DNA of 63,616 nt, filler included, from Octopus bimaculoides (taxonomy: Eukaryota), in the NCBI RefSeq assembly GCF_001194135.2. It is 6 parts of 6 records of this genome, joined end to end, with 100 filler letters (N's around TTAATTAATTAA, not from the genome) between each part and the next. Parts side by side here need not be neighbours in the genome. Positions count along the whole stretch, not along the records: positions 54,875 to 60,645 come from NC_068991.1; 5 more parts are not named here. One strand, written 5' to 3'. Below the pieces are notes generated by a model, which searched no databases, had not been told where the DNA came from, and saw only the letters and a program-made list of their open reading frames with translations. The position numbers and the translations under genes were made by a program. Positions 1 through 63,616 of the stretch are shown here, piece by piece; position 1 is the first letter of the stretch; every line of letters starts with the position of its first letter.

Positions 1-250
1 GATCTCAAATTTTAAAGCAAACACATAATTTTCTTATGGTTTCTTAAACATTCACTTGAACAAAACTGTACAAATCCAAATATATGGTACCCTAGGCATA
101 ACACCTACATGAACTTCTAACTTGTTGTCTCTTGAGGTCTCTGGGTGAGACTTGGATCCAACTTGTACAAATGCAAAACAAAAGTCAAACATAAAATAAT
201 AATAATAATAACAAGAAGAAGAAGAAGAAGAAGAAGAAGAAGAAGAAGAA
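1..250 (+). mobile_element. R4/Dong-type LINE 3' end with (AAT)n(AAG)n tail
   Basis: Same 3' UTR as the copies at 27480-27890 (minus) and 54875-55097. Confidence 0.7.
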
Positions 251-1752
251 ATAAGACTATCAGTGTTCTGATTGCGATGCAGTAGCCCTGATGGATGTCA
301 TGGATTGAATGATTTTTTATTTCAAAGTTTTCTTCATCTTTGTTACTAACATTGTTTTTTGATCTATCTACAGTTTCAACCCATTTAGACTAAATGCTTG
401 TCAGGAGGTCATATAATCCAGCATATTACCATGATGACTTTATGACCTATAACTTGCTAACATGGTCTTTGTCTGTAACTTATTCTCACACCCATTCCAT
501 TATGACCAATGAATAAAAGAATGAACAAACTTATTGAAGGGTCAGTGGAACTCAGAGATGATGTCAGTTTTCTATAAGCATAAGCCTTCTTCATTGGTGT
601 TGTATTTCCTTGTTAACACCTTAATTAGAATTGTCTGTGAAACAACCTGGGCAACACTATCTGATTCTTGAATGAGATCTAATGTTTTCCTTCTTTCTTC
701 CTTCCTTCCTTCTTTTGTTTCTCTCTTTTTTTCTTTTTTACTTTCTTTTTTTCTTTTTTACTTTCTTTATTTCTTTTTTACTTTCTTTTTTTCTTTTTTA
801 CTTTCTTTTTTTCTGTTTCCTTGTATTAAGACAAAAACAAAATTGTTTTCAGCCTACATCTATGTAGATGGAAAATATGTTTTTTTTTTTATTTGAGTTC
901 TTTGAAAATAACATCCAATAAAAAAAGAAAAAAAATGAGCCCAACTGAATACAGCAGCCAGTTCTTTCTGCTAGCCTAATAAAGATGGTTAACCTTAAAG
1001 GCTACTGCTGCCTTCTGTCTAACCACTATCACCTGCAACCATTCACCGCTACCACCCCCATCCCCACCTCCATCATCATCATCATCCTCATCATCAGCAG
1101 CAGCTGCAGCTATCTATGTAGTGCATGTTAACATAATTATTAATTCATATCCTGTATCTTCTCACTGTGAGCTTTAACTTTCTATAAAATTAACCCATCC
1201 TATTGAAATGTGTTCAATATTTTGAGTGCAAATAATTCCTGTCTTTTCTTTTTTTTTTTTTCTTAAATATAGTTTCTTACACTTTGGAGACTTTTTGAAA
1301 AATAAAATTTCAAAAAATGCTAGTTGTTGGTTAGAAAGTTTACACCACATTTTCATAATACAGCATACAAAAGACATAGGTGTAAAAAAACACGCCGTCG
1401 CCATCACCTTCATTATCCTTGTCATCATTGTTGTTGTCATCATCACCGTCATCATCATTCTGTATAGAGCCCGTTAACAGAGTCATTAATTAATATCATG
1501 CATCTATCTCACTATGTGTTCAGGGTTAACCAGTGTATTTTGTATGTGAATTGTTATAATATATTTTTTAACACTTTACATATATTCTTGAAATAAATTA
1601 GAAAACGAGTAATTGTTAGCTTGGAGATTTAAACCATATTTTCATAATATATGATGCTTAAAAATAATATAGTTGAAGAACATTGCAGCCATTTTGTTGT
1701 TTAACCCTAGGTCGGTGTTGTTTGAACAAATTTTTGACGAAAAGAATTCCAA

Positions 1753-1908
1753 GAGTGGCTGTGTGGTAAGTAGCTTGCTTACCAACCACCTGGCTCCGGG
1801 TTCAGTCCCACTGCGTGGCATCTTTGGCAAGTGTCTTCTACTATAGCCTCGGGCCGACCAAAGCCTTGTGAGTGGATTTGGTAGACGGAAACTGAAAGAA
1901 GCCCGTTG

Positions 1909-1939
<31 letters not shown>

Positions 1940-2160
1940 TTGTGTGTTTGTGTGTTTGTGTTTGCCCCCCTAGCATTGCTTAACAACCGATGCTGGTATG
2001 CTTATGTCCCCGCCACTTAGCGGTTCGGTGAAAGAGACCGATAGAATAAATACTAGGCTTACAAAGAATAAGTCCTGGGGTTGATTTGCTCGACTAAAGG
2101 CGGTGCTCCAGCATGGCCACAGTCAAATGACTGAAACAAGTAAAAGAGTAAAAGAGTATA
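1753..2160 (+). mobile_element. tRNA-derived SINE (family A); other copies at ~42963-43332, 50897-51295, 45440-45775, 49270-49540
   Basis: A box TGGCTGTGTGG, B box GGTTCAGTCCC, internal (TA)/(TG) repeat, shared tail. Confidence 0.85.
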
Positions 2161-4449
2161 TTTTTTATATTTTAGCTGAACCATGGACATGCTGGGGCAT
2201 CCCTTTGAACGGTTTAGTTGAATAAATCAGCCCAATCCAGTACAAATTTTTGAAGCTTGGTTATTATTCTATTGGTCTCTTTTGCTGAAGCACTAAGTTA
2301 TAGGACATAAACAAACCGACATCAGTTGTCAAACAGTGACAGGGGACAAACACCAGTACAAACACAAGTACAAACAACACGCCCACAAAAACATGCACAC
2401 ACACCTGCACACATACACACACACACGCATGCAGAGACACACACATTGTATGGTAACTGCTCCATCTTCACAGATAATTACTGTTTCCTTACATTTTCTT
2501 ATTGCCAGTAGCATTTCTAACTTTCCAGCCATGACCTCTCAGATGACTACTCAGTCATGTTGCAGATCTGCATGGTCTGGAGCATAGGTGACAGATGAAA
2601 GCTGTAACTCACTGTGTACTTCCAACTTGTTACGTCTGCACATGTCACCACTTTTCCATTGCCATAAGACTTTGTGAAGATGACCAGCCTAGAGGTTAGG
2701 GTATTGCACTCATGATCATCAGATTGTATGTTCAATTCCTGGACCAGGTGATATATTGTGTTCTGGAGCAAAACACTTCATTCCATATTCTTTTCTACTC
2801 TAGGCACAAGGCCCGAAATATTTTTGGGGACGGGGCCAGTTGATTAGATCAATCTCAGTATGCAATTGGTACTTAATTTATCGACCCCCAAAAGGATGAA
2901 AGGCAAAGTCAACCTCGGTGGAATTTGAACTCAGAATGTAAAGACAAACGAAATACCACTAGGCATTTTGCCTAGCATGCTAACGTTTCTGTCAGCTTGC
3001 CACCTTACACTTCATTTTATATTGCTCAAGTCCGGTGTGNNNNNNNNNNNNNNNNNNNNNNNNNNNNNNNNNNNNNNNNNNNNNNNNNNNNNNNNNNNNN
3101 NNNNNNNNNNNNNNNNNNNNNNNNNNNNNNNNNNNNNNNNNNNNNNNNNNNNNNNNNNNNNNNNNNNNNNNNNNNNNNNNNNNNNNNNNNNNNNNNNNNN
3201 NNNNNNNNNNNNNNNNNNNNNNNNNNNNNNNNNNNNNNNNNNNNNNNNNNNNNNNNNNNNNNNNNNNNNNNNNNNNNNNNNNNNNNNNNNNNNNNNNNNN
3301 NNNNNNNNNNNNNNNNNNNNNNNNNNNNNNNNNNNNNNGGATGCCCTTCCTAACGCCAACCACTCCAAGAGAGTAGTGGGTGCTTTTACATGCCACCGGC
3401 ACAAGGGCCAGTCACACGGTACTGGCAATGGCCATGCTCAAAATGGTGTTTTTTTACATGCCACCTGCACGGGAGCCAGTCCTACGGCACTGGCAACTAA
3501 CCCTGAAAGAATAAAAGGCAACATTAACCTTGTCAGGATTTGAACTCTGAGCACAAAGAGTCAGAAGAAGCATTCCATCTCACACCCTAATTGCTCTGCT
3601 AATTTGCCAACTTTTTTTTAAAAATATTGCTATGGAAATTCCATATGCTTCTGGTGTCTGTATGATTTCGAAACCTGAAAGAAATATATAACTTCTAGAA
3701 ACTATTTCTACTAACAATTCTAAGATATAAATTAGAATTCCAGAAATTTGAAGAATTTCTGTCAAGGATATTGATTATTGGTTCAATAGAAAAACTTCTG
3801 ACCACAGCCAGTGATGACAGACAGAACAAAATCTGGGCTACCACACCAGGATTCTCTGCATTTTCCTTGCCTTATGACCTCATACTTTATAATGAGGGCT
3901 GTTGTCACTATTAATAATGTCCAAAATTTTTCTGGATGCACTTGTCAATTGTTGATGTCAATGTTGATGTCAAATGGGAAAATGTTGGCTTCTTGGCTTC
4001 TCATTAAATTTTCACTATCGATAGGTGAAAGAAAAAAAACAAAAACCTCTCAAGTATTTGAGAGTGTAGGTGGCAAGAAAGAAACTAGATGCAGCATTTT
4101 ACATAGCACCATATATAAAATTGCCATCAACTGACACCTTGTGATTGTCAGCCTTATCAGAAGAAGCAGATGCCATTTGCATATTATCAACATTATCAGC
4201 ACCCCCTCATCCTTCTCCATCTCCTCATCATCATTGTCCTCGCCATCCTCTTCCTTCTTCTCTTCCTTAACATCCTCCTATTTCTCCACCTTCTCTTCAT
4301 CATCATCGTCATCACAATCACCACCACCACCACCATCATCGTCATCATCATCATCGACATCACTGCCACCACAAACCTCAACACTAACAAAACAGCAACC
4401 ACCACCACCAAAACCATCACCACCACCACGAAAACCACCACCACCACCA

Positions 4450-4549
4450 NNNNNNNNNNNNNNNNNNNNNNNNNNNNNNNNNNNNNNNNNNNNTTAATTA
4501 ATTAANNNNNNNNNNNNNNNNNNNNNNNNNNNNNNNNNNNNNNNNNNNN
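4450..4549. other. Scaffold-join marker (N-run, TTAATTAATTAA, N-run); also at ~33082-33181, 52110-52209, 54775-54874, 60646-60745
   Basis: The 12-mer has stops in all six frames and sits in fixed ~100-nt gaps, so it is an assembly artefact. Confidence 0.9.
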
Positions 4550-4714
<165 letters not shown>

Positions 4715-4717
4715 CTA

Positions 4718-4930
4718 AGGCAGTGAGCTGGCAAAATCGTTAGCACGCTGGACGAAATGCTTATCGGTATTTCGCCCATCGCTATGTTCTGAGTTCAAAT
4801 TCTGCCGAGGGTCAACTTTGCCTTTCATCCCTTTGGGCTCGATAAATTAAGTACCAGTGAAACACTGGGCCGATATAATCGACTGGTACCCTCCCCCCAA
4901 ATTACTGCCCTTGTGGTAAAATTTGAAGCC
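4718..4930 (+). mobile_element. tRNA-derived SINE (family B); other copies at ~25720-26100, 37872-38090, 2800-3010 (-), 54270-54400 (-)
   Basis: GGTGAGCTGGCAGAATCGTTAGC...GAGTTCAAATTC...GATAAA-AAGTACCAG. Confidence 0.8.
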
Positions 4931-5014
4931 ATTATTATTATTGCTATTATTATTTCTCTTTATCACAGGTTTTGTTGGAGCTCCTGCAGTCTTGCGTGCG
5001 TAGCGGGTTTGCTC

Positions 5015-7230
5015 CCTTCAGCCTATGGTACCATGCTATCCGTTCTTTTCATCTATTCATTCCTGATTATTCTGACCGTGCCAAAGAGGCAAACCATACC
5101 GAACTATTGCGACTGCGCGCTCAGGTTTGTGTCTTCTCTTGCAGTTCCTGATAATTAGATTATCAATTAAGAGCTGATTTTTCGTTCCCCGACTCCTCTT
5201 CCGGCACCCTTTCTGTTCAATAGGTAGTAACCCACTCTTTTCAAAATATCTGTACAGTTCAACGATCAAAGCATCTGACATTAGTTTTCACATTAGCGGG
5301 AGGCATGTTATTGGTCTTAAATTGGATGCAAAATTTCCTTCTTCAGGATCCTTGGCACATAACAATGTCTTTCCCTTTGTCATCCAGCTGGGGACTGCAC
5401 ATTCCTGCAAGCATTTATCTAGCTATTGCGCTATCCTTTCATGGAGCACTTTCAGCTTCTTCATCCAATTACCTTGAACCCCATCCGGTCCTGGGCCCTT
5501 CCAATTTGGGAATTTTCTTAACTACTTTTTAAAATCATATACTGTAGTTATTTTTATGTCTTCTTGGCCTATATTTCTTAACCTATCTTGGATTTCATGC
5601 AGCCACTCCGCTTCATCATTACACTCTACAGGCTGGTCCCAGATCCCTCTCCAGAATTCCCTGCTTTCGTCTGCAACTGGTATCATTGTTACGTGTAACT
5701 GCCCATCTAGTTCCTGAAACAGTTTCTTCTGATTTGCTTCAAACAATCTGTTTTGTCTGAATTGTTTTGTTCTACTGTCATGTCTTTCCAGTTTTGCCTT
5801 GATTGCTACTACTCCTTGTTTCAATTCTTCCAATATCACATCATACCTTTTATCTCTTATTCTACGTGTTCTTTCCGGCATTATTCTTATGTTGCCGTTC
5901 TGCAATTACCCTCTTCTCAATGTATCAACTTGTCCTAAATGTCTTTTTAACTTTGTTTGTTTCGCACAAATTCGTCTATGCCAGAGTGGGTCTTTACGTT
6001 CTGTTTGTTCTCTTCGTTTGTATCGAACTCTCTCTCTGTCGCATCCATATTTGCAACCCAAATAATCCTGTTAGTTTCAGTTATATTTCCCGTGTGGAAT
6101 AGCCAAGGACCGAATCTATCTTTTCGGGTTCAACTTGAGCTTAAGTCGATCAATGTACCTCAGATCCTGATCTTCTCTAATATATCGGCACAGTATCCTC
6201 ACTATGCCAGGTTGGTCATCATCGTATTCTTGTGATATAGCTCTTCCTATTACTTCTGTTTCATTTGCTGAGAATGCATTTACATTTCCCCTTTGTTCTA
6301 CGTCTTCACTGTCGCCATTTATTTCTCTGTTCTCACTGGGCACGTTAGCTGTTGTTGAAGTATAATTTCTATTTTCTACTTTCCTTTTTATCTCTTCAAT
6401 TCCTATGTCTGTTAGCTATCTTTTTGTTTTTATTGCTCTTGCCTGGTCGGCTAACCGTTGCTCACTTATTTTGAAGAATCCTACTCCTACCTTTTTCACT
6501 GTCTCTGGTTTTGTGTACGAGCAGTTTCTAGATGACCGACTCTGCGCTGTTCATCCACAGGGCACCTGCCGGGCGAAAGGTTTTCGCCTTTGTTTCCAGC
6601 CTTATTAACACCATTATTCGATACATTTGTATCAGACATTTTTACTCAACAATGAGGTTTGTGTTTTAGGATAAGCTACTAACCGGTATTTTTATCGAGG
6701 CATCCTCTCTAGTAAGTTTGTCAACCAAGACTACTGAGCTCTTACTACCCATAATTTGGGCCTGTTCACTTTGCATTTCTGTGTATTGGGGACCAAAGTC
6801 ATGCTTCGCACTAGGAAACAAGTGAGCGTCAGTTGGTTCCATATTTTCATCCAAATATTGCTCCGAAGTTACGTCCCGATTCACGATTTATTCACCTTCA
6901 TCCCAAGCATGGAGCCTTTGGACATTGACAGGTTATCACCACCGTGACTAAAGAGTCCTGTCTACCCCGGTTTTAAATCAGAGTATATCTTCTCCGAGAC
7001 AGACTGCCAAACAAGGCTCACGAGTTCTGTCTACCTAATTTGGGAATGACCACTGACTCTTCTGAGCTCCTCTGCCCCTTGCCGAGCTTTGTTTTTAATC
7101 CCGCTGAGAATCGAAAATTCACCCTCCTTACTAAGCAAACTTAGTTGAGTTGCTGGTTTAGTCGCCGACGAATCGACGGTTTCACAATTAGAATTAGGGT
7201 TAGGGTTGTTACTCATTCTGGGCTGTTATT
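5015..7230 (-). mobile_element. Degenerate R4/Dong-clade LINE, 5' region to mid-RT
   Basis: ISEQRLADQARAIKTK, LFEANQKKLFQEL...FWRGIW and EQKGCRKRSRGTKNQLLID motifs, with stops and frameshifts. Confidence 0.85.
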
Positions 7231-7719
7231 TACTTGTTCACTTTTATAATTCCACTATCACTACTATAATCGCTACTTTATTATTTACTTATTCACTACT
7301 ATAGTTTCATAATTATTACTATAATATTGTCTCCCCTGATTTCTTTAGACAACAAATGATGGCAGATTTACGGCTGTTGGTTTAGCTACTGATGTTGCTA
7401 CGACACTAAATATAAGAGCGGATGTGTTGCGTCTGTTAATACATGTTGTTTGATTGGACAGGTACTTGATAGGCCTGGCGGTGGATTGGGGGAGAGTGGG
7501 GGGGGGTGAGAGGAGCGTCGACATGTTGGACATAGCATAGCTGATATATACAGACCTACGCGTAACACTATAGTAATCTATAGCAAAACTATAGCAATCT
7601 ATCTTTTGGCGAATTTATACTGCATACAAAAATAAAGACATACAACTGCTTACAATAATGGAGATTACTGTATAATTTCATTTATGTTTGTAATTTTTGG
7701 CTTACAATATTGAAAAAAA

Positions 7720-8440
7720 TATGCCTCCAAAGAAAAGACGTAATCTTACTAGAAACAAATATAAAGTAAAGAGGATTGTAGAAAGCCGAAGTCGAGAATC
7801 TCAAGGGGGGAAGGAGGTGAGACTTTCTCAAGATCAGCAAACACATGGAGTCTCAAGAAAGAAGAAGGATGAAGTCAAATGGAGTGTCAAGAGAGAAGGG
7901 AGATGAGACTTTCCCAAGATCAGCAAACGTATGACGCAGCACATCAAATGGAGTCCCAAGATAGAAATGAGATGAGACTTACCCAAGATTAGCAAACGCA
8001 TGTTGCAGCACTTGATGCTAAATCATTAGAACAACGTGTTAATGTTTAGACAGCAGTCCAATAGAGTAACTCTGAAAAATAGACTACGTACAAATTCGTT
8101 CTTCCCAACTCCTGGAGCTGCTTTCAGACATGATCCATCCTATTCATATAAAAACGATAAATTTATCCAAATTAGTATGCTAAACTCAAATTGTCATTTC
8201 TGAAAAGCTTTAAAATTCCCAAATGGCATGCACTGCTCAGGTGGTAAGATAAGATTGCCAGCTCTACCAGCTCTTTCTCAACCTCTTATAGATCTTCTGG
8301 AAGGCTCTTCCATCCAATCAAAGGATTTTCTGAACAATATCAGACAATACAACTCTGCATTTCAAACGACATCGTTTGGTGTATCTAAGGAGATAGTTGA
8401 ACTTGGATTTACGCCGACGTTCAAAGCAAAAACTAAAACT
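7720..8440 (+). mobile_element. Helitron Rep/Hel N-terminal fragment
   Basis: MPPKKRRNL...; CSGGKIRLPALP...SKDFLNNIRQYNSAFQTTSFG...FTPTFK. Confidence 0.8.
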
Positions 8441-8750
8441 TTGATGCAAACAGTTTGAGATTTTCGCATTACAGATGATTGTGCACTTGTAGTACACACT
8501 CTTGAGGACATGCAATGGATACTTTACAACTTCTTGCGTGCATCGAATGCTTTTGGTCTGACCATCAATATCGAGAAAATTGAGCTTGTCCATCAGCCTA
8601 TTTGTGACCATCTTCCCACTGTTTTCCTACTGTACATGTTGATGGAAAAGCATTAAAAACTGTTTCCTCTTTCACTTTTCTTGGTTCCATTGTATCCAAT
8701 GATGTGAAGATGGACAAAGAAATTGAGTCCAGAATCAGGAAGGCCGTGTC
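8440..8750 (+). mobile_element. RTE (BovB-like) RT fragment
   Basis: DDCALVVHTLEDMQ...AFGLTINIEK...FTFLGSIVSND...DKEIESRIRKA. Confidence 0.7.
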
Positions 8751-9202
8751 GAAAAAATTTTTTTTTTTAAGGGTGGTTTTGGGTGTGGGACGGGCGGAAG
8801 TCTTACCTAATCTTCATATTGTTAATATCGAAGGACAGAAAATGGAGAAAAAGAGGGATGTATTAATAATTTATTTATATCATATAAAGATGTTGAAATT
8901 AAAAAAAAAAATTTTTAAGTATAATACAAATGAATTATAAGTTGTAAAGCTCAAAAAAATGTGGAAAAACCTACATATATGTTTCAGTACTAGCCTCTAG
9001 TTGAAATGGAATTCTAAGCATTTGGTTAAATGCTAAGAAAGGTATCGTTTTTTAACTATATAGGGCAGAACTTCTTTAGAGTTATTATGAGCTTATAGAA
9101 CTTAGGTTAACATTTTCCCTTTGAAGGGTGCATACAGAATATTAATAGGTATAAGAAGTTAAATCCTATATATAGTAAGTGTATCTAGGTGGTGAGTTAT
9201 AG

Positions 9203-9761
9203 GGATCTATTTTAAAACGGGGGCCACATTTTTCATTAATGTTTTACGTAGTGTTTTTGGTACCGAAAGACTTTCAAACTTCGTATACTTATCTATTTTG
9301 TGTTATAGAACAGAAAAATATTTTTGTATTCGAATTTATTTCATGTAAAAAATTGTCTTATTTCGATAATTTCAACCAATCACTGACAAGTATTCAGTTG
9401 TTTACATTTACTCCTTTGGCTAATTAAGCGGTGTAAAGCGTATTTAATCGCCATACCTTCGTTTTATTTGCTTTTTTCATTTTAAATTTGCTTTAACCCT
9501 AACCCTAACCCTAACCCCAACTCTAAGGTTAGGGTTAATTGTTTCAGAATCGTTTGTTTATGTAGTCGGCTGAATGGACGTCAGTGATTGGTTGAAATTA
9601 CAGAAATACGACAACTTTCACATGGAATAACTTATGGATTTCTTTTTTTTTTTAAAGAAGACTAAGAGAAAAAGATGTTTTATATGACACATTCTACCAG
9701 CGTTCCAAGTTTCAAAGTGTTTCGTTAATGAAAAATGTGGCCCCCGTTTTAAAAAAGATCC
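9203..9761. mobile_element. Complete MITE with ~35-bp TIRs and 8-bp TSD AGTTATAG (Merlin-like)
   Basis: TIR GGATCT.TTTTAAAACGGGGGCCACATTTTTCATTAA; perfect TSD at 9195-9202 and 9762-9769. Confidence 0.85.
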
Positions 9762-11279
9762 AGTTATAGATATGCCATACAGTACAAAAAAAAATGAAAT
9801 AAATATAAATAAAAATTTTTTTTTTTAAATAACTTAAAATAATAAGAGTAAGGAAAGACGATAAGGATAAAAATTTTAGCGGGCTTTTAGCCCACTAATT
9901 TAATATAATGTTCAATCATCCTTCGATCGCTGTTAGAATCAATCCAGTGAGGAACAACAACAACTCGTGTGAGATTTGTGAAGACTTCATGTACATGAGG
10001 GATTTATTCCGATCCGGGATGAGAGCATTTACACAGCTTGAGCATTTACATTCAATAGAACAGAATGGAATATGAATAAGGAAATGTCTGGTGAAAGAGG
10101 ATTTAGGAAAATTCAATCAACGAGAAGTTGTCTTGTAGCAGAAACAGAGATGGAGAAACCGTGCAGGCAGTGTGAGAGAGAAAGATGTTACCAGTCGGTG
10201 CACGTCTTTTATAGCTATGTAACGAGCGCCACCTAATTGCTAACGATGCGATGGTACAGGGAGATGACTCTCATTAAAACGACGGCACTGGATTCAAATA
10301 AGGTTGCCTACAAAATGAAATCAATAATAAATAGATAGAAATTAAAGAAATACACACACACACACACACATGAAATATACATAGTAAAAGATTTTAATAA
10401 AAAAACTATTTCATGTAAAATTTTAAAACTTTTGAAGTTTTTTACTATATATATATTTCTTTNNNNNNNNNNNNNNNNNNNNNNNNNNNNNNNNNNNNNN
10501 NNNNNNNNNNNNNNNNNNNNNNNNNNNNNNNNNNNNNNNNNNNNNNNNNNNNNNNNNNNNNNNNNNNNNNNNNNNNNNNNNNNNNNNNNNNNNNNNNNNN
10601 NNNNNNNNNNNNNNNNNNNNNNNNNNNNNNNNNNNNNNNNNNNNNNNNNNNNNNNNNNNNNNNNNNNNNNNNNNNNNNNNNNNNNNNNNNNNNNNNNNNN
10701 NNNNNNNNNNNNNNNNNNNNNNNNNNNNNNNNNNNNNNNNNNNNNNNNNNNNNNNNNNNNNNNNNNNNNNNNNNNNNNNNNNNNNNNNNNNNNNNNNNNN
10801 NNNNNNNNNNNNNNNNNNNNNNNNNNNNNNNNNNNNNNNNNNNNNNNNNNNNNNNNNNNNNNNNNNNNNNNNNNNNNNNNNNNNNNNNNNNNNNNNNNNN
10901 NNNNNNNNNNNNNNNNNNNNNNNNNNNNNNNNNNNNNNNNNNNNNNNNNNNNNNNNNNNNNNNNNNNNNNNNNNNNNNNNNNNNNNNNNNNNNNNNNNNN
11001 NNNNNNNNNNNNNNNNNNNNNNNNNNNNNNNNNNNNNNNNNNNNNNNNNNNNNNNNNNNNNNNNNNNNNNNNNNNNNNNNNNNNNNNNNNNNNNNNNNNN
11101 NNNNNNNNNNNNNNNNNNNNNNNNNNNNNNNNNNNNNNATATATATATATATATATATATATACGTGTGTGTGTTCTACTAGCGCTTGACACCCATTGTT
11201 GGTGTGTTTACATCCTCGTAACTTAATGGTCTTGACAAAGGAGGCCGATAGCTTAAGTATAAGAATAGTTTCACGGAAA

Positions 11280-11676
11280 CAAGCGAAGGGCAAAAGATAT
11301 AAATGTATGTGTGCTTAATAAGTGACGGGAACGGAGATCTCGGTCCCCGAGTTACTCTGTAGCTTTCAGCCGTTTATAAACAAAACGAATTTAGGTTATC
11401 GTGTCGTTAAGGTGTAGCATCGTATAATTCTGCTGCTCTTCCGCTTCCATACAAACTCCCACCACTACGTCATTAAACTTACTAAACCTCATCCCGCTCC
11501 TTCCCTGCTTCCATATAACTCCACGTCCTCCGTTATAAACCGTTTTGTTACACTAAAGGCCACCGAGGGGCCGAAAGAAAGACGAATATACATAAATTGA
11601 CATCACTAAACATCGATATCAATTTATCGACCCATCGATCACACTTTTAGTGAATGTTTAGCCGAGTTATAGCGCT
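11280..11676. promoter_or_regulatory. Probable BCAS3 promoter / 5' UTR region
   Basis: Locally CpG-rich, repeat-free sequence directly upstream of the BCAS3 ATG. The TSS is not visible. Confidence 0.4.
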
Positions 11677-11756
11677 ATGGCTTCCTTATTTCATTCCCCA
11701 AATCGATCTGGATGTACGAAGTATACAGGCTCCAGTGTACGTCCACAACCTTATAG
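11677..11756 (+). CDS. BCAS3: BCAS3 coding exon 1 (MASLFHSPNRSGCTKYTGSSVRPQPY-S)
   Basis: ATG at 11677, donor AG|gtgagt, phase 2. SVRPQ matches the BCAS3 N-terminus (VVRPQ). Joins exon 2 in frame. Confidence 0.88.
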
Positions 11757-12689
11757 GTGAGTATTTAACAATATAAAAGTATAACAACACACACACGCAC
11801 ATACATATATATGTACATATACACACATAAATTATATATACGTAATACACAGCCAAGATAAAATAGTCTTTAGTGTACATATACGTAAGTGTGTCTGTTA
11901 TGTGTGTATACACACGTATATATATACATTTGTATACACACGCGCGCACATATATATGTATGTATGTATATGTACGTATGTCTGTATACATCAAATATAT
12001 AAGCAGCTGTATACGTCGATAAACTCATTACTATATATTTATATATACAAACGTGTATATTTGCACGTATGTAACAATGTAAATATAAATATAGAGGCGT
12101 TGTATCGACTATATNNNNNNNNNNNNNNNNNNNNNNNNNNNNNNNNNNNNNNNNNNNNNNNNNNNNNNNNNNNNNNNNNNNNNNNNNNNNNNNNNNNNNN
12201 NNNNNNNNNNNNNNNNNNNNNNNNNNNNNNNNNNNNNNNNNNNNNNNTATATATATATATATGTATGTGTGTGTGTATGTTTGTATATAATGTATATATA
12301 AATATACGTTCTGTTTTATTATTTACGTTTCGTAAATAATAACAATGTGTGTGTGTGTGTGTGTGTTTGTATATAATGTATATATAAATATACGTTCTGT
12401 TTTATTATTTACGTTTCGTCGTGTTTTATTATAAATATACGTTCATTGCATACTTACATTATATAGACTGCTCTTTCTTAGTGTGTACTTCTCCGGACTT
12501 ACGTTTATATATATATATATGTATGTATATATACATTTACATACATGTATATTTACATATACATACATATACATACATATGTATATATACATACATATGT
12601 ATATATATGTATGTATATATACATATATATGTATGTATATAAATGGTGAACAAAAGTGTGGAGTGGAGTAAAAGCGTTTAAAGAGGCCA

Positions 12690-13110
12690 GGATGACGCAT
12701 GTAAGACTCAAAAGATATCTAAGGAAGAATGTTACGATTGAGAAGGTGAATGGCAATGGCCCATTTTTGTGTGCACAGTCTGTGACAGACCATGCTTTTC
12801 TTTTGCTGGGCTCAAACCTCATCTGCGAATGCATCGAAAACGAACCTCCACCAACTATTCTGACTATATGTCTGTGCACACCTTTGAATGCAGTGTATGC
12901 TAGAAGGTTTGTATATCCAACGAAGGCCTCACAAGACATCTTAAGATCCACAAAGACCAGAACTTATCTGCAGCTCTTGGTGGTCCAGATAGGATGCGCA
13001 ATCTATGTGGCTGTCTTTTCAGAACGCTGTCTGGTTTAAGAAGCCACATCAGACACCATGATGGTGCTTAGGTGTAAGTACAGGAGGTGGTCAAACTCTG
13101 TACCATAAGA
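12690..13110 (+). mobile_element. RTE (BovB-like) 3' end with C2H2-like tail; homolog at ~45150-45410
   Basis: ...FRTLSGLRSHIRHH; the two copies align. Confidence 0.65.
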
Positions 13111-13592
13111 CATTCGAGCAAGGTCGTTGCCAGTGCTGCTAGACTGGCTCCTGTGCAGGTGGCACGTAAAGTACACCATTTTGAGTGTGGCCGTTGCCAG
13201 TAGTGCCTGACTGGCCTTCATCCCAGTGGCACATAAAAGCACCTACTACACTCTCGGAGTGGTTGGCATTAGGAAGGGCATCCAGCTGTAAAAACTCTGC
13301 CAAATCAGATTGAAGCCTGGTGTGCTACACCAGTTATTGGGTATGACTTCTTCGTGTATCACCTGCTTAACTATACGGGTGACTAGGCTATAGCTGACAN
13401 NNNNNNNNNNNNNNNNNNNNNNNNNNNNNNNNNNNNNNNNNNNNNNNNNNNNNNNNNNNNNNNNNNNNNNNNNNNNNNNNNNNNNNNNNNNNNNNNNNNT
13501 GTGGTTGGTAAGCAAGCTACTTACCACACAGCCACTCTTGCGCCTATGCTTATTAAATTTTTGTTGACAGTTTCCCCTTTCTTTTCTTTCAG

Positions 13593-13647
13593 CGATAAAA
13601 CAATGATGGAAAGTGTTGTGAATTTCATATCTGATGTCGTCCCACAG
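13593..13647 (+). CDS. BCAS3: BCAS3 coding exon 2 (DKTMMESVVNFISDVVPQ)
   Basis: Acceptor tttctttcag, donor gtaaat, 55 nt. Matches human MESVVTFLQDVVPQ. Confidence 0.95.
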
Positions 13648-13864
13648 GTAAATATTACTTGTCTATTCTTTCAAAATCACTAAAATAATACAGGAGAATA
13701 ACGACAATAGTCCTATCTCTCAACTATCACATTTGTTACACAAACTAAGCAACAGATGACAAAAAATATTCAATCTAGACCTCACTTGTTTATTAAATCC
13801 TGGATTTATCACATGCTTGTTTTATTACCAAATCACTTTTAATTTTCCTATTAAAATTTCATAC

Positions 13865-14349
13865 AGTTCTATATTTAAGAGATGAGGAATTATGTACATT
13901 ATTTATATTTGACAGCTGTGTCAGCTGAACCGTTGTGTTAACAACAAAAGCTCACGGGCATATGGCGTAGTGGTTAAGAGTGCAGGCTACTAACCCCAAG
14001 ATTCTGAGTTCGATTGCAGGCAGTGACCTGAATAAGTAATAATAATAATGATAATAATAATAACATCGAAAAAATACCTTAGGAATGGGAACAAGATGAG
14101 GACAAACAAGCTCACGGGCATATGGCGTAGTGGTTAAGAGTGTGGGCTACCCCAAGATTCCGAGTTCGATTCCAGGCAGTGAACTGAATAATAATAATAA
14201 TAACAACAACATCGAAAATATACCTTAGAAATGAGAATCTAGGTTCGAAATTTCTCCAAGAGACCTGATGAAGGCTGGAGAGTATATCAGCCGAAACGTG
14301 TTAACAACAAAAAAGATGAGGACAAATATCCCGCAAATGTAAATAATGT
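13865..14349 (+). mobile_element. Cluster of tRNA-derived SINE copies with a Penelope-type hammerhead tail (two heads, one full tail, flanking tail fragments)
   Basis: A box TGGCGTAGTGG and B box GAGTTCGATT at ~13950 and ~14110; (AAT)n spacer; CTGATGA-AGGCTG...CAGCC-GAAAC at 14265-14297. Confidence 0.85.
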
Positions 14350-14468
14350 TAAAAATTCATGTTAGTGGTGTTCTCCAACTATGGGGCACACCATGTAATC
14401 GAAACTCAGTAGGGATGCTATTCCTTTTATAGGTTGTTAATATAGGTGTAATTTTTATTTCTTCTCAG

Positions 14469-14544
14469 GCTTATGGAAATGCACAGAAAACAGATGACAG
14501 GGAAAAAGTGCAGTGGGTTCGCTTTGAACAATGTGACGCCAATG
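14469..14544 (+). CDS. BCAS3: BCAS3 coding exon 3 (AYGNAQKTDDREKVQWVRFEQCDAN)
   Basis: cttctcag / gtgagt, 76 nt. Matches the BCAS3 EKIVWVRFE motif. Confidence 0.95.
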
Positions 14545-14879
14545 GTGAGTTCAGTTGATTCTCAACTAATTGCTTCTAATTCCAATAAGGTTTTATAATC
14601 TTGTCCTCTCATCACCATTGATTGTTCATAATTATAAGTCAATACTGTGTTCTATTGTATTCATAGTGCTATTAAATCATGTGTTGCAGGCTTTTCTTCA
14701 AATTTTCTGTAGAAATCATAGCTGGCACAATTTTACATATTAAACACTTTCCTGGAAGCTGGTACATAAATATTAATGCAGTATTTCATTATGCAACCAT
14801 AATATACACGACATACATGATTGAGTTTAATCGCCCAGAGAAAAAAGTTGGATTTAAGAAGCATCAGATGTGGTGTGCA

Positions 14880-15472
14880 AGAGAGATGACTGCAATGGTA
14901 TGGTCATGTGTTGTGAATGAATGAGGACAGCTGTGTGAAAAAGTGTCACACCCTAGCAGTTGAAGGAACCTGGGGAAGAGGTAGACCCAGGAAAACCTGG
15001 GATGAGGTGGTGAAGTACGACTTTCGAGCATTGGGCCTTACCGAGTCAATGACTAGTGACAGATCTTTTGAGATATGTTGTGCTTGAAAAGACCCGACAA
15101 GCCAAGTGGCCTATGCCAATGGGTGTAACCAGCCCACTTATGAATACCCCTCATTCATTGGACAATAAACTTTGCTTGTGAAGACCTATTGAGGAAAGTG
15201 AAATCAAAATCAAAATCGATAACGTGGCCGATGACAGTACTGCCTGATCGGCACTCGTGCCGGTGGAACGTTCAAAGCACATCTAAGTGTGACTGTTGCC
15301 AGGACCACAGATTGGCTCCCGTGCTGGTGGTACGTGAAAAGTGCCATTCAAGTGTGATTGCTGCCAGAGTTGCTGGACTGGTTCCCATGCAGGTAGCACA
15401 CAAAAAACATCAGTCTAACTGTCAAACCCATGCTAGCATGGAAAGCAGATGTTAAACGATGATGATGATGAT
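14880..15472 (+). mobile_element. RTE LINE 3' fragment
   Basis: Same family as 31510-32640; GRGRPRKTWDEVVK; (GAT)n tail. Confidence 0.8.
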
Positions 15473-16345
15473 GAATATACTACAAAGCATATTAAATACT
15501 TTGTAAGTTAATACATTGTTCTTCTTTGTTAGCAGTGCTATTAAATTACTTGTTAAAGTTATCTCTACAGGTTTTCTATAGGAATTATAACCAGCACTGA
15601 TGTTTGTTATGACATTTCATATCTGAGATATCAGATCTAAACAAACAATGAGGTCGAAGATGAAAAATGGTTAGTGGGTGTATATGCTATATTTCAGGAG
15701 TTCTTACTCTTTCATCAACACTACATCCGATCTATTAATCATCCACAAACTCTAACCCTAACTCTAACACCCTAAAAGTAACCGTAACTACAGAAATGTT
15801 TTGAAATTTTTGTCTGAATCATTTTTCTGCATATTTAGAAAAAATTTTAAAAATTAAAAAAAAAAATTTTACAAACATTTTTGGAAATTTTTTTCAGAAT
15901 CATAATCTCTGTATTTTTCCGCATATTTTGAAAAAAAAAAAAGAATTTCTAAAAACACTAAAAAAATGAAGGAAATGGGGGTGGAAGGATGGGGAGTAAT
16001 TTTAAAATGCTGATTTTTGCCAAGTTTTTTTCAGATTTGTATTCCCTGTAGCCGAAAAGGGGGTTTTTGTGTTGCAAAAAAAAAAATTTTTGATAAAGTG
16101 TGGATTTTTGTGGGGGACGAGTGGAAGTCTTGCCCAAAATGCTGTGTCCTTATAAATCATTAAGTTTGCAGGAATGCGTTTAATATGTAAATTGATACAT
16201 CCAATAATGCTACACTGCTACATTTACTGGTTATTTAAGCAATGAGTTTATTGATAAGTAATAGGATTTGATGGGTGCTGATGAAGAAATGTTATGTCTT
16301 TTATATAACATTATTCTTTAATAGCCTTTCCATTTATTTTAATAG

Positions 16346-16446
16346 ATTTCAGCAGAAATCCAGATTTTGCTCACCTCGATGTAAAAGTTGGACCTCTTGT
16401 TATCATTCTGGGATATACAAACGGTGTCCAGGTTTGGAATTTAACT
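16346..16446 (+). CDS. BCAS3: BCAS3 coding exon 4 (DFSRNPDFAHLDVKVGPLVIILGYTNGVQVWNLT)
   Basis: ttttaatag / gtaagt, 101 nt. Matches PLLIMIGYSDGMQVW. Confidence 0.95.
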
Positions 16447-16504
16447 GTAAGTTTGTCATTTTATTACCGTTTTTAAATATACATCGTACCTTTACTTCAT
16501 TGGA

Positions 16505-18810
16505 CTTGAAATGTGCTTTGTAGCATTTGCAGAAATTTCATGAAGGCCCTATGAAAACCCTACATTGTTAAGGTATCTAGGACCCTCATCAGAACCCATC
16601 TCCTTCAAAAGAGGGTCTTCTGACTTGAAACCTGCTTTGTAGAGCTCAGAGAAACTTCATGAAGGCCCTATGAAAACCCTACCATGTTAAGGTAACTAGG
16701 ACCCTAATCAGAGCCCATCTCCTTCAATAGAGGGTCTTCTGACTTGAAATCTGCTTGAAATCTGAAGGCCAAGGGTCAGTTCTGTTGCCCTTCTCTGCTT
16801 AGAAGTTGCTTACTCGAATCAAAATGTGCACTAGTGCATTGTTCTTGTGCAAATGTTGTGGTTTTCTGTGACAAAAGTCTTCTGATCTGCCTCGAAGCTC
16901 TATGTCCTTTGAAGAAAGACCTTTCAGTTTGAATATACTTCTAGTAGTGCTCCAGGCACTTGTGAAGGGCCGGGGAAAGTTTCCCAAACTAAATGTGCAC
17001 AGTGCCCTTCTTGCAGCCTCTTGGCTCTTCTCATTCAGTTTGGAAATAACAAACACAGACAGGGTGTGAGATCTGGGCTCTCGGAAGGCCAAAGGTCAGT
17101 TCTTGAATCAAAATGTGCACTAGTGTATTGTTCTTGTGCAAATGTTGTGGCCTTTTCTGACGAAAACCTTTTCCTAAACCTCCCCAAAACTCTGTCCTTT
17201 GAAGTAGAATCCTCTGGGGTTTAAACACTCTTGTAGGGATCTAACCACTCAGTGAAAACCCTCGGGAAGCCCTCAAAAGTGAGGGTATGCACAAAATTTG
17301 TCAGAACCCATCTCCTTTGAAACAGGGACTTCTGTCTTCAAATTTGCTTTGTAGCATTTGCAGAAACTTCATAAAGGCCTTATGAAAACCCTACAATGTT
17401 AAGGTATCTAGGACTCTCATCAAAGCCCATCTCCTTCAAAAGAGGGTCTTTTGACTTGAAACCTGCTTTGTAGAGAAACTTTATGAAGGCCCTATGAAAC
17501 CCTTACAATGTTAAAGTATCTTAGAGCCTTGTCAAATCTCATCGTTGTTGTTTAATCTCCGCTTTCCATGCTCGCATGGGTTGTACAGCTTAACTGAGGG
17601 TTAGGCTCCAATCTGATCTGGCAAAATTTCTACAGCTGGATGCCCTTCCTAACGCCAACCACTCTGAGAGTGTCATGGGTGCTTTTTACGAGCCACCAGC
17701 ACGAGGGCCAGTCAGGAGGCACTGGCAACGACCATGCTCCAATGGTGCTTTTTACGTGCCATCAGCATGGGAGCCAGTCCAGCAGCACTGGCAACGATCA
17801 CACTCAAATGGTGCTTTTTACATGCCACCAGCATGGGACTAGTGAGGCAGCACTGGCATCGACTGGTGCTTTTTACGTTCCACCGGCACAGGTGCCAATC
17901 AGGCGGTACTGTCATCAGCTATGACAACGACTTCACTTGCCTCAACAGTTTATTGCCCAATGATTGAAGGCTGCTCTGAAATGGGCTGGTTATGCTGCAC
18001 TGCATAGACCTTGGTTATAGTCTCACTTGGCTTGCCATGTCTTCTCTAGCACAGCATATCTCCAAAGGTCTCGGTCACTTGTCATTGCCTCGGTGAGGCC
18101 CAACGTTTGAAGGTCCGTGCTTCAACACGTCTTCCTAGGTCTACCTCTTCCACAGGTTCCCTCTACTGCTAGGGTGTAACACTTTCACACACAGCTGTCC
18201 TCATCCATACACAACCCAAGACCATACCAGTGCAGTCGTCTCTCTTGCACACTACATCTGATTCTTCTTAAGTCCAACTTTCCTTTCAGGGTGCTTACAC
18301 TCTGACGTGCATGCACACTGACATTACACATCTAGCGGAGCATACAAGCTTCATTCCTTGCAAGCTTAGACATGTCCTCAACAGTCATGGCCCATGTTCC
18401 ACTGCCATGTATCATGGCTGATCTCCTTTAAAAAAGGGTTTTCTGACTTAAAATGTACTTTGTAATGCTCTTAGACACTTCATGAAGGGCCTATGAAACA
18501 CCGGCAATGTTAAGGAGCCTTGGACCTTTATCAGAGCCCCCTTCCTCAAAAGAGGGTCTTCTCATTCAAATGCACTTTGTAGCATTCCCAAACATTTCAC
18601 AAAGGTCCTATGAAACTCCTCCGATGCTAAGGGGCCCAGGATTTTGTCCCAGCGTTTTTCAACTTTGAAACGATTGTAGGGAGGTTAAGCCAGGTCTGGA
18701 CTGTAGTGAGGATAAGGAAAAGTTGGGCTTGCCCCATCTCCTTCAAAACAGGGTCATCTGATTTCAAATGCACTCTGTAGTGCACCCAGACTCTTCATGA
18801 AGGTTGGCAT
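16505..18810. repeat. Degenerate ~120-bp satellite array in BCAS3 intron 4, interrupted by an RTE copy
   Basis: Recurrent TTCATGAAGGCCCTATGAAAACCC...CCATCTCCTTCAAAAGAGGGTC units. Confidence 0.8.
17540..18420 (-). mobile_element. RTE LINE 3' fragment inserted into the 120-bp satellite
   Basis: Same family 3' UTR and RT C-terminus. Confidence 0.8.
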
Positions 18811-18993
18811 GTAAAGGAGCTGAGGGTCTTGTTACAGCCTCTTTTGACTTCAAAACAGCTGTGGGGATGGTGAGGAACAGTTGTGTTGCCCATCTCAGTC
18901 AAGTAGTTGATTACCACAATGGAATTGTGATAAGCAGTGTTGAGTAGAGTGTGTTCCAAATGCCTTTCCAGCTGTTTCAAATGAGAATGATAA

Positions 18994-19105
18994 AACATTA
19001 TTTACATTTTACGGATATTTGTCCTCATCTTGTTTGTTGTTAGCACAATGTTTTGGCTGATACACCCTCCAGCCTTCATCAGGTGTCTTGGGATATTTTC
19101 AAATC
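18994..19105 (-). mobile_element. Same tRNA-SINE, tail-only fragment with hammerhead remnant (19042-19087)
   Basis: Reverse complement: GACAC-CTGATGA-AGGCTG...CAGCC-AAAACATTGTG. Confidence 0.75.
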
Positions 19106-19114
19106 TCTATCACA

Positions 19115-19680
19115 GCTGTTTCTTTTAGTCTGGAATAACAAAAGATGGCAGGTCAGCTTGTTGGTAGGCGTTGTTCAAAGTGCTTGTACAGTTATCTCTT
19201 TCAGTCTAGAATAACAAAAGGTGGCAGGTCAGCTTANNNNNNNNNNNNNNNNNNNNNNNNNNNNNNNNNNNNNNNNNNNNNNNNNNNNNATGGCAGGTCA
19301 GCTTGTTGGTAGGCGTTGTTCAAAGTGCTTGTACAGTTATCTCTTTCAGTCTAGAATAACAAAAGGTGGCAGGTCAGCTTATTGATAGTTGTTCAAAGTG
19401 CTTGCGGAGCCATCTCTTTCAGTCTGGAATAACAAAAGGTGGCAGGTCAGCTTATTACTAGATATGTTCAAAATGCTGCTACAGCTGTTTCAATGTGGAA
19501 TAATAAAAAGTTGCAGATTAGCTTATTAGTTATGTTCAAAGTGCCGGTACAGCTGTCTCCTTCAATGTGGAATAACAAGGAGTGACTGGTTAGTTTATTT
19601 ATAGGATATGTCCAAAGCTCTGTCACAGCCGTCTCTTTCAATCTGGAATTTCAGGACAGGTCAGCTTATTAGATGTCTAG
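19115..19680. repeat. ~73-bp tandem repeat upstream of BCAS3 exon 5
   Basis: TCTTTCAGTCTAGAATAACAAAAGGTGGCAGGTCAGCTT units at ~73-bp spacing. Confidence 0.85.
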
Positions 19681-19764
19681 TAATGATGTTAATGATATAT
19701 GAAAATTACAATTCTTTCCATTTTTTATTTAATTGTTGTTTTTTTCCCACTTTTTCCTTCCCAG

Positions 19765-19846
19765 ACTAAAGGAGAAGCACAGGAGGTGATGTCGATCCGT
19801 CAGGGCCCTGTTCGAGCAGTGAGGATCTTGCCGACCCCTGTACCTG
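19765..19846 (+). CDS. BCAS3: BCAS3 coding exon 5 (TKGEAQEVMSIRQGPVRAVRILPTPVP)
   Basis: ttccttcccag / gtgtgt, 82 nt. Matches [21 protein letters not shown]. Confidence 0.95.
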
Positions 19847-20014
19847 GTGTGTATTTTTCTTTTATTTGTTTCAGCCATTTGACTGTATTCACTCTGAAGC
19901 ACTGTATCTAACTTTAAGAGTGTGCTTGGTGCCTTTTATATTCCACTGGCACAAATGCTTTTTATGTGACACCAGCATATAAATAGTAGGGCCCTAGACA
20001 AACTTAAGCTAAGA

Positions 20015-20155
20015 ATTAAGGTTGTAGAAAGGCCAGGCAACCCTATCAAATCCCTATTTGGTAGAACCTACCCTTTTAGTAGAAGCCCCTGTACTGATAG
20101 GAACTGCACTATATATAGATTTAGCCCACAAACAAACTGTAAAGCCAGGAATGTA
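20015..20155 (+). mobile_element. Penelope-like fragment (linker to GIY-YIG start), interrupted by a mariner
   Basis: IKVVERPGNPIKSLFGRTYPF...C...C...NCKARNV. Confidence 0.4.
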
Positions 20156-21903
20156 TCAGGTCATCCCATAAGTTCTGTCCGAATTTTGAATAAAGAAAAC
20201 AAGTTATAAAGAAAACATGTTAAATTTAATTGAAATTTAATCATCAATGTTCCTTTCCAGATTATCTATGACTTCCTTCCATCTATGTACAAGCTTTTTA
20301 ATTCCATCAATGCAAAACTCTTTTGGTTTCAAAGCGAAGAACTCTGAAATGTCTGTTTCGACCTCCTCCTAGCTTGTGAAAGTTATGTCCCCCAAATGAT
20401 TCTGTAAACTATGAAACAAATGGTAGTCTGAAGGAGCAAGGTCAGGAGAATAAGGTGGATGAGGAATTTTTTCCAACTAAGCTCTTTGATTTTCTGTGAT
20501 GTGATCTTTGCAGTGTGGGGGTCACGCATTATCCTGATGAAACATCACTCCTTTTCGATTCACTAAAGCGGGTCATTTTTTTTCTTCAAAGCTTGGTTCA
20601 AACACTCTAATTGCTGACAGTAGACTTGAGCATTGATTGTTGCATTAAGTGGTAACAGTTCAAAGTGAATTACTCCTTTACAATCCCACCAGATAGAGAG
20701 AACCTTTTTCCCATGAAGCTCCCTTCTCGGTTGTGGTTGAGCTTTTTTCCTTTTACCAAGCCACTGTTTATGATGTTTAACCCTTTCGATACTAACCTGA
20801 CTGTAACTGGCTGAAACATTTCTTGGTGCATAAGACCTAGCCAGCCAAGAGTACCCATTGTTATTTAAATGTGAATTTAAGCACAAATCTCGTTAGTACA
20901 TTCGTGAAAATACGTGATTTCACTTTGTAAGTAGTTGAGTTATAGTATCCAACATTGTTTGATGTGATATCTGTACTCAGTGAATTTTGGGAGAATTTTT
21001 CCCACATTTTTTTCGGCGTCAATTTTTTTTTTTCAAACTTGCGGTGGATTTAGGTGGATTCCAGTATTTCAGTTTATTTCACCTTTATGGTACACCTGTT
21101 CTTTTGTGCATTAAATTCAACTGATAATTTAGTGATGTGCACCATTCTTCTATATCAAAATTTTGTTGCATACCCAATTAAATATTAGCTGATGATTCAT
21201 TTTCTACGGTGATGTTTAAACAAAATTTTAATATTTTTACCTTTTGCTCAGTTTACCTTGATTTACCTGTAATTAGAGCACTTTGAGACAAAAGTTATGC
21301 AATAGAATTGGTTAAGAACCCTTTCTTTAATTATGTTTCAAATATCACATTAATATCTTGATAAGTAAAAATGTTACAGTTGTTTAATGAAACTAGTCTA
21401 AATTCATGATTATTTTAGAATTTAATTGAAACTCATGAGGGATGTATTTTGGTCAGAAATATACTAACGAAAGGGTTAACATTTTCATAGAAGATCCATT
21501 TTTCGTCACCAGTCACAAGTCTATCCAAAAAGGGTGAAATGAGTTCGCGAAAATGGAGAGAAGAGCAGATGTCAACTCAGGATGCAAACCATCTTCTGCA
21601 AGTTCTTTCATTCAAGCATTCTTTCCCATAAACTGAGAGTATGTTTCGAGTTGCTTCGGCTGCAGTGTTTGCTTTTTTGTACTCATAAAGCATTATGTGC
21701 CTCAAATGCTCTTTGGATACTTCCATGTTAGAAAGGGTTTTAATCAAAGAATTTTAATTCTATTATTCTGTAAAATAATAATTAGTTTAAATGTACACAA
21801 AAGCATAAAAATAATTTTTAATACCATTAAACATTCTAAAATACTATTAAATTTCATTCAATTTTAAAAACGGTAAAATCAGACAACTTATGGGATAACC
21901 TGA
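20156..21903 (-). mobile_element. Mariner element with both TIRs and TA TSD, interrupted by a piggyBac-type MITE
   Basis: TIRs TCAGGTCATCCCATAAGTT and AACTTATGGGATAACCTGA; KWIFYENVK; PHPPYSPDLAPSDYHLF. Confidence 0.9.
20781..21475. mobile_element. piggyBac-type non-autonomous element
   Basis: TTAA|CCCTTTCG...CGAAAGGG|TTAA; removing it restores the mariner frame ENVKHHKQW. Confidence 0.85.
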
Positions 21904-21907
21904 TATA

Positions 21908-22700
21908 TCATCACCATCATTTAATGTCTGTTTTCCATGCTGGCATGGGTTGGACAGTTTGACAGGAGCTGACCAGCTGAAGGGCTATTCAAGTTCCATG
22001 TCTGCTGTGGTATGGTTTCTACAGCTGGATGCCCTTCCTAACACCAACCACTTTGTAGAGTGTGCTGGGTGGTTTTTAATGTGCCATTGGCATGAGTGCA
22101 TTTACGCATCATGGGCACGAGTGCTTTCTAAGTGGCACTGGCACCTGAAAGGACAAGCTGGTATGTTTGGAAGACAACGATTTTACTTAGCTTGATGTGT
22201 CTTCTCAATTAGAGCTCAGCACTTCTTTATGCAGCTGTCTTCATCCATACACATTGCATAACCAAACCAGCACAGTCTCCTCTCTTGCACACAACATCTG
22301 ATGCCTCTGATCCCCAGTTTTCCTCTTAAATCATTTACACTCAATTGTGTGTGTGCACACTAACATTACCCATCCACCACAGCATTGTAGCTTCATTTCT
22401 TTCAAGCCTTCACAAGTCCTCTGTAGTCAAAGCTCATGTTTAACTCCTGTGTAACATAGCGGTATGTACACAAGCATCATACAATTTACCTTTCACTCTG
22501 AGAGGCCTTTAGTTACCAACACATTCCTTGGTCTACCCCTTCCAAGGGTACCTTCCACAATTAGAGCTCAACATTTCTTTATACCGCTGTCCTCATTCAT
22601 ACATATTACATGACCACACCAGTGCAATCTTTTCTCTTACACACAACATCTGCTGCCTCTTATACCCAGTTTTCCTCTTAAATCATTTACAGCCTGTATT
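21908..22700 (-). mobile_element. RTE LINE 3' fragments
   Basis: Tail catcatttaatgtctg plus RT C-terminal remnants. Confidence 0.7.
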
Positions 22701-22771
22701 TTTTTGTTTGTTTTTGTGGAGGGTTAAAATGGAAGATAAATCCTGAAAGAATCTGTTTTTCTCTTCTTCAG

Positions 22772-22835
22772 TTTTTGAAGAAGTTGACAGCTTCGCAAGC
22801 AAGCGGCCATTGATGGTGATATGCGATTCGTCAAA
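22772..22835 (+). CDS. BCAS3: BCAS3 coding exon 6 (VFEEVDSFASKRPLMVICDSS)
   Basis: ctcttcttcag / gtaagt, 64 nt. Matches DNFAEKRPLLGVC; phases fit both neighbours. Confidence 0.92.
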
Positions 22836-23099
22836 GTAAGTATTTGTTTTCATTACTAATTGAGAGAAATATATCTTACATATAAATTAAAAGTGTACAG
22901 AAAATAAAATGCCAGAGTGGAAAGCTAGAAGTAGTTAATAGCTTCTGTTAGATAGCTTCAGGCCCTTCTTGATATGTAGATCATACTTGAATGGTGCTTT
23001 TCATGAGTCACCGGCACAGGAACCAATCCATCGCCCTGGCAATGATCACACTTGGATGTGCTTTTATTTGATATTATGTGCTTTTATTTGATATTAATT

Positions 23100-23420
23100 G
23101 GTTGAAGGAGAGGTTTTCTTCTAGCTGCTTGTCCCATAATACCCAAGCTTATGCAGATATGTAACACATGTTCTTGGACTAACTTCTAGCTGTTTTGCAA
23201 TGTGAGAAACATTTGAATGGGGTTCGTTTTCCACAATTCTCTTGAAACAGCGAAGCTTCCTTTCTGAGGGCCCAGCTCGGTAGGGATGAGAATGTGTTGA
23301 TTCTTTTCCTTGGCTTTTGAATTGCACTATAATTCTATTAACTGTTGCAAGAGGAATTTGAAAATTTTGGGCAATTTTTTGCTGGCTAAGATCAGCCTCA
23401 GATTACCCAACAATATAACC
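23100..23420 (-). mobile_element. Tc1 transposase HTH fragment
   Basis: [23 protein letters not shown]. Confidence 0.7.
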
Positions 23421-23789
23421 TCTTTGAAAATCTGACAGTTCTGCTGAATTTTTTGTGTGTGGCGTGGTTACTCTTCACAAATGTTTAACATAATGACAAC
23501 CTGGAATAAAAAAAAGAACAATTACATTGTAAATTCTACACCGCTGAAAACATTAAAATGCTTAGATCAAAAATTTTGAAAATTAAAGATGTCTATTTAC
23601 TTCCTGCATGTCTGTGTATATCTGTTGCACATCTGGTCTTCGTCCTGTGCCAATCACTTTACAATGTGGACTGGATGCTTTTTATGTGGCACCAGCATAG
23701 GTGAGGTCAGTTTTGGCAGGGTTTTTACAGCAGCATGCCTTCCAAATGCCACCCACTTTACAGTGTGGACTAGATGCACCAAATGGTGA

Positions 23790-24140
23790 GTAGCCTACAG
23801 CAACAGTTGGAAGTTTGTTTACACTAATGCTTGAAGCATTGATTACACCTACGTTTGGATATTGACCATGGCTGCTACATAACGCTTGGGGATTCCAATG
23901 GGTTAACAGCAGAACCTGCATATCTGGACATTTCCCAAACTATTTTTCTCCTGAAGATGGACCTTTCTACCCGAAATATAAAAGTGTTATAAAACTTACC
24001 ATATTATGAGAAGCTGTCTATTTCTTCTCCTTTTTCACCTTCTGAAGATGGGTCTTTGTGCCTGAAATATAAAACTTTTATAAAACTTTCTGCATTGTCA
24101 GAAGCTTTCTACTTTCACTCTTTTTTTTACCTTCTTTGAT
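23790..24140 (+). mobile_element. Probable Penelope-like element 3' remnant with two ~91-bp tandem units carrying CTGAAGA minimal hammerhead motifs
   Basis: CTGAAGA at 23951 and 24042, each followed by TGG...CC(C/T)GAAATATAAAA. The upstream frame weakly resembles a PLE GIY-YIG C-terminus. Confidence 0.5.
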
Positions 24141-24159
24141 ATAACAATGCTTTGTTAAG

Positions 24160-25287
24160 AAAGTTCTTGGACACTTTTAACATATCCCTTTATTAAAAAT
24201 TAAAAAAACAACAAAGAACAATCAGGAATCACTAATGAACATACAGCACAATGATGGTTCAAGAAATTTCATAGCGGTGATGAGAATCTTGAAGATGATA
24301 AGTGTAGTGGTCGGCCATCGGATGTTGGCAACGATCAACTAAGAGCCTTTGTGGAAGCCAATCCATGCACAACTGTTTGAGGGCTTGCTCCTGAATTAGA
24401 TGTAATGTATATGACAATTTCCAATCACTTGAAAGAGATTTGAATAACAAAAATACTTGTGAAATGGGTGCCGCACGAATTGAATGACAACCAATAAACA
24501 TGCCATTTTGAAGTGTCATCTTCCCTTCTTTTATGCAACAAGAACGACCCGTTTCTCGACCAGATTGTAACTTACGATGAAAAGTGGATTCTTTACAACA
24601 ACTGGCGATGCTCAGCTCAGTAGTCGGACGGTGACGAAGCTCACTTCCCGAAGCCAAAGTTGCACCAAANNNNNNNNNNGATGCTCAGCTCAGTAGTCGG
24701 ACGGTGACGAAGCTCACTTCCCGAAGCCAAAGTTGCACCAAAAGAACATCATGGTGATTGTTTGGTAGTCTGCGGCTGGTCTCATCCATCACAGCTTTTT
24801 GGATCCAGGCGAAACCATTACGGCAGAGAAGTACTGTCAGCAATTGGATGAAATGCATAAGAAACTCCAACAATAGCCAGCATTGGTCAATAGTAAAGGA
24901 CCAATTCTTCTCCATGACAATGCTCTGCCGCACATCGCACGACTGACCCTGCAGAAGTTGAACGAATTGGGCTACGAAACTCTGACTCATCTGCCATACT
25001 CACCAGACCTCTCGCCTACCGACTACCACTTTTTCAAGCATCTCGACAACTTCCTGCATGAGAAATGCTTCAAAAACCAAGACAATGTCAAACACGCCTT
25101 CAATGACTTCGTTGCCACCTGAATGCAGGATTTTGATGCTATTGGCATAAATAAACTTGTTTCGCATTGACAAAAGTGTGTTGATTCTGATGGTGTTTAT
25201 TTCAATCAATAAAGTTTTGTTTGAGCCGAGATATGTGCATTTGAATTTAAAGGTTAAAAACCACAAGAACTTTCTTGACAACCTAAT
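24160..25287 (+). mobile_element. Mariner transposase pseudogene with 3' TIR
   Basis: WVPHEL, TYDEKW, LHDNA, YSPDLSPTDYHFF; ends ttcttgacaacctaata. Confidence 0.9.
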
Positions 25288-25412
25288 AATACAATGCTCT
25301 TATAAAATAATAATTATTTCTTCATGTCCCAAGTGCATCTGCTGCACATCTTGCCTTTGTGCTATGCTCCTTCTATTGTTTTCTGTTTCTTCTTTCCTTC
25401 TCACACCTACAG

Positions 25413-25523
25413 CTCATGTCAATCCTATTGCTCTGCAAGATTAGTGTCATTGAAAACCGGTGAAGAATGCCACAGTTTGTCTTTTAAAACGCTGCCAATA
25501 CAAAATGTTGAATGCAATGCTCG
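25413..25523 (+). CDS. BCAS3: BCAS3 coding exon 7 (NSCQSYCSARLVSLKTGEECHSLSFKTLPIQNVECNAR)
   Basis: cacctacag / gtgagt, 111 nt. Matches [26 protein letters not shown]. Confidence 0.94.
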
Positions 25524-26235
25524 GTGAGTATCATATTTTTTTGCCTGTTTCAATCATTTAACTGTGACCATGCTGGAGCATCACTTGAAATTATTTTAGT
25601 GTACTGGCTAAACAAAATAGTTAAATATTCAGGCATATAAGCCCCAAATTTTCTCCATTGGGGGCTTATATGCCTTGATATTCAAGCATTTTGTTTACCC
25701 AATTACATGGTGATTGCTATGCTGGGCAAAATTCCTAGTGGAATTTTGTCCGCTTTTATGCTCTGAGTTCAAATTCCACGCAGGTCGACTTTGCCCTCCA
25801 TCCTCTTGGAATTGATAAAATAAGTACAAGTTGAACACTGGGGATGTTGTAATTGTCTTAACCCCTCCCTCGAATTTACTGGCCTTGTGTCAAAACTAGA
25901 AATCAATATTAGCATTAATTAAGGTGGTGAGCTGGCAGAATCATTAGCATGCTGGGTAAAATGCTTAGCAGTATTTTGTCTGGCTTCATGTTCAGAGTTC
26001 AAATTCCTTTCATCATTTTGGGGTTGATAAAATAAGTACCAGTGAAACACTGGGGTCAATTTAATTGACTAGTCCCCCTCCTGCAAAAATTCAAGCTTTG
26101 TACCTTGAGAAGAAAGGATTATTATTATTATCATTATTATTATTATTATTATTATTATTTTTTGTTTGACTTTTGCTTTACATTTGTACAAGTTGGCTCC
26201 AAGTCTCACCCAGAGAATTCAAGAGACAACAACGC

Positions 26236-26407
26236 AGTTCTATATTTAAGAAATGAGGAATTATTTACATTAGATGGATATTTGTCCTCATCTTGTTTGT
26301 TGTTAGCCAATGTTTCGGCTGACAGATCCTCCAACTTTCATCAGGTATCTTGTGGAAATTTTGAACCTTGGTTCTCATTCCTAAGGTATTTTTCGATGTT
26401 GTTGTTG

Positions 26408-26467
<60 letters not shown>

Positions 26468-26510
26468 TCACTGCCTGGAATCGAACTCGGAATCTTGGAG
26501 TTAGTAGCCC
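26236..26510 (-). mobile_element. Same tRNA-SINE, 5'-truncated minus copy with degenerate hammerhead
   Basis: Reverse complement shows B box, (AAT)n, CTGATGA...CAGCCGAAAC and the family 3' end. Confidence 0.85.
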
Positions 26511-26781
26511 ACGGGTATATAGCGTAGTGGTTAAGAGTGCAGGCTACTAACCCATAGATTCCGAGTTCAATTCCAGGCAGTGACTTGAATAATAATAATA
26601 ATAAGAAGAAGAATAATAATAACAATAATAATAACAACATTGAAAAATACCTTAGGAATGAGAACCCAGGTTCGAAATTTCCCCAAGACACCTGATGAAG
26701 GCTGTGGAGGGTATATCAGCCAAAACGTCGTGTTTACAGCAAACAAGATGAGGACAAATATCCGTCAAATGTAAATAATGT
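26510..26781 (+). mobile_element. Same tRNA-SINE, plus copy; hammerhead at 26687-26734
   Basis: GACAC-CTGATGA-AGGCTG...CAGCC-AAAAC-GTC-GTGTT; G12 changed to A. Confidence 0.85.
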
Positions 26782-28314
26782 AAATAAGAGGCAAGTTAAA
26801 AGTTCATGTTGGTGTTATGCCTAGGGTGCCATATATTTGGTTCTGTACAAAGTGTTGTTCTAGAGAATGTTTAAGAAACCATAAGAAAATTATGAGTATG
26901 TTTTAAAATTTGAGATTACTTAGACAGTATTTTGCGTAGGATATGGACAGTTCCCATGAGTACTATCTTTTGAATATCTGCCATTCTGGGGTTTCCTGGT
27001 ATCTGAGCTAGGTAGCAATCAGCCCCTTTTGCTATCATTCCTAGGGCAGCTATGACAACAAGTATTGTTTTAGTCTTCAGGTTCCACATTTTACTAATTT
27101 CTATTTCAAGATCTTTATAGTTGCTAGTTTTTGGTAGGTCTTGACATATGTTTATATTGATCGGGACAATCATATCAATGAGGAGGCATGATTTTTGTCT
27201 GAAGTCTTTCAAAATGATGTCTGGCCTATTTGCATCTTTCTTTCTGTCAGTTTGAATGGCGAAGTTTCAGAGGAGGGAGATGTGATCATTTTCAAGCACT
27301 GGAGTTGGTTTTTATTCCCACCAGTTTTTATCATGGGGCAAGTCCAGGTTTTTGCAAATTACCCAGTGAATATATTGTGCAGCTCCATCATGCCTGTTGA
27401 GATATTTTGTAGGCACAAAAAGACTGCATATGGAGACAACATGATCAATGGTTTCATTATTATTATTGTTATTGTTATTATTATTATTTTATGTTTGACT
27501 TTTGCTTTACATTTGTGCAAGTTGGCTCCAAGTCTCACCAAGAGACCTCAAGAGACAAGTTAGAAGTTCATATTGGTGTTATGCCTAGGGTGCCATACAT
27601 TTAGTTTTGTACATAGTGTTGTTCTAGAGAATGTTTAAGAAACCTTAAGAAAATTATGAGTACGTTTTAAAATTTGAGATTACATAGACAGTATTTTGCG
27701 TAGGATATGGGCAGTTCCCATGAGCACTGTCTTTTGCATTTCTCTCATTTTGGGGTTTTCTGGTATCTGAGCTAGGTAGCAATCAGCCCCTATTGCTATC
27801 ATTCCAAGGGCACCTGGTATTGTTTTTGTCTTCTGGCTCCACATTTTGCTAATTTCTATTTCAATATCTTTATACTTGCTCTATCATTATTATTATTCAG
27901 TAGTTTTATTTTTATAGCATGTTTTCACTTCACTACCAAGCACAGCTCTGTGTGCTTTGGGTATGTACTGTGGTTTGCTGTGGTGCTCTTATGGTTACTG
28001 TATTGAAAGTGTTTTGCGTAGGATGTGTGCAGTACCCAGTAGTGCAATTTTCTGTATGTTATATATATTTGTAAGTCCTGGTGTTTTTGTTATGTATTTG
28101 TCTGAATATTTTTTTATTATACCTAAGGCACCTACTATGATAGGAATTATTTCTGTTTTTAGACTCCACATTCGAGTTACCTCTATTTCCAGGTCTTTGT
28201 ATTTTCAAAGTTTCTCCATTTCTTTTAGAGAAAGGTTGCTATCTGCTGGTATTGATACATCAATTAGAAAGCATATTTTTACTTCATGATCTCTGACAAC
28301 TATATCTGGCCTAT

Positions 28315-28382
<68 letters not shown>

Positions 28383-28570
28383 TTATTATTATTATTATTA
28401 TTATTTAAGACATTGCACAGTATCCAATATCGTGATGTTGTTGATTGAAGATTTTGTGTTTACAGGGAGTTTGTACTGTCAAGTCACAACAAGGACCTCA
28501 GGTAGATAGTGCTTTGCACAATATGTGTGCAGTTCCAAGTAATATTGCATAAAGTACTGTCTGTCTGATA
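26780..28570 (-). mobile_element. Stack of several R4/Dong LINE 3' ends (restriction-like endonuclease domain)
   Basis: KDFRQKSCLLIDMIVP...YKDLEIEISKMW...QKIVLMGTVHILRKILS and QKIALLGTAHILRKTLS; separated by (TAA)/(TAG) microsatellites. Confidence 0.85.
28315..28405. repeat. (ACT)n(ATT)n microsatellite
   Basis: Read directly from sequence. Confidence 0.95.
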
Positions 28571-28738
28571 TTATTATTTATTATCATTAAAACAGTGAGC
28601 TGGCAGAATTGTTAGCCAGGAAAAATGTGTAGCGCCACGTGAAATCGCTAGCCTTGTACTGAAATTTGAAATTACTACTTGTTGATTGTGTTATATTGTT
28701 TTTATAACTTTTTATTAATTCCTCCAACATTTTCACAG

Positions 28739-28815
28739 GGTTGTTATAACAGTTTTTGCAGAGAAAATGGCTGTTTTTGAAGCTTGCCAATTCCGTCAAC
28801 TATTTTGGATCACAA
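28739..28815 (+). CDS. BCAS3: BCAS3 coding exon 8 (VVITVFAEKMAVFEACQFRQLFWIT)
   Basis: ttttcacag / gtaagt, 77 nt. Matches ILVVVLQEKIAAFDSCTF. Confidence 0.94.
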
Positions 28816-28872
28816 GTAAGTAAATGTATTAGATTTAAAAGAAAGTTCCAACAACTTTTTTTATACTTTTCA

Positions 28873-30860
28873 TCATCATCATCATCATCGTTTAACGTCC
28901 GTTTTCCATGCTAGCATGGGTTGGATGGTTCGACTGGGGTCTGGGAGGCCAGGAGGCTGCACCAGGCTCCAGTCTGATCTGGCAGTGTTTCTACAGCTGG
29001 ATGCCCTTCCTAATGCCAACCACTCCGTGAGTGTAGTGGATGCTTTTTACGTGCCACCAGCACAGGGGCCACAGGAGGCTGGCAATGGCCATGATCAGTG
29101 CGTTCCTTTTACGTGTCACTGACATGGAAGCCAGTCGAGGCGGTGCTGGCATCAGCCATGTTCGGATGGTGCTTTTTATGTGCCACCTGCACAAAGGCCA
29201 GAGGAGGCTGGCAACAACCACGATTGGCTGGTGAGTTTTATGTGCTACCGACATGGAAGCCAGTCAAGGCAGTGCTAGCATCGGCCATGTTTGGATGGTG
29301 CTTTTTATGTGCCACCAGCATGGGTTTCACAACTATAATTTCCATTTGATTTTCATTTTGATGTTGATGTACTTGACTCAATAGGTTTCCTCAAGCACAG
29401 CAGGTCGCCCTATGATCCTAGGTACTTTTGAATGGGCTAGGGCTGGTTATGCAAAACTGGTGTAGGATGCAGCCGTAAACTCACTTTATTTGCCAGGTCT
29501 TCGCAATCACAGCATATTTCCAGAGTTCTCGGTCTTCACCACCTCATCCCATGTTTTCCTAGGTTTACCTCTACTCCGGATTCCTTCAACTGTTTGGGAG
29601 TGGCACTTATTCACACATCTCTCTTCATCCATCCATAGTATATGACCATACCAGCACAAACGTCTCTCTTGCATGCCACATCCGATGCTTCTTATGTCCA
29701 ACATTTCTCTCAGGACGCTTACACTCTGTCGTATGTGCACACTGACATTACACTTCCAGCGGATCATGCTAGCTTCATTTCTTTTGAGCCTATGCATGTC
29801 TTCAGCAGTCATGGCCCATGTTTCACTGCTGTGAAGCATGGCAGTTCGCAAACATGCATCATATAATCTGCCTTTCACTCTGAGCCAGAGGCTCTTTGTC
29901 ACCAGTAGGGGTAGAAGCTAAGCTTATTCTAGTGGTAACACTCTCTGAGCATCCACCCCCACTACAGACTTGGTCACCTAGGTAACAGAAGCTATCAACC
30001 ACTTCTAGTTTCTCCCCCTGACATGTAATGGAGTCTGTTTTCTGAGCATCTGTGGTGTTTATTGCCCCTGTGCATCTGCGGTGTTTATTGCCCCTGTGCA
30101 TCTGCTGCATGTGAAAGCTATCTTCCCGGTTAATCTTCCTTTGATGTTGCTGCACCTCTTATGTGTCCATAGCTTACACTGGGTACATCTTATGGAATTT
30201 CTACCTACAGCTTTTCTACAAATCAAGCAGGGGTGTGTGATGTGTTCGCCTTCCTTCTTACTAGAACTTTAGTCTTTGCAACATTGACTCTAAGGCCCTT
30301 CGATTCTAAACCTTGCTTCCAAACCTGAAATTTCTTCTCTAGTTCTGGTAGTGACTCTGCTATGAGTCCAGGTCATCAGCATAGAGGAGTTCCCAGGGGC
30401 AACCTGTCTTGAATTCCTCTGTTATTGCTTGGAGGGCTATGGTAAATAGAAGGGGGCTGAGGTTTGATCCTTGGTGGACCCCTACTTCTACCCAGAATTC
30501 TTCACCATACTCATTTCCAATCCTAACCCTACTGACGGCATTTCTGTATAGGGTCTGTACAGCCTTTATTAACCATTCGTCAGTACCCAGTTTCTGTATC
30601 GCCCACCAGATAAGGGATCAGGGGACCCTGTCAAAACCTTCTCCAAGTCCACAAAAGCCAAATATAGAGGTTTATCTTTGACTAGGTATTTCTCCTGCAG
30701 TTGCCATACCAGAAATATAGCATCAGTGGTGCTTCTACCAGGCACAAAACCGAACTGCATCTCATCTAAGCGGACTCTCTCCCTAATTAGTTGGGCTACG
30801 ACTCTCTCCATGACCTTCATCACCTAATCCAGCAGTTTGATACCCCTGTAGTTATTTCTA
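28873..30860 (-). mobile_element. RTE-clade LINE, 5'-truncated (RT, PHD-like finger, 3' UTR, (GAT)n tail)
   Basis: QFGFVPGRSTTDAIF, AFVDLEK, LLYADD, RLCWYGHI; tail begins catcatcgtttaacgtccg. Confidence 0.9.
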
Positions 30861-30897
30861 TTGATCCTATATGAATAAATATAGGATCAATATTTAA

Positions 30898-31017
<120 letters not shown>

Positions 31018-31509
31018 TAAATTACGATTTCATTGTTTTGTTCTTTCAGATTTTTTCCATGTCTAATTGTTTGGCAAGAAGTTTGTTTTTGAACCTCATG
31101 GTTCCAGATTCAGTCCCATTACATAGCACCTTGAGCAAGAGTCTTCTACTATAGGCCCTTGCACCAACTCCAAAGCCATGTGAGTGGATTTGGTAGATGG
31201 AAACTCAAAGAAGCCCATTGTATATATATGTATATATAGCTGCTGTATATATATATATATATATATATATACAACTACACTCTCTGAGTGGTTGGTGTTA
31301 GGAAGGGCATCCAGCTGTAGAAACTCTGCCAAATTAGATTGGAGCCTGGTGTTGCCATCCGGTTTCACCAGTCCTCAGTCAAGTCGTCCAACCCATGCTA
31401 GCATGGAAAGCGGACGTTAAACGATGATGATGATGATGATGATGATATATGTATATATGTATATATATGTATATATGTATATATATGTATATATGTATAT
31501 ATAGCTACA

Positions 31510-32602
31510 GTCTACATTTTACTCTGAGCGAGAGGCCCTTGTCTCTCGCTCAGAGTAAAAGGTAGACTGTATGGTGCATGTGTATGAACAGCCATGCTAC
31601 ATGGCAGTGAAACATGGGCCATGACTGCTGAGGACATGCGTAAGTTTGCAAGGAATGAAGCCAGTATGCTCTGCTGGATGTGTAATGTCAGTGTGCATAC
31701 ATGACAGGGTGTAAGTGCCTTGAGAGAAAAGTTGGATATAAGAAGCATCAGATGTGATGTGGAAGAGAGACAATTGCGATGGTATGGTCATGTGTTGCGA
31801 ATGAATGAGGACAGCTGTGTGAAAAAGTATCACACACTAGCAATTGCGGGAACCTGTGGAAGAGGTAGACCCAGGAAAACTTGGGATGAGGTGGTGAAGC
31901 TTGACCTTTGAACATTAGGCCTTACCGAGGCATTGACTAGTGACCGAGACCTTTGGAGATATGCTGTGCTTGAGAAGACCCAACAAGCCAAATGAGACCA
32001 TAGCCCATGGCCTATGCCAGAGGGTGTAACCAGCCCACTTATGGATACCCCTCATTCATTGGACAATAAACTTTGCTTGTGAAGATCTATTGAGGCAAGT
32101 GAAATCAAACTCAGAATCACTGATGTAGCTGATGACAGTACCGCCTGATTGGCACTTGTGCCAGTGGAACTTTAAAAGCACATCCGAGTATGATCGTTGC
32201 GAGGGCCATGGATTGGCTCCTGTGCCGGTGACTCGTGAAAAGCACCATTCGAGCTTGATTGTTCCCAGCATTGTTTTACTGGTACGTGAAAAAGAACATT
32301 TGAGCATGGTAGCAGGTAGCACGTAAAAAGCACCATTTGAGTGTGGTCAATGCCAGTACCGCCAGACTGGCTCCTGTGCAGGTAGCATGTAAAAAACACC
32401 TTTTGAACATGGTCGTTGCCAGAACTGGCCCTCATGCTGGTAGCATGTAAAAGCACCCACTATACTCTCAGAGTGCTTGGCATTAGGAAGGGAATCCAGT
32501 TGTAGAAACTTTGCCAGATCAGATTGAGTCTGGTGCAGCCTCTGGCTCATCAGTCCTCACTCAAACCGTCCAACCCATGCCAGCATGGAAAGCGGACATT
32601 AA

Positions 32603-32637
<35 letters not shown>

Positions 32638-32640
32638 ACA
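31510..32640 (+). mobile_element. RTE LINE 3' portion with repeated 3' UTR and (GAT)n tail
   Basis: LRWYGHVLRMNEDSCVKK...GRGRPRKTWDEVV. Confidence 0.85.
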
Positions 32641-33033
32641 GCATGGAAGATAAGACTGTGTTTACATAGGTGTACAAAGAAAAGACAAAATAATGAAATG
32701 AATTAATAAGGTAATTATGATCTGCGCTGAAAAAAAGAGAGGTTTAGATGTAGTAGGTTGAAAAGCAAGATTGCTTATCTGAACATCTGGTTTTTTTACT
32801 CATTTTGACAATGTGCACAAGAAATTTATTAGCTTGCTACTTGCTGAAAGGAGAGACTGTGATGCTTTGAGCATAGCTCTATGTCATGTGTATATTTATG
32901 TGTGTCTTTGTGTCTGTCTTTGTCTCCCACCATTACTGCATGACAACTGATGTTAGTGTTTTTTATGTCCCTGTAATTTAGCAGTTTGGCAAAAGGGCCC
33001 GATATAATAAGTACTAGGCTTAAGAAATATATA

Positions 33034-33081
<48 letters not shown>

Positions 33082-33714
33082 NNNNNNNNNNNNNNNNNNN
33101 NNNNNNNNNNNNNNNNNNNNNNNNNTTAATTAATTAANNNNNNNNNNNNNNNNNNNNNNNNNNNNNNNNNNNNNNNNNNNNTGTGTACCATGTCTGAAAT
33201 AATGCTGGGACACCAGTTTTAGTGTTATTAGCTTCATATTTTTGTGCTGTTTCTATGAAGTAGCGAGTTGAGTGGAGGGGGGGGGTTGTGTCCCCTGCTG
33301 CGATTTGGATTAATCCGGTATCTCAAATAAAACTTTTCCAAACATTATTTGAAATCATTACATTTATCTCTCCTAGATTTCTGAGGTAGAATGCGGAAAA
33401 AGTTGTAGGCTTTTGAAACCTTAATTTTCACAGTACTGAACATTCTATACCATCCAATTTGGCTGGTATAGCTTTCAATTCAATTAATAGGAACTAAACC
33501 TTCCCCAATCTTCCATAAGTCTATGATTGCATAACTTTTTTTTTCTATAGGGAGTACAGTTTCAATTGGAATCCCAGTTGCTCATATGTTGCTTCGCGTC
33601 TGTCTTTATGTCCTCGGAGTTTTTGAATATGTCGTCGGTAATAATGTAATGAGGACGTTGGGGTGTGCAATTAATGTTATCCACAGTCGTGATCAATATA
33701 ATCATGTGTTTGTG

Positions 33715-34070
33715 CATGAGTGTGTGTGTATGTGTGTGTGTGCGTGTGTGTGTGTGTGTATGTATTTATATGCATATATGTATGTATGTATGATGTATGT
33801 ATGCATGGATGTATGTGTGCATGTATGTATGTATGTATATGTATATATATGTATGTATGTATATATATGTATGATGTATGCATGCATGACTGTAGATGTG
33901 TGTATGCATGTATGCATGAATGTATGTGTGTATGCACGTATGCAAGAATGTATGTGTATATATGATGTATGTATGCATGGATGTATGTGTGCATGTATGT
34001 ATGTATGTATATGTATATATGTATATAGGTATGTATGTATGTATGTATGTATGTATGCCTGTGTATAAGT
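33715..34070. repeat. Degenerate (ATGT)/(GT) microsatellite
   Basis: Read directly from sequence. Confidence 0.9.
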
Positions 34071-34844
34071 ACGTATTTCTTTGTGTACATATTCCTAAAA
34101 CTGATGGATAACTTCAGCGTTCTTTGAACATTCTGAATATTTTTTTATATGAAGTTATATATGCATATATGTTTCTTCGTAGTGTTGCCCAGTGTATCCT
34201 TCTGTGTACATTTTGCCACTCAACATAACTTGGAATGCTCTTTTCTTTTCACCTAATTCAATGTATTCGCACTTTCCACATTGACACGCCAAATATTAAC
34301 TACATTCACTATCATCCACCTCCCAGCAATCCGTTATTGCCTCTTTGCTCACACAACATTTCTTCAGCGCTCCTTTCTTTCTCTTAAAAAAAAAAACAAA
34401 CAAACAAAAAAACAATAAAGAACAACATCTTACCAAGTCACCAACTAAATTGATTGGCATGATGATTTACATTTAATATTTTAAATTGGAATCATTGTAC
34501 TAGATCACCCGCTACGAAAATTATTCTTCCGCAACATAATTACACATATGACATTACCCGAGATATAACTCTACCGCCACTTCTAGAACCTCGCCCGGAG
34601 CTATTCTGTTATTCCTTATTAAATATGATACTTATAATTGTCGGTACTTTTTCTTTTAACGTTGTCTTTTTTGTTTCAGTCAGTCTAATGCAGCCATGAT
34701 TCGGCAGTGCCTTGATCTGTTTAGTCGAAGTTATTTTTTATGCCTGGAGTTTATTTTATCAGTCTTATTTTCCGAATCGCTAGTTACAGAGATGTATAGA
34801 AACCAAACCAATTATTTAACGGTGGATACGTACAGACGTACACA

Positions 34845-34846
34845 CA

Positions 34847-34922
<76 letters not shown>

Positions 34923-35045
34923 CACATACACACACACACGCACACACACAAACACACACACACATGAACGCACACACATACACACATACACGCACGCACA
35001 TACACACATACACACTCGCACACATAAATGCACACACACAGATAG
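34845..35045. repeat. (CA)n microsatellite
   Basis: Read directly from sequence. Confidence 0.95.
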
Positions 35046-38000
35046 GGGAATACACACACAGAGAAACAGAAACACACACATATACTACAGGTTTCTCTCA
35101 TTTTTCCTCAACCAAATCCACTCACAGGGCTTTGGTCGATCTGGTGCTATAGTCAAAGACAGTAGCCCCAATGAACCATGCAGTGGGACTGAACCTGAAA
35201 CTATGTGTTTAGGAAGCAGACATGCCTGCGTCTATAAGGAATAAATGTCACAACTTGTCAGTCCTTCTCTCATATATAAATGTTTAACTCAATTTATTCT
35301 TGGACAGTATGTCTCAAATATTTGGCAAGCTCTTATAGTAATGCACATTGACTCTTATGTAAACATATTCGTCACTTGCATAAATGGTAAAGTTATCACT
35401 GGACTGGAAGACTTGTCATGACATCATTCAATTTATGCCTACACGTGACTTTAGAAGTTCGAAACAAAGTGCTCATAATCCTGTTCAGATATATCAATGT
35501 ACGGTGGATTAATAGCGACGTCGTGACATGTGTTGGATTATGAGAGCAATAGTTTAGGCAGCAACTGTCAAACATTAGGTATTCATCATGTATTGTTTTC
35601 CAGTACCGTGCATGGCTAAACCCGTATAAATCTGAGATAATAACTAGGGAAGTGATTGATTATATATATATTTAACATCTAATAAACTTGATGTAATAAC
35701 AGGTGTACCGGATCAGGAAGTAACCTGAAAGAAACCTTAAGTAGTATAGTAGGAAAAGAAAAACTAATCGCGTCTAATGATTTTGAGCGTATCTGTTATC
35801 CAGTAACGTTCACACATGTTTAAATTATCCTAATCAATAGATGCCAACAGAGCCACGATAATGTGTAACTTTCAATTCATTTTGAAATAATAGTTATCTA
35901 ATTTTCATTATTTCACTTCATTTGGACCATATATTGTTTCTGTAATTGTGAATGTTCGTCTCTTATATTATATTTGATTTTTTTTTTCTCTGCATTTAAA
36001 GTGAAATTATTTCATAGTCAAATATATTATGTAACCAACTGGCACCATATTTATGGGTTCGATCAATGTGTAATAACCTTATACATCAATATAGTTATAT
36101 TTTGCCTCAAATTCGTTACAAATCTAATTGAAGTGTAAATCGATATAAACCATGGTGAATGAAAGCCGGATGCGTCATTGCCTTCAACCAACACTTCACT
36201 GCTACTCCACAGCGCTGGCCGCGCAAGATATTCATTATACCCTATTTATTTAAAAACTTTTCTCACACATTAGTCACAATTTATATCTGAAATAGCCTTC
36301 ATTATGAATTGTTTGTCTGTCATTTTATGAACGTAGAACGTCATTCAGTATTTATAATCCAATACTCAACACCTTTCGGCTCCCAAATGAGATCTTAACA
36401 ATGTTGGCACATTTCGGCTATTGGCAGCTCTACTACATTTAGAACTGCAAATACATTATTGATTAACTATCATTTTAGTCACTTAGGGCAACAGTGATTA
36501 TCTTCTTAGATTACTTGCATTACAATTCCTAACGGGTTAAAGAAAGCTTCGTGTATCTTTCATGAGGTATAACCGTTTACCTGTTGTGTTCGTCACACAC
36601 ACATGCGCGCGATTCTTTAACGTATACTCGACAATAATAGAAGGAATATCTATAATACTGTATATTTCTCTTAGTAAATACATCGTTGATAAAGAGATGT
36701 CGCGCCAGTGTTTTATGCATAATGTATAGCAATTAAGTGGTTATAATTTTTTTTTCTGTATATAATTCTGATTGCATACAAAATGTATGATAGTGATAAA
36801 ACGTAATTGACAAAAAGTAGCTTTAACAATAATTTATATTGGCACAATTCCATTCACCTGCAATTTGTGAGTATAGTGGATCAATTCAAATTCATAATGA
36901 AACGAAGACAGTACCGTTTGAACTCGCGAGAGAAGTAAGATAAACGTCATTCTTGTTGTTAACTGTACTTAGACATTTGAAGACATTAACACAAACACCA
37001 TTTAGTCATATGTTTTACCACTGATTTTAAATACATTTAATTACATAGTGGTCTTCTGCTACTAAATAAGATTTGGATTTTAAATAGTTGTCTCGATAAA
37101 CTGTGTATTAGATGTAAATGATAAACTACCCACCTGTCTAAAATACATGATTTACAAACCTGTCGTTGTTATTCCTATACTTCGTCCGTTTATGTGCGAT
37201 ATAGTGTGCAACAGTGATTTATCGGAGACAATAGGACGTATAGGACAATAGGAAAGCTTCGTGTATATTTCGTGTGAGGTGACCGATTGCCACATTGTAT
37301 TTATCCTTTGTAGATCGTTCTTCAATGTATATTCGACAATAATCTACAGGATGTATGTAATATTGCTTAATTTTTCCTCCTATTCGGGTAACTATTTTAA
37401 AAAGAAAGACATGTCGCGCAAATAAGTTTTATGCATGATTGTGAAACATCAGATTTTAGACTTAGACATTTGTACAGACAGCACTGAATTTCGTAATAAA
37501 ATTATACGTAAAAACAGGATGGTGTGACTTGCATGCATTTATAAACGTGCATGTCTGTAACTGAGTGTCTATGGTACTAAAGTTAATTTCTCAGTTCGAA
37601 TATCTCGGATGAGTAGTAAATGGAATGCGTTAGGGATTCTGTCTAAGGCGCTATTGATTATGTCAAATTTCACTTTATCAATACATCGGTCCAAATCACT
37701 TTCAGTGAGCTGAGGAAATCACTCCAGTAAATCACAGGTTTTCATCATATAGTGAGCAAATAGACAAATTTTAAGGTGAGAAACGAGAAGTGTTTGAACT
37801 CAGGAGACAAATATAGTGAAACATCGCATATCCTCAAGATTTGTATCATTATTCGTCCGCTCTTACAAAGACGGTGAGCTGGCAGACTCGTTAACATGCC
37901 GGGCAAAATTCTTAGCGACATTTCGTTCCTTTAGATGTACTGAGTTTAAATTCCACCTGGGATGATTAGCCCTTCATCATTTCGGGATCGATAAAAAAGC

Positions 38001-40838
38001 AGTAGTTGAACACTGGCGTCGTTTTATTCGACATCAGTTGTTTGGTCCCTCTAGCACACATGCTGGTCTTGCGCCAAAATTCGAAACCAATATTTGTATC
38101 ATTATCATAAACCTTCACATCTCAACTGCCGTACATTATATACGTACATATTCACACTTCTGAACTGAATTTATCTTTTCTCGCCCGACTCTATATAAAT
38201 TTGCAATATTCTATAAATTCCTTTATCTCTGAATACGATGAAATGAAATTCTAATGAAATACAATTTTCCTTCCGTGCACGTGGCTGTAGATTTTGCTAT
38301 GTAAAGTCCTCTCACTCGACTGAAGGATACAGATAAAGACTCATTATTTTACCCCATGAGACACATTTAAGGAGAGCAGTACAATTTATAACAACATTTC
38401 AAATGACATCTGACTTAGAAAAATACCCTCCAGCTCGGGAATTGTAGATGAACGTGTTGCGAATGCTACAATTGTCCTCGTGCAAATCAGCAGACAAATA
38501 CACTGGGAATTTAATATAGTTATATGTCTGTCACCGAACATTTTTGTCACAGTTCTACCATTTACTACCCTCATGTAGTATTGTATTATCTATTTTAAAC
38601 AATATAATGTATAAAGTCAAAAATCATCATGGTGATCTCTTCGAGGACAATTTACATGGCATTCCAAGCAACGCCCAAGTTAACAGCAAAGCTATGATCG
38701 TATATTTCACTTCTTCAAGCCGTTTCCCAAATCATCTTCCTGCGTGTTGAATCAATGTATACAACTCATATTTATAACACGAAGAGGAAAACAACTATTT
38801 GTGAATGTAGTCGGTTTGTTACCCATAACACTTTATAAACGCTCCTTGTTTTCTTAGTCTAAGTACAAATCCATCTTCTAACTTTTTTTTATTTACATCC
38901 AGCCTTCTATTAGGCCTACTAATGTTCGACACACTTCATCGTACACATGGTTATGCACAAGTAAGCAACATATTACATAATGCCATGTCTGTCAACGCAC
39001 AAACACACACACACGCTCATACAGGTACACGCATAAACACACACACAGAAGTGCATACACATATCGCTTTCTATTCATGAGGCTCTAGGTGCATTCCTAC
39101 AAGGCAGTAAGTATGCTAGTTAGGGCACCACCCACAAAATTGCTACAACATCGGATGTAGTGTTTATGGAAATTTTCCTTGTTTTCTGTATTTTGAATTC
39201 AACGTAGCCTTTACTGATTTCAAGATAGATAAGTAAAGTACCAATACATTACTAAGTGTCAATCTATCATTTTCTTGTCTTCCTTTGTCTTTCTGCAAAA
39301 AAAAAAGAAGAAAAATCTATATGTGCCAACCGGGAGAAGGATCAATTTCGGTAGGTCCAGAAATCCCTAATTACACATTGGATGTCACGACGTCACCTTC
39401 CCGATTTGATGTTGGAATGTGCAGAGCAAGATAAGACTCTCCATACATACACAGTCAATCTCATATACACGTGGAGTAGACACATGCAGGCACACTAACA
39501 CATACACACATTCACATGCATATACTCACACATATATTCGCGCACCAATACACACAGACAAGATCTTTCATATGACGCGCTTCTACTGAGAGTTGTCCAC
39601 TTTATCCAGAAGAACATCACTTTAATAGAAGTAAACACGGTTGTTGTTGTTCTTGTTTAGTTCCAGATCAGCTTTGATTAAACAAGTCTTTGATTAAACA
39701 AGTCTATGCTTTGTGCTGAAGTAGTGACCATCCAGTCGTTCTTGCATATCAGGAATTACATTGTCTAATATGTCTTGTATTTAACTCTTAAAGGTGAGAT
39801 TGGTGAGAAGTCGTACATCGATGTTGAAATTTCTTTGTAAAATGGCATGACTAGTTGACACGGTGACGTTACTGTATGGGACGCTGTTTACATCAACGAA
39901 AATATTATGCGTGATACACTCGCCTGCCTGGGGAAAAAAAGTTATCTCTCTCCCTCTGTTTCTAGCTCATTCAATCAGAGAGATGTTTGCTGCAAACGAC
40001 GATCATTGAACAACCCTCATTAAATATGTAGATTCAAGCCAATATATCGTTTCTCAAAATGTTGGCTAACATCAAAGTGTTGGATGTCAGAATTATTTGT
40101 ATGAATATTCGTGTGACAGTTTTTCTGGAAACTTGACGTTTAGTTGCCGGCGATATGAACTGGTGCCATTCACATGTCACATGTTATCCACAGTGAATAT
40201 TTAATAATAATTTATTGAATATGCATACAGACATAGAAACATACTTTCATATATTCCTATATATGTATATACTGTGTTGAAGTATACATAGCACGACTGA
40301 GATTATTGACGCCGCTTAATAATATATATTTGTAGAAAAAGGACTGAAATTCCAGTTGCTTATATCAGACTTCGAAGATACATAATTAAATATCGAAGAG
40401 CGTTTATTTCTCTTGGCAAGTGATTTCAGCAAAAGTCACTAATCTTGATATAAGAATTGTAGGAAATTGTGGTCGATTATACTGGGCAGTATGTCATTCA
40501 GTATTCTTATTTCCTACCAAGTTAGAAGTAATAGAAATATGAATTTGAAATGAAAAAGTGAATATATAATTAGTTTACAAATAAGGTAACATTTCACATA
40601 TTCGACAGATATATCAGTAGATAACATCGAGTGCATGATTCACTTGAACTTATTTGATTGAGAACTGACTCATATGAAAGCAGATTTGTTTCAAAGAGTC
40701 ACTTGCTATTGTCGCTTTAAGTTCTAGAAATAGTAACCGCATGCAACACTTTAATATATGCCCGAATAACTATCTATCATAATGTAGCAGCCTAACTATA
40801 TATGCTAATATATATATATATATATATANNNNNNNNNN

Positions 40839-40897
<59 letters not shown>

Positions 40898-40967
40898 GCG
40901 TGTGTGTGTGTGGGTGTGTGTGTTTGTGCTGTGTGTGTCTGTGTCTGTGTCTGTGTGTACTAGCAGC

Positions 40968-41380
40968 TAAGCCCGGTTTCAACCGGGCTGTTTGGATGAT
41001 ATGGCTGTGATCGTTTTCGGTTAGGCATAATCTATGACACCGTTTTTCAACCTTATCATTTCGGGTCTCCTGTTTCGATTGGAGCCTCCAGCTGTATGAA
41101 AATTATACCCCGCCCTGTCACAAAACAGCTCCGCTTGTACCCAAACACCCCAAACCACCCTATCTTTAAATTTCACAATGCCGATTTTTGGCAATCTTCC
41201 CGCACCTCCGTATCCGAAAACGGGAATTTTTGGCCAAAAATGTTTTGAAATAAACAAATTTGGGAGAAAACGAGTGGGGAGTCGTTCCAAAATATCTTCG
41301 CAGAAAACAGCTTCAGAAGATGTGAAGAAAGTATTTCTTTCTTAAGCAATTGCAGGTAATAATCCTTAGTAAATTTGTTC
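40968..41380. mobile_element. Non-autonomous Helitron/Helentron-like element
   Basis: CTAG end with GCCCGGTTTCAACCGGGC hairpin; shares motifs with ~8770 and ~16110. Confidence 0.45.
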
Positions 41381-41850
41381 AGTTTTCCTGTCTTTTTTCC
41401 GATTGAAAGAGTATACTGTATATACTATAAATTTCTTTGTTGATATTGTGAAGATACGTCAAATGTTTATTCCTTAAGGTCGAACAGTGGAGCTTCACAT
41501 TCCTCACGATAGACCAGAAATCATCTTCAAACTGTTTTAATCTTGGGTTTGGTGGAGGGTAATTTTTGGATTTAAACAATATCCTTGAATCCAGAAGTTG
41601 GATCGATTGAGGGCTGTTTAATGTCGTCATTGTCGAAGAAAAGAGTAAGCCATCTAATACGGTTAATAAAGGGGTTTGTCTTACTAGTGAGTTGCTTGAG
41701 GAAGACCTTTTTGGGGGAATGGGTATATCATTAAGAGATGCGTTTATATCAAATAACTCCATATTTGGTAAATATTTTATTAGCATGTTATATAGGAACC
41801 TGGTTGATATGTATATAAATGTGTGTGTTTTAACAGTGTTTACAAATAAC
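41380..41850 (-). mobile_element. Penelope-like element ORF N-terminal fragment
   Basis: SLNDIPIPPKRS...FKSKNYPPPNPRLKQFEDDFWSIVRNVK resembles the region upstream of RT in PLEs. Confidence 0.55.
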
Positions 41851-42962
41851 ATGGAAAATATGAATAGTTACCAAGGTAGCAAAAATTTACACAAGTTACA
41901 ATGATGTAACAATCTAGTTATAAAGGTAGAGACTCCGGCTTAAGGTGAAATATTTTGTATAATATAGATAATTAAAGAGTTAAAAGCAAGTGTTATTCAA
42001 ATTATTTTTTATTTTTGACATGTTTTCAGGACAACATTGGTATTATTCTCAAAAGAATAAAATGGTGTAAACAATGCAATCTTGTCATCAGGGAAAGAAA
42101 GAAAACACATCAATAAGACATTTTAACAGAATGTGATGGCTTCGTATAATGATGAAGAGAACGCTATTCAGATTTACAAAAAACGTTAGTAGATACAAGG
42201 TTAAAGGTAGCATATAAAATGAGATGTAGGAGAAGAAAAGAAATTAACAGACAAGTAATTGCGGAGCGATGGGTGAATTAGAATAAAGCTTAGAAGCGTA
42301 GAATTAGATATATTTAGTGGAAGTGAAATGTAAGAGGACAGAGGTCAAATTATATAAAATGGTAGAAAACTCTTATAGGAGCTAAAGGTATGCTTCTGCC
42401 AATGTTTGCAACGATAAACGAGTTATATAAACGTTTTTACGAGGGGATTCTTTGAGAATAGAATATAAAACATTTCGCTATTACAAAGCGTGCAGAAATG
42501 TTTGCCTTTATCATGTGGTAAAGAAATAGAGAGAACATTCCATTCCAAATTAAATTGTTTATTATTATCTTTTAGATACCAGATCAATTTACTAAGCCCT
42601 GTAATGTACGTCTGTTCATATGCCTAAATAGGTAGTTCTTCATCTCAGTTGTCCAAAAGAATATTTAATCATTACTCTACATTTAGGTATACCAATAAAT
42701 GTAACAAACATTGGCAGAAACATACCTTTAGTTCCTGGATGAGATTCCTGTCGTTCTATATAATTTGACCTTTGATTGTCATATCAAATTTGACTTCCAG
42801 TAAATATATCTAATTCCACGCCTTTAAGCTTTATTCTAATTCACCCATGGCTCTATATTTCTCTACTATTAGTTTTCTGCTAATTTCTTTGCTTCTCCTC
42901 CTTCTCTTTCTACATGATACATTTGACGTTATATCTACTGATGGTTAAAACAAATTAATAGG

Positions 42963-43332
42963 CACAGGAGTGGCTGTGTGGTAAGTAGCTTGCTTACCAG
43001 CCACATGGTTCCGGGTACATTCCCACTGCGTGGCACCTTGGGCAAGTGTCTTCTACTATAGCCTAGGGTCGACCAAAGCCTTGTGAGTGAATTTGGTAGA
43101 CGGAAACTGAAAGAAGACCGTCGTATATATATGTGTGTGTTTGTGTCTCTGTGTTTGTCCCCCCAACATCGCTTGACAACCGATGCTGGTGTGTTTACGT
43201 CCCCGTAACTTACCGGTTCGGCAAAAGAAACCGATATAATAAGTACTAGGCATCCAAGAATAAGTCCTGGGGTCGATTTGCTCGACTAAAGGCGGTGCTC
43301 CTGCATGGCCGCAGTCAAATGACTGAAACCAG
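42963..43332 (+). mobile_element. tRNA-derived SINE (family A)
   Basis: Near-identical to 1753-2160. Confidence 0.85.
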
Positions 43333-46300
43333 NNNNNNNNNNNNNNNNNNNNNNNNNNNNNNNNNNNNNNNNNNNNNNNNNNNNNNNNNNNNNNNNNNNN
43401 NNNNNNNNNNNNNNNNNNNNNNNNNNNNNNNNNNNNNNNNNNNNNNNNNNNNNNNNNNNNNNNNNNNNNNNNNNNNNNNNNNNNNNNNNNNNNNNNNNNN
43501 NNNNNNNNNNNNNNNNNNNNNNNNNNNNNNNNNNNNNNNNNNNNNNNNNNNNNNNNNNNNNNNNNNNNNNNNNNNNNNNNNNNNNNNNNNNNNNNNNNNN
43601 NNNNNNNNNNNNNNNNNNNNNNNNNNNNNNNNNNNNNNNNNNNNNNNNNNNNNNNNNNNNNNNNNNNNNNNNNNNNNNNNNNNNNNNNNNNNNNNNNNNN
43701 NNNNNNNNNNNNNNNNNNNNNNNNNNNNNNNNNNNNNNNNNNNNNNNNNNNNNNNNNNNNNNNNNNNNNNNNNNNNNNNNNNNNNNNNNNNNNNNNNNNN
43801 NNNNNNNNNNNNNNNNNNNNNNNNNNNNNNNNNNNNNNNNNNNNNNNNNNNNNNNNNNNNNNNNNNNNNNNNNNNNNNNNNNNNNNNNNNNNNNNNNNNN
43901 NNNNNNNNNNNNNNNNNNNNNNNNNNNNNNNNNNNNNNNNNNNNNNATATATATATATATATATACATACACACACACACACACACACACATAATAATAA
44001 TAATAATAATTATTATTATTGTTGCTATTTATATTATTATACGCATCCATTACGAAGTAAGTTCATCTTAATACCTTTGATGCGTCTCTATTCTGTACTG
44101 TTTTCTCCCTCCCGCTTTCGTTTTCTCTCTCTTCTTTTCTCTAATTATTTTTCTCCCCTTCTCCCTCTTTCGTTTTTTTCTCGCTCATCTTTTTCTTTAA
44201 TTCATTTTTCTCCACTTCACCGTTTTCTATCTGTCTGTCTATTTCTCAGTATGTTCCTCATTTACTCTCCCTCTCTCGTTGTTCCCATGTGGCCTGCGCC
44301 ATCTTTTTTTTTTCACACATTCTTATCTGTCTCTTATTCTATCTTTCCTCTTGTCAAAGAATATTCCTCCAGCGATCGCTATTTTACCTCGGATGGCATA
44401 ACAGCCCCTCATGTTTGTTTTCATTTGGTTTGTTATATGTCTCTACTGTCCTGTTTTTGTTACCATCTTTAAACCCTCCACAAATCCCAAATTTTATTTT
44501 GGTTCGCGGGAGCAACTGTTTTTCGAAGCCTCATAGTGTCGTTAATTGCTTGAAATGTGAAGTAGCTGAACAGCAGACAACTGATGAAGGGTCGTTATTT
44601 ATGTTACTTATCTTGTTTTCCATTTGTTTCTCTCGTTTTTGACTAACCCAAGTTTGCCTTCGTATTTCATATTTTTTCGTATTTCGTAATTCATGTTGTT
44701 TACGTTTAGTGACATCCTGTACCTATATATGCATTTATATATACATATATGTTCATGTATCGTCCAAAACTTATAACAATTTCGTGATTTAACGATAATA
44801 CTGTTCATTTTGGTGACGGCAAACGGCAACAGCTAAAAGTTGCTGTCATTCGGAGAGCGAACGTAAATGACAGTAATGAAGACAAACAAAGTCAGAACAT
44901 GACATAAGGAATATAACTCAGGTAAATGGTACATATATACATATACACATACAATTAAAGGCCATATGGCTATGAGACAGCATTGAATTCTGACAGGAAA
45001 TGTATTAAAGATAATGTGTAATGACGTCGTGTAGTACTTCCAAATAGGAGTAGAGAGAAACGAATTAAAGGCGTACGGGTGGCTATGTGGAAGCTTGCTT
45101 CTCAACCACATAGACCCACAGCCTAGCACAGTAGGCAAGTCTCTTTTACTGTAAAACGAACCTCCACCAAATTTCTTACCTATATGTCTGAGTACACCTT
45201 TGAATGTAATGTATGCCAGAATGTTTGGAGTTCTAACGGAGATCTCAAAAGACATTTTAAGGTCCACAAAATCAGAACTTATCTACAGCTCTTGGTGGTC
45301 CAAACCGGATATGTGGGTGTCTTTTCGGAACATTGTCTGGTTTAAAAACCCACATCAGATGCCATGATTGTTCTAAGGTATAGGTACAGGAGGTGGTCAA
45401 ACTCTGCATAAGGTGTGTGTAGGCGTAGGAGAGGCCTGGTTTTAAGAAACTTTCTTCCCAACTACATGGTTCCAGGTTCGCGTCCATTCCGTGGTACTTC
45501 AGGCAAGTGTCTTCTATAGCATCGAGCCGACCAAAGCCTTGTGGGTGGAGTAAGTAGATGGAAACTGATGTATTTGTGTGTCTGTGTTTGTCCCTCATCA
45601 TCGCTTGACAATTGATTTTGCTGTGTTTACGTTCCCGTAACTTAGTGGTTCGGCGAAAGAATAAGTACTAGGCTTACAAAGAATAAGTCCTCGAGTCAAT
45701 TTGCTCGATTAAAGGCGGTGTTCCAACATGGCCGCAGTCAAATGACTGAAACAGATGAAAGAATAAAAGAAAAGTATATGTGTATGTTTGTTTGTGCTTT
45801 CGAGTCTGTGAATGTCCCTCAGCACCACTTGACAACCGGCGTTGGTTCGTTTACGTCCTTTTAACTTAGCATTTCGGCAAAAGATAAAGTAGAGGACGAA
45901 ACCCTGGAAAATAAGACGAATCCTGGGTTCAATGTAAACGGTAAGGTGAGCGCCCACGAATGCATGATTGAACAGGTAAGAGTCCAAGCACGAAAAGGAA
46001 GCGTAAACGAAGAAGCAGGAGAGAGAGAGAGAGGGAGAGGGAGAAGAAGATGGAGAAAAGGTACGAAAGGGAGTGAAGGTTGTAAATGGTAGTGATGGAA
46101 GTAAAGCAAATGGAGAATGGGGCAAATGGAAGGAAATAAAAGCAGATAGAGGTAGATGGGATTGCACACACAAATAAAAGAGATAACGAAAAGATGAACA
46201 GAGCATAAGAGGAGGAGGGAGAAAAGTAAAGTGAAAGGAGTACGCAGAAAAATAGAGAGGCATTGTGATGAGAGAAAAAGATAGACGGAAAGGAGAAAGT

Positions 46301-47199
46301 GAGACCAAGAGAGAGAAAAAGAAAGAGGAAGACGTAGCAGTAAATATTACCCGCTATATGGGCTGCCACTGAATGGGAACAAAATTAGGAGCATGCATAG
46401 AGTTACGGTAAATAAAATTTAAAAAACTGCACAGAAAGGAGACAATGAAACATACGGTAAAATCATACGACATGGACAGGGACGATTAAATGAAAAGAAT
46501 AAAATGCCTAAAAATGATACACAAGATGTTGTCATTTTTTCCCCGTCATTAGTTATCGTGCAAAAAGCAGAACAGTTTTGCATACTGTCGCGTGCCCCCC
46601 ACCCCAGACGATGAAGTAGGCTAGCCTAATACGTAGATATAGAGGGAGAAGTATAGACGTTGTAGTAGTTGAGTAGTGGTCATCCGAACGTGTGATATAA
46701 CACATGCAAAGGCCTTACAGCTATGAGTCAGCATTGAGTCAAAACAGCACATGTTTAGAAGTAAGTAACGCTCACGAGAATGATGCTATATACATACATA
46801 TATGCATACACACATAGCACTGTACGAGCACCCTTACACACTGTTCAGTACACGTACCATACACAGCATTCACACTCTCACACCCACACAAGCACATAAT
46901 GCCTGAACACAAGCAACATATACACACGCACACACGCAACGTGCCTAAATGTAAGCAACACCCATAGACAATTTTCGCCTACAAACATACACTATACACA
47001 TGGACACTATATGGTCACAGTTACGTACACATATACACATGCGCACACACCTCCTGAACAAGTACATATGAATGGCTAAACAGAAGCATTTGCATACGGA
47101 TGCACTCACGCACGCACGCGTGCACACGCACACACACGTTAGACTTACTCAACACAACACATACACTAGGTTATTTATACACATACTCACGCAACCAGC

Positions 47200-47700
47200 C
47201 CAATGCATTTACTAAAGTGTAAATTTTTTAAATAAAATTGGCATTGGCTTCAACCATGACCACCAGATGATTTCGGAATCTTCTGCAACTCTTCTGGACA
47301 GTCTCTTTTTTTTTCAGTTGGTGGATACTGCCATAATCCTTGCCTTCAGTTCATCTTTGGAGTTACAAAGAGTTTTGTTGGCCTCCCGCTCTATGATAAT
47401 CAAGTGGATTGCAGTCTGGGGAGTTACATAGCCAGATATTAGGGGTAATGCGGTCGCAGAAATTGTTTGACAGCCATGACTGGGTTCTTCTGCTTGTGTG
47501 ACATGATGCTTAGTTCTGTTGCTAGATATAGGGTCTTCCATTAGTCAACTTCTTGACCTAGAGCAGCACTATCTTCTCCAATTACTTGATATAGGTTTCC
47601 ATGTTGAGTCTGAGGCCGTGTGAGAAGATGAATGGATCCATAACGTTGTCATCGCTAGCGATCACTCCAAATACCATGATGTTGACTGGATGATTGATTT
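47200..47700 (-). mobile_element. Tc1/mariner (maT-like) transposase C-terminal remnant
   Basis: REANKTLCNSKDELKARIMA remnant. Confidence 0.55.
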
Positions 47701-48699
47701 TTATCACTCTCAGTACATGTCCTCGGATTACACTGTCCTCAGATTGACAGCCCAACACTGTGAAATGTTCGTATTGGGGCTTCCGACGCGAATGCCAAGC
47801 AGTACAACATCGTTTCCAAATTTCTGGCAGAGTGAACTACGTCATGGTGCTGTTTTTTCTCATAGAGAGTATCCAACTGACACTACTATATTGTGTAGTC
47901 GACAAAATAAAAAAAAGACAATGCACATGCGCGAAATTAAAAATATAAATGGTGATAATTTACCCATCGCACCGTGTATATATAACGTAAAGGAATTCCA
48001 ACAGCAGACACAGTCTATAATTAAGACAGCATAAAGAAATTAATCTATTTCTTTAGATTTGATAAGGTCATTCTCTGCAAACCGATATCAAAACTATAGC
48101 TTTATCGTATTACAAAGCAATGCCTTCTTTCATGTACAGAAAGCGTTTAAGAAGGAGTCTGAAACTGTATTTCATCACAGTTCGATTAACCGACCCACAT
48201 AGGAATATTCGTGAACAAAGCTGCATTGCAATATTTACCCAAGATGAATATGTACTGCAACTGAACCAACTACCAACCAAATGCATGTAAATGTTACATC
48301 AACGAACATGTGAGGTACTAATGTAGCAGAACATTTTGGATTGCAATATAATGTGAGTTTAATGAGAACAGTTCTGTAATAAACAATATTTGAATATGTA
48401 TACTCGACTATCAACTAGATTGAATACCACATGCCACCTTGTTCCAAGGATGGCAGACAAGTCAAGAAATCTTTCACATTATGAATCTTACACTCTACGA
48501 CCTTGGCAATAAAGCCCCATGACATGCGCAGGACTGACTTACAATTCTTGTTACAACATTACAACGTACCATACTTCTGACATTTAAGTATTTCAAACAC
48601 AAAATAGCAGGCCATCTTAAAAGCATTTGTAAAGAACATTCTTTTCTATGTAGTTGAAATCCAGATTATGGAGGAGATTGAAAATCACCTTCATGCTAA

Positions 48700-48970
48700 C
48701 TATTCCAGGTTCCTCATAGGAACTTCGAGTTGGAATACACATGAGGCAGCAATATCACTTCTGCATGGATTATATACTGCAGTTCTTGTTGTATTAAAAA
48801 CATTCTCAAATGTTCTCTGTCAGGTGTTCTTAGGCCAGTCTCTGTTACTTTTGCCTTCAACTGGTGTCAACAAAATTACAAATTTGCTTCCTGCCAATGA
48901 TATGTGCAAAATATCCTTCCTTTTGAAACATACAATATTTTCTTTCCTGTGCATTCTTATCTAATACACC
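48700..48970 (-). mobile_element. RTE 3' fragment
   Basis: VEGKR...PKNTWQRTF remnant. Confidence 0.5.
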
Positions 48971-50796
48971 ATAATTACTCTACCGAGTGCAGCTCTAAAC
49001 ACTTCAAGAAACCAATAATTGCTTTATATCAATACTCACAAAGAATTTTCTCTTTATTATCCTCGTTCGTCATTATCAGCTTAGCGTCTGTCCTGTCACT
49101 ATGAGGCAACTGCTGCTTTGCTACGAAGTTCATGAGTTAACAGCCTACTATCCTCCATGGATCAATTTCCGTCATTGTCTGCCAAAACAACCACGTTTCA
49201 AGTGTATTAGAAACACCGTGCCCTTCCCAGTTTATATATCTGATTGGTATATAGGTGCATGCGTGGGTGTGTGATAAGAGACCTACTTCTCAGCAACAAG
49301 ATTCAGGGTTGAGTCCCACTACGTGGCTCCTTAGGCATATGTCTTCTACGACAGCACTGGGCCGACCAAATTCTTGTGAGTGGATTTATATGTGTATGTC
49401 TGTGTGTTTACGTCCCCATATCTTTGCTGCTTGGCAAAAGAGATCCGATTAAGTACCAGCCTTAAAAACAATAAGTAGTAAGGTCGATTCATTCGAATAG
49501 AAAATAATTTCAAGGCAGTGACCCACCATGGCCGCAGATGAAAAAAATACGACAGAAATAAAAGATATTAGATAATTTGCTTCACCAGCTTACTTCATTT
49601 TACCTCCCGAGACACCATCAATTCCTCAAGCAAATTTATTTTTGTAAAGTGAAACCATTCTAAATTATTGTGAAATGTTACGGTGCTCTATCATTATTTG
49701 TTGTATATCACAACGTTATATCTTTCTTGTAATACAGTCCTCTCATACAGGAAGCAATTATAAATAGCAGACATAGTTTGCTATGACTATACCATGTCTT
49801 CATCTCGCATTATAATATTCATCTTCTGTTCTTCAGTATCGGTATAATCCATAATCATATTTTCCACTCGATCTTAACCAGTATTTTAATTTATTTTCCC
49901 TTAAGATTAAATACAGAAAAATAAACGGAAATGAAAGTTAATATATTTATCAGAGATATGCTATCAATATTATACCTCTAGACATAACAAGACATTATTA
50001 AAAATAGAAAAGAAAGAAAAAATATTTTAATTATTTGTAATTCATTGAAAACCGAAGGCATATTTGTAATCGTGTTTGATATTATGATAATAAACGTTGC
50101 TATTCCTAAACAAGTTTTAAAATAAGATAACTTTAGCTTTAACATTTAGATTATTCCTATATATTTATGAAGAGATTAAAATTGCAACGATTGATGCAGA
50201 ACACAGGTTACTGAATAATTCGTCTTTCTGTATTGTGAAGTGAACTTATAGAAGCTTATACTAATGGAAAGTGATTAAACATTGCTGTACATGATCAGAT
50301 CTGATGTCTTATCAGGGAAAAGTGCACATAAAACAAAAATACTTGCAATATTGACGATCTTGTGATTGTTGAAGTGATAGATGTTGATGTTGATTTTATT
50401 GCTGTGTCAGTTTCAAGACTGGCTTTTGAACAGAAAAATTCCACATGTCAAGCGTCAAACGTGTGGAGAACAACTCGTTAGTCGTAAAATGACAACAGTT
50501 AACGCTCAACATACCCAAACAATTATCAATCCATTTTACATAAACGCTAATATACTAACATATATCGGAGTGACATTGTGTGAAAGAATGCTGTGAACTA
50601 TGAAAATGCAGAATGCAAATATATGTCATATCAAGAAAATTGTGATTAACATTTGTTAAGATATTCGAAAATTGAATGGGTTAAATATTAATACCCTGTT
50701 CCTGATATTTCGAAAGACGTTGACAATATATCATATATTACATGCATACTTCCATACATACATACATATATACATACATACACACACACACACACA

Positions 50797-51295
<499 letters not shown>

Positions 51296-52058
51296 TATAT
51301 GCATACATATAAAGATAGAAACGTGGCTGTGTCGTAAGAAGCCTCGCACCGATCAAAGTGTTGCGAGTGGATTCCGTAGATGGAAACTGAAAGGATCCCG
51401 TCATATACATGTGTGTGTGTGTCCATCATCTTGACATCAGGCACCCATAAGGACCTGCTCTAGCATGGCCGCAGTAAAAGTATTAACTAAATAAAAATAC
51501 AAAAAAATATTCAACGGAAAAGAAAAAAAACTGGTGCGAATGGAGTCATTTTTCTTTTAGCTGGGGACGTAAGCGTTAAAGAGCTTCCGTGTTTGATGGG
51601 TGAAAAAGAACAAGTTACATGGCGATTGGCGTGTTGAACCAATTTCTTCCAGTGAATTCAAATACTTTAACGGCATTCAACGGCTGTAGGGTAGTGTTAT
51701 ACGAAGTGAAAAGTTGCGTATACCATCTTGTAAATGGAATGACTCCGATTTCAACACTTCACATAGAATTTGCCCAGCAAACTTCGCTCATATCTCTTTG
51801 AAAACTCAATGACAGGAAACGTCAAGTGACGAAGGAAATATACTATATGTACAACATTGTAACATTTAAAAAACACAAATATGCTGTGTCTACTAATTTT
51901 ATTGATCCTTTGGGAGAAAAACATAAATCTGAACTATTAAATATTGGAGAGCGTCTGAGATTTTTTTAAAGAGTATATCTGTCTCTTCGTCTCCCCATTC
52001 ACACGTTTGCTTGTAATGTGTTTAAGTGCATGTTTTATGATTCTATGTACATACATAT

Positions 52059-52109
<51 letters not shown>

Positions 52110-52607
52110 NNNNNNNNNNNNNNNNNNNNNNNNNNNNNNNNNNNNNNNNNNNNTTAATTAATTAANNNNNNNNNNNNNNNNNNNNNNNNNNNNNNNNNNN
52201 NNNNNNNNNTATATGTGTCTGCATATTTATATACATATATGTATATAAATATATATTTTTATATAGATTTATTTATATATATATATATATATGTGTATAT
52301 GAAAATCCATAGGCGTGTTTGTGCACACGTGTATGTGTGGGTGTGCATGCCTGTATGTGTGCTCGTGTGTGTGCGTGTACATGCGTATATGAGTTGAACG
52401 TGATATTTATCTCGGAGAATTGATGGTATTTCCAGAAATATACATATTATAAGCAGAGTAAATAAGCCGATAGTCATTTCTGCAAGCGGTTTTATGGGAG
52501 GTAAGTGGGAGGAAAAATAAACTATATTGTCTTTGTTGTATGGAAGAGTAACCAAACATCAATCACGGCCATCATTGCTTATATCATCTTTGATGACAAA
52601 CTTGAAG

Positions 52608-52685
<78 letters not shown>

Positions 52686-53492
52686 CACAAAAACTANNNN
52701 NNNNNNNNNNNNNNNNNNNNNNNNNNNNNNNNNNNNNNNNNNNNNNNNNNNNNNNNNNNNNNNNNNNNNNNNNNNNNNNNNNNNNNNNNNNNNNNNNNNN
52801 NNNNNNNNNNNNNNNNNNNNNNNNNNNNNNNNNNNNNNNNNNNNNNNNNNNNNNNNNNNNNNNNNNNNNNNNNNNNNNNNNNNNNNNNNNNNNNNNNNNN
52901 NNNNNNNNNNNNNNNNNNNNNNNNNNNNNNNNNNNNNNNNNNNNNNNNNNNNNNNNNNNNNNNNNNNNNNNNNNNNNNNNNNNNNNNNNNNNNNNNNNNN
53001 NNNNNNNNNNNNNNNNNNNNNNNNNNNNNNNNNNNNNNNNNNNNNNNNNNNNNNNNNNNNNNNNNNNNNNNNNNNNNNNNNNNNNNNNNNNNNNNNNNNN
53101 NNNNNNNNNNNNNNNNNNNNNNNNNNNNNNNNNNNNNNNNNNNNNNNNNNNNNNNNNNNNNNNNNNNNNNNNNNNNNNNNNNNNNNNNNNNNNNNNNNNN
53201 NNNNNNNNNNNNNNNNNNNNNNNNNNNNNNNNNNNNNNNNNNNNNNNNNNNNNNNNNNNNNNNNNNNNNNNNNNNNNNNNNNNNNNNNNNNNNNNNNNNN
53301 NNNNNNNNNNNNNNNNNTGGTAAAAAGAAATATGTACACGATTGATGGTACCGCATGCCCTATATAAAAATTAAGTGCAAGTGATGTCTTTACGGCTTTC
53401 AATTCCCTCCCATGACAGTAGGTTATATTGTATGAAGAAAATATGGCAAGATTAAGCGAGTAAGCTGTAATTTATCCCTAAACTCATCTTAC

Positions 53493-53533
53493 CGTTGCGG
53501 ATCAATGAAGGAAGTTTTCCAAATATAAATGAA
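53493..53533 (-). CDS. Exon of the cystatin-fold candidate (FIYIWKTSFIDPQR)
   Basis: Acceptor ttttgtttttgttcaacag, donor CG|gtaaga, 41 nt, phase 0 start. Continues the 56092 exon in frame. Confidence 0.45.
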
Positions 53534-54874
53534 CTGTTGAACAAAAACAAAATGTATGAGTATATATAAAGCTAGTGCACAGTTCCAATTTTTAAATTTA
53601 GATTCGGTCATAGATTTTATAGAAATTTGAGTTTCTTGTTTCTCTTCTCAATAGCGATATTAAATATTTTCATTGAAGTAAAATACGTTTAAGGAATCAC
53701 TTTACAGTGCACGTCACACGTAGTTGTTCGCCCACTTTTGTAAGTTTAAGCGAATCGCGAGTTCACTTGTTCATATAGCATCGGCAACATATTATGTCAT
53801 TTTATAACGCCTGTACAAAATTCATCCTGTAGATTTATGATATAAATATTCTAGGCATGGTTATTAAACATCCGTTGGCGTCACTGAAGGAATGGTTTCT
53901 AAATGGAAATTGACCATGGGACCACATAAATTGTTTTGAGTTGGTCAAACTACATAATGTTTATTAATTGTCATTATGCCCATGTCGTTATAACTGAAGT
54001 TTAAGGCACGTAATATATTTGATATTTCAGGAACGGTAGTGCATCTTGTGGAATGTCTTTTGCCCGGGTTATTTGCTGCATATTTTCAGTTACCCTCGAA
54101 TTATTTGATTTTTCCTAGGTCGATGAGAAGGTTGCACCATTCTACCGAGATCCCTTATTCTTTCTCTCCACTGATTGTCCCCTCTCCCTCTCTACCCACA
54201 CTTTGTTTTACCCTCTCTAGCTGTAAACCCAATCCTACTATGACACTTCAAAGTTTTCCCACTCTGATTCGGAAAGGAGCTTAGTGCCAAAATGCTACTT
54301 ATTTTATCGTTCCGAAAGAATGAAAGGCAAATCGGGTCTGGACGGAATTTGAACTTACGACGTAAAGTCGGAAAATATACGGTTCACCATTTTGCCTGGA
54401 GTGTTAAGAAACCAGATGAGTTTCTTGAAGAAACATTTTCGCGAGAAATTAGTAATAAAAAAATATTAATCTAAATTTCGCAGCATTATGAGTCGGACAT
54501 ACAGAAGTCACGGTTAATTTATTCCACCATTTAAACTATGGATAACATATAATAGAAAGACGATGCGATGGTTCCGTACGGTATTCTTCACTTGGCATGT
54601 ATCAATTACGTGTTAAATACACAGCTTCTGCTGGACTTCATTGTCGTCTTCAGCGTAACACATGAGTAAACATTTGTATCCAGTGCGTATCCTTATCAAT
54701 ATGTCGTGGAAAAAAGTTTCCGCAGAGAAGGCTTCAGGCTCATATCTAGTATTCAAACAGCCATATATACACTTNNNNNNNNNNNNNNNNNNNNNNNNNN
54801 NNNNNNNNNNNNNNNNNNTTAATTAATTAANNNNNNNNNNNNNNNNNNNNNNNNNNNNNNNNNNNNNNNNNNNN

Positions 54875-55097
54875 GTCTATGTGATCTCAAATTTTAAAGC
54901 AAACACATAATTTTCTTATGGTTTCTTAAACATTCACTTGAACAAAACTGTACAAATCCAAATATATGGTACCCTAGGCATAACACCTACATGAACTTCT
55001 AACTTGTTGTCTCTTGAGGTCTCTGGGTGAGACTTGGATCCAACTTGTACAAATGCAAAACAAAAGTCAAACATAAAATAATAATAATAATAATAAT
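54875..55097 (+). mobile_element. R4/Dong-type LINE 3' end
   Basis: Identical by eye to window positions 1-207; ends in (AAT)n. Confidence 0.7.
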
Positions 55098-55856
55098 GGT
55101 TTCAAATTTTGGCACAAGGCCAGGAATTTTGGGGGCAAGCAGAAGTAGTAGGGGAGCATTGTAGCCATGTGTTGAAAGGAAATCTTTGGAGTCTGAATAA
55201 TTCACCTCTGGAAAGATATTTCGTTCAACATTCTTAAACAACCCTTATCCAAGGACCTTTTGAGAAGGATGGGTTACTCGACTTGAAGAAAATTCTAGCT
55301 GGGCCCCATTTGCAAGGTCATATGTTGTTTATCTTGATATGAGAACATCTTGTCATGCACATATGGTTGTGATGCGAGTGCTTGGTGTACCCTTGTCAGA
55401 TAGGGAGTCATGATGGGCATACTGGGCTTCGTATATTTTACCCCAGTGTCATTTTGATGGCATGTACTGCTCTCTCACTCAATAATAAGAAGAACAACAA
55501 AAACAACAACAAACAAAAAATAATAATAATAAATTGATTAAATAATAATTGATTTAAACATTAACAAAATCAATTTTTTTAAAACTTATGATTTCAAAAG
55601 TTTTATTGACTATTTTACTTTAGAGAAAGAATACTTTTTAAAATAGTTAGTTTATCACTTACACCACCACCTTCAATACATTATCACCACCACTAGGAGT
55701 GGTGGTGATGGTGGTGGTGAGGATAATGATGATAATGATGGCAATGATGATGATGATGGCAATGATGATGACGATGGCAATGATGATGATGATGGCAATG
55801 ATGATGATGATGATGATGATGATAATAGTCAAGAACAAAAGGTATTAGGTATTTAA

Positions 55857-56055
55857 CCCTTTAGCATTCAGATTACCTTTTCAAATGTAATACTTACATA
55901 TTCACATTGTTTTGAATTAATTAATACCTTTGATAATGTGATTGTTTACTTTTAATATGACATTGTAGGGTAGGTGTGCAAGAGCTGATATGGCCAGTTT
56001 TAACAAAACAGGTAGCATATTTTGGCCATATATGGCTGGTTTAAATGCTAAAGGG
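55857..56055. mobile_element. piggyBac-type MITE
   Basis: TTAA|CCCTTTAGCATT...AATGCTAAAGGG|TTAA. Confidence 0.85.
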
Positions 56056-56091
56056 TTAAACAGGAAAATGAGACACTGAGAATACTCTTAC

Positions 56092-56160
56092 TGGTTTTTG
56101 TCTTGGTGATTCCAACTCTGTAACTTCAACGTTTACAATATAGATTACTCCAATTTCATA
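56092..56160 (-). CDS. Exon of the cystatin-fold candidate (YEIGVIYIVNVEVTELESPRQKP)
   Basis: Very strong acceptor ttttttttcttttttacag, donor gtaaga, 69 nt, phase 0-0. Aligns with the cystatin VVAGxxYxLxVEVxET segment. Confidence 0.55.
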
Positions 56161-57379
56161 CTGTAAAAAAGAAAAAAACGTCAGTGTAAAATAAATGTTT
56201 TAATATTTAGAGAACAGTTATAGAATACTCTTGTTCTTCCATTTTCTGACCCATCCTGGGCCTTCTGATATCATTGTTCTTCTCCAGTTTTTCTCTTTGG
56301 TCACCTATGCAAATGTACATTCCCTAATTTACTGAATACTCTCTAAACCAGTCATGGGTAAACTGCAGCCCATGGCACTTTCTGGATTGCCAATGAAAAA
56401 AAAATTACCTGGAATATTTTCAGTAATGCTGCCTGATGATGGGTCATGTCTCATGCAACTTGCCCATGCCTATTCTATACCTTTTTTTACTCCCTTATCC
56501 CCACCTCTCTAATAAACATTTATTACCTTTCTCTCCTTATTGTTCCATTTCCAAATTTACTGTATGAAAGGTACCACCCACCGCCTGTTCATATTGTAAA
56601 GTAGTTGGCTAAAAGAGTACAGAAAGGGTAGATTAATAGGTGCCTCTAGTCCTGTCTTACTGAGGACTGTTCAAGATTTCTAGTGTTGATGCAGAGTACA
56701 CTCTGTAAACTGGTTGACATTAGGAAAGGGATCCAACCATAGAAACTAGGCCTAATGGCAAGTATGAGCACCTAGTCTTTGAAAGCTTTGGCTCCAAATG
56801 GGAGGTGACTCACTGTCCAACCCATGCCAACAGGGAAAGGGGACATAAGATGATAATGATGATGATGACAATGACAACAGCAACAATAATGATGACAATG
56901 ATGATGATGATGACGATGATGACAATGGTCAGAAATGCAGGCATTATCAACAGCACCTGCTACATGCAAAATATATATATATTTTTTAATGTCTGTTGTC
57001 CATGTTGGCAATGCTCAATATATATATTCTTTCAGTTTCCGTCTACCAAATCTGCTCACAAGCTTTTGGTCAGCCAGTGGTTATAGTAGTAGACATTTGC
57101 CTAAGGTTTCTGGTGGTAGGACTGAATCTGAAACCATGTGGTTGGGAAGCAAATTTTTTAACAAAACAGCCAATACCTGTGTGTATATGAAATATTATGC
57201 AACTACAACAGATGACCACTCTATTCTCACTGGCTTAGTTGTGTTGGTGTATATAGCATTAAAACGAAGAACGATCAATTATTTGTTTTTTGCAATAAAT
57301 GCTGTAGCTGGCAGTAGACTTTCAAAGAAAGCGAATGAAGATTTAAAATAATTCTATGTTCAATAAAACGTCCAATACG

Positions 57380-58380
57380 AATGTATTGAATTATGGTGTT
57401 AATGAGGCTGGAACTAATGGTGAAGGCCTTTCACTCAGCAGGTGTCATGTGGTTGGGCAGCACAGGCATGGTTGTCATTCAGAAACTGCTTATACTCAAT
57501 GATAGAAGCAGAGAAAAAGATGGGACAAGGAGGTAAATTGAACAGTAATTGAGTGCTGAATCAGAAGTGAACCCAGTAGAAGGGGATTTGAAAATGCATG
57601 AAATCAAAATGGAATAGGATTCTTTGAGATAAGTGAGCAATAGTTAGTCAATCAGGTAAGTGCAATAAGAACAAATGGGTTAACAGACATGGAAATTGAA
57701 GAAATAAAAAGGCAAATAGAAAACAGAGGTAATACTGCACCAGTAAATAGCATGCCTATTAAGGACAAAGAAATGAACAGTGACTATGAAAATGTAGCGC
57801 AAGATGGAAATGCATTGTCAGAAAATTAAGCAGAAGTAATGGAAAGAACTATACGATGATGATCAACAAGACATTGTGAGGATGATGTGCCAATATATTA
57901 GAGAAGACCAGGATCAAACACTTCCCAATCTAAAAACAGAAATGGAAAAAAACAATACTGTTGTTTGACAATTTCAGATGGAAAATATAACTGAAACCAA
58001 CAAGATTATCAGGGTTGCAGCAAAAAATGAAAACATAAAAATAAGAATATATAGAATATAAAATAAAAAATTTGACATAATATTGGAAGAATTGAAACAA
58101 AAAGCAGTAGTAATCAAGGCAAAATTGGAAAGATATGACAATAGAACAAAACAATTCAGGCAGAACAAATTATATGAATCCGATGAGAGAAAACTGTTTG
58201 AGGAATTAGATGGACAATTACACCTAACATTGGTATCTAATGTAGATGAAAGCAAAGCTTTTTGGTGGTGGTGGGGAATCTGGGATCAACCTGTAGAGCA
58301 TAATGATAATGCAGAGTGACTGCATGCAATCCAAAATAGGTTAAGAAATATACAAGGTCAAGACAGCATAAAAATAAAAA
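57380..58380 (+). mobile_element. R4/Dong LINE N-terminal fragment
   Basis: MEELKQKAVVIKAKLERYDNRTKQFRQNKLYE..., homologous to 5520-6500. Confidence 0.8.
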
Positions 58381-58399
58381 CAGAAATGATAACCACTTA

Positions 58400-58530
58400 C
58401 ACATCCACCTGCACATGCACCTTTGACCACAACACCTACACCACCACCTTCATCGCCACTACCTAACATGAACAAACCCTATGTCACCAGGACAGGCCAC
58501 ACTGTGCATTGGCCCAAAAAACTCACTATT
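58400..58530 (+). mobile_element. Possible Gypsy pol C-terminal remnant
   Basis: KPYVTRTGHTVHWPK resembles the TRSGRxV..P integrase tail. Confidence 0.35.
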
Positions 58531-58879
58531 TATATCTGACAATCTCTTTTGTGTTTCCTGTGACAGACAATTGCTTTCTTGTGTTACTGAACAGTTCCAA
58601 TACTCTGCCGTTGAACATTTTGTCAAATTTTTGTGCATGCCCATTCATATTTCTTGCAATTATTTTTCTATTTGACTTATCACATTTTTGTACCATATCT
58701 TGTTTGTTGCGATCAGTTGCTTTGTCTTAACTCCAAAGGGATGAAAAGCAAAATTGACTTCAGAAGGATTTTAACTCATATTGTAAAGATTTGGAACAAT
58801 AACTGCAAGGCATTTTCCCAAAATTTTTATGAAAAATATATTAGCAACAGAGGAAATATTAATACTGAGAGATAATATT

Positions 58880-59250
58880 TATTCCCATTTAAACATGGAT
58901 CTTCAGTTAGAACAAACTTTACTGTGGTAGATACCACGAGAGAAACTATCATATAGGCTTTTGGCACAAAATATGCTGCTAGTTTTTATCGCAAGTGGGG
59001 AGATAATTTTTCTATATGTCACTGGTAGGGAGATCAGTCATTGCTATCTCTAGCGAGCGAGCATCCATCACTGATGAGACCAAGGGAGGTTGAAATCACA
59101 TGATCTGATGGTCTCGGTGTTGGAGTTTATCTCCCCACTAGCAATATAAGCAAGAGTGCATTTTGCACCAAAAGCTAATATTAGTCTCTCTCATGGTATC
59201 TATCACAGCAATGTTTGTTCAAACAGAACATCCACATTTAAGCAGGAATA
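58880..59250. mobile_element. TIR element (MITE-like) with ~125-bp imperfect inverted repeats and TA ends, carrying the hammerhead
   Basis: Left TATTCCCATTTAAACATGGAT...GTGGGGAGATAA mirrors right TTATCTCCCCAC...ATCCACATTTAAGCAGGAATA. Many mismatches are CpG-decay type. Confidence 0.8.
59058..59116 (+). ncRNA. Type I hammerhead ribozyme (extended form)
   Basis: Stem I CCATCA/TGATGG plus distal CGAG/CTCG; core CTGATGA (59071-59077); stem II GACC/GGTT with AAGGGA loop; GAA; stem III ATC/GAT with ACAT loop; AUC cleavage triplet. Confidence 0.8.
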
Positions 59251-59380
59251 GAAAATTTTGATGATAATGATGAAGATGATTTCTTATATAAACATGAACC
59301 ACCATAGACAGACAGGAAAGGAAACAGGAATTTGTAGTGGTTATATTTTCCCTAAGAGTTCTTAATAAGTAAAAGATTAC

Positions 59381-59602
59381 CTTTTTATAAGCCTTGACAA
59401 TTTTAACCAATCTGCAATCATATTTTTTCAGAGACATATTCAAGAATGGCTTTAGGGATTGTATCTCATGCCGTTTGACACTGATGGAAGGCGCTGGAAT
59501 CTTTTTACTTTTTGGTGTTACATATTTAAAGCAGGTGTACTTTTCCAAGGTGAAATTAGTCTCAGTGTAGATGTTCAGGTAGAATGTACATTCATGACCA
59601 TA
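59381..59602 (-). CDS. Internal exon of a candidate multi-cystatin-fold protein (YGHECTFYLNIYTETNFTLEKYTC...RLVKIVKAYKK)
   Basis: Acceptor ttttttcattgcag, donor AAG|gtaatc, 222 nt, open, phase 0-0. Reads as the end of one cystatin domain followed by the helix and first strand of the next. Confidence 0.6.
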
Positions 59603-60039
59603 CTGCAATGAAAAAATATTAATCTAATGGTCATATAATTACATGGCAGATGAATACAGATACTTCCCAGGGACAGGTTTAGAAGTTATAGTTCTCTAGT
59701 TCAAATCCTAACCTGGTCAGCTAAGTTTTCCACCAGTACTTCTCAAAGTGGGCAGGACCCTCCACTGGCTGGGTAGTTAAAATTTTATTTGGGTATAGGG
59801 ATAAAGTGGGGAGACAGAGGTGTGAGTGATGTACAGTTTTATAAAATTTTAGTCTTTTGTTTCCTATTTAAATATTCTATAAAATCTTTTAAATGCTATA
59901 TTATTATAAACTGCCTGTTATTCACAATCACAACAACAATAACAATAACACAATAACAAAACTTTGAAATATGAATGAGTAAATAAAAAAAAACAAATAT
60001 TTACCACCAGTACATGTAAATTGTAAACAATAAACAAAA

Positions 60040-60620
60040 GTAAAATTTAAAAGGCTGGCTTCGTGCTCTTGTTTGAAGGGGCTAGGATCATTCCAAGTTA
60101 GTGGTCCCAAAGGTGTCATCATGCACAGAGCCAATCAGGCCCACCAGTGCTCTCCATTGCTGGCTATCCTGTGCCAGACCCTTTGCATCCTTCAAGGTGA
60201 TGTTGAACTTCTGAAAATCTTCCTCAGTCATGTCCAGCCATCTGGTGTGGGGCCCACTATGAGGCCTCATCTAGCCTGCAGTTGCTGTATCAAATGAGAG
60301 TAAAGCTCTAATAGGATGATCTAGCAAGAAATGGAGGACATGTCTTTACCAGTGCATGCAACTCATAGCTATGATGTGGGAGGCTGCGGGCTGATGCATG
60401 CACATATGCAGTTCTTTGTTGGAAATGTGATGATACCATCCGATGTTCTTGATAATTCTCAGGGCTCTGTTATCAAAGCTATCGATCCTCTTTGCTAGAG
60501 TCTTCAAGAGGGGCCACATTTCTGCTCCATGGAGGAAAATACAGAGGACTGATGTATTGTAGATGCAGAGCTTTGTCTTCTGGGGGATAGAACAGTGGTG
60601 CCAGAGGAGCTTCCATGGAG
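60040..60620 (-). mobile_element. RTE-like LINE 3' end
   Basis: GPHTRWLDMTEEDFQKFNI...AQDSQQWRALV. Confidence 0.7.
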
Positions 60621-60745
60621 AAGATTTGTGTATATATATATATATNNNNNNNNNNNNNNNNNNNNNNNNNNNNNNNNNNNNNNNNNNNNTTAATTAATTA
60701 ANNNNNNNNNNNNNNNNNNNNNNNNNNNNNNNNNNNNNNNNNNNN

Positions 60746-60804
<59 letters not shown>

Positions 60805-60959
60805 AATATATAGATAAATAGACAGACAGTCAGGCAGACAGGTAAATAGATAGATAAATATACACATACAGACACAAACCCACACAACTTACATGCACAC
60901 ACACACACACACAGACACACACACACAAAGATATACTTCCGCCCACATGCTAACTTAAC

Positions 60960-61900
60960 ATTTTACAATGACACGGACTTTGATATACACAATACTAAAA
61001 CATGGAAGTAAGGATTTGAATGACAAAATACATGAAGCCAAGAGTGTAACAAACAGGTATGGTTGAGAATCTCTGGCATTGAAGGATCTTCTTTCACAGA
61101 AGGCATTTTTCATATCCATTTAATTCCAGGTTAGTCATGATACATTCAAAGGCTGCATGAAGTGATGCTAAGCGTTTTGCCATATTGTTTTCATTTTGAT
61201 TGGAAGCAGTCTGTATCACAGTGAATGTGGATATTGCTGATAAAGGTTTATAGTTTTAGTGTTTTAACACCAATAGTTCAGATCTTTTCTACCATCCAAT
61301 CAAGTTGCTCTGGTATTTTCATGAGTATAGCACAGAAAGCACATAGTGGTTTATTAATTTACCATACGCACAGTTCTGAGATCATCCATTTCTTTTCAAA
61401 TGTTATATTCCCTGTTTATGCATTCCTTACGACATGTTTCATGACAGTATTAATTCTTAATGATCTATAGGAATATGTAGCTTATTTCATCAGGTATCGG
61501 AGAAATAGTCAAGCTGTTAGTATAGACATTGCTAAACAGGCTTGTAGTTCTTCCAATGTCCAAACTCTGTCCCTCTATCCTTTTGCAATGTTGTTACCTG
61601 ATTCTGCATGACTCTTCATGGCATAGATGCACCGTATTAAGTTAATGAAATTACAGAACATTCGCCACTGCAAAAAAGATATATGTACTTGCATTGGGCC
61701 CCCTTCACATCGAAGATTGGTGATTGTCGTATGCTGACGAAGGGTAAATACCCAGAAACTCGAGTCCGTGCGTATCACGTCAGATCGACGATGGGAAGGA
61801 TGACTTCCCTTTGCAAATACCAACTGGGCACAGAAAGTGTGTCAAAAGCCAGCTGGAGGAGGTGTTCTCCTGGGGCTACAAGCTACAGTAGCATTCGCCC
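60960..61900 (-). mobile_element. Highly decayed I/Jockey-group LINE ORF2 fragment
   Basis: WRMFCNFIN and TLEELQ...PDEISYIFL remnants. Confidence 0.5.
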
Positions 61901-62459
61901 TTAGGGGTTAGCCGCATTTAAGTGACAAATATACTTAACAATACAATCATTTCCGGGTATTCAACTCGAAGGTGGTGTCCCAAAATGAAGTCAGGTTTTC
62001 TATGGCCTTGATTATGATCTCTGAAACTTTGGCAACCCCCAAAAGTCTCTAGCATCCAAGAATAAGAAACACAATCGAATGATTTCTTCTTAAAACTTCC
62101 TCATATACTGCTACATATTTGACACCACAAATTTGTTAATTAGAAGTTGGTCAGCCCACCCCTAAACTCTATTCTTCCCTGTTGTTTGTTCAACTATGAT
62201 AATATTATTACTGTCTCAATGATCCGAGAGGAATATGTACATATAGGCTGTATAGATTTTAAACATTACATTCTTCTATGCGATAGGCTAGTCGTTTTAC
62301 GCAATATAAATTGGCTTTGTTCTGAAGTATCAATTTTGCTTCTGCCAACGCCAACCAGCCTGATATATTTATATCCCTGTTGAGAGCTTGCTGATAAAAG
62401 TCGATAAGATACTCCCAACAGAAGCAAGATTTTAGTACCAGTGTCTGACAATAAAGTCT

Positions 62460-62950
62460 ATTCCTGGTGCTTCCTTATAATGAAGTTTTTAACTAATAAT
62501 CTCAAGAGTATCACCATTGATGTGGTAATACTTTTTCGGACTTCTACTAATCACACTGCATTGGGATTAAACTCTTTTTCCTCACATTGGATTTTTCTTC
62601 AGAACTAATCCATATTTTCATGAGAAGGTGCCTCTATAACATTTATCGATTGTCCCCTCATATCTAAGTAAACTGTTGATTGGTTTTGATTAAACGTATT
62701 GATAATATTTTTCTTCCAGCTATTCTCTTCTGGTACTGAAAATTTTCATTTCACAAACAGCCTTTAATTCTTCTTTGAGGGAAATTAATTTAAATTAAGG
62801 TGTTCTTATTTTACTGTCTCTATATATTGAAGCTATTTCATTTTTCACTCTTTTATTGTTGAGGGACAAAGTTATTTGTTTGCAATTGGAAACAAAGCCA
62901 CATGACTGATAGGCTTCTGCAGAACAACAGTCATCTCTTCTGTTTTCCAT
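62460..62950 (-). mobile_element. Old R4/Dong-like LINE fragment
   Basis: FNQNQSTVYLDMRG...KEFNPNA remnants. Confidence 0.45.
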
Positions 62951-63149
62951 ATCCAAGATGAAAATATATTTCTCTTTCTTTGCATTTGTTTACTTCTTTA
63001 CTATCTCTAATTAACTTTTGTTTATTTACCCTGACAAAAAATACTTTCTACATGGTTTTAAGGAAACAAATATGCACAAGTTTTTAATTTGTTGAAATTA
63101 CGACATACAAAGTCAGTAAATAAACTAAGACTTTTTCTGTAAGCACTTT

Positions 63150-63560
63150 TATTTATTATTAAACTACAAGTCAACTCCATCTCCTTCAAAACAGTTCCTA
63201 TGGGAAGCTACATTATGCCCAAGATGATGCTTCCACTCTTCATTGCAGAAGTGAAACTCAGAAACCAGAATGGGCTTAAACTGGTCCATTACAGCCATTT
63301 TTATGTTTTCCAATGTGCTAAAATGATGCCCTTTGATGTGAATTTTCAATCTTAGGAAGAGAAAACAATCACACGAATTCAGGCCAGGCAAATTATTTCG
63401 TTGGAAAATCAACCAAACTATCATGGCTTTCATCAAAGCCATCCCTAACAAAATGTTGGCTAAAGTAAAACCAGAACTAACATTTCGTTTCATCTCACCA
63501 TTTTCTAGATAACCTGAGATTTTTAAGTTTGCGTACAATTAAAAATTGCCTCTAAAAAAG
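63150..63560 (-). mobile_element. Mariner transposase C-terminal remnant
   Basis: LNSCDCFLFLRLKIHIKGHHFSTLENIK...FEGD. Confidence 0.8.
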
Positions 63561-63616
63561 GGTTTCACATCTTCAGTTGATTTTCTTTCTCTCCGTGATA
63601 TATATATATATAAGAT

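What the first reader, a model, noticed from the sequence alone, without database searches (positions are those of the whole stretch)
58880..59250. Complete type I hammerhead ribozyme carried inside a long-TIR, MITE-like element
Seen: a 6-bp stem I (59065-70/59106-11), a CAU/U internal bulge and 4 more pairs (CGAG/CTCG); core CUGAUGA; 4-bp stem II GACC/GGUU; GAA; stem III AUC/GAU with a tetraloop; AUC triplet with predicted cleavage after 59105. The only defect is G10.1-U instead of G-C, which is what CpG decay of GGTCGAAA would give. The ribozyme lies in the loop of an element with ~125-bp inverted arms and TA ends. Established: animal hammerheads are known from PLEs, retrozymes, satellites and SINEs such as Schistosoma Sm-alpha, and a stem-I bulge contacting loop II marks the fast extended form. 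Inference: this could be a ribozyme-bearing DNA-transposon family or a rod-like RNA element; I do not know of one described. It lies on the BCAS3 sense strand and ~130 bp from a minus-strand exon donor.
Basis: partly seen in the sequence, partly recalled or inferred. Interest (0 to 1): 0.9.

Follow-up and report, generated by a model that had tools for sequence, protein, structure and literature searches.

The report
Decayed hammerhead ribozyme relic in octopus
An old 371-base hairpin-shaped repeat in an octopus intron carries a complete-looking type I hammerhead ribozyme motif, but it is drifting neutrally and its Octopus vulgaris counterpart has a broken catalytic core, so it is most likely a dead relic of the known ribozyme-bearing retroelements.

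Summary
At 59058-59116 (+) every consensus part of a type I hammerhead is present, with canonical animal geometry: helix I 6 bp plus internal loop plus 4 bp, helix II 4 bp with a 6-nt loop, and a short helix III. It lies between 127/124-nt inverted arms (58880-59006, 59127-59250; 80% matched). Such a motif is expected about 1e-4 times per 60-kb window by chance, but about once per 2.7-Gb genome. Rfam scores it 20.6 bits, below the gathering score of 34.

The piece is Octopus DNA. The same element sits at the orthologous site in O. vulgaris, so it predates that split. There the core reads CAGAUGA (U4 to A). The ribozyme region diverges at the neutral rate (2/59 against 25/371; flanks about 5%).

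Two CpG-type transitions would restore G10.1-C11.1 and a perfectly palindromic helix III, which are hallmarks of canonical animal hammerheads. I therefore read it as a decayed solitary copy of a retrozyme- or Penelope-type hammerhead element, not a working ribozyme. A DNA-transposon (MITE) carrier is neither shown nor excluded. No second family copy could be reached with these tools. Interest is low to moderate.

The parts
58880..59006 (.). Left inverted arm (127 nt)
   Evidence: It matches the reverse complement of 59127-59250 at 79.8% identity over 124 aligned positions. It is present in the O. vulgaris orthologue, where a lineage-specific SINE-like insertion interrupts it.
59007..59057 (+). 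Unique spacer on the left; forms its own small hairpin (GGGAGATC...GCTATCTC)
   Evidence: It appears in the folds. It shows 5/51 substitutions against O. vulgaris. 59019-59034 is a short direct repeat of 58991-59006.
59058..59116 (+). Type I hammerhead motif with extended helix I; predicted cleavage after C17 = 59105
   Evidence: It was read directly from the sequence and found by the descriptor scan. Rfam RF00163 aligns end to end at 20.6 bits, E = 0.005 on 111 nt, below the gathering score of 34.
59071..59077 (+). Catalytic core box CUGAUGA (C3-A9)
   Evidence: In O. vulgaris it reads CAGATGA (T59072 is A there), and the Rfam score drops to 17.1 bits.
59078..59091 (+). Helix II GACC/GGUU (4 bp, G10.1-U11.1 wobble) with 6-nt loop AAGGGA
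   Evidence: It is identical in O. vulgaris, so the U at 11.1 predates the species split.
59092..59105 (+). G12-A13-A14, helix III AUC/GAU with loop ACAU, and C17
   Evidence: AUCACAUGAU is one CpG-type transition from the perfect palindrome AUCACGUGAU. The dimer duplex energy is -3.8 kcal/mol as observed and -12.9 kcal/mol for the palindrome.
59127..59250 (.). Right inverted arm (124 nt)
58871..58879 (.). Candidate target-site duplication, left copy GATAATATT
   Evidence: It matches 59251-59259 GAAAATTTT at 7 of 9 positions. P = 0.003 for one pre-specified pair of 9-mers from this piece. Several lengths were looked at, so this is only suggestive.
59251..59259 (.). Candidate target-site duplication, right copy GAAAATTTT
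59260..59280 (+). Degenerate (GAT)n run directly 3' of the element, on the hammerhead strand
   Evidence: Octopus SINE-like insertions end in (GAT)n, as the O. vulgaris insertion does. This could be a retroposon tail or a microsatellite target. About 1% of positions would lie this close to such a run by chance.
59381..59614 (-). Exon of a predicted gene (O. vulgaris 'hypothetical predicted protein' P0001); donor GT at 59380-59379
   Evidence: tblastn gives 88% identity over residues 69-146. The next exon is at 56074-56172. The element therefore lies in this gene's intron, with the hammerhead antisense to it.

Best explanation
The element is a dead, solitary copy of a hammerhead-bearing non-autonomous retroelement of the animal retrozyme / Penelope-like (PLE) kind.

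How the family would have worked (inferred from the published families):
1. Plus-strand multimeric transcripts cut themselves after C17. The canonical type I hammerhead acted mainly as a dimer through a palindromic helix III.
2. Unit-length RNA was ligated into circles and copied back into DNA by a PLE-type reverse transcriptase.

How this copy looks and what happened to it:
- It inserted into an intron well before the split between the window's Octopus species and O. vulgaris. If the arms were once identical, the insertion is about 3-4 times older than that split.
- The 127-nt arms have two possible origins. They may be the head-to-head inverted 5'-truncated copy that PLE-type insertions often make, with 59007-59250 as the longer, hammerhead-bearing copy. 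Or they may be the two halves of a self-paired retrozyme RNA.
- Since insertion it has decayed neutrally. C11.1 became U, and loop 3 went from ACGU to ACAU; both are CpG transitions shared by the two species. U4 became A in O. vulgaris only.
- The window copy keeps a formally complete motif. It is predicted to cleave weakly or not at all as a monomer, and nothing indicates that the host uses it.

Shown: the motif, the arms, orthology, the neutral rate, and the core mutation in the orthologue. Inferred: the retroelement origin, the ancestral bases, and the dimer/circle mechanism.
For: 1. The motif has the published canonical animal geometry: helix I 6 bp, helix II 4 bp, and a short helix III capped by a small loop (PMC4209133). 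Rfam RF00163 aligns it end to end.
2. It is very unlikely by chance in any given small region: 0 in 544 Mnt of octopus-trained simulation and 0 in 85 Mnt.
3. In a genome with CpG o/e 0.17, two CpG-type transitions restore G10.1-C11.1 and a perfect 10-nt palindromic helix III. Both features are named as hallmarks of genuine animal hammerheads in PMC4209133.
4. The unit is 371 bp, 39% GC and highly self-paired (z = -13). This fits non-LTR retrozymes, whose units are 150-450 bp, below 50% GC, and 350-390 bp in a mussel (PMC7229834). Dispersed monomers, many of them in introns, are reported for vertebrate retrozymes (bioRxiv 10.64898/2026.07.22.740005).
5. PLE-type insertions often carry an adjacent inverted 5'-truncated copy, which forms inverted repeats (PMC8557442).
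6. A degenerate (GAT)n run follows the element on the hammerhead strand, like the tails of octopus SINE-like insertions.
7. It is a relic, not a working part. It is orthologous in O. vulgaris with U4 to A. Substitutions are 2/59 in the ribozyme against 25/371 in the element and about 5% in the flanks (Fisher p = 0.40). No compensatory changes were seen.
Against: - No second copy of the family was found, so neither 'family' nor 'retroelement' is demonstrated.
- There is no tandem repeat at the locus.
- No PLE reverse transcriptase or GIY-YIG ORF was found in the piece or in 49 kb of O. vulgaris; only LINE-type RT fragments and a pogo transposase were found.
- The inverted repeat runs exactly to both ends of the element. 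This fits a TIR transposon or a PLE-type inverted copy, but it would be a coincidence for a randomly opened RNA circle.
- The minus strand folds better than the plus strand (-165.9 against -155.2 kcal/mol). Arm mismatches that would be G-U wobbles favour the minus strand 11 to 6 (p = 0.33), so there is no plus-strand RNA signature.
- The Rfam score is below the family threshold.
- The direction of the U4/A4 difference is unknown without an outgroup.
Confidence: 0.5

Rival explanations
1. Chance motif. The element is an old inverted-repeat element or a local palindrome, and its TGAT/ATCA-rich centre happens to satisfy the hammerhead descriptor. It was never a ribozyme.
For: - About 0.5-3 motifs of this quality are expected per 2.7-Gb genome (analytic estimate; the upper bound is under 5.5e-9 per nt).
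- An Rfam score of 20.6 bits corresponds to tens of chance hits per genome.
- The region is built from repeated TGAT/ATCA words in a genome rich in (GAT)n.
- The hammerhead fold is about 5 kcal/mol worse than a competing fold.
- The orthologue has A at U4 and no constraint is visible.
- No family copy was found.
Against: - The motif is expected only about 1e-4 times per 60-kb window and no more than about 4e-6 times per 371-nt element.
- The order-5 model that captures GAT richness raised the relaxed-motif rate only about two-fold.
- The exact canonical 6 bp / 4 bp / 6-nt-loop geometry, the extra internal loop plus 4-bp closing stem, and the two 'one CpG transition away' features are not required by the descriptor and would all be added coincidences.
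Confidence: 0.22
2. The element is a MITE-like non-autonomous DNA transposon with about 125-bp terminal inverted repeats, and its internal region carries a genuine hammerhead.
For: - The inverted repeat reaches exactly to both ends.
- Arm differences look like neutral decay of two once-identical DNA copies, including three CA/TG pairs typical of decayed CpG, with no RNA strand bias.
- An imperfect 9-bp flanking direct repeat (7/9, P = 0.003) would fit superfamilies that make 8-10-bp duplications and have long TIRs.
- No paper in the searched library links hammerheads to DNA transposons, so it would be new.
Against: - All known eukaryotic hammerhead carriers are retroelements, satellites or SINE-like elements (PMC7229834, PMC4209133).
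- PLE-type insertions produce the same arm-spacer-arm shape (PMC8557442).
- No transposase partner, no second copy and no empty site were found; O. vulgaris has the element too.
- The 'TA' ends are part of the repeat, not a demonstrated duplication.
- A 9-bp duplication also fits target-primed retro-insertion.
Confidence: 0.13
3. A currently functional ribozyme in the window's species, for example one that processes an intronic or antisense transcript, kept intact by selection.
For: The window copy keeps all 11 core nucleotides and all 13 helix pairs, although the arms imply about 10% decay per copy. Only 1 substitution falls in 59065-59111 between the species.
Against: - The low substitution count is not significant (binomial P = 0.11; Fisher p = 0.40).
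- The one change in the orthologue hits an invariant core base.
- G10.1-U11.1 and a 3-bp helix III argue for poor monomer activity.
- The motif is antisense to the only annotated gene at the locus.
- It scores below the Rfam threshold.
Confidence: 0.05

Closest known systems
Animal non-LTR retrozymes (Cervera and de la Pena 2020, PMC7229834; Li et al. 2026 preprint 10.64898/2026.07.22.740005)
   Same: They carry a type I hammerhead with 6-bp helix I, 4-bp helix II and a short helix III. The unit is a few hundred bp (mussel 350-390 bp; here 371 bp), GC is below 50% (here 39%), and the predicted RNA is highly self-paired. Dispersed monomers occur, often in introns.
   Different: No tandem copy lies here and no second copy was found. 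The inverted repeat ends exactly at the element's ends. The hammerhead sits at the tip of the hairpin, intact in the middle of the copy. 11.1 is U. There is no plus-strand structural bias.
Penelope-like elements: hammerheads in pseudo-LTRs, and insertions with an adjacent inverted 5'-truncated copy (PMC4209133, PMC8557442)
   Same: The hammerhead lies in a non-coding terminal region, in only one of two inverted partial copies. The arm-spacer-arm layout matches, and so do a microsatellite-like flank and the frequent solitary, truncated remnants.
   Different: Most animal PLE hammerheads are 'minimal' forms with almost no helix III, whereas this one is the canonical form. No RT or GIY-YIG ORF lies nearby.
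Schistosoma Sm-alpha SINE-like element and newt/salamander satellite 2 hammerheads (established knowledge; Rfam RF00163)
   Same: They are short non-coding repeats that carry a canonical type I hammerhead, with helix III weak as a monomer and palindromic for dimer action.
   Different: Those families are abundant and their motifs pass Rfam's threshold. Here there is one decayed copy at 20.6 bits, and no tRNA-like head was found.
MITEs / long-TIR non-autonomous DNA transposons
   Same: Sharp terminal inverted repeats of about 125 bp, small size, AT-rich sequence, and a possible short flanking duplication.
   Different: No MITE is known to carry a self-cleaving ribozyme. Family, transposase partner and a clean target duplication are all undemonstrated.

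Membership tests
Hammerhead ribozyme, type I (Rfam RF00163) | Invariant core C3 U4 G5 A6 N7 G8 A9, G12 A13 A14, the A15.1-U16.1 pair, and H17 before the cleavage site | tested here: met
   CTGATGA is at 59071-77, GAA at 59092-94, the A59095-T59104 pair is present, and C17 is 59105. The O. vulgaris orthologue does not meet this: it has U4 to A.
Hammerhead ribozyme, type I (Rfam RF00163) | Three helices around the core, with helix I open (5' and 3' ends) | tested here: met
   Helix I has 6 bp plus 4 bp beyond an internal loop, helix II has 4 bp, and helix III has 3 bp with a tetraloop.
Hammerhead ribozyme, type I (Rfam RF00163) | Highly conserved G10.1-C11.1 pair | tested here: not met
   G59078 pairs with T59091 as a G-U wobble, and the same is true in O. 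vulgaris. A CpG transition could have produced it, but that is inference.
Hammerhead ribozyme, type I (Rfam RF00163) | Score at or above the curated gathering threshold (34 bits) | tested here: not met
   The window copy scores 20.6 bits and the orthologue 17.1 bits. The match was not reported in the scan of the whole piece.
Hammerhead ribozyme, type I (Rfam RF00163) | Conservation or covariation of the helices in relatives | tested here: inconclusive
   Only one relative, the orthologue, could be reached. There is 1 change in 59065-59111 and it lies in the core. The distal stem CGAG becomes CAAG. No compensatory change was seen, and the rate does not differ from neutral.
Hammerhead ribozyme, type I (Rfam RF00163) | Self-cleavage after position 17 | not testable with these tools
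   This needs in vitro transcription or mapping of RNA ends.
Animal non-LTR retrozyme | Unit of about 150-450 bp, GC below 50%, highly self-paired RNA, carrying a type I hammerhead | tested here: met
   The element is 371 bp and 39% GC, with MFE -155 kcal/mol and z = -13. The minus strand folds at least as well.
Animal non-LTR retrozyme | Head-to-tail tandem copies (at least a dimer), so that two cleavages release a unit | tested here: not met
   There is no second copy in the piece or in the 49 kb of O. vulgaris sequence around the orthologue. Monomer derivatives are known in the literature, so this excludes an active array, not descent from one.
Animal non-LTR retrozyme | Multi-copy family in the genome; circular RNA expression | not testable with these tools
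   No octopus genome or RNA collection is searchable by DNA. The attempts found nothing usable.
Penelope-like element insertion | RT plus GIY-YIG ORF, or sequence identity of the unit to a PLE pseudo-LTR | tested here: not met
   No such ORF was found in the piece or in L001/L002. Identity to an octopus PLE terminal repeat could not be tested.
Penelope-like element insertion | Inverted 5'-truncated copy abutting the longer copy, with the hammerhead in the non-coding terminal region | tested here: inconclusive
   The layout fits: 58880-59006 would be the inverted short copy and 59007-59250 the longer copy with the hammerhead. A TIR transposon gives the same picture from a single locus.
MITE / TIR DNA transposon | Terminal inverted repeats reaching the element's ends | tested here: met
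   The arms are 127 and 124 nt, 79.8% identical, and start at the first and last base.
MITE / TIR DNA transposon | Target-site duplication of fixed length | tested here: inconclusive
   No TA duplication lies outside the repeat. The imperfect 9-mer GATAATATT/GAAAATTTT matches at 7/9 (P = 0.003 for a single test).
MITE / TIR DNA transposon | Empty site in a relative; a multi-copy family; an autonomous partner with the same termini | tested here: not met
   O. vulgaris carries the element at the same site, so no empty site is available. Copies and a partner could not be searched. The pogo transposase 18 kb away in L001 shows no match to the element in the whole-locus comparison of the element against L001.

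The most novel reading that the evidence does not exclude
The element is one copy of an octopus DNA-transposon (MITE) family with about 125-bp terminal inverted repeats and a 9-bp target duplication, and its internal region carries a genuine canonical hammerhead. That would be the first link between a self-cleaving ribozyme and a class II element.
Probability: 0.12. Interest if true: 0.6.

Novelty: new member of a known kind. Interest (0 to 1): 0.25.

Why it matters
If the retroelement reading is right, this adds cephalopods to the animals that carry canonical type I hammerhead elements. I found no paper in the searched library reporting one. It also gives a dated example of how such a ribozyme decays in a heavily CpG-depleted genome: the C11.1-G12 step of every hammerhead is itself a CpG. 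That is useful for annotation and for calibrating motif searches, but it is not surprising, because animal genomes often hold thousands of such motifs. Only the unproven MITE reading would change how ribozyme carriers are viewed.

Tried and rejected
1. An Rfam scan of the whole piece at E up to 10 listed no hammerhead. The match appears only on a 111-nt scan. 67 kb of O. vulgaris sequence has no Rfam hit at gathering scores.
2. Exact-pattern scans for the hammerhead and for an arm block found 0 hits in metagenome contigs and 0 in prokaryotic genomes.
3. I looked for family copies through translated ORFs of the element.
   - The word-indexed protein search found none.
   - The exhaustive HMMER search gave one hit, P0002. 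It is a low-complexity tandem-repeat protein that matches 19 residues nine times, so I rejected it as spurious.
4. I tried to sample more octopus genome through transposon proteins.
   - The pogo transposase look-up returned only the same locus.
   - The LINE RT search returned no NCBI octopus proteins.
   - L003 (an unknown eukaryote) and L004 (a 1-kb Logan contig with the same LINE family) contain no copy of the element.
5. I looked for a plus-strand RNA signature in the arms. The minus strand folds better, and wobble-type mismatches favour the minus strand 11 to 6. I rejected this as evidence for a selected plus-strand rod.
6. Tandem repeats of the unit: none. A tRNA-like SINE head: none.
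7. The 244-nt unit 59007-59250 is only mildly structured on its own (z = -1.8), so it is not obviously a self-contained rod.
8. A (GAT)n-rich background as the cause of the motif: the order-5 Markov model raised relaxed-motif rates only about two-fold and still gave 0 full motifs in 544 Mnt.
9. Pfam on the exon and on LINE-like ORFs of the piece gave no informative hit.

Full report
**What is there**

| Part | Sequence and coordinates |
|---|---|
| Distal pairs of helix I | CGAG 59058-61 / CTCG 59113-16 |
| Internal loop | CAU 59062-64 / U 59112 |
| Helix I | CCAUCA 59065-70 / UGAUGG 59106-11 |
| Core | CUGAUGA 59071-77 |
| Helix II | GACC 59078-81 / GGUU 59088-91, loop AAGGGA |
| G12-A14 | GAA 59092-94 |
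| Helix III | AUC 59095-97 / GAU 59102-04, loop ACAU |
| Cleavage-site base | C17 at 59105 |

The topology is type I, because helix I is the open one. A descriptor scan that I wrote finds this motif and nothing else in the piece or in 46 kb of orthologous octopus DNA.

Rfam's Hammerhead_1 model aligns it end to end, but at 20.6 bits against a gathering score of 34. The match showed up only when 111 nt were scanned, not in the scan of the whole piece.

The inverted arms are 58880-59006 and 59127-59250. They match at 99 of 124 aligned positions, with 3 gap columns, and the repeat starts at the very first and last base. The 371-nt element folds with z = -13.

**Is it more than chance?**

- Order-1 Markov sequence (85 Mnt) gave 0 motifs at least as good (helix I at least 6, II at least 4, III at least 3, at most one G-U, loops 3-20).
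- Order-5 Markov sequence (544 Mnt), trained on octopus DNA with the element masked, also gave 0.
- The region is built from TGAT/ATCA words in a genome full of (GAT)n. The order-5 model, which captures this, raised the rate of very relaxed motifs only about two-fold.
- An analytic estimate from base composition gives about 1e-10 per nucleotide.

The motif is therefore improbable for this window (about 1e-4) and for this element (no more than about 4e-6). About one such motif per 2.7-Gb genome is still expected by chance. The Rfam score alone would occur tens of times per genome.

The hammerhead fold is not the preferred fold of the segment: -11.7 against -16.4 kcal/mol, with GAGACC 59077-82 able to pair with GGUCUC 59110-15. 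That is common for hammerheads and does not decide anything.

**Where it comes from**

An ORF next to the element (59222-59608, minus strand) matches one protein, a 'hypothetical predicted protein' of Octopus vulgaris, at 89% identity.

Its locus is OX597824.1:47.69-47.74 Mb, fetched as L001. It is collinear with the whole piece at 83-94% identity. The window therefore comes from another Octopus species. The composition fits: 36% GC and CpG o/e 0.17.

The protein's exons lie on the window's minus strand at 59381-59614 and 56074-56172, and the GT donor is 131 nt from the element. The element is thus intronic, and the hammerhead is antisense to the only gene annotated there. No gene on the hammerhead's strand is listed for the 46-kb locus.

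**The orthologue**

The element sits at the same site in O. vulgaris (L001 18777-19312). A lineage-specific SINE-like insertion with a (GAT)n tail interrupts its left arm. The element therefore predates the species split.

- Within 59062-59116 the only difference is T59072 to A. This turns the invariant core CUGAUGA into CAGAUGA, and Rfam drops to 17.1 bits.
- The distal stem CGAG reads CAAG.
- Both species share U at 11.1 and the ACAU loop.

| Region | Substitutions between the species |
|---|---|
| Hammerhead 59058-59116 | 2/59 |
| Whole element | 25/371 |
| Flanks | about 5% |

Fisher's test gives p = 0.40 and the binomial test P = 0.11. There is no detectable constraint, and I found no compensatory change in the arms.

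The arms differ at 20% of sites, against 5-7% between the species. If the arms were once identical, the insertion is about 3-4 times older than the split.

**Reading the decay**

The C11.1-G12 step of any hammerhead is a CpG, so GGTCGAAA becoming GGTTGAAA is the expected first casualty in this genome.

Loop 3 ACAT is likewise one CpG transition from ACGT. That change would make helix III plus its loop the perfect palindrome AUCACGUGAU. The duplex of two copies is -12.9 kcal/mol for the palindrome and -3.8 kcal/mol as observed.

Cervera and de la Pena (PMC4209133) define canonical animal hammerheads by a 6-bp helix I, a 4-bp helix II and a short helix III with a small palindromic loop that lets two copies act as a dimer. 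They name the G10.1-C11.1 pair and this palindromy as marks of genuine motifs.

The observed copy has the geometry exactly and is two CpG transitions from the rest. This is inference, but my descriptor did not ask for it. It moves me toward a real hammerhead ancestry rather than chance.

**What carried it**

Known carriers fit well. Animal non-LTR retrozymes are 150-450-bp, low-GC, highly self-paired units with type I hammerheads, 350-390 bp in a mussel (PMC7229834). Dispersed monomers, many of them in introns, are described for vertebrates, and the family is tied to the terminal repeats of Penelope-like elements (bioRxiv 10.64898/2026.07.22.740005).

Penelope-like insertions often have an inverted 5'-truncated copy abutting the main copy (PMC8557442). 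That would give exactly this picture:
- a short inverted copy at 58880-59006;
- a longer copy at 59007-59250 that alone contains the hammerhead;
- a repeat that reaches both outer ends.

A degenerate (GAT)n run follows the element on the hammerhead's strand, like the tails of octopus SINE-like insertions.

Against a simple 'RNA rod' origin:
- the repeat ends exactly at the element's ends;
- the minus strand folds better (-165.9 against -155.2 kcal/mol);
- wobble-type arm mismatches favour the minus strand 11 to 6.

The same facts fit a TIR DNA transposon. The flanks carry an imperfect 9-bp direct repeat (7/9, P = 0.003 for one test), not a TA duplication. One locus cannot separate these carriers.

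**What I could not do**

No octopus genome can be searched by DNA with these tools.

- Pattern scans of the available collections were empty.
- ORF-based routes to other copies failed.
- The extra loci I could fetch hold no copy.

**Verdict**

Rod-like hammerhead elements are already described, the DNA-transposon idea is unsupported, and this copy is an ancient, neutrally drifting relic whose orthologue has lost the core.

| Reading | Probability |
|---|---|
| Relic of a retrozyme/PLE-type element | about 0.5 |
| Chance motif | about 0.2 |
| MITE carrying a real hammerhead | about 0.12 |
| Ribozyme still under selection | about 0.05 |

Noticed in passing
L001 19141-19288 (O. vulgaris), at the site of window 58900: There is a lineage-specific insertion of about 150 bp in the left arm. 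It is a SINE-like sequence ending in (GAT)7, flanked by a duplicated GATCTT, and it is absent from the window's species. It shows that (GAT)n-tailed retroposons were active after the species split.
   Followed up: partly
window 59381-59614 and 56074-56172 (minus strand): These are two exons of a predicted gene that matches O. vulgaris 'hypothetical predicted protein' P0001 (198 aa, no Pfam domain) at 88% and 70% identity. It is not clear that this is a real protein-coding gene. The second exon diverges after about 25 residues.
   Followed up: partly
window 55706-55826, 56849-56929, 59260-59280: All GAT-rich microsatellite runs in the piece are in the same (plus) orientation, and there are none as ATC. 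This suggests same-strand retroposon tails or a strand bias in this intron.
   Followed up: no
window 60050-60640 (minus strand): This is the 3' part of a LINE ORF2-like sequence, broken by frameshifts and stops (ORFs of 45-60 aa with typical LINE C-terminal motifs). It has no Pfam hit and is conserved in place in O. vulgaris.
   Followed up: partly
window 57600-58330 (plus strand): These are lysine/glutamate-rich ORF fragments, for example 58083-58319 with ...LERYDNRTKQFRQNKLYESDERKLFEEL.... They look like part of a LINE. From memory the motif resembles the endonuclease-RT junction region; I did not test this.
   Followed up: no
window 58392-58718 versus L001 19477-21850: The two species do not align here. 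There are 326 bp in the window and about 2.4 kb in O. vulgaris, so there has been a large insertion or deletion just upstream of the element.
   Followed up: no
window 58991-59006 and 59019-59034: This is a short internal direct repeat (AAGTGGGGAGATAA against CTGGTAGGGAGATCA). As a result, the inner end of the right arm can pair with either copy.
   Followed up: no
L001 37475-38968: An intact 497-aa pogo/Tc5-type transposase gene (HTH_Tnp_Tc5, DDE_1) lies 18 kb from the element in O. vulgaris. It is a single place in the collection, and the comparison of the element against L001 found no match there.
   Followed up: partly
window 55073-55135 and several places in L001: An abundant octopus SINE-like repeat (…TTTGGCACAAGGCCAGGAATTTTGGGGG…) is present in at least five copies within 46 kb of O. 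vulgaris.
   Followed up: no
L004 (Logan SRR11869391 contig, 1066 bp): It is 75% identical over 808 bp to the LINE RT fragment at L001 29530-30324. Cephalopod-like reads therefore exist in the Logan assemblies, but they can be reached only through called ORFs.
   Followed up: no
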